Of a DNA stretch of 64,000 bases, positions 1-64,000 are shown piece after piece. Made by a program: the position numbers and the translations under genes. Under the pieces are notes generated by a model. The model had not been told where the DNA came from. It ran no database searches and worked only from the letters and a program-made list of their open reading frames with translations. Positions within the stretch are counted from its first letter, which is position 1. Every line of letters begins with the position of its first letter. Location: positions 509,504-573,503 of the forward strand of contig ML992510.1 in the NCBI GenBank assembly GCA_010093995.1. The letters are read 5' to 3'. Origin of the DNA: Elsinoe ampelina (taxonomy: Eukaryota).

Positions 1-114
1 CTCGCATTTCTTGTTTTGTAATCATCAGCTCCGACTGGTCTATATCGAGCATACCCTTATACTTGCACGAGTCAGCAGACCAGAGTGCTCGGTCGCTTAC
101 GTTGGACTTTGTTG

Positions 115-1173
115 ATGATCACAAACTCAAGTCGGAGACTTTTGAGTGGAGCTGTACTAGCTTTGAGAGCTTATAGACAAGGGTCTTTGGCGACTATCAT
201 CCAAAGCTCTTTGTGCAGGAGACATCTCACTCACATTCCCGATCACAGAGGTTCCCAAAGATTGCTCGCCACCATGCCTGATCTGGACGCAAATCAGGGA
301 GGTGATCCGAACAAGAAGACGTACAACAAGAAAGCAACCGGACTGGCCCTCAAAACAGCAGAATCTCACCATGCAGACCACGAACTAAAGCTCTTCGGAA
401 GCTGTTTCTGCCCCTTTGTGCACAGAGTTTGGATATCTTTAGAGCTCAAACAGCTAGCCTACCAGTATGTCGAAGTCGATGTGTATAGGAAGCCAAAGTT
501 GTTACTAGATGTCAACCCGCGAGGTCTTGTGCCTGCTTTACGACATGGGGACTGGGGGTGCTATGAAAGTACAGTTTTGATGGAGTATTTGGAGGACCTG
601 GGGGAAGGAGAGCCTCTGCTGCCAAGCGATCCGAAATTGCGGGCTGTCTCGAGACTGTGGTCAGATCATGTGTGTCATGGTGTAGAGAAGACTGAGAGGA
701 TATGCTGATCATGACAGATCAACCGTCACATCATTCCGAACTTTTACAGATATCTCCAAGCACAGACAGAGAAAGAACAGATCGAGCATGGAGAGGACTT
801 CAAGAACCAGATCACCAAGATAGTCGACGCCGCAGACGACAAAGGACCATTCTTCCTAGGAAAGCGGATGACCTTTGTCGATGTGCAATTCGCACCGTGG
901 GTTGTACGAATGCGCCGGGTGCTCAAACCGTATCGTGGCTGGTCCGATCCGGAGAGCGGCAGTCGCTGGGCAAAGTGGGTGGATGCTATCGAGAGTCACG
1001 ATGCGGTTAAGAACACCACAAGTGATGACAAGCTATACTTGGATAGCTATGAGAGATATGCAGGTATGTCCAGCACTCCTTCAAGAACTATGGTCACTGA
1101 TCTACGAATAGAGAATAGGCCGAACACAAGCGAAGTGCAGAAAGCTATCGACTCTGGAAAGGGCCTACCCTAA
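115..1173 (+). CDS. Glutathione S-transferase, Cys-type active site (omega-like); 3 exons
   Basis: Motifs FCPFVHRVWI..LE, VNPRGLVPAL and YESTVLMEYL. GT-AG introns 670-717 and 1064-1111 join the frames (..SDH|INRHIIP.., ..ERYAE|NRPNTS..); stop 1171-1173. In-frame ATGs at 115 and 274. Confidence 0.9.
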
Positions 1174-1593
1174 GTCACCCGTATCACGTTGGTAGATACC
1201 GGTTGAATGATTATGAACTTCCAAATGGTCCAGGTCCTACCCGACCCGATCGCGGTCACATGACCTGCAGACGTATGGTCGGTATGATCGGCGTTTCCAC
1301 AGAGCACTGGGTATTGCCCCAGAGGTGAATAGTGTATGAACTTGCGAGATGGATCATGCATTCACATGGCGAGATCCAGCATTGTCCTTCATTTCACTTT
1401 GTATTCATCTGGGGTAGTCTTCACATGCTGCGATCGCCATTGCTGCCTGATCTAGAGATATATAATCACCTCACTACCACACAGCAGGACACCATGCCTC
1501 ACACACTTCCCACGACTACCTGCCCCATCGATTCCCGTTACCCTCCTGACACCGACTACTTCGCTGGACATCTTAGATACTACCACGGCGCCC

Positions 1594-3804
1594 ATGGAGC
1601 TTGAGGATGTTGACAATCAACACAGACAGGACGGCGACAGTGCTGACACACAAGATGATACGAGGACTGGGAGAACTTTGCCTCCAGACCTCATGGTAGT
1701 TCGTGACCACCAGTCTCGCGAACATGTAGTTCCTGTGGCGAGGTTCTTTGGGTCCGGTTGGGACGAGATCATTGTCAGAGGTTACCAATCAACAGTACTA
1801 TGACCACTCACTGATATGACCCAGAAACAATCGCATCTGGCAGATCTACCAGACCACTGCGTCTAGCCATCACGCTTCGGTCTGACCAACAGAATGGGAT
1901 CCGCCGCCTGCTGCACCTCCTCGACACTCCTTTCAAAGGTGCTATCGTCGGCCACGCTATCGGGTGCGGTTGTATGACTCAGGCTATCATTGCCTCGCGG
2001 CTTGACAGCAATCGAGCTGGCGAGTCTACTTTGGTGATTACCAACAGCTACCAGCTTGAACAGTGCAAGGTCGACATCGAAGAAATGTTTGAACCGGTAG
2101 GTAGAAGACTTCCTTTAGCGGCTTTAGCTAACAGCCTATCAGGGAAACAGGCCAAGCATCGAAGTCGTCAAGAGCTCACAGGACATTGAAGCGTCAGAGC
2201 TTCTGGGCGGAGGCTTTGACATCGTCATCACTACATTCTCGGCAGTTGTGGCCGACTACCGACATCTCATGTCCTTGTGGAGGATACTCGACAATCTCGA
2301 TGAAAACGATAGTGATGACAACGATCCAAGCGGAGCAGAGCGAGTCTACCAAAAAATCTGTAAGCTTACTTTCTTCTCCCCACTCTACGATCAAAGTTGG
2401 GCTCGATTCAAGCATGTTATTGTCGACCAGGCGGCATGTTCACAGGCTCAAGGCCAATTCAGGAAGGCTCTGGCATTAATGCAACGATCAGCTACCATAC
2501 TGCTGACAAGTAATTTGCTTGATAACAAATGGTACAAGTCCCGAAGTCTGGTCCAAGCGATTGGAGGACATCCATTCACCACGTCGGAAGAATACCACAG
2601 GGTCTTCGGCAGGGCACAGGATCGTCAGAGCGATACACAGCGTCAGTATTTGACCAGACTTCTGATGGCATTGGTGGTTGCATCTCCCAGCTCGGCCCTT
2701 CCACTGCCACATCTGTCCGTCCATGCTGTAAGATTCGAGCTGCCACGGGAACAGGAGATTCAGGCCGCCTTCGTCATCATCCGTTATTACAGGTGTCTAC
2801 GTGTCAGACTCCAGCAAGAGGGAGTCAGCGGAAAGCTTGAAGACATCATCAACGAGACTGATGAAAAAGACACAGCAAGTGACATCAAGATGATAGCAAC
2901 GGCGCAAAGTCTGGCTGGTCACCTCGCCCAAGTCGATTCCACTCAAGTCGACCATGAGGAAATGAAGGTCAGCGTAGAAGGCTTCTTGAGTCAGTGCAGA
3001 ACGGCATTGAATTCGCCCCCCGATCAGCTTCCAGGATACAAGCAGTGCAAAGATTGGCTTGCGAAGGTGGTGCGTGGATCCAACATCTACGACGACTTAC
3101 TACCACACTCAGCAAGGAACACAGCAGAATCGTACGACGACAAGACTCCCAAATCTGTCAAGGACACTCAGTCTGATGATCGCTGGCGGATGAGGCTCAA
3201 CGCCATTGACTCAGTTACGCTCGGTGAGGGACGTATCGGCAGAACTCTGGACATCCTTCGGGATCTTCGAGACCACACAGCTGGCAATCTTGTCGACTTC
3301 AGTCGATATGGCGTGACACGACCTGTACCAACACATCACAACAAGATCCTGATCGCTGGACGATACGAGCGCTTCCTCACCCTCCTCGCCCGTGCCATCA
3401 AGAACTTCCTGCCCGACATAAGGTTAATCATCTATGACAGGGTCAGCGAGAAGACTCGATCGACCAATCGTCATGCATTCTCATATTCTCGAGCTGAGCA
3501 GACTGTCATGCTGATTACCGGCAACACGCACGGGGCCAACCTCAAGCTCATCGATGCGACAGCCGTCATGCGGACTGAGCCATGGCTGGTCCACGACGAA
3601 GAGATAGAAGCATGGTCAAGATGCCATCGCACTGGACAGTCGCGAGATGTCACTGTCTTCCAACTGATGGCGGAGAATTCCATGGTAGACCTGTTTGTGG
3701 CAGACGCTCAGGATGAAAAGGACAAGAACTTGCAGCAGTACATGCGATACTTGAGACCTGATGGGACACCACTGGACGTCTTGCTAGGGGAATTGAGAGG
3801 ATAG
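1594..3804 (+). CDS. Divergent Rad5/Rad16-like SNF2-family protein with degenerate ATPase motifs
   Basis: Ordered SNF2 motif remnants: LRSDQQNGI, GAIVGHAIGCGCMTQAI (I), TLVITNSYQLEQC (Ia), DIVITTF, SPLY..WARFKHVIVDQAA (II), ILLTSNLLDN (III), GANLKLIDATAV..EPW..EAWSRCHRTGQSRDVTVFQL (V/VI). Intron 2097-2142 (gtaggt..gctaac..cag) is well supported; intron 1781-1824 and the start codon are tentative. Confidence 0.75.
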
Positions 3805-4218
3805 ACGGAGATTCAGACTCATACAGCACTACAGACATCACGGAATAGACCGATGGAGATAGACGGTAGGAGGACATACTACACAGCAGGTATGATGGTA
3901 GGGCTATTTTTAAACATTTCATGGTTCATGAGTTCTTCACTATTCCTTCACTTACTGTGCATGTGCTTATAGATGTCCTCATTTCAGCTGAAACTTTCAG
4001 AATGAGCGACTGCTCCTCTCACTGTAGGCTCCAGCTTCCAGGCATCACATGTGACAAGATATCTTCGGCTGCATAAGTACCAACGACTGTCCTCTGACAA
4101 TGCACCCTTCATACCTCCACTAGCACTAAGCAAAGAACAACACTATCTCCATCTACCCCCGTTTCCCCCTTCGCTCACATCAATCCCTCACTATATCTAC
4201 CCGTTCAACAAGCCTATC

Positions 4219-4626
4219 ATGCCTCAACGCGATTATCGCAAGAGACTATCCGCCTCCTACTACAGTGGACCACACGTGGTTCCTTCTGGGCTACTCCCTG
4301 GTTGATCTATTCCTGATATCTCTTACATCGCAAGTGCTGACCATATTGCAGAGCCTGCCACGGACCCAGTTCCGGAGGCCGCTGACGACGAGCCAAATGT
4401 CGACGACCCCGCAGATGCCGAATCGATGTCGCCGGGTCACGGGTCCGAGTTGATGTCGCCTAGTAATGGATCCCCAAGCAGAACACAGCCAGTGGAGCGG
4501 ACGCTTACTGCTTGGTGGGTCTGTTGCGGCCTGTTCTTGGTGGATGATATTATTGAATTCGTCCCTTGCTTGTGTACTGTGTCTTTGTGTGTCTGTTCGG
4601 TTTCGATGATGGTAGGAGTGAGGTGA
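4219..4626 (+). CDS. Possible small orphan protein with acidic middle and Cys-rich hydrophobic C-terminus
   Basis: ATG 4219. A putative 51-nt intron 4301-4351 (weak gttgat donor, gctgac branch, tgcag acceptor) removes a stop and joins to ORF 4426-4626. No recognisable homology. Confidence 0.25.
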
Positions 4627-7600
4627 TGTAGGCGTGGCTGTTGCGACAGTATTGATGACTGGTGGAGGTAGGTGGTCCGGCGTAATGTGGCAGAAAGAGG
4701 GCCTGGTGAACGTCTAGTATGCCGCTGTTCGAGGCCAAAGACTCGCTGCCCATTGCGTCATGATTCTTCTTAGGCGCACCTCTATACTTCACCTCGTGTC
4801 TGTCCTCCTACCTTACCTTGTGTCTACCCTCCCACCTTACCTTCTGCTTGCCGGTTTCCTTGGTGTGTGACCTCCTCTTACGCCGCTCCCTTCGGCTCAT
4901 CGTCAACCTTCCGAATGGACACATTCCCGGCCCCTCTGCAGCGTCTATTGTGTCTTCCTAACCTTGGTCGAGTTCCTGGCGCCGGAGATCTGATCTCTCC
5001 CCATAAGTCTCAGTTACACTTGCCTCTCCAATATGCAGGATGTTTGCCTCCATAGCTACTATTATGCTCGTTTCCATGTATGCCTAGCACTATGGGCTGG
5101 CACCCCTCCCCTGTATAGAGCTTTATGTTCGTTGTCACTACCAGTCGTACGCCGTCCGAGGGTTGACAAGCAAGCTGTCCCGTAGAGCCTGGGTTGGAGG
5201 TCCTCCAATAAGCCATGAAGTACGACGCTAGAGACAACGACTATCCTTAGTAGATACAGCAGGTGTATATCCAGCGCAGACGAAGTCGCTGGCGTCCGGT
5301 GCCGACGAGGTATGTGGCATGCACACATACAGAGCTCCGCGAAACTGTGTCTGGTAGGTAAGAAGGACAGAGTGAGCGATAATACTCGATGCTTTTACGT
5401 GGATGGGAAGGTAAGTGACCGACAGGAAGGTGGTACTAGCAATCAGAGAACGATCTATGATAGCTACGGCTGGATCGGGTAATAGGAGGCGTATCTACCA
5501 TGTCGAAAGCGCAAAGGGAGAGAATGACGAAAATAGGACTTACCAAAAGAGACCATAGTACGTACAACATGTGCAACGAGAGACTCTGAGCACACTTACT
5601 TGGAAGCGACGCTCACTAGTAGTACTACTCCAGCCCTGAGGTCACCGGTACGCAAGCGGCTCCGACGACCTCGACTGACATGTATTCGGGGTCTTTCCAC
5701 GAGCCGTTGATCGCTGTACATCGCTGTCAGGTACGAAGCAGGTCAATCTCAGAGATCCTCCCGACATCTCCACCAGCACGTGTGGTATCTCGGTAGCAAG
5801 GGAGATCAACAGCCAGGGTTTTGGTTGCTCTGGACTGCAAACACGTTCGTAGAGTGGTTCTGGGAGGATGCAGCCATGGCGGGAGGGTGCGTTGATCGAG
5901 AATGACTGGGATCGGAGCGGAGTGCTGAGATGTCATCGAGATGGTGGTGAATTCAGACCCTGTCAGTGTTCTTGCCCTTGACGTTGGACACGTCTCGAGG
6001 GAACAATGAGATGTGTGTGCTACAATCGTGGTAGAGGTGGCTGAGGCTGACATGGGAAATGTGGAATGCCATGCTAGACATTTCTGAAGATATCAAGCGC
6101 CGTACCTACCAGAAGGATACGTCGCGGTCGCCCATGAAGCCGCGCATTACGAGTGTCATGAGCAGACTTGCTAACAACGACGAATGCCTCTCACATGTCG
6201 CTTTCGACATGGTCCACGGAATGAATCGCGTCTCGTTGTCTCAATGAGCAGCACTCCACGGTGAAGGACGGTCACTATCCCAATGGTCTGGGTCGAGCCC
6301 GAGAAGCATGTCCAGGGCTTCGAACAAGCCACAAGGGATTCACAAAGGAGCCCAGGGATCAGGAAGTGGGCGCATCAGGAGTGGCTGTCGCTCCACCGTC
6401 GACCCTTGACCTCGGTGTCGATGAGATTGGCTTTTGAAGTGATGCGACATTTTCACCTATCATCTGTGCAGCCAACGAGATCGTGATGCAATTGATGGTG
6501 TGCTCCACGTTAGCCGTGAAATTCGGCGACCGTGTCCTTCGAAGCCGCGTGGAAATTTCGATAGCTGGCGCTGGTGGAACAGGACAGGACAAAATTGCAT
6601 GCTCCACGAGGAAGATCGCGATCATGGCGATCCTCTACCGGTGGTGGAACTGCTCGAGTTGGCAGGTCAGGCTGCATTGAGCCTCAACGTGACTGCACCG
6701 GATCAGATTCTGCTGCGGGAAGGCGTTTCCAATGCGGCGAGGATCAGATTTTCAGGGAACAGATCTCGATCTGGGGAGAGACAAGGAGGGCTTTTTGGAC
6801 ATGATAGACATGCGACGAGGCCGTCCCTGGAAGATGTCCGCACCGACAGAGATGAGGTCACACCGACCAGGCCAAACGGTGAAGAAACCCGACCAGGAAA
6901 AAAGGGCGGCTCGCACGGTGCTCGCGAGCTGCGAGACGGATCAAGCTCCTCGAGAGCCATCGGCGATCTCGCGCTTTAGCGTTTGGGGAGAGAAGCTTAG
7001 CATAGGTCTGACGGGCTGGCGGGCGATCGTCCAGGCACGCTGGAGATGAAGCGTGGCGGGGACTCATACGCACTCCCGCTGGCAGAGTTTGCGTGTTGCA
7101 GAATTATTGGAAAAGAGGAGACCAATCAACGTGCAGGCGAAGTACCGGTGAATGTACTCTTTACCCCTCTTGAAGCATGTTTTTGTCCAGGATTTCGGCG
7201 ACCAGGATCAGCTCAAACCAGGCGTTCGCGCTGCTTACTGCTGGCGACCACAGGAATGTGGCTTGACACCAGTGTGTACATCAGGGTCTCTGGTAAAACG
7301 AGAACCCTCCCCATGGACTCTCGGGTCTGGATCTCCCGTTGCTTGCTGACAATTATAGTACCGTTCGAATCATGAACAGGTGGGTGATGTTGTACTCATG
7401 TGCAACACCAACCTTGGGGGCGTCGATGGATAGGCTGAATCCGAGTGAGAGAAGGATTTGTTGTCAATGTACCGGGCTAACTTAGGTGAAAAGGTGCAAT
7501 GCAGTCGATCGAAAGAGATACAGTAAGCGATGAAATTTCTTCTGCCTTGTTCGATAGATCCGGACATTGCGCGTGTGCCCGGTCGTATGTCGGGCGGAAG

Positions 7601-7630
7601 GTATATTCTCATAGAGTTCCGGCTTATCCC

Positions 7631-7803
7631 CAACAGCCACAGCCAGTATATGGAGAGTGGGATGCTTCAGATATTGATCAGGTGAGACATTTGAAAGGGT
7701 TAACCTTCCTAGACGAGCGCTGGCCGTTTCTGTGGCAGCTTGGTTCGCCGCAAACTTGACAGCTCTCCAGAACCAGATCGTCGATTGAATGAGGGATCAG
7801 AGC
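7631..7803. repeat. Dispersed ~175 bp repeat, copy 1 (partner at 42093-42268)
   Basis: Manual alignment: 48/52 identities in the first block (caacagccac..gatcagg) and 42/46 in the last block (gacagctctc..cagagc); the middle is gapped but alignable. Confidence 0.9.
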
Positions 7804-9123
7804 CAAGCTCTGGTAGCGTTCCCGCTAGAGCAACCTACCGATGCAGGGTTTGAGTGCCTAGCTTGTGATGCTCACGTCGATTTCCGATGACCAGCAGGAC
7901 CCTCAAGGGCCGATATTCTGCTTCCATGGCCTTCCTCGGTACCGTCTCACAAGCCGGCTGAAGCATTTGCACGCGACAACCGCCTGGTTATGCGTATCGA
8001 GCAGAGACGTGGAGAGATGAGGTATGAAGTCATTAGGGGTCTTGCTCATCTCGCAAGGCTCTCCTGGGCACGGGGTATGCGGCTGCTGTTTGCGTGACGT
8101 CGCGGGTTCACAAAGTTTCTGCTTGACTATTGCATGGTCGCTGGCCTGCGGGGTCCAAAAGGCAAACGAGCAAGGATTGGATCCACCGACGAAGGTCCAA
8201 GAAGAGTAAGCGGCACACGTGGGGAGCGTCCAAGGGCAGGGGTTGGGCTTGATGAGATGTGAGTGATGGTGGGATGAGAGAGCGGTTCGCGTGCCTGTAG
8301 CCGTGTGTGGTGTGCTAGCGTGTCCGAGGAGCTGTTGCAAAGCTATTTCGTATCTCCCAATATCCCAGGCGAAGAGGATGAAGACACTTCACCTCAAGCG
8401 GGGTATCGGCATCTGTGACAATGCCATGGCAGGCCAGGCGAGGTGTCGAGTGTCCTCGATGCATGACGCCTGCAGTTATGGCCGGAGCATGTGTCGCCAG
8501 GTCAGCCTGTATCGACGAGGCCGGGCAGCCGGTTTGAGAGCGGCCAGAGTATATGGATTGTCACTGAAAACTCGATCTGTGAGGCCGTGTCTAGGTAGTA
8601 AACGGGTGGGTTGGTTGCAGCTTTGACTCGCGGGTCCGCCTTGGCTGTTAAAAAGATCGAGCGATCGAGCAAAGTGTGAGCCATCGCGGAAGTGGATGAT
8701 TATCCCGACTGTTCCTGGCGCCGGTTTGTGCTGCATGAGCTTGCTAGGGGTCGCTTTCAGGCTTGTGTCGTGTCTTTGATTGATCTCTGACAAGAACGCC
8801 CCATCTGTATCTGACCCTCTTTTCTGATCGCGCTCTTGCATCCGGCATAACCCTGCTTTGCCCGTGCCGTTGGTCATGGAGTAGTTGTGGCAGAGATTAA
8901 AACCATTCCCTGTCCCGCGTCTGTTGTCAGCCTCTGCCCCTCGAGCTACCTTGCTGGTCCTGTATACCACCCTGTTAGAAACTTGTGTCTGCGTGCAACA
9001 TCACCTTGTACCACGCCCACCCTCAGCATCAATACTCTGGACATTCTCTCGTCCTCCACGACCATTCCACAACAGATCAATACTGCGCTGCCGGTTACGG
9101 CGCCTCAAACTGGCTCCCACATA

Positions 9124-10371
9124 ATGGACGGTAGAAACAGCAGTGGACGCAAGGTATCTCTACTCAACGACTTCTGCGACGCTCCTGCCGCCGCCTCGGT
9201 CGTCGCTGCCTCTCGTTGCAATTCCAACCCGGGGCCTGTCCCGGTGAAGCTTCCTTCCCTTTCGGCGAGCTTGAGGACGCATTCTCACTCTCATTCCTCG
9301 CGTTCGGCTTCCTCTACACCCTCGCTTTCCCCGCAAACTCCGCCGCTCATTCGCAGCGAATCCAGTGATTCTCGCGCTTTCGCGTCGCCTTCGCCTTTGA
9401 CTCCACAGTCGACATCGTTCGACAACGGACCTCAGCTGCAGCACAAACAGCCCCAGCCAGTCTCTCACCAGTCTTACTACCTTTACCGACAGCCCTGGAA
9501 TAAAATGGACGACCACACTCTTTTCCCGACCATCCCCGAGGGAGTCCCGATGACTGGCCTGCCTCTTCCAGGCATGAACGGTCTATCCCAACCCCCGCGC
9601 ATCCGGTCTTCTGATTCACCCACCTCAGACTCGCGTGTCTCAAATGCCTCGGCCGCTTCTGCCCCCAAGCAGACGACCAAGAAATCACAGTACCCTTGCC
9701 CTCTGGCCAAGCAATTCAATTGCAATGATTACTTCACCACATCCGGCCATGCCGCCCGACATGCAAAGAAGCACACAGGTCGCAAGGATGCAATTTGCCC
9801 AGAATGCAACAAGGCATTCACCCGCAAGGACAACATGGAGCAGCATCGCCGTACCCACCAGAACGTCCGCGGCCCGGCCAAAAGTGAAAACAGGGTCAAG
9901 AAGCCTAGCAAGACGAGCAGCCGTAAGAGCGACAAGTCAAGCACTGCCACCACTGCTTCTCTCGAGGCTGCCGTAGCTCAGCTTGACGATGCTCAAATCA
10001 ATCCTCACTTGAACGCTCCAGACTTTACGCTCGCCAATCAGACCATTCAACCAGCTTTGCTACCAGCGAATGGTCCATACTACATGAATGCCGATCCTAT
10101 CGCTGCCCTACCTCAGCCCATGACAACTGAATTCATGAATCGACCACCACTCTACCGCTCAAACTACACGAATTCGCTAGATTTCGCAACCATGCCAACA
10201 AATCTCGCCGACCCGAATGAGCTTCATTTCAACTATCCCTCACCTGGCCTCTCCAATGGTCTCAACACCCTTGCCCTGGCAGCTTCTGGTCACCGACGTA
10301 TGTCAGCGGATCACAGAAGATCTTCAGATGACGGAGCTTCTTCAAAATCTTCCGGCTCGAGGTCGCCATAA
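9124..10371 (+). CDS. C2H2 zinc-finger transcription factor, Nrg1/CSP1-like repressor family
   Basis: Two fingers YPCPLAKQFNCNDYFTTSGHAARHAKKHTG and CPECNKAFTRKDNMEQHRRTH; FTTSGHxxRH is typical of Nrg1-type proteins. First ATG is 9124 (the ORF track start at 8887 is GTG). Confidence 0.85.
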   Translation: MDGRNSSGRKVSLLNDFCDAPAAASVVAASRCNSNPGPVPVKLPSLSASLRTHSHSHSSRSASSTPSLSPQTPPLIRSESSDSRAFASPSPLTPQSTSFDNGPQLQHKQPQPVSHQSYYLYRQPWNKMDDHTLFPTIPEGVPMTGLPLPGMNGLSQPPRIRSSDSPTSDSRVSNASAASAPKQTTKKSQYPCPLAKQFNCNDYFTTSGHAARHAKKHTGRKDAICPECNKAFTRKDNMEQHRRTHQNVRGPAKSENRVKKPSKTSSRKSDKSSTATTASLEAAVAQLDDAQINPHLNAPDFTLANQTIQPALLPANGPYYMNADPIAALPQPMTTEFMNRPPLYRSNYTNSLDFATMPTNLADPNELHFNYPSPGLSNGLNTLALAASGHRRMSADHRRSSDDGASSKSSGSRSP

Positions 10372-11587
10372 ACCGACACTATGCCTTTCAGTACATAATA
10401 TTCCCAGACCGATAACACGAATCCCCACGTAGCGTCTCATCTCCGCAACATTTTTCTTCCGCTTTGGACTCAGTCGTTCGAAAGCACATATACCCAGTGG
10501 ACCACTCCAAATTCTTCCCGGAACAGCTCTGGCCATCGGACTTTGATACCGATCGGCATTGCACGGCGTTTATTAGCGATCCCTTATGCCCAGCACACGA
10601 AGGGCTGGCGTTACGAATTTCTTTTTTTTACTACCAGGCGCGATACCACCTGGCCCTGTACAGAAAGAGGAGCACAGATAGAGCTGGTAGGATGACGACG
10701 AATTTCGACACGGGATGTCGACGTCGGTCGTGATGAACAGTGGATCCGCCCTGCAGCAGATCACGCGGATCTCCCGGGGTGGCAAACAAACTGCACAGGC
10801 GATCATCCGCGCGACCGGCCCTTTTTGTGGGGATGCGAAGATACTTCTGCCCAGAGACATGCATGGACGGGAATTTAGCTGAAGCTCTCTGTTCGACACA
10901 TCGGCTATTAGGTCCTTCGGCGAGACAAGCAATAAGCACACAAACGCATGCGGGCGGAAAATGAAAGAAATTTCACGCAATATTCTACCAGACCATTCGT
11001 GATTGAGATGTTCTGTATGTGATTGTCGCGCGTTCCGTCCATCTCGGATTTCACTCATTCTAATGTCATCTCTCGGTCTGACTGCAATTCAATAGACGCT
11101 CAACGAAATGACACGTGAGAGTGTTTTTCTGACGAGGGTCAAGGGCAAATGGTATACGGAGTTTCTCCGGACTTTACGCTCGTTCAGCAAAAGCCGAAGA
11201 AGAGCAGAGGCCGATCTAATATGGTGTCCCGGAAAACGTCAGCGGCACCAGATGCCGAATTGGACCGAATCCACCACCTCAACCTCAACTTCTAAATCGC
11301 GATATAATTCTCGACACCTACCTTGCAGTCCCGTCAGGCCTCCCTGCATTGCTTAGCCATCAGGCTGTGATTCACGCTCCAACTGAACTCCTGTTCACCC
11401 AAAATACATCCGCATCCCACGAGGCTATAACGCGGGGGAGCAGGAAGATCGGCAATTGACCAACCCGACCTCTGGTCCAACAAGTTTACGATTGCGAAAG
11501 GAGTAGCCCTTTGACTCGAGTTACAACTGTCGGCTGTCACCTCAGACTTGCTGATAGGCCTCCATACTCCGTACACAACGCCACATC

Positions 11588-12730
11588 ATGGTTATCAATG
11601 GAAATCAGCCTCCGCAGGCCAACGAGGAGACGAAGGAGCAGTCTCAGGGGTATGCAGTGACGCCCAATACGACCTGTACTGGGGAGACCACAAAACTACC
11701 GCGAACGAAACATAGGCATGTTTGGTACGTCACGGGACCAGCAGGATGCGGAAAGACGACAGTGGCGAGTTACATGGCTGGGCGATTTAGCATGCCATAT
11801 CTGGAGGGTGATACAGTAAGTGTCTCCTACTCTTCCAGTCCAAAGTCCCAGTCGGACCGAATCAAAGGTATCGAGTTATCGACGGTCCGACTGTTGCAGG
11901 GGCTGGAGAGCGGCCTGACAGCTCACCCAACTTTCTTGATCCAGAACGCCTACACCCATCCCTCGGGCCAACACCTGTTCGTCCGCCCGGGACCTCACCC
12001 GAATCCCACAGCCCCTGCACACTCCTCCAAACCACGACTCATACCCAGTTCCACCACCATGACTCTCTCCCTTCCCCCAACCCAATCCTATCCCAAANNN
12101 NNNNNNNNNNNNNNNNNNNNNNNNNNNGACCCCCGAGCTCACACAACACAGTTCCACCCACCAGCCAACATCTCCAAAATGGCCGCCGGCTACCCCCTAA
12201 CAGACAGCGACAGATGGGACTGGCTCGCCCGCGTGCGCGACGCCGCAGTCTCAACCCTCTCTTCGTCCAGCCCCAGAGAGACGACCTCACAACCATCGTC
12301 CAACGGGCACGCTCCCCCCTCCACCAACGCCGTAGACCCACATACCTCCTCCACCTCATCCTCCACCACCACTTCCCTCCCCCCATGCGCCCCCTCCCCT
12401 ATCTCGTCCCCTGCGTCGCAACACGTAGTAGTCACCTGCTCCGCCCTGAAACACTCCTACAGAGACATGCTGCGCTCCGTCCCGGCCTCGTCCGGGATAA
12501 AAGTCCACTTCGTCTACCTCGCGTTATCCGAAGAGGTCTTGTTCCGCCGCGTCCGGGAGAGGGTGGGGCATTACATGAAGGAGAGCATGGTGAGGAGCCA
12601 GATCGAGGTGCTCGAGGAGCCGGGGGAAGGGGAGGGGGATGTGTTGAGGGTGGATGCGGGGAGGGAGAAGGGGGAGGTGCAGAGGGAGGTGGGGGAGGGG
12701 GTGGAGGGGAGGGTGAGGGGGGATGCGTGA
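11588..12730 (+). CDS. Gluconokinase (GntK/IdnK family); 2 exons
   Basis: P-loop VTGPAGCGKTT, LEGDT|FHPPANISKM..PLTDSDRWDWL, VVTCSALKHSYRD, HYMKESMVRSQ. Intron 11816-12151 (gtaagt..gctcac..cag). Confidence 0.9.
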   Translation: MVINGNQPPQANEETKEQSQGYAVTPNTTCTGETTKLPRTKHRHVWYVTGPAGCGKTTVASYMAGRFSMPYLEGDTVSVSYSSSPKSQSDRIKGIELSTVRLLQGLESGLTAHPTFLIQNAYTHPSGQHLFVRPGPHPNPTAPAHSSKPRLIPSSTTMTLSLPPTQSYPKXXXXXXXXXXDPRAHTTQFHPPANISKMAAGYPLTDSDRWDWLARVRDAAVSTLSSSSPRETTSQPSSNGHAPPSTNAVDPHTSSTSSSTTTSLPPCAPSPISSPASQHVVVTCSALKHSYRDMLRSVPASSGIKVHFVYLALSEEVLFRRVRERVGHYMKESMVRSQIEVLEEPGEGEGDVLRVDAGREKGEVQREVGEGVEGRVRGDA

Positions 12731-12800
12731 TGGGTGTCTGGACGGTTGGAGAGTGGGGGGAGGGGAGAGGAGGGTTGGGATGGGGAGAGGGACTTGATGG
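11950..12800. other. C-rich to G-rich skew switch A (midpoint ~12540), gluconokinase/PEX16 convergent junction
   Basis: cctccacc/ctcccc tracts on the left, ggggaggg tracts on the right. Boundaries by eye. Confidence 0.85.
12098..12127. other. Assembly gap (30 N) inside the gluconokinase intron
   Basis: Run of N; the true intron length is therefore unknown. Confidence 1.
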
Positions 12801-13561
12801 GGAGTCTGGACAGTCGACCAGGTACAATTTAGAGTTGTCTGTATAGCCAGCCTCCTTACTGGGCGTTCAGATTGAAGAGATTATGTATGAATAAGGAATG
12901 TTATACGTATGAGACAAATTTCGCTACAAAGTGAGGTACACTGAAGTCTGATAGGCTTTCGAGGTGCATATATCTGAACTCAACGCACATGGGTGCCACG
13001 TGGTGGAGCAAGAGAAGGTTTGATTTTCATCTCCATCTTTTGCTTCACTCATCTGAAGTGAGGCCCAATTACGGCCGCATCCCTGATGTTCCCTTTCGTA
13101 ATGTAAACATAACAAATATCGTCATTCCCTCCATGCTTATCATACATGGCGACCCCGACCCTTTCCCCATACAACCCGCTCATGTCCCGTGTCATGTCAT
13201 CATGTTGCTATAATGACACACCACACTAGCAAGACTTCATCCTTGCCTTTGCCCCTGCATCGTCCGTGTCGATCTTGTACTATTCCTGCACGGCTCATCT
13301 CCCGCGGACGTCCGAGAGATCCCTGCATGTGATAGCGGTGCTGAGACCGACACCGAGCCGCAAGTACCCTATCCCGGACGGGGTGGGGAGAGCGGCAGGG
13401 AGACAGGGAACATGTGATGTTGAGGATCCGTGGTAGTTCACATGGCCAGATACCATGTTCCGTCTCCTTGCTTGTGCATTAGTCTGCATCAGCGTCAGAG
13501 GACAACACATGTAAGAGGCTGTCGTAGGTATTGCCGCACCATCTACTACATGGTGCGCAGA

Positions 13562-14760
13562 CTAGAGAGTGGCCGTTGGAAAATAGTACTGGTCCCATAG
13601 AAACTCGTAGTCCTCGATAATGCCACCGACCATGCCGAGAATTGGCTTATCCTTGAGCTTTGAAGAAACGCCGTGGATCCAGGTCCTGGTGAATTGCTCG
13701 TAGAACGGACCTCGCATGGCCCACCAGCCGAGACCCCATCCTCGCTTCTTGAGCTCGTCCTTCTCCAGTGCGGTCAAACCTCTGAGTCCGCCCGCACGTC
13801 TGTCTTGAAGGTCCTTCTTCGCCATTTGCCTTGCGCCGTATTCGATTGCGATACCCAGTAACCATGGTTGCCACGATTTCTTGTTCTTGTTCGCGTAGTA
13901 CTGCATGGCGAAAGCGTAGATGACTGGTCGGAGAATGTACATGATCTCTGATATCTCGCCCATGCCGCTCACCCGATGGAGGAGAGCTTTTGGAGGCTTA
14001 ACATCGTCTGCGGTCAACACTTTGGAAAGTAGGTAGCTGGAGATGTCGCCAGATGACGGCAGGGTCGGCAAAGATAGTCCAGTGCGTGGCATGGTCCAGT
14101 TCTGAATCTCCTCTGATCCCTCCGACGGTGGACTCTCCATCTCGTTGTGGTTCTCCTTCTCTTCCAAGGTGCTCGGATCCACTTCGCGCTCGGGTAGCGG
14201 AGGACTCAGAAGTGGTCGCGAATTTGTAAGTCGTAGTAGTAGTAATCGACAGATGGCCTTGAAGAGCTCCAGTAGTGTTACGACCCTCCATCGCGCCTTC
14301 TCGCTCCTGCGCTTCGCTGCCATTTCGCAAAGAAGTTCTGTATATTGAATGACCTGCAGGGTCGTCGCTAATCGTCGGTATGCCGCAGAGTGATTCGACC
14401 AGTATCGTGTGTATCGACCGTGAGGCGAAGGATGCGGTTGCTGGGCTTTTGGGAGTCGCGCGACAGCTCGCGCAAGAAGGGTGTCATGGTAGAGGGAGAG
14501 TAGCTGAACGCCAGAGTGTACTGCATGGATTAGCAAGTGGCGGAGGGTACTCTTCGCCAGCATATCATACACGACTCCGAAGCTATCTCTGCATCGCGAA
14601 AGCGTCCAGGAATGATGTAGGTCAATGACCGCAGCGCACTCTCGATCTGGCCGATAGACGAGGCATTCGATACGATAAACTCTTCATAGAGCTTGCCGTA
14701 CTTTGTCGGTAACGCGAGGAGATCTCCAGCTGCCTGGGTGGACTTGCGATAGGCCTGCAT
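13562..14760 (-). CDS. PEX16: Peroxisomal membrane protein Pex16; 2 exons
   Basis: YEEFIVSNASSIGQIESALRSLTYIIPGRFRDAEIASES|LHSGVQLLSLYHD, IQYTELLCEMAAKR, WWAMRGPFYE. Intron 14521-14570. Confidence 0.92.
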
Positions 14761-15029
14761 CTTGCCTTGTCGATCTGATAGCTACAGCTTCACATCGAGG
14801 GCAGAGGCTGGACATGAACGAGAAGCGCAATGATGAACAATCATGTGGAGGTAGCCGAGGTCGGTATCCAGCCAATCATATGCTGTGGCTGGAAAAAGAC
14901 GGGCGGGACCCTGGAACGGAAATCGCGTGCCATTCTCGGCCTTGGCCCGGTCGCGATCGTTCCAAAGACTTCGAGTGCTGTGCATCTCACATTCATGACC
15001 CGCTTCTCATCACCCGACACGATGCGAAA

Positions 15030-16934
15030 ATGAATAATCAGTACCACCAGTCACCTTACCAGCAGCCCCCATACTATCCTTACGGTGCAGCTGGTTACGT
15101 TGGTGTCTGGCAACCTCAACAACCGGGTCAGTACATTGCACAGGCCCCACCGACACCGCAGGCGGGACAACAGCCTCAACAGACCCAACCTGCAGGGTAT
15201 GTACGCCTTGCTTTATGATCGGAAATGATTCTTACATGAACAGACAACCGCCTGTCACACCCCAGAATGCTGGATCTGTCGGAGAAGGGCCATCACAATT
15301 GTCGGCGGCAGGCAGCGCCACTGAAACGCCGGTAGATCTGGATGACGATGACGATGACCGAGATGGAAATCCTTTCAACGATGTTCTTTGGGATAGAGCT
15401 CAGAGGTAGTCCTGTCAAAACCAGATCATCCCAGGGACCGTTCTAATCAAATTACAGATACACCGACGAGGGTGTGGCACAGCTGAGAGCCAAGTGGCAG
15501 ACAGAATTCGCAAACAAACCCATGCCACCGCCGCCACCAGAAGTCTTTGAGACAAAAGAACAGGCCATCGACTCGTGCAAACGCTTTGCTCGCGAAAATG
15601 GCTACAAACTGACAATAGCACATTCGAACCGCGACAAATCAGGCACGATAAATCGAATCTTGATGAATTGCCAATACGGCGGCAAGTATCGCAACATACA
15701 TCACCTCAACCCGGAAGCCAGGATACGCAATCGGACTAGCCGTAAGACTGGTTGTCCCATGAAGATCCGAATTCAAAAGCGCCGCTTCTCGAGCGAATGG
15801 GTTCTTTGCATATCAAATGCCCAGCACAATCACGCCTCTGATAAGGTACATACTGTCGTAGGCCCGGCAGAATATCCGGATCTTGAAGCTTCTCTACATG
15901 AGTGGCATCTGTCTGAGCTGGCAAAGGGGGAGGTCGTTCATGGAAACACTCTCAAATCCAGAGCCTTGGCGCTTTTTGCCGAGATGCCCCAGTATCACGG
16001 AAAGGAGCCTCCGAACCTAGATCGGAAATGGCTCGATCAGTATCGCGTTAGGTATAATCTGCCGGGTCGACCTATCCGACCGCCCGGGCCGCCCGATCTG
16101 GTAGATTGGAATGACGCCGATGCTGTCGCCGCTGCTACAAATGTGCCAATGGCCAAGCGGACCCGGGAGAACATGGCTTTTGCCGGATTGGAAAGCGCAT
16201 TCGAGGAACCAGCCCTCTTGCGCGCTGTCCAAGGGACTGTCAAGGAGTACATGTCTCGGTATGATGGATCACACGATTGGGATCATATCTTGCGTGTGCT
16301 GTCGATCTGCAAGAAAATCGTCCGGAAAGAGAATGCACCATTTGGCAACATGGCCTACGACCCGAAGCTAGTCTTCTTAGCAGCGTTCGTTGCATGCCTT
16401 CTGACCATATCATTCTTCCACTGACCGACTGTAGCATGTGTCACGACCTCGGCGATCACAAGTACGCAAAGCCTGGAGAAAACCTCGACAACCAAATAGC
16501 TGAATTGCTACTGGAGAATGGCGCCAACCCGGAACTGGCCCTCAAGGTGCAACTGGTTGCCCGCAACGTGTCTTTCTCGAATGAAGTCAAGAATCCTAGA
16601 ATGATGAAAGCGGTGTTGGACCAACATCCTGAACTCGGCGTAGTACAGGATGCAGATCGCCTAGATGCTATCGGAGCGATCGGCATAGGCAGGACCTTCA
16701 CATTCACCGGCGCCTCGAAACCAGAGGGATCAATGCTGGAGACGATTGATCATTTCAAGGAGAAGCTGGAGAGATTGGAGAGCATGATGAAGGTAGGGAC
16801 TACTGAGACACTCTCACTACGTATATACTAACAATCACCAGACAGAGACAGGCAGGCAACTGGCTCGAGAGAGGACGGAGCGATTACAAATGTTCCGCCA
16901 ATGGTGGGATGAGGAATATGAGATCGCCGAATGA
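15030..16934 (+). CDS. Chimeric protein: Q/P-rich N-terminus + FAR1/MULE-type Zn DNA-binding domain + CENP-B/Tc5 HTH + HD-domain phosphohydrolase (YedJ-like); 5 exons
   Basis: Introns 15197-15243, 15406-15457, 16385-16434 and 16793-16841 all preserve frame. FAR1-like: FETKEQAIDSCKRFARENGY..C..GG..R.RTSRKTGCPM..W..HNH. CENP-B-like: YPDLEASLHEW..VHGNTLKSRA..WLDQYRVRYNL. HD: DGSHDWDHILRV, LAAMCHDLGDHKY, VQDADRLDAIGAIGIGRTF, HFKEKL. Confidence 0.85.
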
Positions 16935-17286
16935 TGTTGTTTAGAACCCTCAAAGCATGGCGCCGGTGATAGTTTCGGGACCCTTCTATACCCACACAGT
17001 CATGCCCCCAACCCTGTAGAATAGCTAATGTTAGATTCAACACGCGTGATCATAGTATAGCGTTCGATGTCGTTGGATAGAACATGTGAAACTGTCAAGG
17101 TGTGGCTAGTGACGAAGCTCGTGTGGCGTTTCACGACTCAGCGAACCTTCTCGGACGTCAAGCTTGTTCGGCGCAACTGACAGCTTCCAAAGCTGCGCAT
17201 CCAAAAGTCCGTCCATCTCATTTATCGCCTCACCAACTCATCTCATACCGCGATCGTCATCTGAAACTCATCGAATACCTTCCGAA

Positions 17287-18473
17287 ATGCCGGCAACAAC
17301 GGCGGAGACGCTGTCACTCGTCAATCGAACAGTCTCTGTAGCACCTCTCGTCCTCCTCTCCGCGACAGATCACTTTTCGAGATCGGCAAAAGGCACAAAG
17401 AAGCGCGTGTTGGGAGTGTTATTAGGTCAGAACGATGGCAAGAGTGTGCGCGTGTCAAACAGCTTTGCAGGTAAATACAAGGTCTTCAGCGAGTGATGGG
17501 TCAAGAGACAGTCTGACACCTCCTAGTACCCTTCGAAGAAGACGACAAAGATCCCACAGTATGGTTCATAGACCACAACTACATCGAGTCTATGAACGAC
17601 ATGTTCAAGAAGGTCAACGCGCGGGAGAAGCTCATCGGATGGTATCATTCAGGACCAAAGTTGAGGGCGTCGGATTTGGAGATCAACGAGCTGTTCAAGA
17701 GATATACCCCGAACCCGTTGCTCGTCATCATCGATGTACAGCCAAAAGATGTGGGAGTGCCTACGGACGCATATTTTGCGGTGGAGGAAATCAAAGATGT
17801 GAGACAGCGCTCAAACATGAATGAGGCTAGGAGACACTGATAATCCCAGGACGGTACAACCACAGCGAAGACCTTTGTCCACACCCCATCCACCATCGAA
17901 GCCGAAGAAGCCGAGGAGATTGGTGTCGAGCACCTTCTACGAGATATCCGCGACGTCGCCGTCGGCACACTCTCAACCCGCATCACATCACAACTTCAGT
18001 CACTCCAAGGCCTTCATCTCCGCCTCCAGGACATCGGCAAGTACCTGCAAAAGGTTCTGGACGGCGATCTTCCCGTGAATCACGCCATTCTCGGCAACCT
18101 TCAAGATGTCTTCAATCTCCTCCCCAATCTCTCCACACCAAAGACGAGTCCCACAGTCAACGGCGTAAACCAAGGCGTACCTTCTGGACCATCAGCGTCG
18201 GAGAACAGCGAGCTGGCCAGAGCGATGAGCATTAAGACAAACGATCAATTGATGAGCATCTACCTTTCAAGTTTGATCCGCGCGATCACGGCATTCCACG
18301 ACCTAATCGAGAACAAGATTCAGAACAAGCAACAGGCGGAGGACCGAGACGCAAAGGCCGAGGAGGACAAGATCAAGAAGGAGGACAAGCTGTTGTTGAA
18401 CGGCGAATCAAAGAAGGCCGAGGGCGAGAAAAGCAAGGACGCCAAAGAAGAGAAGAAGGGAAAGAAGTCATAG
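17287..18473 (+). CDS. RPN8: 26S proteasome lid subunit Rpn8 (MPN domain); 3 exons
   Basis: [71 protein letters not shown]. Introns 17471-17526 and 17799-17849. Confidence 0.97.
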
Positions 18474-18759
18474 TGTGGCTCCAAAAGGCAGAAGAAACGG
18501 AGACGAGAGCCTGGATTTGCCACGGTGTAGACGCATACCGATTGGAGGCCTCGACGAGACATGGCATCGCTTCGGCGTCTATGCGGAGGATACAAGGCAT
18601 CGGAAGCCATGAAGCGAGGCTCCTGGGGCTTCTTGCGACCCGTCTCATGAAGGAAGGGGTACATAGCCCCGCCAGCTCTTCAGCTCAGATGAGTTGTCTG
18701 AATACACCACAACCACGTCTAATGCTCAAGAAACCCCAAACGCCTCGCTAAGTGACATG

Positions 18760-19720
18760 AACCCCCGAATCCCATCCCGACCTCTGTTGTCAAGGTATCA
18801 ATGCCTTCACCCTCCCCAACCAGCCCCCCACCCCACCCACTCCTCCATCCCCACCTCCCTCTCCTTGACGAAGCCCCCAAACAAGGCCCCGCACCTCTCC
18901 ACCAACAAACAAGCAAGCAAATGCTTACACATCGGCACCTCCCCTCCCCTAAGCAATCCACCCGCGTCCCACTCGTCCCCCACTCCCGCCGCGGCCCCTT
19001 CACCACGCCATCGCTCCCCCTCCCCGCCGTCCTCCCTCCCCTCCTTCCCTCCCCCTCCCCTTCCCCTCCCCACGCGAGCCTGCGGAGGACGAGAAGGAAA
19101 CAGCGCGAAAGCGAAAGCAGGACACCCGCACCACCACCCGTCCACTCTCACGTGGTGGAAGCGGGCTGCTTCGTCTAGGCCTGTGTCTGTGGGGTCGTCG
19201 GTGTCCAAGGGGGGGTCGTGGAGGCGGGACGCGATGGAGGAGGGGGTGTAGGTGGGGGATGGTCCATGCGTGGAAACAGGTCCGTGGTGAGATGGGGATG
19301 CTGTTGAAGGAGAAGGGTGGGGGCGGTGGAAGCGGGAGGAGGAGTGAGGACGGGATGAGAGGAGGGTGGAGGAGACGATGTACGTCCTCTTGCCCGGGTT
19401 TTTTTCGGGGATGTGGGGGATCTGGAGGCCAGACTGGGGATGAGTAGAGGGGGGGTGGGTGAGGGTGGATGGGTCGTGGGTGGTGTCTTGGTTGGCTTCT
19501 TGGGCGGGAGTACCGGGGTCGGAGGTGAGGACGAGGCGGTGCACCATGCCCCTGTCTAGCAGGTCGAGGGCGGGGAGGAGTTCCGCGGGGAAGAGGACGT
19601 GGAGGGTGAAGAAGATGTTCTTGATGTCTGGCGAGGTGGCGAAGGATTTCAGGGGGTTGGATGCTGGAGCATCGGGAGTCGGGAGGGCGGAGAGGGCGTT
19701 GATCAGGGAGGTGAGAAGGG
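18760..19720. other. C-rich to G-rich skew switch B (midpoint ~19160), RPN8/SWIM convergent junction
   Basis: Extreme C tracts at 18810-19140 and G tracts at 19200-19720. Confidence 0.85.
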
Positions 19721-19736
19721 AACGTTTCGTGAGCAT
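18807..19736 (-). CDS. SWIM zinc-finger protein, Sws1/ZSWIM7 (Shu complex)-like
   Basis: N-terminal TLHVLFP..LLPALDLLDR and SWIM ligands CGCPAFAFA....MCKHLLA match the ZSWIM7/Sws1 pattern; low-complexity insertions lie between them. Confidence 0.75.
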   Translation of the reverse strand: MLTKRSLLTSLINALSALPTPDAPASNPLKSFATSPDIKNIFFTLHVLFPAELLPALDLLDRGMVHRLVLTSDPGTPAQEANQDTTHDPSTLTHPPSTHPQSGLQIPHIPEKNPGKRTYIVSSTLLSSRPHSSSRFHRPHPSPSTASPSHHGPVSTHGPSPTYTPSSIASRLHDPPLDTDDPTDTGLDEAARFHHVRVDGWWCGCPAFAFALFPSRPPQARVGRGRGGGGKEGREDGGEGERWRGEGAAAGVGDEWDAGGLLRGGEVPMCKHLLACLLVERCGALFGGFVKEREVGMEEWVGWGAGWGG

Positions 19737-20095
19737 GGCGACTTCATCGCTGGATTGATATGTTTATAGAGTCATGAGAATATCTGGATTGGCCACGGGC
19801 GACTACAAGGCAGAGCTTGAATTGTGATGGAGCGGAGAAGTGAAAGTGCCTGTCAAAGTGATGTGAAGCTTTGCCCCACTTGAGTTGAACATGTCACGCG
19901 TTCACTTTTCTTCTCTTGGAAAATGTTACGAACATGTCATTCCTTAGCGTGCTGATCCCAGCACGAGCAGTCTCTGCTTGATATCCTACACAATCGTTTC
20001 CAGCTGCCGCTTCGTTCTTCAGCGATTTCGATCACTCTGCACCAGCAAACGGCCTGGGTATCCAGCTGTGATAGACCACATGTGCTATCCCAACC

Positions 20096-21103
20096 TCACT
20101 TCTTCCAGAACTTTGAGCCGCTGAACAGCCCCTTGCGCTTCTTCCCCTCCTCATCGTCCCACTTGATCTGCTTCTTCTCAAACGGAGACTCCACCGCAGT
20201 GTATCCATCGGACAGACTCCCAATAGGACTATTTAGCGGAGTAGGAGCAGGAGTGTAGATCCCCGCACCAGCACGAACATTGTTCTCCTTCTTGACGTCA
20301 ACGGGAGGCTGATGTCTCGTGGAATGAGAGCGACTCACCTTGGGAAAGCCCATGGCGCTCTGTGGACGAGGCTCGTACAGTGCAGAGATGGGACGACGGG
20401 GTCCACTGTAGTAGGTCCCACTTGGTGCGGAAAGAGAGGCAGAGCTTTGAGTGGCTTTATTGCGGGCCTCGCTCATGGCACTACCAAGGGCGAGGGAGGA
20501 AGCGTTGAGCTCGGCGACGTTCATCTTGTGAAAGATATCGCTGACGGTCTTGACAGGGTGAAAGTCGGCAGAAGGGGTGATGTAGCTATCAAGCTCTCTG
20601 GTCCTTGCTTCCAGGGCACGCTCTGTCTCGTTGAGACGGACAGAGATGCTCTGAAGCTGGTCCTCGAGCTCGTAGATCTGGCGGGTCTTCAGTTCGATGT
20701 CCTTCTCGTATGTCTTGATGCGACCCTGGAGCTTGGTGTTGTCTCCATGGAGCTCGCTGTTCTCCAGAGCGGCGTTGCGTAGCAGGTTGGTGCGAGGGGA
20801 GCCGGCTTCGGTGTCTGCAGCAGGCATGGATTCGGCCAGGCCACGCAGACGACGAATCTCATTGCGGAGCTGCACATTCTCTTCCGCCTGAATGCGATTC
20901 ACGCGGTGTTCGCGCTCGAGGAGGGTGGCGATCTCTTCGGTAGGGTCGGTGCTGTCTTCGCTGTGGGTGACCGTGTGAAAGCTGGAACCTCCATCACTTT
21001 CATGCCCTTCGATGTGATATTCTTGGGCGCGGACGGTCAAGGGTGTGTTCGGATGGCGAAGGCGATGCTCAAGGCTTTCTGTGCGGCGTATATGTGCCGG
21101 CAT
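20096..21103 (-). CDS. Hypothetical coiled-coil protein
   Basis: Long ORF with heptad-like E/L/R-rich segment (LENSELHGDNTKLQGRIKTYEKDIELKTRQIYELEDQL). First ATG 21103; an acceptor-like site near 21135 allows an upstream exon. Confidence 0.65.
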   Translation of the reverse strand: MPAHIRRTESLEHRLRHPNTPLTVRAQEYHIEGHESDGGSSFHTVTHSEDSTDPTEEIATLLEREHRVNRIQAEENVQLRNEIRRLRGLAESMPAADTEAGSPRTNLLRNAALENSELHGDNTKLQGRIKTYEKDIELKTRQIYELEDQLQSISVRLNETERALEARTRELDSYITPSADFHPVKTVSDIFHKMNVAELNASSLALGSAMSEARNKATQSSASLSAPSGTYYSGPRRPISALYEPRPQSAMGFPKVSRSHSTRHQPPVDVKKENNVRAGAGIYTPAPTPLNSPIGSLSDGYTAVESPFEKKQIKWDDEEGKKRKGLFSGSKFWKK

Positions 21104-21768
21104 GATGTAGGATGGAATGTGCTTCTGTCGAGGCTGCAAGTAAGCTAGGACGATGTGACAAGGTGAATTTGGTCAATGTGAGTTCCGATTGATGAGGCGG
21201 CATGTGTCCCGAGGGTGTGGTTCCGTGGTGGGACCATGGAGCTAGTGTACATCTAGGAGGCGGTATGGCATCGTCACATGTCAGGGAAAGGTCGGGCATT
21301 ACCACATCTACACTATGGAGGAGCTCACGATGTGGCAGTATATATACGTGTGCTCAATGCCTAGAGGATGACTGGGGCAAGCAGCAAAGAATGATCAATT
21401 GTGGACAAGTGGAAGAGGAGACTAACTGACCTACCAGAAGACATTACACAACGCGGCACCTGGGCTGGTACGTGCTGTCGTCCTGGTAGTATTGCTGGCT
21501 GAATGCTACCAGGTCGGGACCCTTCGCTGAGCCGTAGCGAAGCATTTGATACTCCATATTTTCAGCATACGGGGATCAAGGACTCGGTGTTTGGCCATAT
21601 ATTCGATAAAGTTATCGTCACAAATCCTATCCAAGGTATAGTACATATCGGTCCAGGCAAGGAGGACTACCAGAGCCAGCTAAAGAAACATCAGGGCCTG
21701 TCCAAGAAGTATCAGATCCACTCCATACCTGTCAGGCCAAGCACAGAGCTCTCCGCCGCAATACCCAC

Positions 21769-22473
21769 TCAAATGCGCCCGTGGTCGGAAGTCGACATGC
21801 GACCTAAGTTATCGATGTAAGCCTTCTCCCCAGCTGGTAGGGTCACAAAGGTATTGGCAGAATCCTTCCTGGGCATGCCATTCGGGTGAGCCTGCTTGAC
21901 CTCAAGTCTTTTCTTCGACTCTGGCTTCCCTTGCTTCAACCTCAACTTCTCGAAAAACACATATCCACCATAGAAGGCGCCGCTCTCAGCACCACCCAGA
22001 GGACCCTTGTTGTCCATGAATCGCTGCAATTGAGAAGCTGTGATCTTCTCGCGGGTGTTGAATTGCGCGGAGATCTGACGGACGAGTTCAGCTTTTGTCG
22101 TGCCTTTGCGGAGCTCGGCATTGATTTTGTTCCTGATGTCCTGGCAGGTGTCGAAGATTGGACAGCTGTCATCGTCCTCGCCATCGAGGTGGATGCCAGA
22201 TACATCGAAGTCGTTCTTCTTCTCGTTCTTCTTACCGCCCTTGGTGGAGGATGTGGTAGTACTTTTCTTCTGCTTGGCAGGTTTGGGGTTGTCGTTGTTC
22301 TCATTGGTAAGATCCACTTGCTCGATGGATCGCTTTTTGGAGCTGTTCGGGCTCTCTACTGCACTGTCTCGACGAGCTGGTGGAATATTGCTATCCCGAG
22401 GTGCAAGTGGAGTAGCAGGCTTATCAGTGGAAGCTTTATATTGGACCTTCTTTCGAAGAATTGCCCGACCCAT
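21769..22473 (-). CDS. Conserved fungal protein of unknown function (probably DUF7726-type), tandem paralog A
   Basis: Basic low-complexity N-terminus, then IHLDGED..PIFDTCQDIRNKINAELRKG..KGPLGGAESGAFYGGYVFFEKLRLKQGKPESKKRLEV, shared with the neighbouring gene. Confidence 0.8.
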   Translation of the reverse strand: MGRAILRKKVQYKASTDKPATPLAPRDSNIPPARRDSAVESPNSSKKRSIEQVDLTNENNDNPKPAKQKKSTTTSSTKGGKKNEKKNDFDVSGIHLDGEDDDSCPIFDTCQDIRNKINAELRKGTTKAELVRQISAQFNTREKITASQLQRFMDNKGPLGGAESGAFYGGYVFFEKLRLKQGKPESKKRLEVKQAHPNGMPRKDSANTFVTLPAGEKAYIDNLGRMSTSDHGRI

Positions 22474-22870
22474 TTTGTAAGGTGAAGAATGAAAGGTACA
22501 ATACTGTGTGGGAAAAAAAGGAGACGGGACTGACCACCATAATCCATGGCGACGCGGGGGGGGGGATCATATCCAATGCCTGCTGCTGCTTCTTGGGCGC
22601 GCGAGATCCTACCAGCATGACGTCAGGGTAGAGCTCCAGAGGGAAAAAGGAACGCGAAGTCACGTGCGGAATCCGGCAATCTAGAATCATTGCCATATGC
22701 CTGGTAGTTCGTGAAAGACACTGGCATTATCAACGGAATGTTATTCAAGATGAACATTGCACTCGCTCTTTCCTTTCAAGACCACTACCAGTTGCCGCCG
22801 GACGCGAAGGGGCTACTTGAGCATATCCTACCAGGGGACATGGCTAAGGGGTATAATAAGAGGACATGAG

Positions 22871-23491
22871 CTACCTCCTTTGCACATGGATCTTGCCCAC
22901 GCTGTCAAGGTAAGGTCTATCGCCTGTTCGACACCATATCCCGCGTCGAGTGATGTCTCTCCTCGACATCCCCCCGGGGTGAGCTGCAACCACTTCCAGG
23001 CGCTTCTTTGATTCAGGCTTGCCTTGCTTAAGACGTAGCTTCTCAAAGAAGACGTACGCTCCATAATACACCACACTCTCGGCTCCTCCATATGGTCCTT
23101 TCCTGCCGAGGAAAGTCTTGATCTGGGTTCCTTGGACAGGACGTGCATCTGGGTACATGCTAGAGAATTGTCGCGCGAGCTCCGCCTGGGTTGTTCCTTT
23201 ACGCAATTCTGCGTTGATCTTATTGCGTATGTCCTGGCATGTGTCGTAGATAGGAACAGATTCGCTATCCTCTCCGTCCAAGTGGATGTCCGACACGTCG
23301 AGGCTTTTCTCTTTTTCTTCCAGCTCCTCCTTCTTGCTCTTCTTAGCTTGATTTGGTGTCGGAGAGGTGGATGTGGGACCAGCCGACTCCACCTCTGCAT
23401 GGCTGCGCTTTTTGCCTTTGCTCGAGGCCTGCAACGCGCTGTCGTGACGCGTGGGAGGTGCATTGGCGTCCTTTGGTGTCAATGGCGCCAT
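22871..23491 (-). CDS. Conserved fungal protein of unknown function (probably DUF7726-type), tandem paralog B
   Basis: Same domain (DTCQDIRNKINAELRKGTT, YVFFEKLRLKQGKPESKKRLEV identical to paralog A). First ATG 23491 (MAPLTPKDAN). Confidence 0.8.
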   Translation of the reverse strand: MAPLTPKDANAPPTRHDSALQASSKGKKRSHAEVESAGPTSTSPTPNQAKKSKKEELEEKEKSLDVSDIHLDGEDSESVPIYDTCQDIRNKINAELRKGTTQAELARQFSSMYPDARPVQGTQIKTFLGRKGPYGGAESVVYYGAYVFFEKLRLKQGKPESKKRLEVVAAHPGGMSRRDITRRGIWCRTGDRPYLDSVGKIHVQRR

Positions 23492-24150
23492 TCTTGTGAG
23501 CTTCGACCTGGATTTTGTAGCCCCAACAGCTGCGCAAGCTGACTCTGGTAGAATTCTGTGGGAGGCCAATTGTGAGTGAAGCAGGATTGCCAGGGACGGA
23601 GAAGCTGAATGGTATGAACCGCGTCATCGTATCGCGGCGGGAAGAAGCATGGACCACACCTTACCGAACGCGAAAACGCCAGAATCACGTGAGACGACCA
23701 ACACTTTTTGTTGCCTTCCAAGGCCATATATGGTATGAAACGAGCGCGAGCATTCTCTGCAGTGGTAAAGAAGGCAAAGCTTGCTGGTGGTACATGTGCG
23801 CGAAGTACTACCAGAAGCTCGTGGTGAGCCGAGGTATATGCTACGAGGCGGCTGCCGGACGTGACGATCGATGTGCCCAGGAGGAAGCCCTTGGGAATGT
23901 ACAGTCCTTTGAACAGCTCTACGTGACAAGTGGTCAGAAATCATGAATAACAAATTCGTTGCCTCTCAAGTCAGTCTCCTGGTTGGTCTGTCTCATGTCA
24001 TGTTTGACTGCCAGTGGCGGCCACCGCAACCTCATGTCTTGGCAGGTACATCTTCCTCCATGCCCCACTCATTTGTGTCTTCACACAACTTGCAACCTGA
24101 TTGATATGAATCCGAATACCTTGGCGAATGCTTGAAAGGCCAATGCAAAC

Positions 24151-25314
24151 ATGTTCGCATTACCATTGATTACTCCCACACACGTACGATCCTGTCTCCC
24201 CTATTCGTTATCCAACTAATCTCACTAGACCATCCAGCTCTCCCCCTCACATCAACCTTATACCTACCAGCCCGAAGCTGCTCCAACGGATCCGACCCTT
24301 GCCGCCGCAGCCCAAGCACAACGCCGCCAGAATCCTCCCACTAATCCTTTCTCCCCCTTATCCGTCCTCAAAGCCGACGAAGATGCCATCCGCCAACGTA
24401 AATCCAATATCGCTCGCTTCGGATCAACATGGATCAAGCCACCGGGAGTCAGCAAGACTCTACAAGCTGAGACCGAGGAGCGAGCTGAGCGGGAAGAACA
24501 GGAATTGCTGGCGCGCAGGGAGCAGATGATGTTGGACATGCAGGCGCAGCAGGAACGGGAGGAGGCGAGGGCGAGAATGGAGGAGGAAGCAAGTGCAGAG
24601 GACGACGAAGGGAGAGACCTGGACGATGAGGTACCGGATGCTGAAGAGGAGAGTTTGGAGGATGACGAGGAAGATAGCAGTGAGGAGGAGGATGATGATG
24701 AAGAGGAAGGAATGGAAGATGATTTAGACGCCGAAGTGCCCGAGGCCAGCGGATTAGGGATGGAAAGGGATCTGGACATGAGCATCGCCGAAGGAGTGGG
24801 AAGTACCGAGGGAGACATGACGTTCACGGATGGCAGTCTGCTGGAGGGAAGCATGTTCGTTGACAACAGGGGTGGGGATGAGGAGAACGGAGAGGTCGCG
24901 AGAGAGATTGCGGAGCAGGAGAGATACGCCAGGATGGAAGAAGCAGAATTGACTGGCGCAGCACAAGAGGAGTACGAGCTTGGGATGGAAGGCAATCTCG
25001 ACGACAGCGTCCCAGAAGCCGGAGCATATGAGCATACGGACACTGAACTCGAGGACGACTCAAGCGAGGAGGAAGAAGAAGCCAGCTTCGCCATGCCTGC
25101 CAGACCGGAGCCCCAACGTCGCACTTCGGGCAGGACCGGCCTCTTCGACATAAGCAGAAGAGCACTCGGCGGTCGCCAGTCCGGAGGCAGCGCAGGTAGC
25201 AGAAGCAGTCTCAGCGCCCGTGATGCTAGCTCCCTCCTCGACAGCTCCTTTGTCACCAGCAGCCCTGTAGTGGGTCGTCTGCGCTCAGGAAATAACCGAG
25301 GACGCAGCCGATGA
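24151..25314 (+). CDS. APC/C subunit Apc15/Mnd2-like protein; 2 exons
   Basis: MFALPLITP start; intron 24184-24228 (gtacga..ctaat..tag); motif IARFGSTWIKPPGVSKTLQ followed by a very acidic tail. Confidence 0.8.
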
Positions 25315-25429
25315 ATGGTTACGATTACACGAAACGCTTAGATACCCCATACCAACGAATGCAATGACTGCCAGCAGTGCTCTGTCTCCCATCCTTTTTC
25401 GCTCCTCCAGCAGATTCAATACGAATACA

Positions 25430-26070
25430 AGCCCTTCCCGTGCCCTCCCTTTCCCCATCCAGTCCCTCCCCACCGCACCCTCATCCACCCCTTCCCAGTC
25501 CCTCAAAACAACCACACATACCAAAACACCCCTATCACAAACAAGAAAAACCCCAACCACACCCTCCACCCCACCCCCGTCCTCTCCGCCATCCTCAACA
25601 TCCGATTCATCGTCCCCTTGAGCTTGACCCCGGCCGCCCCAAAATTATCATTCATCTTCTCCGCCAAAGCCGTCGAATCCCTGATCTCATCGCCAATCTT
25701 CATCGTGATATCCTTGAGCATGGCCACGCGCTTGCTCATCTCGCTGACCTGGCCGTCGTTTTGCGATTCCAGCGAGTCGAGCACCGACGTCGCGTAGGGA
25801 TCGTCGGATTTTTTGGACAGGGAGAGGGCGCTGCGTGGGCGGTCTGGGGCCGGCCCCGCGTGGGATGATGGGTATGCGGAGAAGGAGCCCGGTCCGGATG
25901 GGGCGTAGCTGTTGGGTGTGGAGGGGGCATAGCTGCGGGGCGCGGGGGAGGCGGAGTTGGGGCGGGACCGGGAGGGGTCGTAGGAGGAGAAGAGGGAGGA
26001 GCGGGCGTCGCGTTGGGGGAATCTGGACGTGTTAGATGGGGGTGGTGGAGGGGAGGGGAGGGGAGGGGTG
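25430..26070. other. C-rich to G-rich skew switch C (midpoint ~25750), APC15/BET1 convergent junction
   Basis: C/A tracts at 25430-25640 and G tracts at 25820-26070. Confidence 0.85.
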
Positions 26071-26084
26071 TGCCTTGATGCCAT
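25503..26084 (-). CDS. BET1: Qc-SNARE Bet1-like protein
   Basis: LESQND..MSKRVAMLKDITMKIGDEIRDS..MNDNF..LKGTMNRML SNARE motif plus C-terminal TM anchor; ATG 26084. Confidence 0.85.
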   Translation of the reverse strand: MASRHTPPLPSPPPPPSNTSRFPQRDARSSLFSSYDPSRSRPNSASPAPRSYAPSTPNSYAPSGPGSFSAYPSSHAGPAPDRPRSALSLSKKSDDPYATSVLDSLESQNDGQVSEMSKRVAMLKDITMKIGDEIRDSTALAEKMNDNFGAAGVKLKGTMNRMLRMAERTGVGWRVWLGFFLFVIGVFWYVWLF

Positions 26085-26368
26085 TGTCACCGTTGCGCCA
26101 TGGGGTGAAAGATGGTTTTGTGATATGTGTCGCGGTTGTCGACTTGCAACGTGGTGTGTCGGGTAGGCAGCAATTTCTGGGAGATGACTGAGGTTGAAAG
26201 CTTGAAGTTTGGAGATGAAGTTGAAGCTGGTTGCGGACAAAGCCACCAAGCAAATCTATTTTGGATAGAATCCGGCAACTCGACCAAGTCTTCATTCTGG
26301 AGCATTTCTAATGGGAATCGAAGTATGATACATCGTAACTAATAATTCATCGTTAAAGCTTGTCCTGT

Positions 26369-28501
26369 TCACCAAGCATAGCCATCGTCAAGCAACTCAT
26401 CACCCTCGGCTTGCCAGTCATCATCGCCGCTCTCCTCCGAGTCGAGAAAGTGGCTCTCATTGAATTGCTCCTCTCTTGGTCTCTGGTTGTCGATCTTGAT
26501 GTCCACAATGTTGCAGAGACCCTGCTTGAATTTGTTCTTCGTCTCGTCGTCACTTGAGCTGCCGGAGTCGTCAGATTCACTGGCCGAAGTGATGCTTGCT
26601 CTTCTGATTTGAGCCGTCGCAGCGCGCTGTGTCTCAACATCTGCAATACGCTTGCTTCTCCTTGTGGTCGAAGTCGCCTCGCTCTCGTGAGTGCTTTCGT
26701 GGGTGCTTTCGTGACTGCTGAATTCATCCTCGGCGATGGTTCGAATTGGAACTTCAACGCTGGACATGGTGCGTCCGTCCCGCGCTGCCTTGATGTCCTC
26801 AGGTGTCTGCGGCTTCTGCAAATCTTGCGCGATTCGGAAGGCTTTCAATGATGCCAGGTTCGGGTCAGGATCCTTACTTCTCCTGAGGAAGACATTGGTC
26901 AATTTCTCCATCCATTGCTCACGGAAAGAAGCTCGATCTCGCCAGGAAATACTGATGTGCGCGTGCAGAACCAATCTTCGTAGTTTTGACAACTCGGGTG
27001 CGGAGTCAATCAGCGACCCGAATAAGTTCCTTGCGCCATCTGCGGCCCATTTCTGTAGATGCACTAGTTCAATGCTCTCCATTGTGGTTGGCCATGTCGG
27101 TATCTGGTCTTCTCCCAGAAGCTGCCTGTATCTTGCTTCAGCGTCGTTCACAGTATGATGCTGGCTGTAGTAGTGCAGATCCATTGACAGGTGTTTCAAT
27201 TTTGAGCAAGTCGATTTGAGAAGTGGCAAGAAGCCGAGGTCGAGTCGAACGTTGTGGTCTAGAATCATGGTTTCGAGCTGGCAACCGCCATCCTGAGAAA
27301 GAAAGACTTCCATTGCATCCGATGTGAGAGCTTCGCAATTAGCCAGCCTGAGAGCTACCAAAGATTTTGGTAGCCGCTCCAGGAAACGAGCATTGACGAT
27401 GTCGCATGTCTCCAGCTCTAGTGACCGAAGTGACGGCAAAAGAGCAACAGCCTCGGCAATCTTGTCTTCCTGGTGAGCTTGATCTGCTGCAGAGGTGACA
27501 AATTCCGGATGATCACTGATCTCGAGGTGCCGGACATTCTGGAAAGCAGAGCTGGAATGGTAGCTGCACATGAGGTCGTATAGTCTACGTGCTTGACCGG
27601 TCTGGCGGACGAAGAGCCAGTTCCACCTCCAGCTTTTGAGTCGTCTTTCGGTCTTCTCAAGGGCGTCGAACAATGTGCTCGGATACTTCCAACGCGGTAG
27701 TGCATGTCGCCTGTATGGCGGCTTATCTTGGACAGAAGTGATGAGAACGGCTTCGAGTTTGGGTAGTTTCGATATCAATGCGGCAAGCTCGAATGATTCA
27801 TCCTCGTCTTTGCGATTGACGAAGGCGTGTATATCGAGTTCAACCCTCCTCACTTTCACCGCGTAATTGATCCATCCTTGTCCGTCCTGATACTGTGACA
27901 GTGCATGGAGGTGCTCGAGATGGGCAGAAGTTGGTAGACGTGGTTGTTGGTAGAAGGCGGTCAGTGCTGGTTCGGCGAATGCCTTGCATACGCTCCTGGC
28001 TGTTTTGAGGAGCCACGTATGTGAGCCTGCGGTATATGCATATGTGAATATCTGCAATAAGATCTCGTAGGGTAGAGTCTGCCATGCTGGCTGTTTGCCA
28101 TCACTAGGTATATCGGGTGCTTGGGTTGGAGGTTTCACAGAACGCTTGGAGACACGTTTTGGTTTTCTTCTTCTCGGCTTCCCTACAAGGGACGCGACTT
28201 TGTTGATATTCGCGCCGACAGTGTTGGTGCGTTGTGATCTTCGAGGTCGACTTTTCTTCTGCCGGCGCACGTTTTGAGTACTCGGTGGCGTCGCATTCGA
28301 AGGCCCGTCATCAGCCGAGTCGCCATGTTTCAGTCGACGACTTGTTCTCACAGTCTTCGCTTTCTTGATGGGACGGTCAGATTCCGAGAAGTCCTCACTG
28401 ACCACACTAAAGTCATCTTCGGTATCAGGTTCGGCATAGATCGATCTCTTCCTTGTTCGCGCTTGTCGCACAGATCGCCTTTTACGAGACGTATCCGACA
28501 T
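26369..28501 (-). CDS. F-box/leucine-rich-repeat (RNI-like) protein
   Basis: F-box-like WQTLPYEILLQIFTY; LRR-like LPSLRSLELETC, LPKSLVALRLANC, CSKLKHLSM; acidic C-terminus. First ATG 28501. Confidence 0.7.
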   Translation of the reverse strand: MSDTSRKRRSVRQARTRKRSIYAEPDTEDDFSVVSEDFSESDRPIKKAKTVRTSRRLKHGDSADDGPSNATPPSTQNVRRQKKSRPRRSQRTNTVGANINKVASLVGKPRRRKPKRVSKRSVKPPTQAPDIPSDGKQPAWQTLPYEILLQIFTYAYTAGSHTWLLKTARSVCKAFAEPALTAFYQQPRLPTSAHLEHLHALSQYQDGQGWINYAVKVRRVELDIHAFVNRKDEDESFELAALISKLPKLEAVLITSVQDKPPYRRHALPRWKYPSTLFDALEKTERRLKSWRWNWLFVRQTGQARRLYDLMCSYHSSSAFQNVRHLEISDHPEFVTSAADQAHQEDKIAEAVALLPSLRSLELETCDIVNARFLERLPKSLVALRLANCEALTSDAMEVFLSQDGGCQLETMILDHNVRLDLGFLPLLKSTCSKLKHLSMDLHYYSQHHTVNDAEARYRQLLGEDQIPTWPTTMESIELVHLQKWAADGARNLFGSLIDSAPELSKLRRLVLHAHISISWRDRASFREQWMEKLTNVFLRRSKDPDPNLASLKAFRIAQDLQKPQTPEDIKAARDGRTMSSVEVPIRTIAEDEFSSHESTHESTHESEATSTTRRSKRIADVETQRAATAQIRRASITSASESDDSGSSSDDETKNKFKQGLCNIVDIKIDNQRPREEQFNESHFLDSEESGDDDWQAEGDELLDDGYAW

Positions 28502-28991
28502 GTTGTCCACAGTTCGGTGTAGTACGAAGCATTGTCAATGAAATGAAAGCTGTGATTCAAAATCAGCATTCAATATTTCTCCAGTGATGACTTTGGCATG
28601 TGAGGATGTTGCTGCCTTTGCGATTGTTCCTTGACTCACAGGCAGGGAAAGACGTCACAACAGCAGAGCCGCATACAACCGACATCCCGGGTTATGTCCG
28701 AGCGGACTCCTTAAAGCCGTCTGAAGCATCTTGTTTACTTTACCTACATAATTCATAACATGTCCAGTGGCAAGAGCTCATGTTCAAACGATGTGACAGC
28801 TAGAAGAAGTGCACCTAATGTGATGCTGAACGGAGGTCGAACCAGTGACTTCATGGAACCCCATCCAAGCCTGGTAGACTCATTGAAGCGTATGCTATGA
28901 AGTGGAGAGCCCATTATATACAATGGCCATTCGAGGCCTCGGCGCTCTGTACGGCCAATCTCTCTAGCCACGGATGCACCGCCCTTTACCT

Positions 28992-29925
28992 TCAATACTT
29001 GGGCTGACTTATGTCGTTGATCCTCCCGATGTCATCGTAACCCGTCAGGTTTGGCACGACCGGTTCGCCATCTAACCATGACTTGCACTTCCAGTAAAGG
29101 ACATCACACTCCGGACCGTGTGCGGTAGGATCCATCTTTGGAGGGCTTCCATTCTGATTCTCACACCACGCAAGATACCTATACCCACTGCTTGAGATCA
29201 GCATCGAACAACAGCACCCCAATTTGAACTTACCTAGGAAACTTGTCCACCTCCTTGCAAGATATATCAAAGCTTCGACCTGGATGTACTGGCAGCATCT
29301 TATCCTTGTCAAACAGCAGCGTGTACAGGCACACGCCCCACTCTCCCTCCCTCTTCTCCAGCATGAAGAAGAATCGACAGTCAGCCTCGTTATCCATCTC
29401 GATCTCGTCAAAGGTAAAGCGACATGTTATTGTCACTTTCATCTTGCTGACCGCTCTGTCTCCTTGCACATCCACGGTCTGACCATTGATGCGGTGGAGG
29501 ATGTACATGAGAGAGCTACCCAGTGCGAATGCCTCCTTGGATGCTTCGATAAACTCGTCGATCGGTGCTTGCTTACAAGACGTGGCAATATAAGCGTCAT
29601 CGTAGAACATTGAGCGGAAGTTTTGCCATTCTGCGGCATCGCGGTAGCATCCCCAGCCCTCGCAGACCTCGCGTATCTGCATCCGGTCGAGGACGTCGCC
29701 ATCATGACCCGTGATGTTGTTTCGGGAGGCCTTCTTAGGATACGTGTCACCATGCTGTTGCCTAGTTGGATAGAGGTCCTCTTCCGTAGAGCCCTTGGGT
29801 GCGATAAAGTCCTCCATCATGAAAAGACTCCCATTGGGATCCTTGGGTTCCCTAGCTTCCTCGGGTGCGGTGTAATTCTCCATCATGCATAGACTCCTCG
29901 TGGTTGTTGGCTGACGACGCTGCAT
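28992..29925 (-). CDS. SnoaL/NTF2-like protein resembling pea pathogenicity protein 2 (PEP2); 2 exons
   Basis: DRMQIREVCEGWGCYRDAAEW..FRSMF, ILHRING, RAVSKMKVTITCRF, EADCRFFF, DKDK, FPS|GYRYLAW. Intron 29188-29233. Confidence 0.75.
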
Positions 29926-30550
29926 CGCGAATATTCCCCTGTCCTAGCGCGCCGCCACGGATTTGTGGTAGGCATCTCGTCAAACACCTCATGGCCGCGC
30001 TTGTACATGCCATCTGTCAGGAGCCGAAATACTCAGAAGACATATCAAGGTACGAGAAGGTCGTTGCAGCATGCTGCCCATGTTTATACGGGCCTTTGCG
30101 ACCTACGGATGTGTCGACATGCCTGTCCAGATGTGATCTCATGGTGAAAAGGCATGTGCAAGCATGATCTGCAGGTTCTTCACCCCGCAGGCACGAGATA
30201 CCTCTCCTCTGCCAACTCCAACGAGCCACGTAGGGATAGCGCACCGAGACTGCATAACATGTCGACCAGCTAGAGATGCAGAGGCAAGGAAGGAGTCAAA
30301 GGGTTTCCTATGGCCTTTTTAACAGATCTTCGGTTAAAGATGCCCGCCGAATTGAGCCGCATTTTCTTTGAGTTTCCCCGCAAACCATCACGGCGCGCAG
30401 CCAAACGCGATCTTGATATCCTCATCTTGCGGACCTGACCTTTCTACAGGTGAAACGACAACGACAAACTAGGCCATCGATACTCACAGGGGTTTTTCTG
30501 AACGCTGGAGAGTCGTATGGTCATGTCTGGCTCAAATTTGCGCCATACGG

Positions 30551-33500
30551 ATGCTCACCATGGCGATACAAGTGATTAATCTAATATCGGACGATGAAGC
30601 GGAACGCGCGCATCGACCCGCGCCACCTAGTAATGGTCTTCAACGACAGCAGCGACCAGCTTTTCAAAGCCCGAGAGCCAGACCTCTGCAGCTTGAGAGG
30701 CCGGTGAAAGCACCCACACGACCAATCCATCTTGACAGCAGCTCTGATGAGGATTCCACATCCAACATCACTAACTTATGGGGACTGAACGAAACTGCCA
30801 AGCGTCGCATCAATCCAGCATCAGATACAGCGCATACGCAATCCGACATACCAAAGCAGCCGGGGCCTTTGCCGCCATCTCACCAACCTCAGAAGCTGAT
30901 CAATGGCGAATATAGACCGCCGCTGCAGCATACTCGTGAACCGCCTCCTGCACACTCTGTACCCAGCGCGGATCGGGATGCTTCCTATGCTATAGAACAG
31001 CAGCGACAGTCAACACACTCCACAACCTCCAGATCTATCCCTTTGACGAAAGGAGTGCCCGGCTTGCACACAGCATCTTCTGCATCAGCACATGCGGGTG
31101 ACGCTGCCGCTCCGTTACGACCATTTCGTAGAACTTCAGATTCGAATCAGATGCAGTATGTTAGTGATACTACAACCCACAACAGGGCCACAGAGAGGTC
31201 GATCCATGGTCCGAATGGCTCGAAAACGTCCGCGAGACTGCCGAACTTGGGGGCTGCTCCAGGGATGCAGCTCCAACAAAGACCTGTTCAGCAACCGACG
31301 GGTATTCCAGCAAATCGGACATGGATGATGCAGGGATCTGAAGCGCCGCCATCACGCCTCCAACTGCATCAGCAAGCACAAGCAAGCTCTTTGGCCGCAC
31401 AGCGTGCCATACCAAGTAAGGACTCTCCTACCGAACCTACTCCTAGGCAGGTGGGTAACCAGACTCCTATCGAGATCAGAATGCAAAGCAATGGTACGAC
31501 AATTACGGCCACAAGGACAAAGTATCCTAGTGATACATCACGACCACAAATCATCCATTCGGCACTACCGATGGCAGGACAGCTACCTGCGCCATCGCCT
31601 CACGTGATCGATCCTCAACATCATTCTCTCAGTCCCACAGTCCGCACGTTTCGATCATCACAACGACCAAAAACCGAGATGACTTCTCCACAAGTTACGA
31701 CAGCCATGATGCATGGATCTGGAGCAGCACAAGCTGACGCTGTGATAAATGATACGCACGCATCATCAGACGAGGATTCCATACCTGCAAGAAGACCAAG
31801 ACCAGGAACCAAGAACGACACCAAGGTCAAACCACAATCAGAAGCCAAGAAGGACGACACCAAGGTCATATCACAAAGGTTAGATGAAATCAACTCTCGA
31901 AGGCCGTTTGGAGTCGCCTTCGACAGGCCGGCAGCGCAGAAGCGCCAGCGTAGTCCGTCCTTGCCACCGCTCATCAACACGAGACTGGATCAAGAAGATG
32001 GTGATTATCAGGATGAGGCTCCCGAGCAAGACATCGCGTCGGAATCGAGCGCCTCCAACTCCCAACCGTCTCAGATCCAGAGTCGTCCGATTGCGGAAGC
32101 AGTCTCAAAGAAGAGAGCAATGCCAGCAAAGTTCAAACCTGGAGGTTTCCAACCATACTCGGAGGAGGATAATCGACTGCTTTTCCAATTGAGGAAGCTG
32201 GAGGTACGGCCGTGGTCGAAGATCTATCCCTACTTCCCCGACAGGTCTCAGGGCTCTCTTCAAGTACACTTCTATACAAAGGTCCAGCATATGAAGCATT
32301 TTGGGAAGAGCGACAGGCAGGTACCTGCATTGGTAAAGAGGACGTCGATACGCGAGCCTGTTCATGTGGCACCTCACCAAGACTCCGTGCCTCGAACGAT
32401 TGGAAACCCTGAGCGCATGGAAGAAGCTCCCCAAGTACCTGCTCGAATGAGTGCCATCAAAGGTCTCCGCCGTAGAGCCACTGGAGGCTCTGCGAGGCGT
32501 GCTCCCCACGTAGCACAGGAAGAAGACCCAGCGGATGAGCAGGAAGCTCAATATAGACTTGCTCCTGAGGCTCAATTTTTACAGAGCTGTCGTCATCGAG
32601 AGCTTGGGACTGGTAACAATCGATCCAGGAGTGCCGCCTTTACCAAGTTAGCAATTTCCAATATTGCTTACACAAGTCTGGGACCATCAAAATACATCGA
32701 TGACGCCTCCGGGGATGTTGCCACAGTGTCATGGTCACCGAACGACAAATTCTTTGCAGGCGGTGCTGTGGTGCTGAGCGATACAAACAGCATGCAGTAT
32801 AATCGACCCAAAAACCTGTTGCTTGGCGATCATACCGGAACAGTACGAGAGCTTCCAGATCATCATGTGCAACGACCTCTTGTGAAGAAAGGCGTCAACG
32901 CTTCTCATTCAATGCGCGAGTCACAAGATCCGCGGCTGTTCACCACCGTGCAGATGGTGGCATTCTCCCCAGACAATGAGCGATTGCACGCTGTGTCAAT
33001 GGATGGCAAACTCAGTAGCTATCTGCTCAGGGAAGGAGTTTCGGAAACCACACTGGAGGGCATCTACCAGCATGATACCCAGGTCGATCTCCTCACTGTA
33101 AGTCAGACCAATGGCCTCATCGCTACTGGGGAAAGATCGTCGACGGCACAGAGCATTCGCATCTTGCGCACCAATATCGGCGATGCTCCTCGCCTGGAGC
33201 ATGCAATAGGGTCCAAGAATGCATCATCTGGTCTTCCCATGTATCCTTCGGCTCTGAAGTGGGGAGTCGCCCCTCACCAGAGCAGGTATATTCTTGCCGG
33301 TTTCGCGCAAGAGAAGCAGCTACTGTACGCCGACGATGATGCGGTCGACATTGAAGGTGAATCCTGTCTGATCGACTGTGAGACAGGTCATCGTATCGAT
33401 TTTGGTTACAATCGAAATGTCTTTGATGTTGCATGGAATCCACAACTAGGCCATTCTGCATTCGCTGTAGCAAGCGTTGGGTTCGGAAAGCTCAATTTCG

Positions 33501-34744
33501 GCATGAAGACTGTCATTCGTCTCTTCGGCGAGGGCCAAGCTGGACTTCGAAGCCACGTCGAGCTTGAATGTCCTGCCCGAGACATCAACGACGTGGTTTA
33601 CTCTCCATTCGACGACAACATCCTCGCAGCCGGCAGCACCGACGGTAAAGTCTACGTCTGGGACATCCGATACACCAAAGTCAGCCAATCTCCCCACCGC
33701 GCCTTTTCCCACGGCTCCTGTCTCTCCGTCCTCCCCCACGAACGCAAACGCTGGGAAGCCGACACAGGCATCCGCTTCCTCTCCTTTGGCGCAACCCACA
33801 ACCGCCTCTACTCCGGCTCCTCCGACGGCATCGTCAAAGCCTGGGACCCCTACCTCTCCCCCACCAACCAACGCATGACCAACATCGCCACCTTCCCTTC
33901 AGCAATCATGTCGGGCGCTTTCAACAGCGACTCCACCTCCCTCCTGATAGGCGAGGACCGCTCCCGCCTCAACCTCCTCTCCATCGGCCGCGACGACATC
34001 CCCCTGCAACAAGCAGAACGCTTCTCCTTCCTCCCGGCCCCAGAACCCCCGCCTGTCCCGGAGCCACCAACGCACCACCACCTCCTCTCCTCAGGCCAGA
34101 TCGAGTACCAACACCACGGCGCCCTCCCCATCCGCCAAGCCGTGCAGGGGCCGAATTACATCCCGACCAAAACCCTGCTCACCCCGGCGGAAGCGCAGCT
34201 GCATCTTCGCGCGGCGGCGTTCCAGCGGGATCTGTTCAGGCAACGTAATCGGTGGAAGAAGATGCGCAAGGCGTACACGGGGGACGGGCCGAAGATCAAG
34301 CCCTGCGATTTAGGATGTGGTTTCTTGCCTCGAGGGGAGGAGGGAGGGGAGGTGGAGGACTCGAGAAGGGCGGAGGGGAGGATACCTGGTGTCTTGACCG
34401 GGAAGGCGAAGGAGGGGCTGGAGGCTGTGAGGGCGGGGTTAGTGGGGGTTTGTACCGGATGTGGCGGGAGGTGTCTCCCTGCCGAGAAGGAAGGGGAGGA
34501 GAGTAAGTGCGAGAGATGCGGGTTCGGGTGTTTCCGGTGCGGAGGGGAGGGGAGGGTGGATTTGGTGAGGGATGTGGTGGGGTGTGATGCTTGTGGGGTG
34601 GAGTGGGAGGTGGGTGTGTTGGGATATGAGGTGAGGGTTAACGAGGGGATGAAGAGTGGTAAGAAGTCGAGTTTCGGGGCGCCGGCTTGGGAGAGGGAGT
34701 TTGGGGATGAGGAGAGGGAGGGGCAGTTGGAGAAGGTGCTTTGA
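30551..34744 (+). CDS. Myb-like + WD40 (WDxR) protein, Raf1/Dos1 / DIM-9 (DCAF26)-like CUL4-DDB1 adaptor, with C-terminal Cys clusters
   Basis: 1397-aa intronless ORF. Myb-like YSEEDNRLL..W..I..YFPDRSQGSLQVHF; WD repeats including MQYNRPKNLLLG, GSTDGKVYVWDIR and YSGSSDGIVKAWD; several CxxC pairs at the C-terminus. Confidence 0.75.
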   Translation: MLTMAIQVINLISDDEAERAHRPAPPSNGLQRQQRPAFQSPRARPLQLERPVKAPTRPIHLDSSSDEDSTSNITNLWGLNETAKRRINPASDTAHTQSDIPKQPGPLPPSHQPQKLINGEYRPPLQHTREPPPAHSVPSADRDASYAIEQQRQSTHSTTSRSIPLTKGVPGLHTASSASAHAGDAAAPLRPFRRTSDSNQMQYVSDTTTHNRATERSIHGPNGSKTSARLPNLGAAPGMQLQQRPVQQPTGIPANRTWMMQGSEAPPSRLQLHQQAQASSLAAQRAIPSKDSPTEPTPRQVGNQTPIEIRMQSNGTTITATRTKYPSDTSRPQIIHSALPMAGQLPAPSPHVIDPQHHSLSPTVRTFRSSQRPKTEMTSPQVTTAMMHGSGAAQADAVINDTHASSDEDSIPARRPRPGTKNDTKVKPQSEAKKDDTKVISQRLDEINSRRPFGVAFDRPAAQKRQRSPSLPPLINTRLDQEDGDYQDEAPEQDIASESSASNSQPSQIQSRPIAEAVSKKRAMPAKFKPGGFQPYSEEDNRLLFQLRKLEVRPWSKIYPYFPDRSQGSLQVHFYTKVQHMKHFGKSDRQVPALVKRTSIREPVHVAPHQDSVPRTIGNPERMEEAPQVPARMSAIKGLRRRATGGSARRAPHVAQEEDPADEQEAQYRLAPEAQFLQSCRHRELGTGNNRSRSAAFTKLAISNIAYTSLGPSKYIDDASGDVATVSWSPNDKFFAGGAVVLSDTNSMQYNRPKNLLLGDHTGTVRELPDHHVQRPLVKKGVNASHSMRESQDPRLFTTVQMVAFSPDNERLHAVSMDGKLSSYLLREGVSETTLEGIYQHDTQVDLLTVSQTNGLIATGERSSTAQSIRILRTNIGDAPRLEHAIGSKNASSGLPMYPSALKWGVAPHQSRYILAGFAQEKQLLYADDDAVDIEGESCLIDCETGHRIDFGYNRNVFDVAWNPQLGHSAFAVASVGFGKLNFGMKTVIRLFGEGQAGLRSHVELECPARDINDVVYSPFDDNILAAGSTDGKVYVWDIRYTKVSQSPHRAFSHGSCLSVLPHERKRWEADTGIRFLSFGATHNRLYSGSSDGIVKAWDPYLSPTNQRMTNIATFPSAIMSGAFNSDSTSLLIGEDRSRLNLLSIGRDDIPLQQAERFSFLPAPEPPPVPEPPTHHHLLSSGQIEYQHHGALPIRQAVQGPNYIPTKTLLTPAEAQLHLRAAAFQRDLFRQRNRWKKMRKAYTGDGPKIKPCDLGCGFLPRGEEGGEVEDSRRAEGRIPGVLTGKAKEGLEAVRAGLVGVCTGCGGRCLPAEKEGEESKCERCGFGCFRCGGEGRVDLVRDVVGCDACGVEWEVGVLGYEVRVNEGMKSGKKSSFGAPAWEREFGDEEREGQLEKVL
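33600..34740. other. C-rich to G-rich skew switch D (midpoint ~34200), WD40/epimerase convergent junction
   Basis: Nearly all C-ending codons at 33600-34150, then G-rich at 34330-34740. Confidence 0.85.
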
Positions 34745-34811
34745 TACCCTTTTTATACTTGGTGGTGGCTATGTACGACTAGATGGACTTTCAATGATGA
34801 GGCATGGTCGA

Positions 34812-35834
34812 TCATGGCTTGTAGTACATCCTCCAGTCGTGCTGTTGCTTGAAGCCGAGCACTTCTCTGATCTTTCTGTTGCTCAGAGGGCCTTCGAATT
34901 CGCCCATTTCTCGGGTGATTTTTGTGTTTGGCGTCGCTTTCTTCAGGAACTCGACGGTGGGGGTGGTCGTTGTGATATTGTCGTTTGTGGCGTTGAAGAT
35001 CTGGAAACCGAGTCCGCTCTTCTGGATGCACAAGTCGCAAATCTGCCCCAAGTCACGGGCGTCGATGTAGCTCCATGCGTTACGCTTGCGCGTCTCAGGC
35101 TGCCCGACGTGCTTGGGAAAGTCCTGCTCGTACTCATGCGGCTCGATGACGTTACCGATGCGGAGAGCGTAGATGTCGTTGCCGTAGCGGCGGGCGAATG
35201 TGCGAGCTGCTTTCTCGCCACAGATCTTGCTGAGCGCGTACGAGTCCATCGGATCGACGTCGTAGTCTTCCTCGAGTGGCCATTGGTGGTAGTCGGCGTC
35301 GCCTTGGGCGAAGCACACGCCATAGGTAGTCTCGGAACTCGCGACCATTATCTTTTTGACGCCGAGCTTGGACGCAGCTTCAACGATGTTGTAGGTCGAG
35401 GTGACGTTGGCTGTGAAGCAGGTGTTGTCTGGGACGATCATGTTGCGAGCGTAAGCGGCAAAGTGGATGACTACATCAGGTGGTCCTGGTGGAGTTGGAC
35501 CTTCATAGCCAGCAAAATCGAAATGCGTGGTCATTGCGTTGAATACCTGACCAGAGTCGGTCAGGTCGGTGATGAGGGTAAAGACCTTGCCTTCTGGATC
35601 GTGCGACTTGGGAAATGGAGCGAGATCGAGATTGAGGACAGAGTGACCTTTGGAGAGTAGGTATGGAATGACATGGCGGCCAGCTTTACCAGATCCACCT
35701 GTGAATACAATTCGCTTACCGCCTGAGGCGGGGGCTGTAGTTGAAGCCATTCTGGTTCTGCTATGGGTTGCGAAAGGGAATTGGACTGTCCTTTTTGCTG
35801 TACGATTGAAGAGTTTGAGAAAAGAAGAAGACAT
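34812..35834 (-). CDS. NAD-dependent epimerase/dehydratase (extended SDR)
   Basis: Rossmann motif TGGSGKAG, VIHFAA, ASSETTYG, catalytic YALSK, YIDARD; intronless. Confidence 0.9.
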   Translation of the reverse strand: MSSSFLKLFNRTAKRTVQFPFATHSRTRMASTTAPASGGKRIVFTGGSGKAGRHVIPYLLSKGHSVLNLDLAPFPKSHDPEGKVFTLITDLTDSGQVFNAMTTHFDFAGYEGPTPPGPPDVVIHFAAYARNMIVPDNTCFTANVTSTYNIVEAASKLGVKKIMVASSETTYGVCFAQGDADYHQWPLEEDYDVDPMDSYALSKICGEKAARTFARRYGNDIYALRIGNVIEPHEYEQDFPKHVGQPETRKRNAWSYIDARDLGQICDLCIQKSGLGFQIFNATNDNITTTTPTVEFLKKATPNTKITREMGEFEGPLSNRKIREVLGFKQQHDWRMYYKP

Positions 35835-35985
35835 GAAAATAATGTGCGAACGGACTTACGGCATTTCTAAACTCAATTACTTACCATTGACCAGCAAGAC
35901 ACTTGCCAGTCGTGGTGTAGTTGAGGAGATCGTGGTATCGGGAGTTGGAGATCGTCGTCACAATGAGATCTCACTCGATGCGGGG

Positions 35986-36031
35986 TGACGTCATTTGTGG
36001 ACCTCTCCAGACGCATTGAACCCTAACCCTA
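35986..36031. promoter_or_regulatory. CRE palindrome (TGACGTCA) and telobox-like AACCCTAACCCTA in a 304-bp bidirectional promoter
   Basis: TGACGTCA at 35986-35993 and AACCCTAACCCTA at 36019-36031, between divergent ATGs at 35834 and 36139. Confidence 0.4.
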
Positions 36032-36138
36032 GATGATCCGCCTTCCTGCCCTTTTCCGTAGCCAGCGACCAGACATCCTCCAAACAATTCTGGGCCGTTC
36101 CATGTGATATACACAACATCATCAGTCCAATAGAGTTG

Positions 36139-37086
36139 ATGCGCTCGATAGCAGCGAATCGCATCAAGCTTTGGCGACATGTATCGATAGCAGTGAGAGC
36201 TTCGACCGGGCCGGCGGCTGGTAGAGATTATCACATCTTCAAGAGAGGGTTTGCAAAGGTTGAGGTCGGCAAGCAAAACTTGTTCGATGTTCATGGAAGG
36301 CACGATACCATTCTTTCGACAAACAAGTCAGAAGCCAAGGGTGATAGACCTCCCCCGGACGAGCGGACATTGAAGCTCGGCAAGAGTATGTGGAGCATCA
36401 CAAGTCGGACAGCAGAGTCAGGTACTAACACTGCTACAGCTATCAGAACTCTGCATGAGCGACTACCCACCTTACTCGCTTCGCCGTTGCCACAGGAGCT
36501 CTTGTCACCAAACATTTCTCTCCATCTGTTTCCGTCAACACATCCGCACCTCCCGACAGTGACTGGTCGGATACCATACACTGGAGCTCTCTGGACTGCC
36601 CCAGTCGCGTGGGGTCGCCTACCGGTAGTTGGCAACGTGAAGCTCATCATACTATCCGAACGCATGGTGCGAAACGGAGGGACTGCAGTCTCCCATGATT
36701 GCAGAGACGAGAAGCTCATTGTGAAGTGGAAGACTTGCGGCAAGTCGAAAGAGAATGGTGGCAAGATCTATCGCGGCATATCGGCATCCGAGCAAGTTGA
36801 TCGATTGACACGCATGCTGAAGGGGGAGGGCACGGATGAGGAGTTCTGCGGCATGTTCATTTTTGAATTCGACGAAGAAGGTCGCATACAAAAGCACACT
36901 ATTGAGCACGCGGAAAACGGCGGCGACTGCGATCGGATGAACAAGGTTGTAAGTGTTACGGATTGGTTGTTAGGCAAGGCGCCATGGAGACGGAAGGACG
37001 AAATGATACCCGGACTAGCTTTTTGCGAGGTCCATCGAGATAGACGGGAGCATCTTCAGAACCATGGGAATGGTCGGGGGAGGTGA
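36139..37086 (+). CDS. Conserved fungal protein, likely mitochondrial (possibly DUF2358/C6orf136-like); 2 exons
   Basis: Arg-rich presequence-like N-terminus; PPDERTLKLGK|TIRTLHERLP, LHLFPSTHPHLPTV, FCGMFIFEFDEEGRI. In-frame intron 36386-36439 (gtatgt..ctaac..cag). Confidence 0.7.
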   Translation: MRSIAANRIKLWRHVSIAVRASTGPAAGRDYHIFKRGFAKVEVGKQNLFDVHGRHDTILSTNKSEAKGDRPPPDERTLKLGKSMWSITSRTAESGTNTATAIRTLHERLPTLLASPLPQELLSPNISLHLFPSTHPHLPTVTGRIPYTGALWTAPVAWGRLPVVGNVKLIILSERMVRNGGTAVSHDCRDEKLIVKWKTCGKSKENGGKIYRGISASEQVDRLTRMLKGEGTDEEFCGMFIFEFDEEGRIQKHTIEHAENGGDCDRMNKVVSVTDWLLGKAPWRRKDEMIPGLAFCEVHRDRREHLQNHGNGRGR

Positions 37087-37530
37087 TCCCTGCTGCAGAC
37101 TTGGAGGTGGCTCCGGGAGGCGAGTGGATTGTCGACGCAACTGTACATATTATTGTAGAATCACCTCTCATAACGAGTAACGAAGACACACAAATTTCAC
37201 TTCTGATAGCCTCCTGTGGAGGTCATGTTAAGCTCTCGAGGTGCAAATATAAAACATGAAGCTGGCGGAAGGTTGGAAGATGTCATGCGCATCTCGACAT
37301 GGCCCAAGCTTGGACATTGTGAAATGAGCTCCGTCTCCAGATCACCACATCTCCCCCCCATCTCCGACAATGCTAATTGAAATGTACTTATAGCAATCGC
37401 TAGCATATATTGTGTTGTTTCATTCCATCCGGATCCTACCAGCCTCGGATCCACCGATTTCACTCTCGACCAAAGCCAAGGCAGCATCGACTCAGTCGCC
37501 GAGTCTTGACACCGAAGCGCATTGCACAAT

Positions 37531-40500
37531 ATGGCGGACTCTGGAGATATGAGTGAGCAGTACGAGAATTGCTGATAGGAATGCTCGATTGACAAGTGAC
37601 CAGATCCTCCGGTGCTCAACCTGACCGCGGACGAGAAGCGCGTCTTCAGCCAGCTCTTCCAACAAGCAGACACGGATCGCCTTGGCGTAGTCACTGGCGA
37701 GGTCGCAGTCAAGTTCTTCGAGAAGACGAAGCTCGCACCCAATGTACTCGGCGAGGTAGGCTCCACGGCAGTGTTCCTATGGCAGGCTGGCTCACAACAA
37801 TGGACAGATCTGGCAATTGGCGGATACCGAGAATCGCGGACTGCTCACCAAAGCAGGCTTCTGCGTTGCTCTGCGACTTATAGCACATTACCAAGCTGGT
37901 CGCGACCCGACACCAGAGCTTGCCTTCAAGCGTATGTGGTCCTCTGGATGGTAGATCAGTGCTAACACCCATTCAGCCGGCGGGATACCCAAGTTCGACG
38001 GTGTCAATCTAGCTCCCACTTCGCCAGCAGTAGCCAATGCCCCTCCAAACCCACTCCAAGCTCAAGGCAGTGGAATTCGGATACCGCCGATCGTGCCGGA
38101 GAAGGCAGCGCAATACTCTGGACTCTTTGAGCGATCAGGAGCCCAGAGCGGTCTTTTGTCAGGTACGTGCAAGGCTCCGGCATCCCCTCAGGCCGGGTGA
38201 CTGATCTTTCCTAGGTGAATCCGCGCGGGCAATCTTTGAACGAGCTGGTCTACCAAACGAGATACTCGGCCGAATATGGGGTCTCGCAGATCGAGAGCAA
38301 AAGGGAGCTTTGGACATCACGGAATTCATCATTGCAATGCATTTGATCACCTCGTTCAAGAGCAGAACCATGACTGCGCTTCCATCTGCACTTCCTCCAG
38401 GATTGTACGAGGCCGCTCAGAGAAGAGGACAACCCGGACCACGACCACAAGGACCACCGAGTGCTGTGTCAAGGCAGTTCACAGGCCCACAGAGAACTTC
38501 AAGTCCACTGGCAAGACCACCATACAGTACTGCACCATCGCAGGTGCCACAAACCACAAGCTCAAATTGGCTCATAACACCGCAAGAGAAGGCCAAATAC
38601 GATCAATTTTTTGACAACATCGATACAAACAGATCAGGCTTCTTGACAGGTGAACAAGCAGTCAAGTTCTTCGGTGATTCTGGTCTGTCAGAAGAAATCC
38701 TGGCTTCGATATGGGATCTGGCAGACATCCGATCGGAAGGACAATTAAACAGAGATGAGTTCGCGGTCGCCATGTATCTGATAAGACAGTCACGTAGCGG
38801 CACATCTTTGCCAGCTTTCCTGCCTGCAGCTCTGGTACCCCCAGCCATGCGGAACCAGCAAGGACAATCGCAGCCGCCTTCGGTCTCTACGGCACCCAAC
38901 TTTGAAGCTGCAGCGAACAGTTCGCCTCAATTGCCAAAGTCTGCCGCGGATGATCTTTTTGGATTGGACTCTTCTCCGGTAAAGGCTGCACCAACACAGA
39001 CGATACAGACAACAGGTGGATCGGCTGCAGGAAAGAGTCCCTTTGACACCGACCCCTTCTCGAATGATAAAGCTCCCCCATTCACTCCACAATTCACTGG
39101 ACCGTCAGGACCTTCCAGCGTGTTCAAGCCATTTCAGCCTACATCTGCTTTTGGTGCAAGTCTTGCAGTACAGAACACGGGCGGAAGTGCCACTTCTTCA
39201 CAGCCACAAGCTCGGAGTCCGCAAATTGCTCAGCAAGCTGCCAATGACGATCTTCTCGGTGACAACGATGAAGAACAGAGCAGGAAACTGTCGGGAGATA
39301 CCGCTGAGCTGGCCAACATGTCTAGTCAGATTGGTAACTTGAGGACTCAAATGCAAGATGTGCAGAGTAAGAGGTCCACCAACGAACGAGATGTGGCAAA
39401 CACAAATTCGCAGAAGCAAGAGCTGCAACAACGTCTCGCCCAATTTCGATCCCAATACGAGCAAGAGGTGCAGACCGTCAAGTCACTGGAGCAACAATTG
39501 GCATCTTCACGGACTGAAACCCGCAAGCTGCAACAAGAATTAGCTATGCTCGAAGGTTCGCATCAAGATTTGCAAAGTCAACATGCGCAGATCTCCCAAG
39601 CTCTTGAAGCTGACCGGAACGAGAATGGTAATCTCAAAACTCGCATTAGCCAGCTTAACACAGAGATATCCCAGCTCCGACCGCAGATTGACAAGATGAA
39701 ATCCGAGGCAAGACAACAGAAAGGCATGGTGGCCATCAATAAGAAACAACTGACAACCAATGAAGGTGAGCGAGACAAGCTCAACAATGAATTGAGTGAT
39801 CTGCAAAAGTCGCATGAGCTTGAGCAGGCACGAAGTGTAACAGCATCACCTACGCCAGCATCTTCAGTAGCGAGTCCTGCTCCTTCTGTCAATACCAATC
39901 CATTCTTCAGGAAGCCGTCTGGACCAGCACCTGTTGAGAATGTCCCGTCAGGTGTGCAATCCCCGACCACTGGTTTCCTTGCTGGAGCGCCAAGTCCGAG
40001 TGCATTCGATGCACTATTCGGTCCTCCAGCGTCAAAGTCGCACACGCCGCCACCTGTTTCGTTCAACAGGTCTGATGCAGAACAAAGTCGATCGATTTCT
40101 TCTGGGAGGCCAACACCGACTGCGTCACCGCCACCTGTCATTCGGAGCCTGAGTCCGTCAGGCGGCGAAGCACCACCTCCACCAGAGTCAAGGCAATTCA
40201 CCCCAGGAATGCTTCCAATTCACTCGACAGGCTCAGGTTCAGGGTCAGTCACGTCTTCCACGAAGGCGGTACCACCCGCTAGTGCGATTGATGCAGTGTC
40301 GACAAACAATACTGGACCATCAGTCACAAGCTCTCGTGGATTTGGGTCATCCCCTTTTGATGAAGATGCACCCTCGGGCATATCAACATCTGCCCCGAAC
40401 AATGAAGCTCAAAGACCAGGCATGATCGGAAATCCTTCTGTGTTGTCACTGTCGAAAGACGCGATTCCAGGTGCATTCCCCGATGATGGCTCACCTCAGA

Positions 40501-41779
40501 AAGCGCCTACACAAGCAGTACCCGCTTCCAACACTGACTTCGATGCTGCGTTCGCTGATTTTGGCAAGCCCGCTGCGTCCAATGATGGTAATGCCGATGT
40601 GTTTGGCCCCCGTGGAGCAACGTCCAAGGCAGATGAGCAGTTCTACCCAATGACGGAGCCAGCGGATGACAGCTCCAGCGATGACGAGGATGAAGGAGGG
40701 TTTGATGATAACTTTGGCACGCCCACACCAAAAGCCAATGGGGCTGCGATTACAGAAAGACCTGCCACTGAAGACACAGCTCGCGCACACCCTCCACCAG
40801 CGATCCAAACGACTAGCGAGCCTCCTCCGCCTGAAGATGCCCAACAGTCACCGCCACCTTATGCACCCAAGTCGAATGGCAAGGCCAACTTCCCGGATGA
40901 ATTTGATGGTCTGCTTCCCGCACGTGAAGACCCGACGGCATCACCTCACCTACATTCCGTACCATCAAATCCAGCTCACGCCTCGACCCCAAGTGGTGGC
41001 TCATCGATGTTCCCCGGTAGCGCCACCAGTGACGTCTTTCAAGATGCCTCCTCTCGGCCTTTAAGCACTTGGGACGATACTCCGGCTGGCCCCACACCAG
41101 CCTCTGCTCCACCCAAGTCGTCAAACGCTTTTGACGAATTCGATGACTTTGCCGACCTCTCGGAAGCCAAAGCCGCGGATGACAGCTCCAAATTCGATTT
41201 CCCTGACAACCAAAGCGATGCCGAATTCAACCCCATGTTCGACTCTCCAGCTGCTAGCATGACCACAGCAGGTATGGCAAGCAGCCAGCAAACCCCACAG
41301 CCCGCACAAAGCAATGGCTTCTCCGACTTTGGCCGATCAGACATCGACTCTGCCTTCGCCGCGCGCAGTGGTAGCGGCAACACCAGTGCTACTGGACAAG
41401 GTAGCCACGACTGGGACGCCATCTTTTCTGGTTTAGACACGAGTGCACAAGCCCCATCCAAGACACTCGCTAGTCCGGAAGTGGGTTCTTCGACACGGCA
41501 GCCGGACGAGAGCGTGACGCCCAAAGCCACAAGTCCGACGGCGGCGACGGGCATGAGTCTCAGCCGACCGGACGTGGAGCGGACAATGAGCGAGAGCAGC
41601 GAGCATGACGATCCGATACTGAAGAGGTTGACGGGCATGGGTTACACGAGGCAGAAAGCACTGGATGCGTTGGAGAAGTATGATTATGATATCAACAAGG
41701 TATGTCTCTGCGACTTTGTGATACTGGACTGGAATGCTGATGAGATTAGGCTGTCGATCATCTTACTAGTAGCGCTTAG
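37531..41779 (+). CDS. EDE1: Ede1/Eps15-like endocytic scaffold (3 EH domains, coiled coil, UBA); 6 exons
   Basis: EH motifs (LGEIWQLAD, LGRIWGLAD, LASIWDLAD), coiled coil, NPF/DPF motifs, UBA LTGMGYTRQKALDALEKYDYDINK|AVDHL. Introns 37553-37603, 37756-37807, 37932-37976, 38163-38214 and 41700-41749. Confidence 0.93.
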
Positions 41780-42092
41780 AAGGCCGAATTTGTAGCTGCA
41801 CAAATGTGGATGGGCACTGGGGTGGATGTTGAGGTGTGGTTGGGGCGGTGCGAGGGAGGCTGAAGTTGCGGCATTGACCTCCGGGATGATCGGGTTGATG
41901 GATTTGGGGGGTGTGATGATGGAGGCGGGGAAAAGAGATGTGGTAATGGTCACGATCAAGATAGCATGAAGGGTCGTGGACGGACCAAACTGGTCACTGT
42001 ACAGCTGTAGCGTCATCTATATTAGCGGTCATTGTGTTCCTACGTGTGTTGCATCGCTGTGCAAGTGAAGTATCTTGGCTGTTTAGTATCTC

Positions 42093-42268
42093 CAACAGCC
42101 ACATCCAGTATATGGAGATTGGGATGCTTCAGATGTTGACCAGGTAAGATGGTGAAAGGGTGAACCTTCCCATACAAGCGCTGCCTGTTTCTGTAGCAGC
42201 TTGCTTCGTTCGCTGAAAACTAGACAGCTCTCGAGAACCAGATCGTCGACTGAACGAGGGACCAGAGC
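42093..42268. repeat. Dispersed ~175 bp repeat, copy 2 (partner at 7631-7803), same orientation
   Basis: See copy 1; lies between the converging 3' ends of EDE1 and GPI13. Confidence 0.9.
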
Positions 42269-42299
42269 TAGCGACGAGTCCCTCGATCATACCGTCAAG

Positions 42300-43460
42300 A
42301 AGTCTTCCCTCTCCCTCTCGCCATCCAACCCACACTCCTCCACCCTGAGGTGACTCGACCACATCCACCGTCCAACCTCATCCACATCCTCATCACCCCC
42401 ACCCAAACACCTCCCCCACACTCCCCACCGCCCACCTCACACCCACCAACCCCACCACCGTCCCAAAAACACCGGCCACCCCCAACCCCCCCACCGCCAA
42501 CAACATCCTCGGCATAAAAATCCTGAACAACATCAAATGCCTCCTCAACCAACTCGCCTCCACAGCCGTCGCCAGCGCGACAGCAGAGTACACCGCGAGA
42601 AACGTGGCCAAATCCCGGGCCACGCCGTCCAGGATCTCCCCCCCCTTCGTGCGGGGGGGGATCTTCCACGTCTTGACGGCCGGGACGGCGACGGCGCAGA
42701 GCACGACGGGGGCGAAGAAATTGAGCGTCACGAGGAGGGGGGACCAGGGGTAGCGGACGGCGGTCAGGGGGATGAAGGCGCTCTCCCATTGGATGGAGCT
42801 GAGGGTGGCCGAGTGGCCTGTTTTGAAAAAGTGGAAGTTGCCGAGCAGGGCGAGGAGGACGGGGCCGAGCGGGGAGGAGCGCAGGTCGAGGGCGTCGAGG
42901 GTTTCGAGGAGGGAGAGGATGGAGAGGAGGAGTAGGGAGAGGGGGAGGTGGCCCATTGGTTTGGTGAGCAGGAGGATGGGGAGGATCCAGATTGTTGCGA
43001 GGAGGAAGGTGCGGGTGCCGTGGGTGTTGGAGTAGCCGTAGATGAGGATTTGGGGTCTGGGGGCGGCAGGGGTGGGGGCGAGGGAGGTGAAGATTTCGGA
43101 GGTGGGGTCGGAGGGGTCGACGGGGGCGGAGGTGGTGGTTTGTGGGGAAGGGGCGGCGGGGGCGGCGCGTTCTTCGACGCTGATGAAGGGGGAGGCCCAG
43201 ACGTAGGTGCTGTAGCCTGCTGCGTAGGAGAGGGCGAGGACGATTTGCGCGATAAGGACGCGGGTTGATTTGAGAGTTGAGGGGAGGAGGGAGGGGAACC
43301 ATCCGTTGTCGTCGGCCGAGTCGAGGAGCCAGTAAAGGGCTGTTAGGGTGAGACCGATGCGGAGGGCTATGCCAATCCAGATGATGGCTGAGCCATGGTA
43401 GTTTTGGGAGCGGATGAAGAAGTCGCGGATTGCGCTTGGGAGGAGGGCGGAGACGACGAA
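42300..43460. other. C-rich to G-rich skew switch E (midpoint ~42620), EDE1/GPI13 convergent junction
   Basis: C/A tracts at 42300-42560 and G tracts at 42650-43460. Confidence 0.85.
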
Positions 43461-45587
43461 GGGGATGAGAAGTTGCCACCAGGAAGAGGTTGATGATGTT
43501 GCGGAGGCGTAGTATGTTGATTTACAGTACGGCATTTGCTCCTCTCGGCAGAGTCGGGAGAAGGAGGATGCTCGTGTGAAGACGACGAACATGATCGATT
43601 GTGTGATGCCCAAGAAGCGATCCATGGGGTCCGTTCGTTTGAGTGAAGCAAGCCCCATGAGAATGCCAAAGGTGACCAAGAAGAAGAGGAGGATGTCGTC
43701 CTCCCAGATTGTGAATGAGTTTGCCGCAAACCCAGCGCACAATAATAGTACAGTGATTGAACAGAGCCAACCCCAGACCGTATGATTGACAAGCCTGATC
43801 TTGTCCCGAAACGAGTAAAACACCGTCGCAATGCCTGCCAGACTACCCATGGCCGTAAAGTCGACGACCGTGTTGATAAGAGAAAAGCCCAAGACTGTAT
43901 GGGCGAGGAATCCGAGAATACCACCACCGATACCGCCGATACTGCCCCTAATTAGAAGTGGGGCTGCAGCAGCTGTACGTTCTCCATCCAGACCGCGAGC
44001 AAATACAAGAAGTGCAATGAACGAGACAGCCAGCACTTGGATGCCGTGAATGATACTGACATTGTCGAAACGTGCCCAGAGGTCCCGACAGACTTGCAGA
44101 TTCTCCTTTTGATAATCTGAAAAGACCTCATAGGCAGTACGCCAAACTGCTAGAGGAGGGAACTTGACTTCTTGTGTAGCCTTCCAAGCTTTGAGCCCAT
44201 GAGCCCACATGCCATCCACTCGTGACAAGGTAGATGGTTCAATCTTCCTAGCCGTGGTGTACTTCTCCTGGTACCGCCTGATCTGAGCAGCCGTGAGACG
44301 ATTCACCTTGGCTAGGTTGGCATAGTCAGCATTTGAGCTTTCAATGAATGCTTCCTCAATCGGTCGACCGAGGTTGTTGAAAGGGATAGGCAAGCCTAAG
44401 AGAAGTGACAATGTAGGGACAAGATCGATCTGACGGATGGGTCTCTCTTTGGCTGTTGAAGGTACACTCTTAGCTTCAGAAGAGCGACCGAATGCTCGTT
44501 TCTTCGAGTACAACCAGATTGCAGCTTCGATCTCGTCATCTGACTCGCCTCCGTGGTCGCCTTTGGAGTCCATTCCGTGATCACCCATGACGATCAGTAA
44601 TGTTCGATCGTCAATTGCATCGATCATTCGCGTAAAGACATCGTTCATCTCTTTGAGCTTCGAGTTCATAGCAGGGTGATCTGGTCCATATCTGTGACCG
44701 GCATGGTCGACTCCGAGATAGTGCCCCAAGATGACATCCCAACGAGAAGCATTAGCCTTTTCGAGGAGGGGGAAGATGTGCTCAGTGACGCCATTGTCGA
44801 CGGTGAAGAGATCCCAGACGTTGAAAGAGTCGTATGGCTTGGTCAATTCTGGGTCAAAATGACCTGGAAACAGACTGTGCCATGTATCGTCTCCCAAATG
44901 TACCACAGTCTTGCTAGCATTCTTGAGCTGAGACACGATGTTGTCCTCGTCTATAGCTGTTCCTGCAAAGTTTGATCCAGCATCAATGAATGTTGGCAGA
45001 GTTCCAGTCGTCAGGCCCTTCAATCTTTGCATGGTGGCCGTGGGTGGGTCCGCAATGAACGGCAGCAATACTGCATGTTCAGGTTGAGTGGAGGCCAATT
45101 CGTGGAAGACAGTGAGCGCATTGTGGTATTGTTGAGGAGATGGATGTCCGGGCGAGGCTTTGAACGGTACAGTGAAGTCGTACCTCAAAGCATCCACAAT
45201 GACTACCACAGCTTTTTCAAATGTTTTTGGGTGCCAGCAGCCATTGTCAATCGAGCCAGCCACGTAGTCGTCTGAGAGTGCAATCGGAGGTATACCACAT
45301 TCTGACTTGTCGTCCAAGACCAGTCGAGTGAGTAGGAAGCCACTGAGGAAGAGGTAGATACCAAGTACGTGGAGAATCCTGGTGGGGGTCAGAAAGGTGA
45401 AGATTGTTTGCAGCGAATCTCTAGCTTACAGGAAGAGCGAAAAGACACCGACCAGTAGCCCGAGGGAGAGGTTGAAAGACGCACGCCTCTCATTGTTGTC
45501 CTGCCGAATCTCGTTCTCGCGATTCTTGCTTGAAGAGGCTCCGCTCGGAGGTTGTGGCTCTTGCGGTTTGCCTGGTGCCCTTGCCAT
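42393..45587 (-). CDS. GPI13: GPI ethanolamine phosphate transferase 3 (Gpi13/PIG-O); 2 exons
   Basis: GFLLTRL, IVDALRYDF, ADPPTATMQRLKGLTTGTLPTFIDAGSNF, HYLGVDHAGH, GDHGMDSKGDHGG, FFKTGH, many TM helices. Intron 45379-45429. Confidence 0.95.
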
Positions 45588-46396
45588 CTCTTGTGCTTTG
45601 CCAAATATAATTTCGAGATTACCGATCCATGTCTAGCATGCTATGACTGCGGTCCGGGTGTAGCGACGCGACCGATCCTTAAGTTTTGGCTGAACGGAAT
45701 TCAAATGTTCGGAAAGACGTTGGTATGGTGGAGCTCGGGAGAAGGCTTGGCGTTCCGGTATAGCAACCAAAGCAGACTTCACGTATTGGACGCGGCGCAA
45801 GCTCAAAGGCAAATACGGCAGCATTGGAATTTTGCACGTCTCCCGGCAGAATTGACTTGTCCATTGCCACTTGTCGCGTTACGAGATCATTTTGACCGAC
45901 ATAGACTGCAAAGGTGTAGTAGTCATGGTGAATGGGAAGTGTCTTTGAACTTTTTGTCATTGCTGCTCAACGGTACAAGACCGGAGCTCGCATGGTAGAT
46001 ATATACATTATACAAGTAATGTGAAGCGAGTGAGGTTGTGTACCCCCATCGTGAAATGGTAAAAGGTCCCCGACATCAAATCAGATGTCGAGGACTGTGG
46101 AAGCAATGGTGTGGCCTGGGTCCCGTCTTGATCGTTCAGGTGTGCTTGTCGTGCCATTGAGTCTTGAGAAATCGGGTATAGCAGAGAGAATCGACGGCCA
46201 AGACGACCGACGATGACATCTCCGATGCATATGCTGAAACGCTACAATGCAGAAGTGAAGAAGATTGGGTCGTAAGAAGCGAAGGTCATTACTTCCACGA
46301 TGGTTTGTCAAGTTCGTGGGTCCAGTCAAGAACGACTGCAGGTGATTGAAACTGTACAGATGGTGTTTTGTCGAGGAAGTCGAGGGTAATTCGAGT

Positions 46397-46918
46397 TCAC
46401 CGATATTCCTTCTCCTTCAAACCACCAATGCGGTCGAGATCGAGTGACTGGAAGCGATCCGACTCGTTCTGTTGGTATGTGGGCAACTTCTCCTCGTATG
46501 GTGCAAAGCCGACAGAGGTATCGCCGACGTGAACAACGACGACTCGACCTGACTGTGGCCTCCCTGACTTGTCATAATCCTCAGGTAGGGTGATGCGGAT
46601 CTCTGGTACCGGGCTAGCTGGTGGAGGAGCGTCCGAAGATGCAAGGAAGGCTTGCTTCTCTTGGTAGACGTATGATGACTCGGGTCTGATGGCGAGACGG
46701 CGGTGATTCGATCGTGAAGACATGGGACGTTCGTATTGTGGTAATGATTGGCGTTGCTCGCGCTTCTTCTTTTGGTGCCTTATGTAAAGCAGGGCGAGTG
46801 AGATCAATAGCCCTACTAACACCAGGACAAGAAGGGCTATGAGGAGCTTTGACATGGTAGGGTTGTCGAAGATGCTGCCATCGGCATCGCGAGCCATGAT
46901 GTTGGCGTAGCTGGTCAT
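46397..46918 (-). CDS. Small single-pass membrane protein, conserved fungal hypothetical
   Basis: TM helix LLIALLVLVLVGLLISLALLYI followed by a basic stop-transfer stretch; tail SPVPEIRITLP..SGRVVVV..FQSLDLDRIGGLKEK. Confidence 0.75.
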   Translation of the reverse strand: MTSYANIMARDADGSIFDNPTMSKLLIALLVLVLVGLLISLALLYIRHQKKKREQRQSLPQYERPMSSRSNHRRLAIRPESSYVYQEKQAFLASSDAPPPASPVPEIRITLPEDYDKSGRPQSGRVVVVHVGDTSVGFAPYEEKLPTYQQNESDRFQSLDLDRIGGLKEKEYR

Positions 46919-49900
46919 TGTTTGAAGTCGAAAGAGGGGCTTTTAATGTTCGTAAACTCGGCTTGTGCACAACGGTTCAAGACGCGTTGTGAGTTTGGCT
47001 GACGGTTAAGGCTGTCGGGCAGTTGGAGGACCGTTTGATCCTATAGTGGGCACAAAGATGGTTGCGGAGGAAATAGAAAAGGTAGAGTTCTGCAACGATA
47101 TGTCGTAATGCTGCGTTTGAGAAATTAGTCCTGCGTGTAATCGTGGGCTGGGAGGATGATGGCTGTTGGAATGCAAGGAGATTTGTGATGTTTGTGTGCA
47201 GGATTGGACTGGCATACCAAAGGCGATGCAGGCTGGATGGCGTGAGAGAAGGAACGGAATGCTAGCGATCAGCTAAATGAGTGAAGCTGATGCTGCGACG
47301 TTTTACGTGTGAAGAGAGAGTGGTGCCTGTCGCGTTGCGAGACGGGTGAAAGAGAAGAAGTCGAGAAGGACGGGCGTGAAGCGGTGATGAGTGGTTTGGC
47401 TTCGCAGTTGGCACGCAGGCGCTGGGAGAGGCGCTGGCGCTGGGACACTGCCCGGGCTCACTGGTGGGTGTTGCTGGGTTGTGGAGGAAGCCGTCGTCGA
47501 CAAAAGCACGGACGGCCAATCTCTCAGGCACTATCGACTCCCAATTTGATGAATTTTGCTTTGCTTGACTCGAGCTTGACAGGAACAGGTTAGTTCCCCG
47601 TGTCTAGTGCACATTTGGCGCTTGTCGGTGGGCAATCACAATCGCATAACCAGGAAGGATAGATTGAAAGTATCCACTAGATCATCTACTGGGAAAAAGC
47701 TCTTTTCACCGGGGTGATGGCATTGCTGCCGCCATTGTTGGTTCAAGTTCGTCCAGCTTTTTCCGTTGTGGAAGATTGCATGCATGGTCAACCGAATCGA
47801 TGCTCTGTACATATGTAATTTCCCAGTGTTGGCAAACATGAAGGCAAGTTGTGAATAATAATGCAGGTATGGTCATCTTCAGATCGGTACTCATCCCGAC
47901 ACAAACCAGATACACTGTAGCCAGAATACAGCATAGGAGATTCGTTAGTTGTCAGACTAATCAAGAAAGTCCAAGGTTGCCATATATTTATGGTCCAAGT
48001 CGGTTTCAGTCGCCATATGATCGGTCAGACAGGAGAGCTTTCACAGGGACTGGAAGGTCGAGATACTGCACTCGCGGCGCACACTACGCAGCTTCTTACA
48101 CTGTGGCTCAAATGTTCGTCATTCAGCCGTCGTGTTTGCTTTTACGCGGCGTCAGCCATGCCCCGACAGAAGGTGGCTTCCCACTGCACGTCGCCGAGCG
48201 AGGAGACTGGAGATTCGATCACCAGCAGGCAATTCCAGATCGGATCGTGAATGATGCTTGCTACAATCCATCGCACGATATTCAAAGTATCACCAACCTG
48301 AGCGTGGTTACTTCCCCAAATAGCCCATGTACGAGACAGGGCAAGACAAGGATACGTATGAGTATGTGCTGGGTTGCGACAAAGCCAAGCAACACTGTGG
48401 TATGCAAACGGCAAGTCCTCAAGAGAATCTAGTTAGAACCTACCTAGGTAGTAAGCAAGTCGCACAAGTGCAAGACATGAAACTCGAATTGTCTCTCGTC
48501 GCACAGGGATGACGCCGGAGCCCCTACGGCGGAAGGCTTGCCCGCAAAACTTTACAGCTCTTGACAGGAGCATGTCAGGAGAAGGGGCAAGACGGTGGAG
48601 GATGAGCTCTGGCAGAACTTGGAGGCACGTCGCTCTCAATGCACTTGTACCACCTGAGAGGGTCCGTCAGATCTGTCATGGCCTTGCAAGGGCCAGGCTT
48701 GTATACAGCCGCCATGAAAAAGTTGGGATCCAGTGTGCAAAAGAGGCTTCGGATCTGTCTGGCAATGACTCGCACTAGTACACCGAGCAAGCCTTATTAT
48801 TAATAAATTCAAGCCCGTCGATGCGGTCATGCTTTGCTGCCATCAGAGCTCGCTTTTTCGTGGGCCACAGCTCAGAAAACGTCCGTATTTTTTGACTATC
48901 CGACAGAGCAGAGACACAGAGAGTCATGGCCACCACCGGTCAGAAAGATGATCCAGCGATCTGCAGCGAGCGTGGCTAGTCTTGCTCATCTCTGGATCCG
49001 CTCCCTGGCACAGCTGTCTGGTACAGCGAATCGGAATCTCTCCCTACCGGACCTTGTGCTACATGAAAAACGCTACAGGCTGCGTCCTTTTCGACATTGC
49101 CAGTTGTGCGGCATGGAATTACACATGCTTTGCGTATGGCGACACGCTAGATGATGACTGCCAGGTGCTCCGCATAGTGACTGGTGTGTAGTGCACATGC
49201 TGCATAGCTGTGCCCCTTTGTCACAAGCAAGGCTACGGCAGGAAGCCGCGATTTTTTGTGGAGCAAGAGCTGCCTTTTGCTGCCTTTCTCGCCCAACAAG
49301 CCGTGTCTGCACTCGGGAACCCGCTTGTTAGAGCATCAGCCTCTGTCGTGGAATGCTTTCGAGTCCAAAAGACGAATTACATTCACCTAGCAGTCATCAA
49401 GGTTTTTTTCGTCACCAAACTTGCAAGCAGGGTAGAGGCCACCTTGTAAAATTCTCGCCTGCTGCAAGTTCGGACCCTGAACCGTGATTAGGGAACGTCT
49501 GGGGAGTTCGCCAGGAGGGCTAAGGCGGCGCGCTGTCTATTCTTTTCCCACGCCTAACCTGATTCAATATTTCGGGATCAACCCTTCGATCGACCTACTC
49601 AGGACCTCCCACGTCTTGTCTTCCACTTCTTCCTTCTGCTTCACCTCCAGGCTGACACTCCGCGCCCACACTCTTGTACATAGCTAGTGCTTGCACATAC
49701 GGGCGCGCTTTCGCCTTGCCTTGCTTGACACTTGACACGACGACTCCTTCCACCACGAACATTCCTCTCCCTGATAATAATCTGGCCGACTTGCAACCCC
49801 CTTGCTCGACACCTCACGAGACCACGCCGCTTTTCATCCAATCCTTTGACGTCGATTGCTCACAGCTCCTATCGGCTCTTTTGGACTCACTGGTGAACGC

Positions 49901-50167
49901 ATTTCTCCAATCTCTCGATCTGACGGAACCTTGCGGGGTCTCATACTTGACCAAAGGGATGCTGGACGTCCTCCCATTATCAATCTCCTCCGTCGCACTT
50001 TGGTGACTGGAGCTCACCATCACGATCCTTCAATACCTACCGACACTCTTTGTACATTACAATTCATACTGTAATTTCTTCTCATCAAGGTTTTGCTATA
50101 ACCTGCAATCTTTGATCAAATTGCACATTACACGTCGCACACTGGACTCAATCTCACACTGGTCAAA

Positions 50168-53034
50168 ATGTCCTCGATGGTCATTAATAGACAAGAGTCG
50201 GGTCAGACAAAAAACATGCTCAGGGGTTCTGGTCCATCGACTTCTTCCTTTTCAAGGCCGGCTCCAAATTCGGAGAACTCCAAACCCAATATGTCAGGAT
50301 CTAATCTGGTCGGTCTTGCTGGGTCGAACCCAAGCATCCAGAATGCGAACAAGGATCCTCTCAATTTCTTCGACAAGAGCATATGGGGCAATTCTATTGG
50401 CTTCGGATCAGGTAGTAGCAGGACAAGCACTGCGAATCCTCCAGCTCGGACAGGCTCAAGTGCCCTACTAGACGACTCTGTCTCGGATGGGTGGAACAGG
50501 CTCCCAACTGCGCCTTCCAGTCGCTTTTTAGGATCTTCAAGGCGGCCAGATGTCAACGCATCATCAAGACCACAGACTGGAGTCGACTCAGTTCAACAAA
50601 ATGGTGGTGCCTCTATCGGTAGCAGTTTCTTTCCCTCAACTCGTGCGCCTTCTATCAGCTTGAACTCAACCTCTAATCACCAAGCCAAACCAAGCTATGG
50701 TGCCAACTTCTCCAACACTGTGCCATTTGCACCATCCGAGCAACCTCCAGCTGTGTACACCAAGTTTGACCGACCTAATGCTCCTCAATACCAAACCACA
50801 AACTTCGACCTTGTATCACGGTCACATCATGGCTCAGCGAATCAGTCTCCCTCGGAGGAGCGAAGAAGCTTCATGGGTCCTTCATATGCGCATCAAAGTA
50901 TGCCAGGCTCTCGCAACAACAGTCTCCCTCCATCTAGACATGGTGAGGAACCACAACAGCCACAGCCTTTCGAGACCTTACCAGTTGGTCGTCCTGGCCC
51001 AGATTCCTACCGAAGACAAAGTACACCGCACGCCAATCTACCTCTGAACACCAATGACCAACTGAATCGGGCAAGCCTACAATTTGGACAATTGTCTTTT
51101 GCCGACCATAGACCGAATCAATCCTTCAGTACAGCTAGTGGTGACTTTCAATCTCAGGAATCGACTTTCTCCGAGGCGGCATATTCCAGAAGGGGTTCGA
51201 GACAGGTTGACACAGCGCAACCACTTGTGCAGAACACTTTCACATCCGGATACATGCAGAATGGCTTTGGTATGGATCAATTCCAGGCACAACCGCTCTC
51301 GAGAACCAGGATGGACCCCACATACTCTAGCAGAGAGAGTGACACCCGCACAGGCTCCATTGCTTCTTCACGCGACTCTCGGAGAGACTCGGCCCAGAGC
51401 AGGGATCTTCAAATTCAGATAGCCAACGGCATGCCCTACCACGTTAATTGGGGTCGGGTGGACCAGCAACTTCGACAATACCAACTCGCGATGCAACAGG
51501 CTGACCCCACGTATACTCAATTGTTACGGGCACACGCCGCTCCCTACATCATGAACATGCAGAATCAGCAAGTGCCCGCACCATTCATGCCCCACGCAGC
51601 CATGTTCAATGTCAACCTTGGACAACCTCGAGAACCTGACCTCAGCCACACCTATCGCAGTGCCCTTCTCGACGAGTTTAGAAACACAAAGTCGAATAAG
51701 AAGCATGATCTCAAGGAGATCTATGGCAAGGTGGTCGAATTTAGTGGTGATCAACATGGGTCTCGATTCATCCAGACAAAGCTCGAGACCGCCAACAGTG
51801 AGGAGAAGAACAGGATCTTTGAGGAGATCATACCAGAGTGCCATCAATTGATGGTCGATGTTTTCGGCAACTACGTGATTCAGAAATTCTTCGAACACGG
51901 CGATCAAACACAGAAGAAAGCACTGGCCCAATCGATGCGTGGTCACGTCTTGCAGCTCACCGTGCAGATGTACGGATGCAGAGTCGTACAAAAGGTAAGC
52001 TTGATGATGAAGCTGTTGCTTTGATGGGACTGACAAGTTTTCAGGCACTCGAACATGTCCTCAATGCCGAAAAGACTATGATCGTAAGCGAATTGAGATC
52101 AGATATTATCAGGTGTGTCAAAGACCAGAACGGCAACCACGTCATCCAGAAAGCTATCGAGATGTGCACGTCCGAAATGATTCCCTTCCTTTTCGACGCA
52201 TTCAAGGGTCAAGTGCCATCTCTTAGCGGACATTCATATGGATGTCGCGTCATCCAACGGTGTCTAGAATACGCTGATGTCAACATCAAGCGAACGATCA
52301 TGGCAGAACTGTCTGGCTCCATCGCTCCACTCATCCCGGACCAATTCGGCAACTACGTTGTCCAGCATGTTGTTCTTCACGGCGAGCCAGATGACAAGAA
52401 GATGGTCCTCGACATCATATCTGGCAACCTCGAGACATTCAGCAAGCACAAATTTGCCAGTAACGTGGTCGAGAAGTGCGTCGAACACGGAGGAGACACA
52501 TTCCAACGTGACGTCGTTCAGCAAATGCTGGGTGGGCAGAATCGATCTCCACCACAAGACAGCATGATCTTGAGCCTCATCAAGGATAGCTATGGCAACT
52601 ACGTGATCCGTAAGTTGTTCGACCCTGGTGGTCCCCAGTACATGCTGACAACCGAGCAGAGAAGATGTGCGAGGTCCTGCCGCTGCCTTTGTACCAGGAG
52701 CTCATCGAATACCTGCAACCAGAGATTGGCAAGGCAAGACGTATGGGATGTGGCAAGCAAGTCTCATCCGTGAGTGCATTGATCGTTTGATTACCACCAG
52801 AAGGCTGACCACCGACAGATTGAGAAGAAGATGAATCGTCCGTTCATCAGCCACCAGTCTCGACCCATGAATACCTACGCGAGTCGAGCCAGGTCGGGCG
52901 AGCGCACTCCGGCTTTGACTACCAGCAACAGTGCCCAGACGAGCTCCCTGAGCAGCGTTGATGGCGACGCTGTGGTAGGAGCTTCCGAGACTCGCAAAGG
53001 CTCTGTCCATGGTCCCGGCCACCCTCATCGATAG
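50168..53034 (+). CDS. PUF3: Pumilio/Puf3-type RNA-binding protein; 4 exons
   Basis: Eight PUF repeats with canonical recognition motifs SRFIQ, NYVIQ, CRVVQ, NHVIQ, CRVIQ, NYVVQ, SNVVE, NYVIQ. Introns 51995-52044, 52610-52659 and 52770-52818. Confidence 0.93.
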
Positions 53035-53307
53035 ATTGGATGCGAATGCCAGCGCGTTTCAATTTGCAACTCTCGGCAACGATGGCTTTGGTAGGGGCTT
53101 TGGATACCTTTATCAGCGATCTGTTCCCGACGACCATGGGTAGCTTGATGCACATGGCAACAACTTCAATTCCACCGAAGCAACCGTCCACGCTGCTCAA
53201 TTCGACCACGACTTTTCAACTTCAATTCTTTCAACATATTTATCATCGACTCGACAGACATTACTGGTAGTACTTGATTTGTTAGTTGCGGCGCGCTGGA
53301 ATGGATT

Positions 53308-53347
53308 CTGACGGTCGTACCAAGTGGAGCCTGACGGTCGTACCAAG
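53308..53347 (+). repeat. 17-bp direct repeat (ctgacggtcgtaccaag x2, period 23) downstream of PUF3
   Basis: Exact copies at 53308-53324 and 53331-53347. Confidence 0.85.
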
Positions 53348-54199
53348 CGCATTGTCGTCGTTACGGAAAGTCCTGACAGAACGCCACTGGACATTTTTAC
53401 GCCACGTTGAGCCACCTGCACCACGTAACCCAGCACCAAATTTCATCAACACAAAAAAAATAGAAAAGCACATTCGTATATGACAGCTATCATTCACACC
53501 CGGCGTTGTTGGAAGCGACGAAGGAGACTGGAATCATCACACTCGGCTTATTGATTGTATACCCTTAGCATGCATATTACTTGGTACAGGCGGACCTCGG
53601 CGGAGAATATCATTTAGGTCCGATGAGAGGAGTTCAAAAACACACAATCAACAAGATTTAATGAGAAAGGGAACACGACACGAAACTTTTGGTCATTGGG
53701 AAGGCAAGGGGATTGTTCGGGGACATGATGGATATGCTCGATATACAGCTTTGGGGTTGCCAGGTCCCCGTTTCTTTTTTTTTTCGGTCTGTCGCTTAGG
53801 TAGTGGTGAGGGGGGCCAGATAATGATACGTCTGAACTTGACGCTAGATTTTGGTATTTCTGTGGTGACTGGCATGTTCGCAGTGTTGTCGTGTAGAGTA
53901 CTGCGCTTAGAAGGGACACTCATCTGCTCCAGGAGGTAGGTACGTAGTCGGAGAGGAAGAGCTGGAGAGCGCGAAAAGGGAGACAAAGAAGAGGGGTGGA
54001 GGAGGGGGCGGAGGAGGGGGCGGATATGAGGGGGCAAGAGGAGGCGGAACAACAGGTGTATAGTCAGGAGTAGGTAGCGTAGTAGGCCTTCTCTTCGTAT
54101 CCGTGTGGGGTGTACTCAGACTTCTTCCATTCCTCTATGCCATCAAATTTATAACAAGTCGGTTGTTGTCAAAGGTGGTTTCCGCAACCTATACAGTAC

Positions 54200-54900
54200 C
54201 ACATCAACTCTCCTCCCCCTAGCGCTCTCACCAGCAGTCCCTCTACCGCCGACATCCCCTACCCCATCTCCACCACCTCAGATGCCCGCGCCCGAGTCCA
54301 TCCTCCCATGTCCACACCCACCCCCCACGCCTTCCCTTGGCCCCCGCCCACGGAAAAGATGACGTCTATCCCCGATCACCCCCAGATCCCTCCCAGCATT
54401 ACACTCCTCAGGTAGCAGCGGGAAACTATCAGCTACCAGATCCGCGCGTGTCAAGTAGACTGGCTCGACAGCGCCGGTGGTGCCATTAGTATTGCTGGTG
54501 AGGAGGCCGGGGCCACCGTTGTTGCTGGTGAGGAGGGCAGCACCATCAGTATTGCTGGTGAGGAGGCTAGGGCTACCAGCGTTACTGGCGAGGAGAGGAT
54601 TGCCACCTGTACTGCCGGTGAGGAGGGGAACACCGTTTATGGTAGCTGTCCTGCCTTCGAGGAACGCTTGGAGGGCAGGAGTGGTGGTCGGACGTGACGA
54701 GGTGCTGGCAGCTTCAGGGGCCTGGGTTCGGCGCGCGGGTGCCTCGAGCTGTCGCGGGATAGCCGGGCGAATCGCAGGGCCAACGGAGCGGCGTGCTTGA
54801 GCCTCGCGCATGGCGCGGGGAGCGGTGGGAGGTTGGCCGCCGGGGTAGAATTCCGGGCTCTCGGCGGAGAGCTGGGAGGTACTACCGGGTTTGACGGTGG
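54200..54900. other. C-rich to G-rich skew switch F (weaker; midpoint ~54450), PUF3/orphan convergent junction
   Basis: C tracts at 54200-54400, G-rich beyond 54480; a G-rich block at 53950-54050 lies downstream of PUF3. Confidence 0.6.
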
Positions 54901-55654
54901 TAGAAGAACCATTCGCTCGAGCAGAGGAGCGGACCGGGCGAGACGGAGGATTACCAGGCGGCTTGGTCGAGCTGGTTGTACCTGGTGCTCGGGCGGAGGA
55001 GCTGCCAGGGCGACGCCACGATGAGGCGAGCCGGGGTTGGGCAGGTCTCGTAGTACCTGGCGGAGAAGTGCTACCAGGGGCAGCAGCAGCAGCAGCAGCA
55101 GCATCAGGGAACCACTCCGGTGCATCACCCCTTAGTGGCGGGCTGGTGGACCCGAACTCTCTCGTCAGCTCAGCCCTGGCGAGCGCTTCCGCTCCCTTGT
55201 ACACCTCGTCCGGGATCGCCTTCTCTAGCTGCTCCAAGAGCATGGACCCGTACCGGCCAAAGACGGTCAGCCTGGCGGTGAAGTCATTGTAGGCGGACTG
55301 TTGCGCATCGAGGACAGCAATGCGGGCCTCGAGCACAGCGACGAGATCCTTCTGGGCATTGATCTGGGCAGTCATGCTAGCCACGCTTTGGGCTAGTCTG
55401 CAGGTGTCAGGTGTCGTGAGAGGCTGGTCCGGACGGGCGCAACTCGCTGTGCCTTGCCATGGGGTGGCCGTTGCCCGGAGAGGTTGGGTTGGTTGAGAGC
55501 TAGGCCTTGTGCTCGACCCGTGGGTAGCAGCCGTCGAGGAGGGCGGGCTGTCACATGGGCGAACAGTCGGGATTTCCCATGGGGGAAACGCGTACCAGGA
55601 TGGTGGGAAGAACAGGGAGGTAGACTCCTGGCTGGTCTGTTTGGAAGAAGACAT
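54278..55654 (-). CDS. Orphan protein with coiled coil, Pro/Ser/Ala-rich region and five 10-aa repeats
   Basis: 458-aa ORF from ATG; coiled-coil-like AQINAQKDLVAVLEARIAVLDAQQ; no family recognised. Confidence 0.55.
   Translation of the reverse strand: MSSSKQTSQESTSLFFPPSWYAFPPWEIPTVRPCDSPPSSTAATHGSSTRPSSQPTQPLRATATPWQGTASCARPDQPLTTPDTCRLAQSVASMTAQINAQKDLVAVLEARIAVLDAQQSAYNDFTARLTVFGRYGSMLLEQLEKAIPDEVYKGAEALARAELTREFGSTSPPLRGDAPEWFPDAAAAAAAAPGSTSPPGTTRPAQPRLASSWRRPGSSSARAPGTTSSTKPPGNPPSRPVRSSARANGSSTTVKPGSTSQLSAESPEFYPGGQPPTAPRAMREAQARRSVGPAIRPAIPRQLEAPARRTQAPEAASTSSRPTTTPALQAFLEGRTATINGVPLLTGSTGGNPLLASNAGSPSLLTSNTDGAALLTSNNGGPGLLTSNTNGTTGAVEPVYLTRADLVADSFPLLPEECNAGRDLGVIGDRRHLFRGRGPREGVGGGCGHGRMDSGAGI
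54476..54625 (-). repeat. 30-bp minisatellite, 5 units, encoding LL(T/A)(S/G)(N/S)xxGxx repeats
   Basis: ggtgaggag/ggcgaggag recurs every 30 nt, ending at 54505, 54535, 54565, 54595 and 54625. Confidence 0.9.
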
Positions 55655-56594
55655 GCTGGTCTCTGCCCTGGATGATGGGCTTGTCTTTGGCGAAGACCTT
55701 GTGTCGGAGGCTGTGTTGCTTGGGATGTTAGCTTTGATACAATGCTGCTTGGGACTCTCTGGGCCGGGCTTACTGCTGGGTGGTATGTGATGCGAGTAGG
55801 TTACCTGGTAGCTCGCTGCTGAGGATGTTGGTGCACTAATGTCTGTCGTGAGCGTTATGCCAGATGCAATGCAGCCCTATGAGGTCCTTGCTAGATTATG
55901 CCTTGGACTAGTATATGTGCAATGCAGTGGATGTATCTCTGGGTGAGCTGTTGAGGAATACCTGGGAGAACGAGCTGGAGAGTGCTTCGAGCGGAGTTAT
56001 ATACTACCTGCCATGATTTACCTTCGTAATCTCACTGGAGTGTACATCACAGAGTTCTCTAAAGTGCAGCGGAGGCGACATGCTCGCCGGGAGATATGAA
56101 CCTTGGTGGTGATATCTGCAGCGGATGTCTATGAAGTTTGTGATGTGCTTTTCACGGGAGCTCCCATTTGGGGCTATGCTGGGCAAGAAAAAGGACTTCA
56201 ATTCATCCTGTGCGATTGCAAAATGAATTGCCAGGTGCGAATAGATGGACAAGCTGCCCATGTTGTGAACCTTCTGGTAAAACTCTTCTGGTAGGATAAT
56301 GTAATGGTGTGACTGGTCTTGTCTCGTTGTCATTGCTCCAAGCTTGAGGGCAGTGTGCGATCAGATTGCCAGCTATTCTTAGCGACATCAATGTTGATAT
56401 GATGCTGATAATAAGCTGGCTGTATCGTCATGTTCAGAGAGTCTGTCATTGAGAGAAGTATGTTGAGTCCACCATCTCTCGAAATGGGCAAATGACCCCG
56501 AACTTCACGTGACACCCCCGGCAGCCCCACGTGCAACAAACATTCTTATCCATCCATCGCAAAGTTGCCATCCTTTGCTACACGTTCCGCAACA

Positions 56595-57938
56595 ATGGCC
56601 GCACCGCGCTTGACATTTCTATGGCCGTTCTTGTTCAAGCCTGCGCAAAGTGGTCCACAGAGAAGAGCGCTACATGTAGCAAAACGAAAAGCGCATTCTT
56701 CAGCAGTACGGCGACAAGAGGCCTACCCACAGCGATATGGGACAGCTAATGAACCCATATCCCAATTGAAGCCACCACCGCCTGGTACCACAGACAAGAA
56801 GAGCTCGGAGAGTAAGAGTGACAAGCTTCCGCCAAAGCAGAAAAAGGAGCAACTAGCAAAGGACAAAGACGCTTCAGCGCAACCAAAAGAAGAAGACAAG
56901 GCACCAGTAGGACCACAAGATCTCACAGCCGCCGCACCAAGAGTACTCTCGATCGATACACCATCTCCCTCGACCTCTCCTCAATCCACCAGCTCGACCA
57001 AAACTTCCTCCACCACCTCACCCCCTCAATCCACCCTCCCGGACCCCCCATCCGCCCCCTCCCCCGTCCCCCTCCGCCAACCCCCCACCAACCCCCTCGA
57101 AACCGTCCTCAACCTCCCCGCCAGCGAAGAGCACCAATCCGCACAAATCCCCACCTCCTACTACCACGAAAACGCCACCACCGAAGAGCGGCCCCCGCAC
57201 ATCACCACCCCACGCTACGTCCACCACTTCGACACGTACTCGCTCGTGCGCCGCCTGACGGACGGCGGGTGGACGCCCCCGCAAGCCATCACGACCATGA
57301 AAGCCGTCCGGCTGATCCTGGCCGACAACATCGGGCTCGCGCGCAGCGGCCTCGTGAGCAAATCCCAGGTCGAAAACGAGCAATACCTGTTCCGGGCGGC
57401 GTGCAGCGAACTGCGCACCGAAGTGGGGATGCGGCGCAAGGCCGAGACGGAGAAGTCGCGGACCGAACGCACGGGGCTGCAGCACGAGGTGGATATCCTG
57501 GGCCAGAGGGTGGGGATGGAGACGCAGGGGCTGAGGGAGGAACTCAAGGGGATGGTGGAGGGGAGGAAGATGGCGGTGCGCGAGGAGGGGAGGGGCACGG
57601 ACGGTAAGATCCAGGAGTTGAATTACCGCATCACCGTGGCGTTGAATAGTGATTCGAGGTCTGATGTCGAGGGGGTGAGGTGGTTGATCACCAAGAGGGC
57701 GATCGCCGCGTTGGCGATTTGTGCCATGATGGTGTTGGGGAGTTTGAGGTATGCGAGTAGTGTGATGCAGGCGGAGGAGGAGGCGAGGAAGAGGGAGAGG
57801 GCGAGGCAGAGGAGGGAGGAGATGGTGGAGAGGGAGAGGCGGGGTGGAGGAGGGGGAGGGGGAGGGGACGGGGGCGAGTCGTTGAGGGAGATGGTCGTGG
57901 CGCAGGGGGATAATCCGAGTTTTGTGAGTTTGGGGTAG
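56595..57938 (+). CDS. DUF1640 (CCDC90/MCUR1/Fmp32-like) mitochondrial coiled-coil membrane protein
   Basis: Presequence-like MAAPRLTFLWP; YVHHFDTYSLVRRL..G.T..QAITTMKAVR, ENEQYLFRAACSELR, coiled coil, C-terminal TM. Confidence 0.85.
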   Translation: MAAPRLTFLWPFLFKPAQSGPQRRALHVAKRKAHSSAVRRQEAYPQRYGTANEPISQLKPPPPGTTDKKSSESKSDKLPPKQKKEQLAKDKDASAQPKEEDKAPVGPQDLTAAAPRVLSIDTPSPSTSPQSTSSTKTSSTTSPPQSTLPDPPSAPSPVPLRQPPTNPLETVLNLPASEEHQSAQIPTSYYHENATTEERPPHITTPRYVHHFDTYSLVRRLTDGGWTPPQAITTMKAVRLILADNIGLARSGLVSKSQVENEQYLFRAACSELRTEVGMRRKAETEKSRTERTGLQHEVDILGQRVGMETQGLREELKGMVEGRKMAVREEGRGTDGKIQELNYRITVALNSDSRSDVEGVRWLITKRAIAALAICAMMVLGSLRYASSVMQAEEEARKRERARQRREEMVERERRGGGGGGGGDGGESLREMVVAQGDNPSFVSLG

Positions 57939-57960
57939 AGGAGGCCATGGAGGAGGGGGC
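56960..57960. other. C-rich to G-rich skew switch G (midpoint ~57430), DUF1640/CDF convergent junction
   Basis: C tracts at 56960-57300 and G tracts at 57500-57960. Confidence 0.85.
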
Positions 57961-58359
57961 CATTTTTGCTTGGATTCGATTGCATGGGACGATACCCCTG
58001 GCTCTGGCCTAGTTGATACTTGATGATCATGAATGGTATAGATTTTGAATGAGGGCGTGAACAATGAGCTCGCTGAATTCAGCTCTTGCAAAACGACCGA
58101 GACTGTTCCGTGTTCCGCTCTCAGGTGAGAGCAGCCATCAGACGGTCTGAGGTCAAAATGAAGATTAGAATTTTAGAATGCTACGCACTATACAACATGA
58201 AAGATAATGCAATGGCGAGATACTGTCTTCGCTCGCTCCATGCTTGACGCAGAACTGTCGATTGGATATACCGTTCTCACTGTTCCCCAACCTTACAGGT
58301 ACTATACAGCTTACCAACCCCATCACCTGCACAATTACCTGCCATAACATGCTGTCTGT

Positions 58360-59827
58360 CTACGTCCTCTCAGCATCGTTCGCGTGCCCAGTCGGTCCCT
58401 GACTCGTATCTGAACTCATTAGTCTCCGCCCAGCAACCTCAAGAGAAAGTATACTCACAGTCCGTGCTCACAAACGCCCTATCCACCTCCGGTAACCCTT
58501 CGCAGCAGTATTGCAGTGTCTCGCTAACATCATGACTCCTGTACAGCTTGGTATTTTGATCCATCAAGCAGTCCACCTCAACCCAGACGCCATCACCTGC
58601 ATGGTAAGCTTGTATGCTCTTGAATCCTTCCACGACCGGACTGAAGCGGTATGCCATGTAGAGCAGCTTCTTCTGCAGATTCTCGTCTGCGGCTTGTCCG
58701 GACAGTCTGGTGACGTTCTCGAAACAGGTGCTTGCCCAGTCGTAGATGATGAAAAGCGAAAGGATAGCGGCGCCGAGGGGATCGAGCCACCAGGTTCCTG
58801 TTTGGTGGCCAATAAGCGGAAAGAGCAGCGAGAGAGTGTTGAAGTAGACGTCCGTCTTACAGTCTTGCGCCAGAGCTTGGACTTGGGTTGTCTTGATGCG
58901 GGCGCAGCCGATCCAGATGATGCCTTTGACGACGACGGTACCGGCCATTGCTCCGATGGCGACGGGAGGTAGTTGAGCCGCTTCGCCCGAGAGCTTGATA
59001 AGTTTCGTGGCGGACTCTTGCAGAATTTGGGCAAAGGAGATGACCATGATGATGGAGAAGACGAGGATACCGAGGGGCTCGAGACGGCGACGACCTACTG
59101 GGAAGCGCTTGTTGAGAGCTGAGAGGCGCCATTGGACGAGGCGGTTCGTGGTCCAGACAATGATGGTGCAGAGGAGGTCGAGGGCGGAGTCGAGGAGGGA
59201 GGCAATGAGCGAGAGAGAGTCGGAGTAGAAAGCGGCAATGATTTTGGCGATGAGAAGGAGGATGTTGGCCAAGACGTTGATATTGATGGCCCATTTCGCT
59301 TTCTTCTCGCCTTGCGCTCGCTTCTCTTTCTCTTCTTCGGGGAGGAACTCCCAGATGTTACCCTTGCCTCTCTGGAGACCACCTTGTCGCTCTTGGTCTC
59401 CATCATTGTCATGATCTGGATCCATAGAATCTAGCACGTCGTCTGCAAGTGCCTTGACGAGATGGTCGACTTCGAGCCAGTCGTTGATCCTTCCATTCTG
59501 GTCTTCATAGAACTTTCGGACCTCTTTATTCTCAATCGACTTCAGATCCTCTTCGCTCTTGCGATACGTTTCCAGATCCTCTTGATCCACCCACTGCAGA
59601 AGCTGCTTCTTCAATTCCTCCCTCCGTGAGTCTTCCAAGGCAGTGTTTGCGGCGTCCTTGAAGCGGAAGAGGTTGGGCCGCGACTTGAGGTTCTGGGGAC
59701 TGCCATTGTTGCCTCGTTCCAGGTCGATGGTACCGTTGTTGTGTGACTTTGATTGCCGGGACTGAGGACGCGAGTTGGAGTGCTCACTCATTGCTGACCT
59801 CAGCTTGGAATGCCTCTGACCGACCAT
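58360..59827 (-). CDS. Cation diffusion facilitator, Mn-CDF (MTP8/11-like) clade; 2 exons
   Basis: SLSLIASLLDSALDLL and AQDCKTDVYFN (DxxxD in TM2 and TM5), FPVGRRRLEPLG, SHDVSETLQ..EVDRAFV. Intron 58410-58458, stop 58360-58362. Confidence 0.9.
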
Positions 59828-60644
59828 CTTGCTTTATCTGCTCTGAACTTGCTGTACCGCTAGCTACAGAGGTCTGGCAAGGAATGGAGAAGGATTGACA
59901 AGGCCACAACAAGGCAGAGGTGCAGAAAGTGCGTAGGAGCGACTACTGAGCGTGACGCGTGCAGGCCGCCGGAGCTATATCCGCTTAATGAAAAGCAGAT
60001 CTTGGAGGTGGAGTCTGGCTGAGATGCAAAAAGTCCGGGGACGGGTTCCTGACGATGATGACGTCTGTGGTTGTCCAATGTCTGCCGTGTGTTTCTGATG
60101 ACGACTCAAGTATTGCTCAATTTATACCGTCAGTCTGGGGTACAGTTGTATACATACCTAGATGAACAATGGACTACAGCCTACGAGTCTGCGAAGAGAC
60201 TTTTCTTGAGCATAAAGGACAATTCTTCGAGCTCGCATGCTCCCATCAACCACGCAGCTTCGGCGGGTCCAACAAAGCTTGTTTCCAGTTTCCGCCGAGG
60301 CGGACCCAAGAAACAGGAAAAACAGGGCCCTCATCATCAGAGTGACGCTATCAGAAATGCAAAACAAGTGGAGATGTGGCTCTTCACACCTCTTCAGCCA
60401 CGGCTGAGCGGCAGATTCAGTTCGTCTTCATGCATCTGCCACGTCGTCAAGAGATGCAAGTGTGGATCGTGGATGAGGCATGTGTGGCTGGTCTGGTTCG
60501 TAAGAATTCATTTGCTGAGTAGGTAGCAACGCTTCTTCGAACGGCTATGCCTGCTATATGCAAGAGATAGTATGTTTCCTGATCCCATGCTATGCCATGT
60601 TTCGTCAATCGTGACCATCTCGTCCTACCGTGTCTTGCATTGTT

Positions 60645-62669
60645 TCATCTGATAGTGCCCCATTCCTTGACCAGTCCCATACCCGACTCTCGCTTCTCTT
60701 TGGCCTTGCCTCCGAAGACATCCCAGAACCTCAACGTCTCGTCTCCGGCTCCTGTCACGATCGTGTCGCCGTTTGGGCTCATGCTGAGGTAGAGAACTCG
60801 GTAGGTATGACCAGTCAGACTAACGACCTGGTTCATGCTTGGGTATTTCCAGATGCTGATGGCGTTCTGGCTGTAGCCGTGGGTCGAAACGATCTCATTC
60901 GTAAGGGTGCTGAACAGGAGATTGCAGACCTGACTGCCAGTATCGTAGCTTCGTATGAGGTTTGGGTTGTTGGGTATAGATGATTGTGCATCTTCGGTCC
61001 CGGTCATGGTCGTGGGTGCAGAGAAGTTACCCAGCCCGATACCTTCAGCAGTCGCTGCTGCATTCGAAGCGAGTGCTTGATTTGCACTGTGCTGATTCGT
61101 TGTTACTGTGTTCCAAAACTTGATGCATCGATCTGCAGTACCTCCTCCAGTCGCAAGCAAGCCCCTTGTGTGCGGTGACCATGCTACCGCTTTCACAGCA
61201 GCCTTGTGGCCGCCTTCCGCTTCTCCCCAGCGGTGTAGCCATGACTCGTTCATCTGATCCCACACAAATATCTTATTGTCGTTGCCACCAGATGCAAGCT
61301 GTTGTGTCTCGCAGTTCCATCTCAGTCCGCAGACTTCCTGCTTGTGACCGATCAGCCGTTTGATGTACTGATCGGCTAGTCGGACATCACGATGAAGAAT
61401 CGTCCGATCTCGCGAGCCTGTCGATAGAATGTGCTGATTCCACGCCATGGACGAAACTCGTGCTGAGTGGCCTGTCATTGTTCGTAATCGTCGTTTCGCG
61501 GCTGTGTCCCACACTGTGACCAGTCCTCTCGATGTGCCAATGGCAAGATGTGATCCCTGAGATACGTCAGACCAATATGAGATTCGCATTTCACGGGACA
61601 TACCCTTTGAATCCAGCCAACACTCGTTATTTGCTCGCCTTCAAGCTTCGTAAGCTGATCGACCTTGCCGCTTTCGCTGTTCCAGAGGTACACGCTGTCT
61701 CCAAGACCCACAGCCAACACATTTGATGATCCCCAGTCCACAAGGTTGAGATAGAAATCATCTGCGAGCTCAGGCGCATCCAGAACCTTATAGGGGACCT
61801 TGCTGACAGCTCGTGGAGTCTTGCGCGGGGATAGAAGCATCTTCTGCGACGAGTACTTGACGGGTGAGAGAGAGTAGATTTCAGCTCGGACATCAATGTT
61901 GGGTCCTCTCTCTGATCTTGATATCGACCTCGGTGTCATATTTTGTGCAGGCGAAGAGTAGTTGAAGATGTTTTTGTGCGGTGTAGTCGGAGAGATGCCA
62001 TAGCCGGACGGCGGTGTTTTCGATCGAGCGAAGCCGTTCTCAGGCCCTTGCGGTATTGATTGGGGAACTTCGTTTCCGAACATTTCTGAGCGCAGTACGG
62101 TGCTGAACGCTCGATTGGCTTCTTCTTCTACAGTCCGTTAGCATGCGCACGGTCATTCGTCCATGGCGAAACCGACTTCTCTGTGTGTCAAGCTCGCTCG
62201 GTGGCGGTCGCTTGTGCGATCTTGATGAGGGTGTAGCTGGCGAACCTTCGTCGTTCATGAGATTGTAACTTGCCCGCATGTCTTGTCCAGACCTGTTAGG
62301 CACGAATCTGTTCATCCAGAGTCAGCTGCCGTCCTTGTGTAACATGCGCAACCAGGTGGGAGCCTGTTGGACTCACCTGTCGTTGTAGACCACCCGAGCT
62401 CGCTTCCTCTTCGGACTCTCGCCCGGCGTCGTCTCTCTTTGCAGCCTCATATCGTCTGATTGTTTCAATTTCGCATTGACCGCCTCCACATCCAGTGGTG
62501 TTGATCCCCGCTCCCGCGCATCCTGGTTCTCTTGTGTTCGTTGGCGTTTGGCTGGGTCGGTCGGCGGCGTCTTGCTTATCGGAGGAGATATTAATGGCGG
62601 AGTGTGGGATTCATGGGTCGCAGATAAGTTGGGAACGCCCTTTGCCTCAAGGCGAGCGGAATGGCGCAT
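60645..62669 (-). CDS. CDH1: APC/C activator Cdh1/Fizzy-related; 4 exons
   Basis: C-box DR|FVPNR, PYKVLDAPELADDFYLNLVDW, GHKQEVCGL, HTYRVLYLSMSP..IVTGAGDETLRFW, C-terminal IR tail. Introns 62308-62376, 62128-62176 and 61557-61603. Confidence 0.95.
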
Positions 62670-64000
62670 GGTGATGTTAAAGTGAACGAATGTCGGCGAA
62701 GCTCCAGTCCCCCCGTTCACCAGCGGTTGTCGAGGACTCAATTCATCCGCATATCCTATTGGTCGATGTGCGTGCGGGCTGAAATTACGATGTATGAGCG
62801 GTCGGAGCGAGCGATGGCGATGATGAGGTCGGAAAAGTTGTGGAGGACCGAGTGTTTGGGATCACCGTTACGGGCGGTTGCGGTTGGTGAACCAGCCTTC
62901 TCTTTTCCTCACAAAGTTGGAGCGAGCGCAGTGATGAATGCTATGGGCCCGAAATCGCTGTCGCAAGTATCACACAAGTCGTATAAAATGATCGTTCGTC
63001 CGTGCAATTTCGTTGCTGGGTTTTGGTGCAATTGTTTTGCTTCATAGGCGGTGTTTGTGTTTGGGGAGGTGAAGTCGGTCTCGGTCGTCTGGTCGGGCTC
63101 CTAAACTCGATTCCGTCCTAATGGCTCAAAGTCTTGGCAAACCTGTCCGCCTTGTGCTTGATGCTGTTTCCTTTGAATCCTAATCTCTCCTTGCTGGTAG
63201 AACCCACAATCCCACTCGTGATGTCAGTCGACAATGTCAATCGCACACGGAGAGAAAGAAAGAAGGAATACAGAATGAAAGTACCTATGAGGTCCTCCAC
63301 GCTACGACCCGCCGCCACCGCACGTCAACAACACGACTTGTGCTGCAGTAACATCAGGTCTAATCATAGGCTGCATTTGACGATCAAAACATCGCACTGC
63401 AAAAGACCGCGACTTGAGGGTCTTTCCGGCACCAATAGCATTTTGTTCCTGGCGCGAAACAGATAGTCTTCAAAACATGGTATTGATTGGCTGTGAAGGC
63501 CCCATTCCAGCGCTTGGCCGCAGATGCATCGTCTAGCCGCCGGGAGAGGCTGCCGACCCTGAGAGTTTCACACTCAGGACACAATACTAAGTTACGCTTC
63601 GGGTTCATGATACATATTCGATAAACAGCGCTTCTCACGCGCCCGCTACGTTCAGTCCACAAAAATGCTGCCTTCCAGTTCCCCATAGTGCTCGTAGAAA
63701 CTCTCAAACAGGTTGATTGCATGCTCGACATCGTACGTTCCACCAGTCTCTCGAATGCTATGCATAGCGAGCTGCGCGTTACCCAAGTCGAGAGTCCGAA
63801 CACCCATATTCGAAGAGAGCATCGGTCTGTTCTGGTCAGTAATAAAGCCGAATCAATCCTGGGATGGACTTACCCGATGGTGCTACCGCATGGGCTGTCA
63901 TTCTTCACGACGAACAATTGCAATGGCACTCCTGAGCCTTCACTTCTGGCATCGTAGCTTGCCCTCTTCGCGCGGCGTGCGATCTCCTGCATGAGCACAA

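Follow-up and report, generated by a model that had tools for sequence, protein, structure and literature searches.

A gene on the forward strand of contig ML992510.1 of Elsinoe ampelina (positions 15030 to 16934 of the window, i.e., the whole 64,000 nt stretch of DNA that was analysed) encodes a protein of 568 aa in which DNA-binding domains of two transposon superfamilies are joined to a nucleotide hydrolase that appears to be active, in one expressed product found across several fungal orders. The domains are, in order, a WRKY-GCM1/FAR1-type zinc domain, a CENP-B/Tc5-type HTH and a YpgQ-like HD phosphohydrolase domain. The whole is best explained as a DNA-bound regulator that couples its activity to the binding or hydrolysis of a nucleotide, a reading that we hold at a probability of roughly 45%.

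Gene structure, expression and genomic context

Enumeration of GT/AG splice sites gave a single sensible open model of five exons (15030-15196, 15244-15405, 15458-16384, 16435-16792 and 16842-16934, plus strand), and the alternative solution changes the last acceptor only. Spliced contigs from three studies (runs X1, X4 and X8) lack exactly the four GT..AG introns of this model; the RNA status of these runs is a guess in the run listing, and the evidence used is the splicing seen in the contigs. The X1 contig spans 15025-17036 and the X4 contig 15059-17016; the contigs of all three runs show 0 differences from the window sequence. A transcript across 15030-16934, proposed as a check by an earlier note made from the sequence alone, is thereby covered, with contigs running from 15025 to about 17036. 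The locus is a real, expressed host gene of Elsinoe ampelina that gives one message, and it would best be viewed as a single-copy-type host gene.

Exon 3 is one unbroken frame that carries the FAR1-type domain, the CENP-B/Tc5 HTH and the first HD motif. The earlier note had placed this exon exactly and the two DNA-binding domains (~15546-15833 and ~15870-16060) correctly to within ~30 nt. It had also held that the fusion is not a product of gene modelling. Public models of the locus do err both ways, being either merged or truncated, but no direct support was found for two genes having been wrongly joined here; the DNA-binding domains share an exon and a frame with the first HD motif, and spliced contigs from three studies cover the whole gene across its four introns, leaving an annotation or assembly artefact with a negligible probability.

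The contigs carry no information on transcript starts, and so a shorter, HD-only isoform may exist alongside the full-length product. An HD-only product starting at an internal methionine (...NMAFAG...) was rejected as a conserved feature, the other five orthologues having I, P, R, P and P at this position.

The upstream neighbour is PEX16 (Pex16 profile, 356 bits), the ATG of which lies on the minus strand at 14760. The divergent intergenic region between it and the ATG of the fusion gene at 15030 (14761-15029) is 269 bp, within one nucleotide of the 270 bp given earlier for a divergent promoter. The PEX16 contig and the fusion contig are not joined across this region and end at 14818 and 15025, respectively. 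The downstream neighbour (17217-18473, plus strand) encodes an MPN/JAB protein with MitMem_reg, an Rpn8-type proteasome lid subunit by Pfam (JAB 71.8 bits, MitMem_reg 128.2 bits), and has its own spliced contig starting at 17217-17240. This neighbour is shared with Zalaria obscura, where the public model P0286 merges the fusion with JAB and MitMem_reg, joining the gene wrongly with Rpn8; the models of Delphinella and Dothideomycetidae sp. 11243 are truncated. The analysis thus exposes several erroneous public gene models at the locus.

An active MULE or pogo transposon would show a catalytic domain and terminal inverted repeats, and neither is present here, as the earlier note had stated. There was no Pfam match to a MULE or DDE catalytic domain in the window exons or in the annotated orthologues P0001-P0006, which were scanned instead of the window's own joined protein. 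No flanking inverted repeats occur in 14700-17300, where only two short internal pairs were found (15-18 nt, 83-87% complementarity), and a search near the gene found no repeats or transposon copies.

The WRKY-GCM1 zinc domain

The first domain (15537-15842, plus strand) is recognised by Pfam FAR1 and by a fold match to Aft2. On the exon 3 translation (308 aa), FAR1 scores 30.3 bits against a cut-off of 28.1 (E 7.2e-7; exon aa 41-126, nt 15579-15836), and AFT reaches 17.8 bits, under its cut-off of 21.6. Among six orthologues, FAR1 passes the Pfam cut-off in two and falls just under it in three, and P0002 passes the AFT cut-off instead. The putative zinc ligands in the spliced window protein are C181 (codon 15669-15671), C209 in a GCP motif (15753-15755), and H233 and H235 on either side of an asparagine (15825-15827 and 15831-15833). 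These C/C/H/H positions do not vary in any of the 20 aligned rows.

WRKY-GCM1 domains of the family with an insert are marked by an N-terminal helix, a long stretch inserted between the two cysteines and a conserved tryptophan in strand 4, according to PMC1702500. All three features are found. The AF2 model has an N-terminal helix (143-156) ahead of strand 1 and four strands in the WRKY-type domain, the cysteines C181 and C209 are separated by 27 residues, and the invariant W224 is in strand 224-230. The model matches the structure of Aft2 on DNA (4lmg_A) with Z 7.7 and rmsd 2.2 over 73 aligned residues. Sequence and model directly support the assignment of a MULE-type (insert-containing) WRKY-GCM1 zinc domain to the product, with zinc binding itself predicted. 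Among the nearest outside relatives, P0020, P0046 and P0084 carry FAR1 together with MULE, and three transposase-free multi-FAR1 proteins (P0016, P0019 and P0021) are also among the nearest FAR1-type matches.

The CENP-B/Tc5-type HTH and conservation of the DNA-binding module

The second domain (15873-16070, plus strand; aa 249-314) corresponds by Pfam and fold to the second HTH of CENP-B. HTH_Tnp_Tc5 scores 38.2 bits on the exon 3 translation against a cut-off of 22.2 (E 1.4e-9; exon aa 139-204), the PDB sequence match is S. pombe Abp1 (1iuf, E 9.2e-6), and residues 70-131 of CENP-B (1hlv_A) match in fold with Z 9.0, rmsd 2.0 and 62 aligned residues at 31% identity. The first CENP-B HTH (CENP-B_N/HTH_ABP1_N) had no Pfam match at E ≤ 0.1 in the window exons and the six orthologues, and the WRKY-type domain sits where it would be. 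A pogo-type transposase carrying HTH_Tnp_Tc5 and DDE_1 (P0146) is among the nearest outside relatives.

The AF2 model of the DNA-binding module has a pLDDT of 86. Its best two fold matches among 48,161 chains are CENP-B HTH2 and Aft2, both solved on DNA, and the next row stands at 5.6. These matches come from the VIA-align wide search, which was needed to separate both domains clearly. Foldseek against the PDB gave nothing at E ≤ 0.001, its best values being 1.2e-3 for Aft2 (the same entry, 4lmg_A) and 0.21 for CENP-B, and look-alikes of residues 112-330 in the ESM Atlas included no usable match.

Regions of lower conservation lie on both sides of the module. Exons 1-2 (15030-15405, plus strand) encode an N-terminal region (aa 1-~110) rich in Q/P/G/A/D/Y with an acidic run. 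Residues 1-98 have pLDDT values below 50 and are predicted to be disordered, and no Pfam family was found in these two exons. Between this region and the zinc domain, the orthologue alignment shows a conserved LR..W helix and, after it, a run of five invariant prolines (15462-15548, plus strand; aa 112-140); L119, R120, W123 and P133-P137 do not vary among the 6 sequences, helix 113-126 has a pLDDT above 90, and the mean identity of the segment is 50%. A linker with pLDDT 65-78 (16071-16202, plus strand; aa 315-358) follows the HTH.

Constraint was judged from the amino acid identity of each region and from the spread of differences from E. fawcettii, not from dN/dS. Mean identity over the six orthologues is 46% for the WRKY-type domain, 57% for the HTH and 59% for the HD domain, against 21% for the N-terminus and 26% for the linker, i.e., the module is about twice as conserved as the linker and N-terminus. 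The E. fawcettii protein differs at 3 of 219 module residues and at 14 of the first 111 residues. The DNA-binding domains are thus conserved as strongly as the enzyme and, judged by alignment and model, appear genuine and constrained.

These values bear on the idea that the DNA-binding part has no function and is decaying, being what is left of a transposon that landed upstream of an HD gene and is translated. The annotated Cryomyces proteins P0017 and P0290 lack the segment that holds both zinc cysteines, the metagenomic P0015 looks frame-disrupted in the HTH, and FAR1 scores lie near the Pfam cut-off. But the module is kept in at least three orders and in Cryomyces with its zinc ligands invariant, its identity is about twice that of its surroundings, its few differences from E. 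fawcettii contrast with those of the N-terminus, and its AF2 fold is confident; decay is very improbable. The DNA-binding part may be dispensable in some lineages, or the Cryomyces and P0015 gene models may be wrong.

The HD phosphohydrolase domain

The third domain (16203-16934, plus strand; aa ~359-568) was delimited by PDB matches and motif mapping as a YpgQ-like HD phosphohydrolase domain. It is interrupted by introns at 16385-16434 and 16793-16841, and the catalytic motif is complete after splicing, as claimed earlier: the spliced protein carries SHDWDH at 381, CHD at 421 and DADRLD at 491. Exon 4 alone scores 12.4 bits against the HD cut-off of 22 because an intron splits the domain. The Elsinoe fawcettii orthologue D9617_5g069220 (P0001) is 96% identical to the window protein (546 of 568 residues, no gaps), with 14 of the 22 differences in the N-terminal region. 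Used as a stand-in, it scores 33.6 bits for HD (cut-off 22), 35.8 for the HTH and 28.2 for FAR1. Together with FAR1 and HTH_Tnp_Tc5 above their cut-offs on exon 3, the three-domain architecture first read from the sequence is recovered by profile.

The domain had been called YedJ-like, which is a loose label. The YedJ equivalog model (NCBIfam PRK10119) gives 48.1 bits against a cut-off of 286, and YedJ itself (3gw7) matches residues 483-554 only (E 1.2e-6). The closest solved relatives are Lin1889 (3b57, 2e-20), BH2835 (3dto, 5.6e-19) and YpgQ (5dqv, 7e-18). The YpgQ metal ligands H29, H58, D59 and D124 align with H386 (codon 16284-16286), H422-D423 (16442-16447) and D493 (16655-16657), and the substrate residues H25, R136, F140 and H158 align with H382 (16272-16274), R505, F509 and H525 (all plus strand; roles of the YpgQ residues from PMC8177086, PDB chain numbered +6). 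Seven of these eight active-site positions are identical in all six orthologues, and position 509 is F or Y. The alignment directly supports a YpgQ-type metal-dependent nucleotide phosphohydrolase with a predicted intact active site. Among the three solved relatives, activity has been measured for YpgQ only, a Mn-dependent (d)NTP diphosphatase (PMC8177086). PenF, a relative, is a 5′-nucleotidase (PMC11592144) and so has another substrate, making that of the fusion's HD domain unreadable from homology.

HD domains can also be ssDNA phosphodiesterases, e.g., Cas3 (PMC8177086), and transposases are among the nearest outside relatives of both DNA-binding domains (P0020, P0046, P0084; P0146). The protein could on these grounds be an enzyme whose substrate is a DNA or RNA end, or a nucleotide at the ends of transposons, which its transposase-derived domains would still recognise, for example in genome defence. 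This is quite improbable: the HD domain belongs to the mononuclear YpgQ type and has the residues with which YpgQ contacts its nucleotide, the additional histidines of the dinuclear H..HD..H..H..D type are missing (by motif comparison only, with the type as given in PMC8177086), and the surroundings of the gene are free of transposon copies and repeats.

Two copies of the HD domain are predicted to form a dimer with a score of 0.69, the best of three controls scoring 0.00; contact agreement between runs is at least 91% and partner pLDDT at least 81. The score of 0.69 is reached by 20 of 30 same-chain pairs and 1 of 23 single-chain proteins from microbes, and by 17 of 29 and 0 of 30, respectively, from eukaryotes. 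YpgQ is a known homodimer (PMC8177086), so the pass may reflect memory of solved relatives.

Distribution and origin of the fusion

The search across fungi suggested by the earlier note finds the same three-part protein in several Dothideomycete orders. It recurs in Myriangiales, Dothideales and Trypetheliales and in Cryomyces, the genera being Elsinoe, Myriangium, Aureobasidium, Zalaria, Bogoriella and Cryomyces, with two further Dothideomycetes. These proteins are present in public databases under automatic names. Among 1.84 billion representatives, eight were found at E ≤ 1e-30. Pfam recognises HD in three of these; four others are fragmentary, ending at or just past the conserved exon 3 end (..LAA), after the SHD motif, and one is cut directly after the HTH. 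P0015 aside, the 1.84 billion representatives include no FAR1+HTH protein that has clear room for an HD domain yet lacks one.

The HD relatives are normally standalone, as the earlier note had it. Proteins of ~225 aa from other Dothideomycetes are 50-59% identical to the HD part, and standalone forms occur in Botryosphaeriales, Capnodiales s.l., Pleosporales and Hypoxylon. Among the 120 matches listed of 2944, none is a standalone copy from Elsinoe, Myriangium, Aureobasidium or Zalaria. In an HD tree of 40 rows, the sequences of each order group in a clade of their own and are either all fused or all standalone; the fused state changes three times in the best tree, and the starred branches force one change only. 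In a 25-row tree (without P0157 and 14 standalone proteins), a branch with support of only 31/57 separates the fused state from the rest. The backbone of these trees is without resolution and Hypoxylon, the one row from outside the Dothideomycetes, sits on a long branch, so the tree decides neither single origin nor orthology versus paralogy.

In the proposed history, a Dothideomycete HD gene would have gained the FAR1+HTH block once, as an exon-level unit upstream of the enzyme, and the fusion would have been kept under constraint since. The transposase origin put forward earlier stands as far as the domain families go, which have MULE and pogo relatives, but a double direct domestication is no likelier than the capture of domesticated genes. 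The nearest FAR1-type matches also include transposase-free proteins, so domestication in a host gene before the capture is equally possible.

The same data could fit a tethered housekeeping enzyme, in which the HD domain keeps an ancestral role in nucleotide-pool hydrolysis or sanitation, the DNA-binding domains only localise it to the nucleus, to DNA or to particular loci, and there is no regulatory output. The close identity of the HD part to the standalone proteins, the eight YpgQ active-site positions, all kept, and the single-state order clades of the 40-row tree, as expected of one gene lineage, agree with this, as does, weakly, the lack of standalone copies in the four fused genera among the matches listed. 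The intact catalytic residues would suit such an enzyme as well as a sensor. We consider it rather unlikely: two DNA-binding domains conserved like the enzyme exceed what localisation needs, and orthology is not settled by a tree with this backbone.

Proposed function

In the DNA-bound regulator that we prefer, both DNA-binding domains would jointly recognise a specific DNA site, and dimerisation through the HD domain would present two such pairs. The HD domain would still bind and hydrolyse a nucleotide ((d)NTP or related), and the disordered N-terminus would be an effector or activation region. Bolder forms are doubtful, namely a eukaryotic 'one-component' regulator, in which a dimer of a YpgQ-type (d)NTP pyrophosphohydrolase reads the nucleotide pool and directly switches DNA binding by the two transposon-derived domains, or a genome-defence enzyme at MULE/pogo ends. 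The 'one-component' regulator, if true, would give fungi a counterpart of the nucleotide-sensing repressors of bacteria.

Transposase DNA-binding domains in host genes rank among the main origins of new regulators in eukaryotes. Their fusion to a metabolic enzyme is, to our knowledge, rare, and no functional study of such a fusion was found in the literature searched. We know of no role for YpgQ-like proteins in any fungus, and the DNA-binding partner offers a first clue to one. The fusion represents a testable link between nucleotide metabolism and a DNA-bound function, and the gene is present in tractable yeast-like fungi (Aureobasidium).

Comparison with known systems

YpgQ (5DQV/5DQW/5IHY), Lin1889 (3B57) and BH2835 (3DTO) share HD length and motif order with the fusion but are standalone proteins of ~210 aa without a DNA-binding domain. 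Standalone fungal HD proteins (Diplodia, Cercospora, Zymoseptoria, Hypoxylon) have the same motifs as the fusion's HD domain but lack its ~355 N-terminal residues. In the HD tree, the order-level clades of the standalone proteins of Dothideomycetes and Sordariomycetes interleave with the fused ones, and by a motif test 92 of the 120 matches listed read through both intron sites of the fused gene.

The HTH_Tnp_Tc5 domain is shared with CENP-B, S. pombe Abp1-Cbh and pogo-Fot1 by profile, sequence and fold, but the fusion has the second HTH only, with no first HTH and no DDE_1. Plant FAR1/FHY3 derive from transposases and serve the host as DNA-binding proteins. They share the Pfam FAR1 family with the fusion, a likeness at the level of the domain family only, and unlike it they keep MULE and SWIM parts and have neither HTH nor HD.

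No description of a FAR1+HTH+HD architecture was found in the literature searched, most subscription journals being outside its scope. The earlier impression of an undescribed architecture therefore holds for this combination, but a WRKY-GCM1-enzyme fusion has already been published (PMC1702500). In that paper, 'HD domain', 'phosphohydrolase' and 'pogo' have 0 occurrences, and CENP-B appears in the general discussion only. Aft1(Rcs1)/Aft2, Rbf1 and the WRKY-GCM1-isochorismatase proteins, which are fungal and derive from MULE transposases, have, like the fusion, an insert-containing WRKY-GCM1 domain without a transposase core (PMC1702500). The last of these is the nearest precedent: Babu et al. 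2006 (PMC1702500) proposed its small-molecule enzyme as a sensor, so that an enzyme in the sensor role next to a WRKY-GCM1 domain has a forerunner in filamentous fungi. In the protein described here an HD hydrolase takes the place of that enzyme, and a further DNA-binding domain, from another transposase family, stands beside the first.

Gene Structure and Transcription

A long plus-strand frame (stop-to-stop ORF, 15447–16424) with shorter coding pieces on either side was found in the window. Enumeration of GT/AG sites around previously proposed exon ends gave one sensible open gene model, encoding 568 aa on the plus strand, with exons at 15030–15196, 15244–15405, 15458–16384, 16435–16792 and 16842–16934; in an alternative model only the last acceptor changes. 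Window 13500–17500 was compared with contigs of four sequencing runs (X1, X4, X5 and X8) from three studies, none on record as RNA. The four GT..AG introns (47, 52, 50 and 49 nt) are exactly absent from single contigs, with 0 differences from the window, and because the introns are removed, the contigs derive from spliced RNA. X1 provides a single 1814-nt contig over 15025–17036, X4 a contig over 15059–17016, and X8 a contig from 15025 that bridges all four exon joints, and fragments from X5 cover joints 1 and 3. PEX16 and the downstream gene are on contigs of their own, which reach 14818 and begin at 17217, respectively. The fusion gene is one expressed gene. The earlier note held that the fusion, with both DNA-binding domains and the HD start in one uninterrupted exon, is no artefact of joining separate gene models, and the RNA-derived contigs of X1, X4 and X8, crossing all four introns, bear this out. 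True transcript ends are not visible in the contigs, so an additional shorter isoform may exist.

The DNA-Binding Half

The profile matches anticipated in the earlier note were all found above cut-off: FAR1 and HTH_Tnp_Tc5 in exon 3, and HD in the Elsinoe fawcettii orthologue (P0001, D9617_5g069220). In the exon-3 translation, the Pfam scores were 38.2 bits for HTH_Tnp_Tc5 (cut-off 22.2, nt 15873–16070) and 30.3 bits for FAR1 (cut-off 28.1, nt 15579–15836), with the AFT model under its cut-off; exons 1 and 2 had no Pfam match. The corresponding scores for P0001 were 35.8 bits (HTH) and 28.2 bits (FAR1).

An AF2 model of the zinc domain and HTH (exon-3 residues 1–215, 20-row alignment, pLDDT 86) was compared with 48,161 PDB representatives. 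The top match was CENP-B residues 70–131 (Z 9.0, rmsd 2.0, 62 aligned, 31% identity), followed by DNA-bound Aft2 (Z 7.7, rmsd 2.2, 73 aligned), the third row reaching only 5.6. Foldseek matches were weaker, with Aft2 best at E 1.2e-3, WRKY domains at E 0.02–0.06, and CENP-B at E 0.21 (probability 0.99). A PDB sequence search matched S. pombe Abp1 (E 9.2e-6). Of the HTH units of the CENP-B type, only the second is present in the fusion protein. All 20 aligned rows keep the zinc ligands C181, C209, H233 and H235. According to Babu et al. 2006 (PMC1702500), the insert-containing MULE-associated family is marked by an inter-cysteine insert, a strand-4 W and an N-terminal helix; the zinc domain fits, as 27 residues are inserted between its cysteines, W224 of strand 4 is invariant and the N-terminal helix is there. 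The zinc domain and HTH are two bona fide DNA-binding folds.

Directly before the zinc domain (window 15462–15548) lies a helix with an invariant L-R-x-x-W, then five invariant prolines; the segment is kept in all six orthologues (P0001–P0006) and has no Pfam match. An 18-nt inverted pair within exon 3 (15858–15875 and 16054–16071, 83% complementary) flanks the HTH-coding stretch, probably by chance.

Mean pairwise identity among the six orthologues is 59% for the HD domain, 57% for the HTH, 50% for the helix-PPPPP segment and 46% for the WRKY-type domain, and falls to 26% in the linker and 21% in the N-terminus. The 22 differences from E. fawcettii are distributed as 14 in residues 1–111, 3 in residues 112–330 and 5 elsewhere.

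The Enzyme Half

Exon 4 by itself scored only 12.4 bits against the Pfam HD model, because an intron splits the domain. On P0001, which was used for the joined protein of the window (546 of 568 positions identical, no gaps), HD scored 33.6 bits (cut-off 22). By this identity, the source of the window is closely related to E. fawcettii, a member of Myriangiales. PDB matches to P0001 residues ~360–568 were Lin1889 (2e-20), BH2835 (5.6e-19) and 5DQV (7e-18). The last is B. subtilis YpgQ, which PMC8177086 describes as a homodimer with a mononuclear Mn centre and (d)NTP diphosphatase activity. When aligned (PDB chain numbering is +6 relative to that paper), its metal ligands H29, H58, D59 and D124 correspond to H386, H422, D423 and D493 of the fusion, and its substrate residues H25, R136, F140 and H158 to H382, R505, F509 and H525. 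All eight are present in the window protein; across the six orthologues seven of them are invariant and position 509 holds F or Y. Judged by this alignment, the HD domain has a complete YpgQ-type active site. The label "YedJ-like" given earlier is loose, the YedJ equivalog model scoring 48 of the 286 bits needed. PenF, a relative, is a nucleotidase (PMC11592144), so the substrate may not be that of YpgQ.

A predicted HD homodimer scored 0.69 (best of three controls, 0.00), with at least 91% contact agreement between runs and partner pLDDT of at least 81. Among solved microbial proteins, 20 of 30 same-chain pairs and 1 of 23 single chains attained this mark; among eukaryotic ones, 17 of 29 and 0 of 30 did. 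The modelling supports a homodimer of the HD part, but dimeric relatives have been solved, and likeness to them may be all that the pass reflects. When the full-length protein is modelled, residues 1–98 have pLDDT <50 and the remainder is ordered; the pTM of 0.48 is expected for loosely connected domains.

Distribution and Origin of the Fusion

Searching with exon 3 for longer proteins returned six of 3196 candidates, every one a fusion (554–585 aa), from Elsinoe, Myriangium, Aureobasidium, Bogoriella and two unnamed Dothideomycetes. With the DNA-binding part alone as query, 13 of 595 candidates matched, of which ten are recorded with HD and three stop at '..LAA', past the first HD motif. An exhaustive search of residues 111–325 against 1.84 billion representatives gave 573 matches at E ≤ 1e-3, 39 at ≤1e-10 and eight at ≤1e-30. 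These eight comprise three with HD, four fragments that reach the conserved end of exon 3 or slightly beyond, and one truncated behind the HTH. Other matches scanned (25 of the 150 listed, of 573) carry one domain each, and include FAR1+MULE transposases, multi-FAR1 proteins, FAR1-SNF2, a pogo-type DDE_1 transposase and a CENP-B_N protein. Among the proteins scanned, no FAR1+HTH pair lacked HD where there was clear room for it, the one doubtful case being a 289-aa metagenomic protein (P0015) that looks frame-disrupted after the HTH start. Cluster look-ups added Zalaria obscura and Cryomyces minteri to the fungi with the fusion, and the fusion is conserved across fungal orders.

Two near-identical annotated copies in Cryomyces minteri (P0017 and P0290) keep the PPPPP, HNH, HTH and HD, and have a short S/T-rich stretch in place of ~40 residues that include both zinc cysteines; either the zinc domain has truly decayed there or the gene model is mis-spliced.

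The search with the HD part gave 2944 proteins of shorter length; most of the 120 listed are standalone, ~225 aa long and 50–59% identical, with sources among them in Botryosphaeriales, Capnodiales s.l., Pleosporales and Hypoxylon. Two named 'short' matches, P0167 (Delphinella strobiligena) and P0166 (Dothideomycetidae sp. 11243), have their start Met within the HTH (MPQ[FY].GK.PP...) and were rejected as standalone enzymes, since they look like fusion gene models lacking the 5' part.

In ORF-called metagenomic fusion fragments (P0007-9, P0013, P0018, P0158, P0160-P0165) the frame ends or reads on immediately past '..LAA' and '..MMK', which places the HD-internal introns (16385–16434 and 16793–16841) at conserved positions. 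By a motif test, 92 of the 120 listed standalone proteins read across both intron places. This hints that standalone HD genes differ from fusions in gene structure, the source gene callers being unknown.

A 40-row HD tree gave strongly supported order-level clades, each all fused or all standalone. Its backbone is open, the fused state requiring three changes in the best tree and starred branches forcing only one; an earlier 25-row tree, missing 15 of the rows, was no clearer. The N-terminal blocks of all fusions are homologous, which suggests a single fusion event early in Dothideomycetes; the standalone orders could be due to later loss or to sorting of paralogues.

Genomic Neighbourhood

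As the earlier note had it, there is neither a transposase catalytic domain (Pfam; window exons and six orthologues) nor flanking inverted repeats around the gene (repeat search). The gene sits between PEX16 on the minus strand, divergent at a measured 269 bp (270 claimed), and an Rpn8-type gene at 17217–18473. A 50-nt PEX16 intron (14521–14570, CT..AC on the plus strand) is spliced out in X1 and X4 contigs, and with the PEX16 contig ending at 14818, the two divergent contigs are no more than ~206 nt apart. In Zalaria obscura, P0286 (878 aa, "proteasome regulatory particle subunit") merges FAR1-HTH-HD with the downstream JAB+MitMem_reg (Rpn8-type) protein. The merger is probably an annotation error, and it places the Rpn8-type gene next to the fusion in Zalaria too, so this neighbourhood is common to both. 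The lack of a catalytic domain and of flanking repeats, together with this position, speaks against a transposon.

Possible Function and Comparison with Known Systems

The zinc domain and HTH would recognise a specific DNA sequence, the protein would dimerise, and the HD domain would hydrolyse a nucleotide, with hydrolysis coupled to a regulatory output. Such a nucleotide-coupled regulator is our first-ranked reading, at slightly under even odds. It is placed ahead of a merely tethered enzyme, which ranks second and which we consider rather unlikely, because conservation of the two specific DNA-binding domains matches that of the enzyme, because the N-terminus is disordered, and because a sensor role has been proposed for a WRKY-isochorismatase fusion in PMC1702500. 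That paper mentions no HD fusion and no pogo/CENP-B fusion. Our literature searches found no description of the FAR1-HTH-HD architecture, in line with the earlier note, and the proteins stand in public databases under automatic names. Recruitment of transposase-derived DNA-binding domains into host proteins is a known theme; here they are joined to an enzyme.
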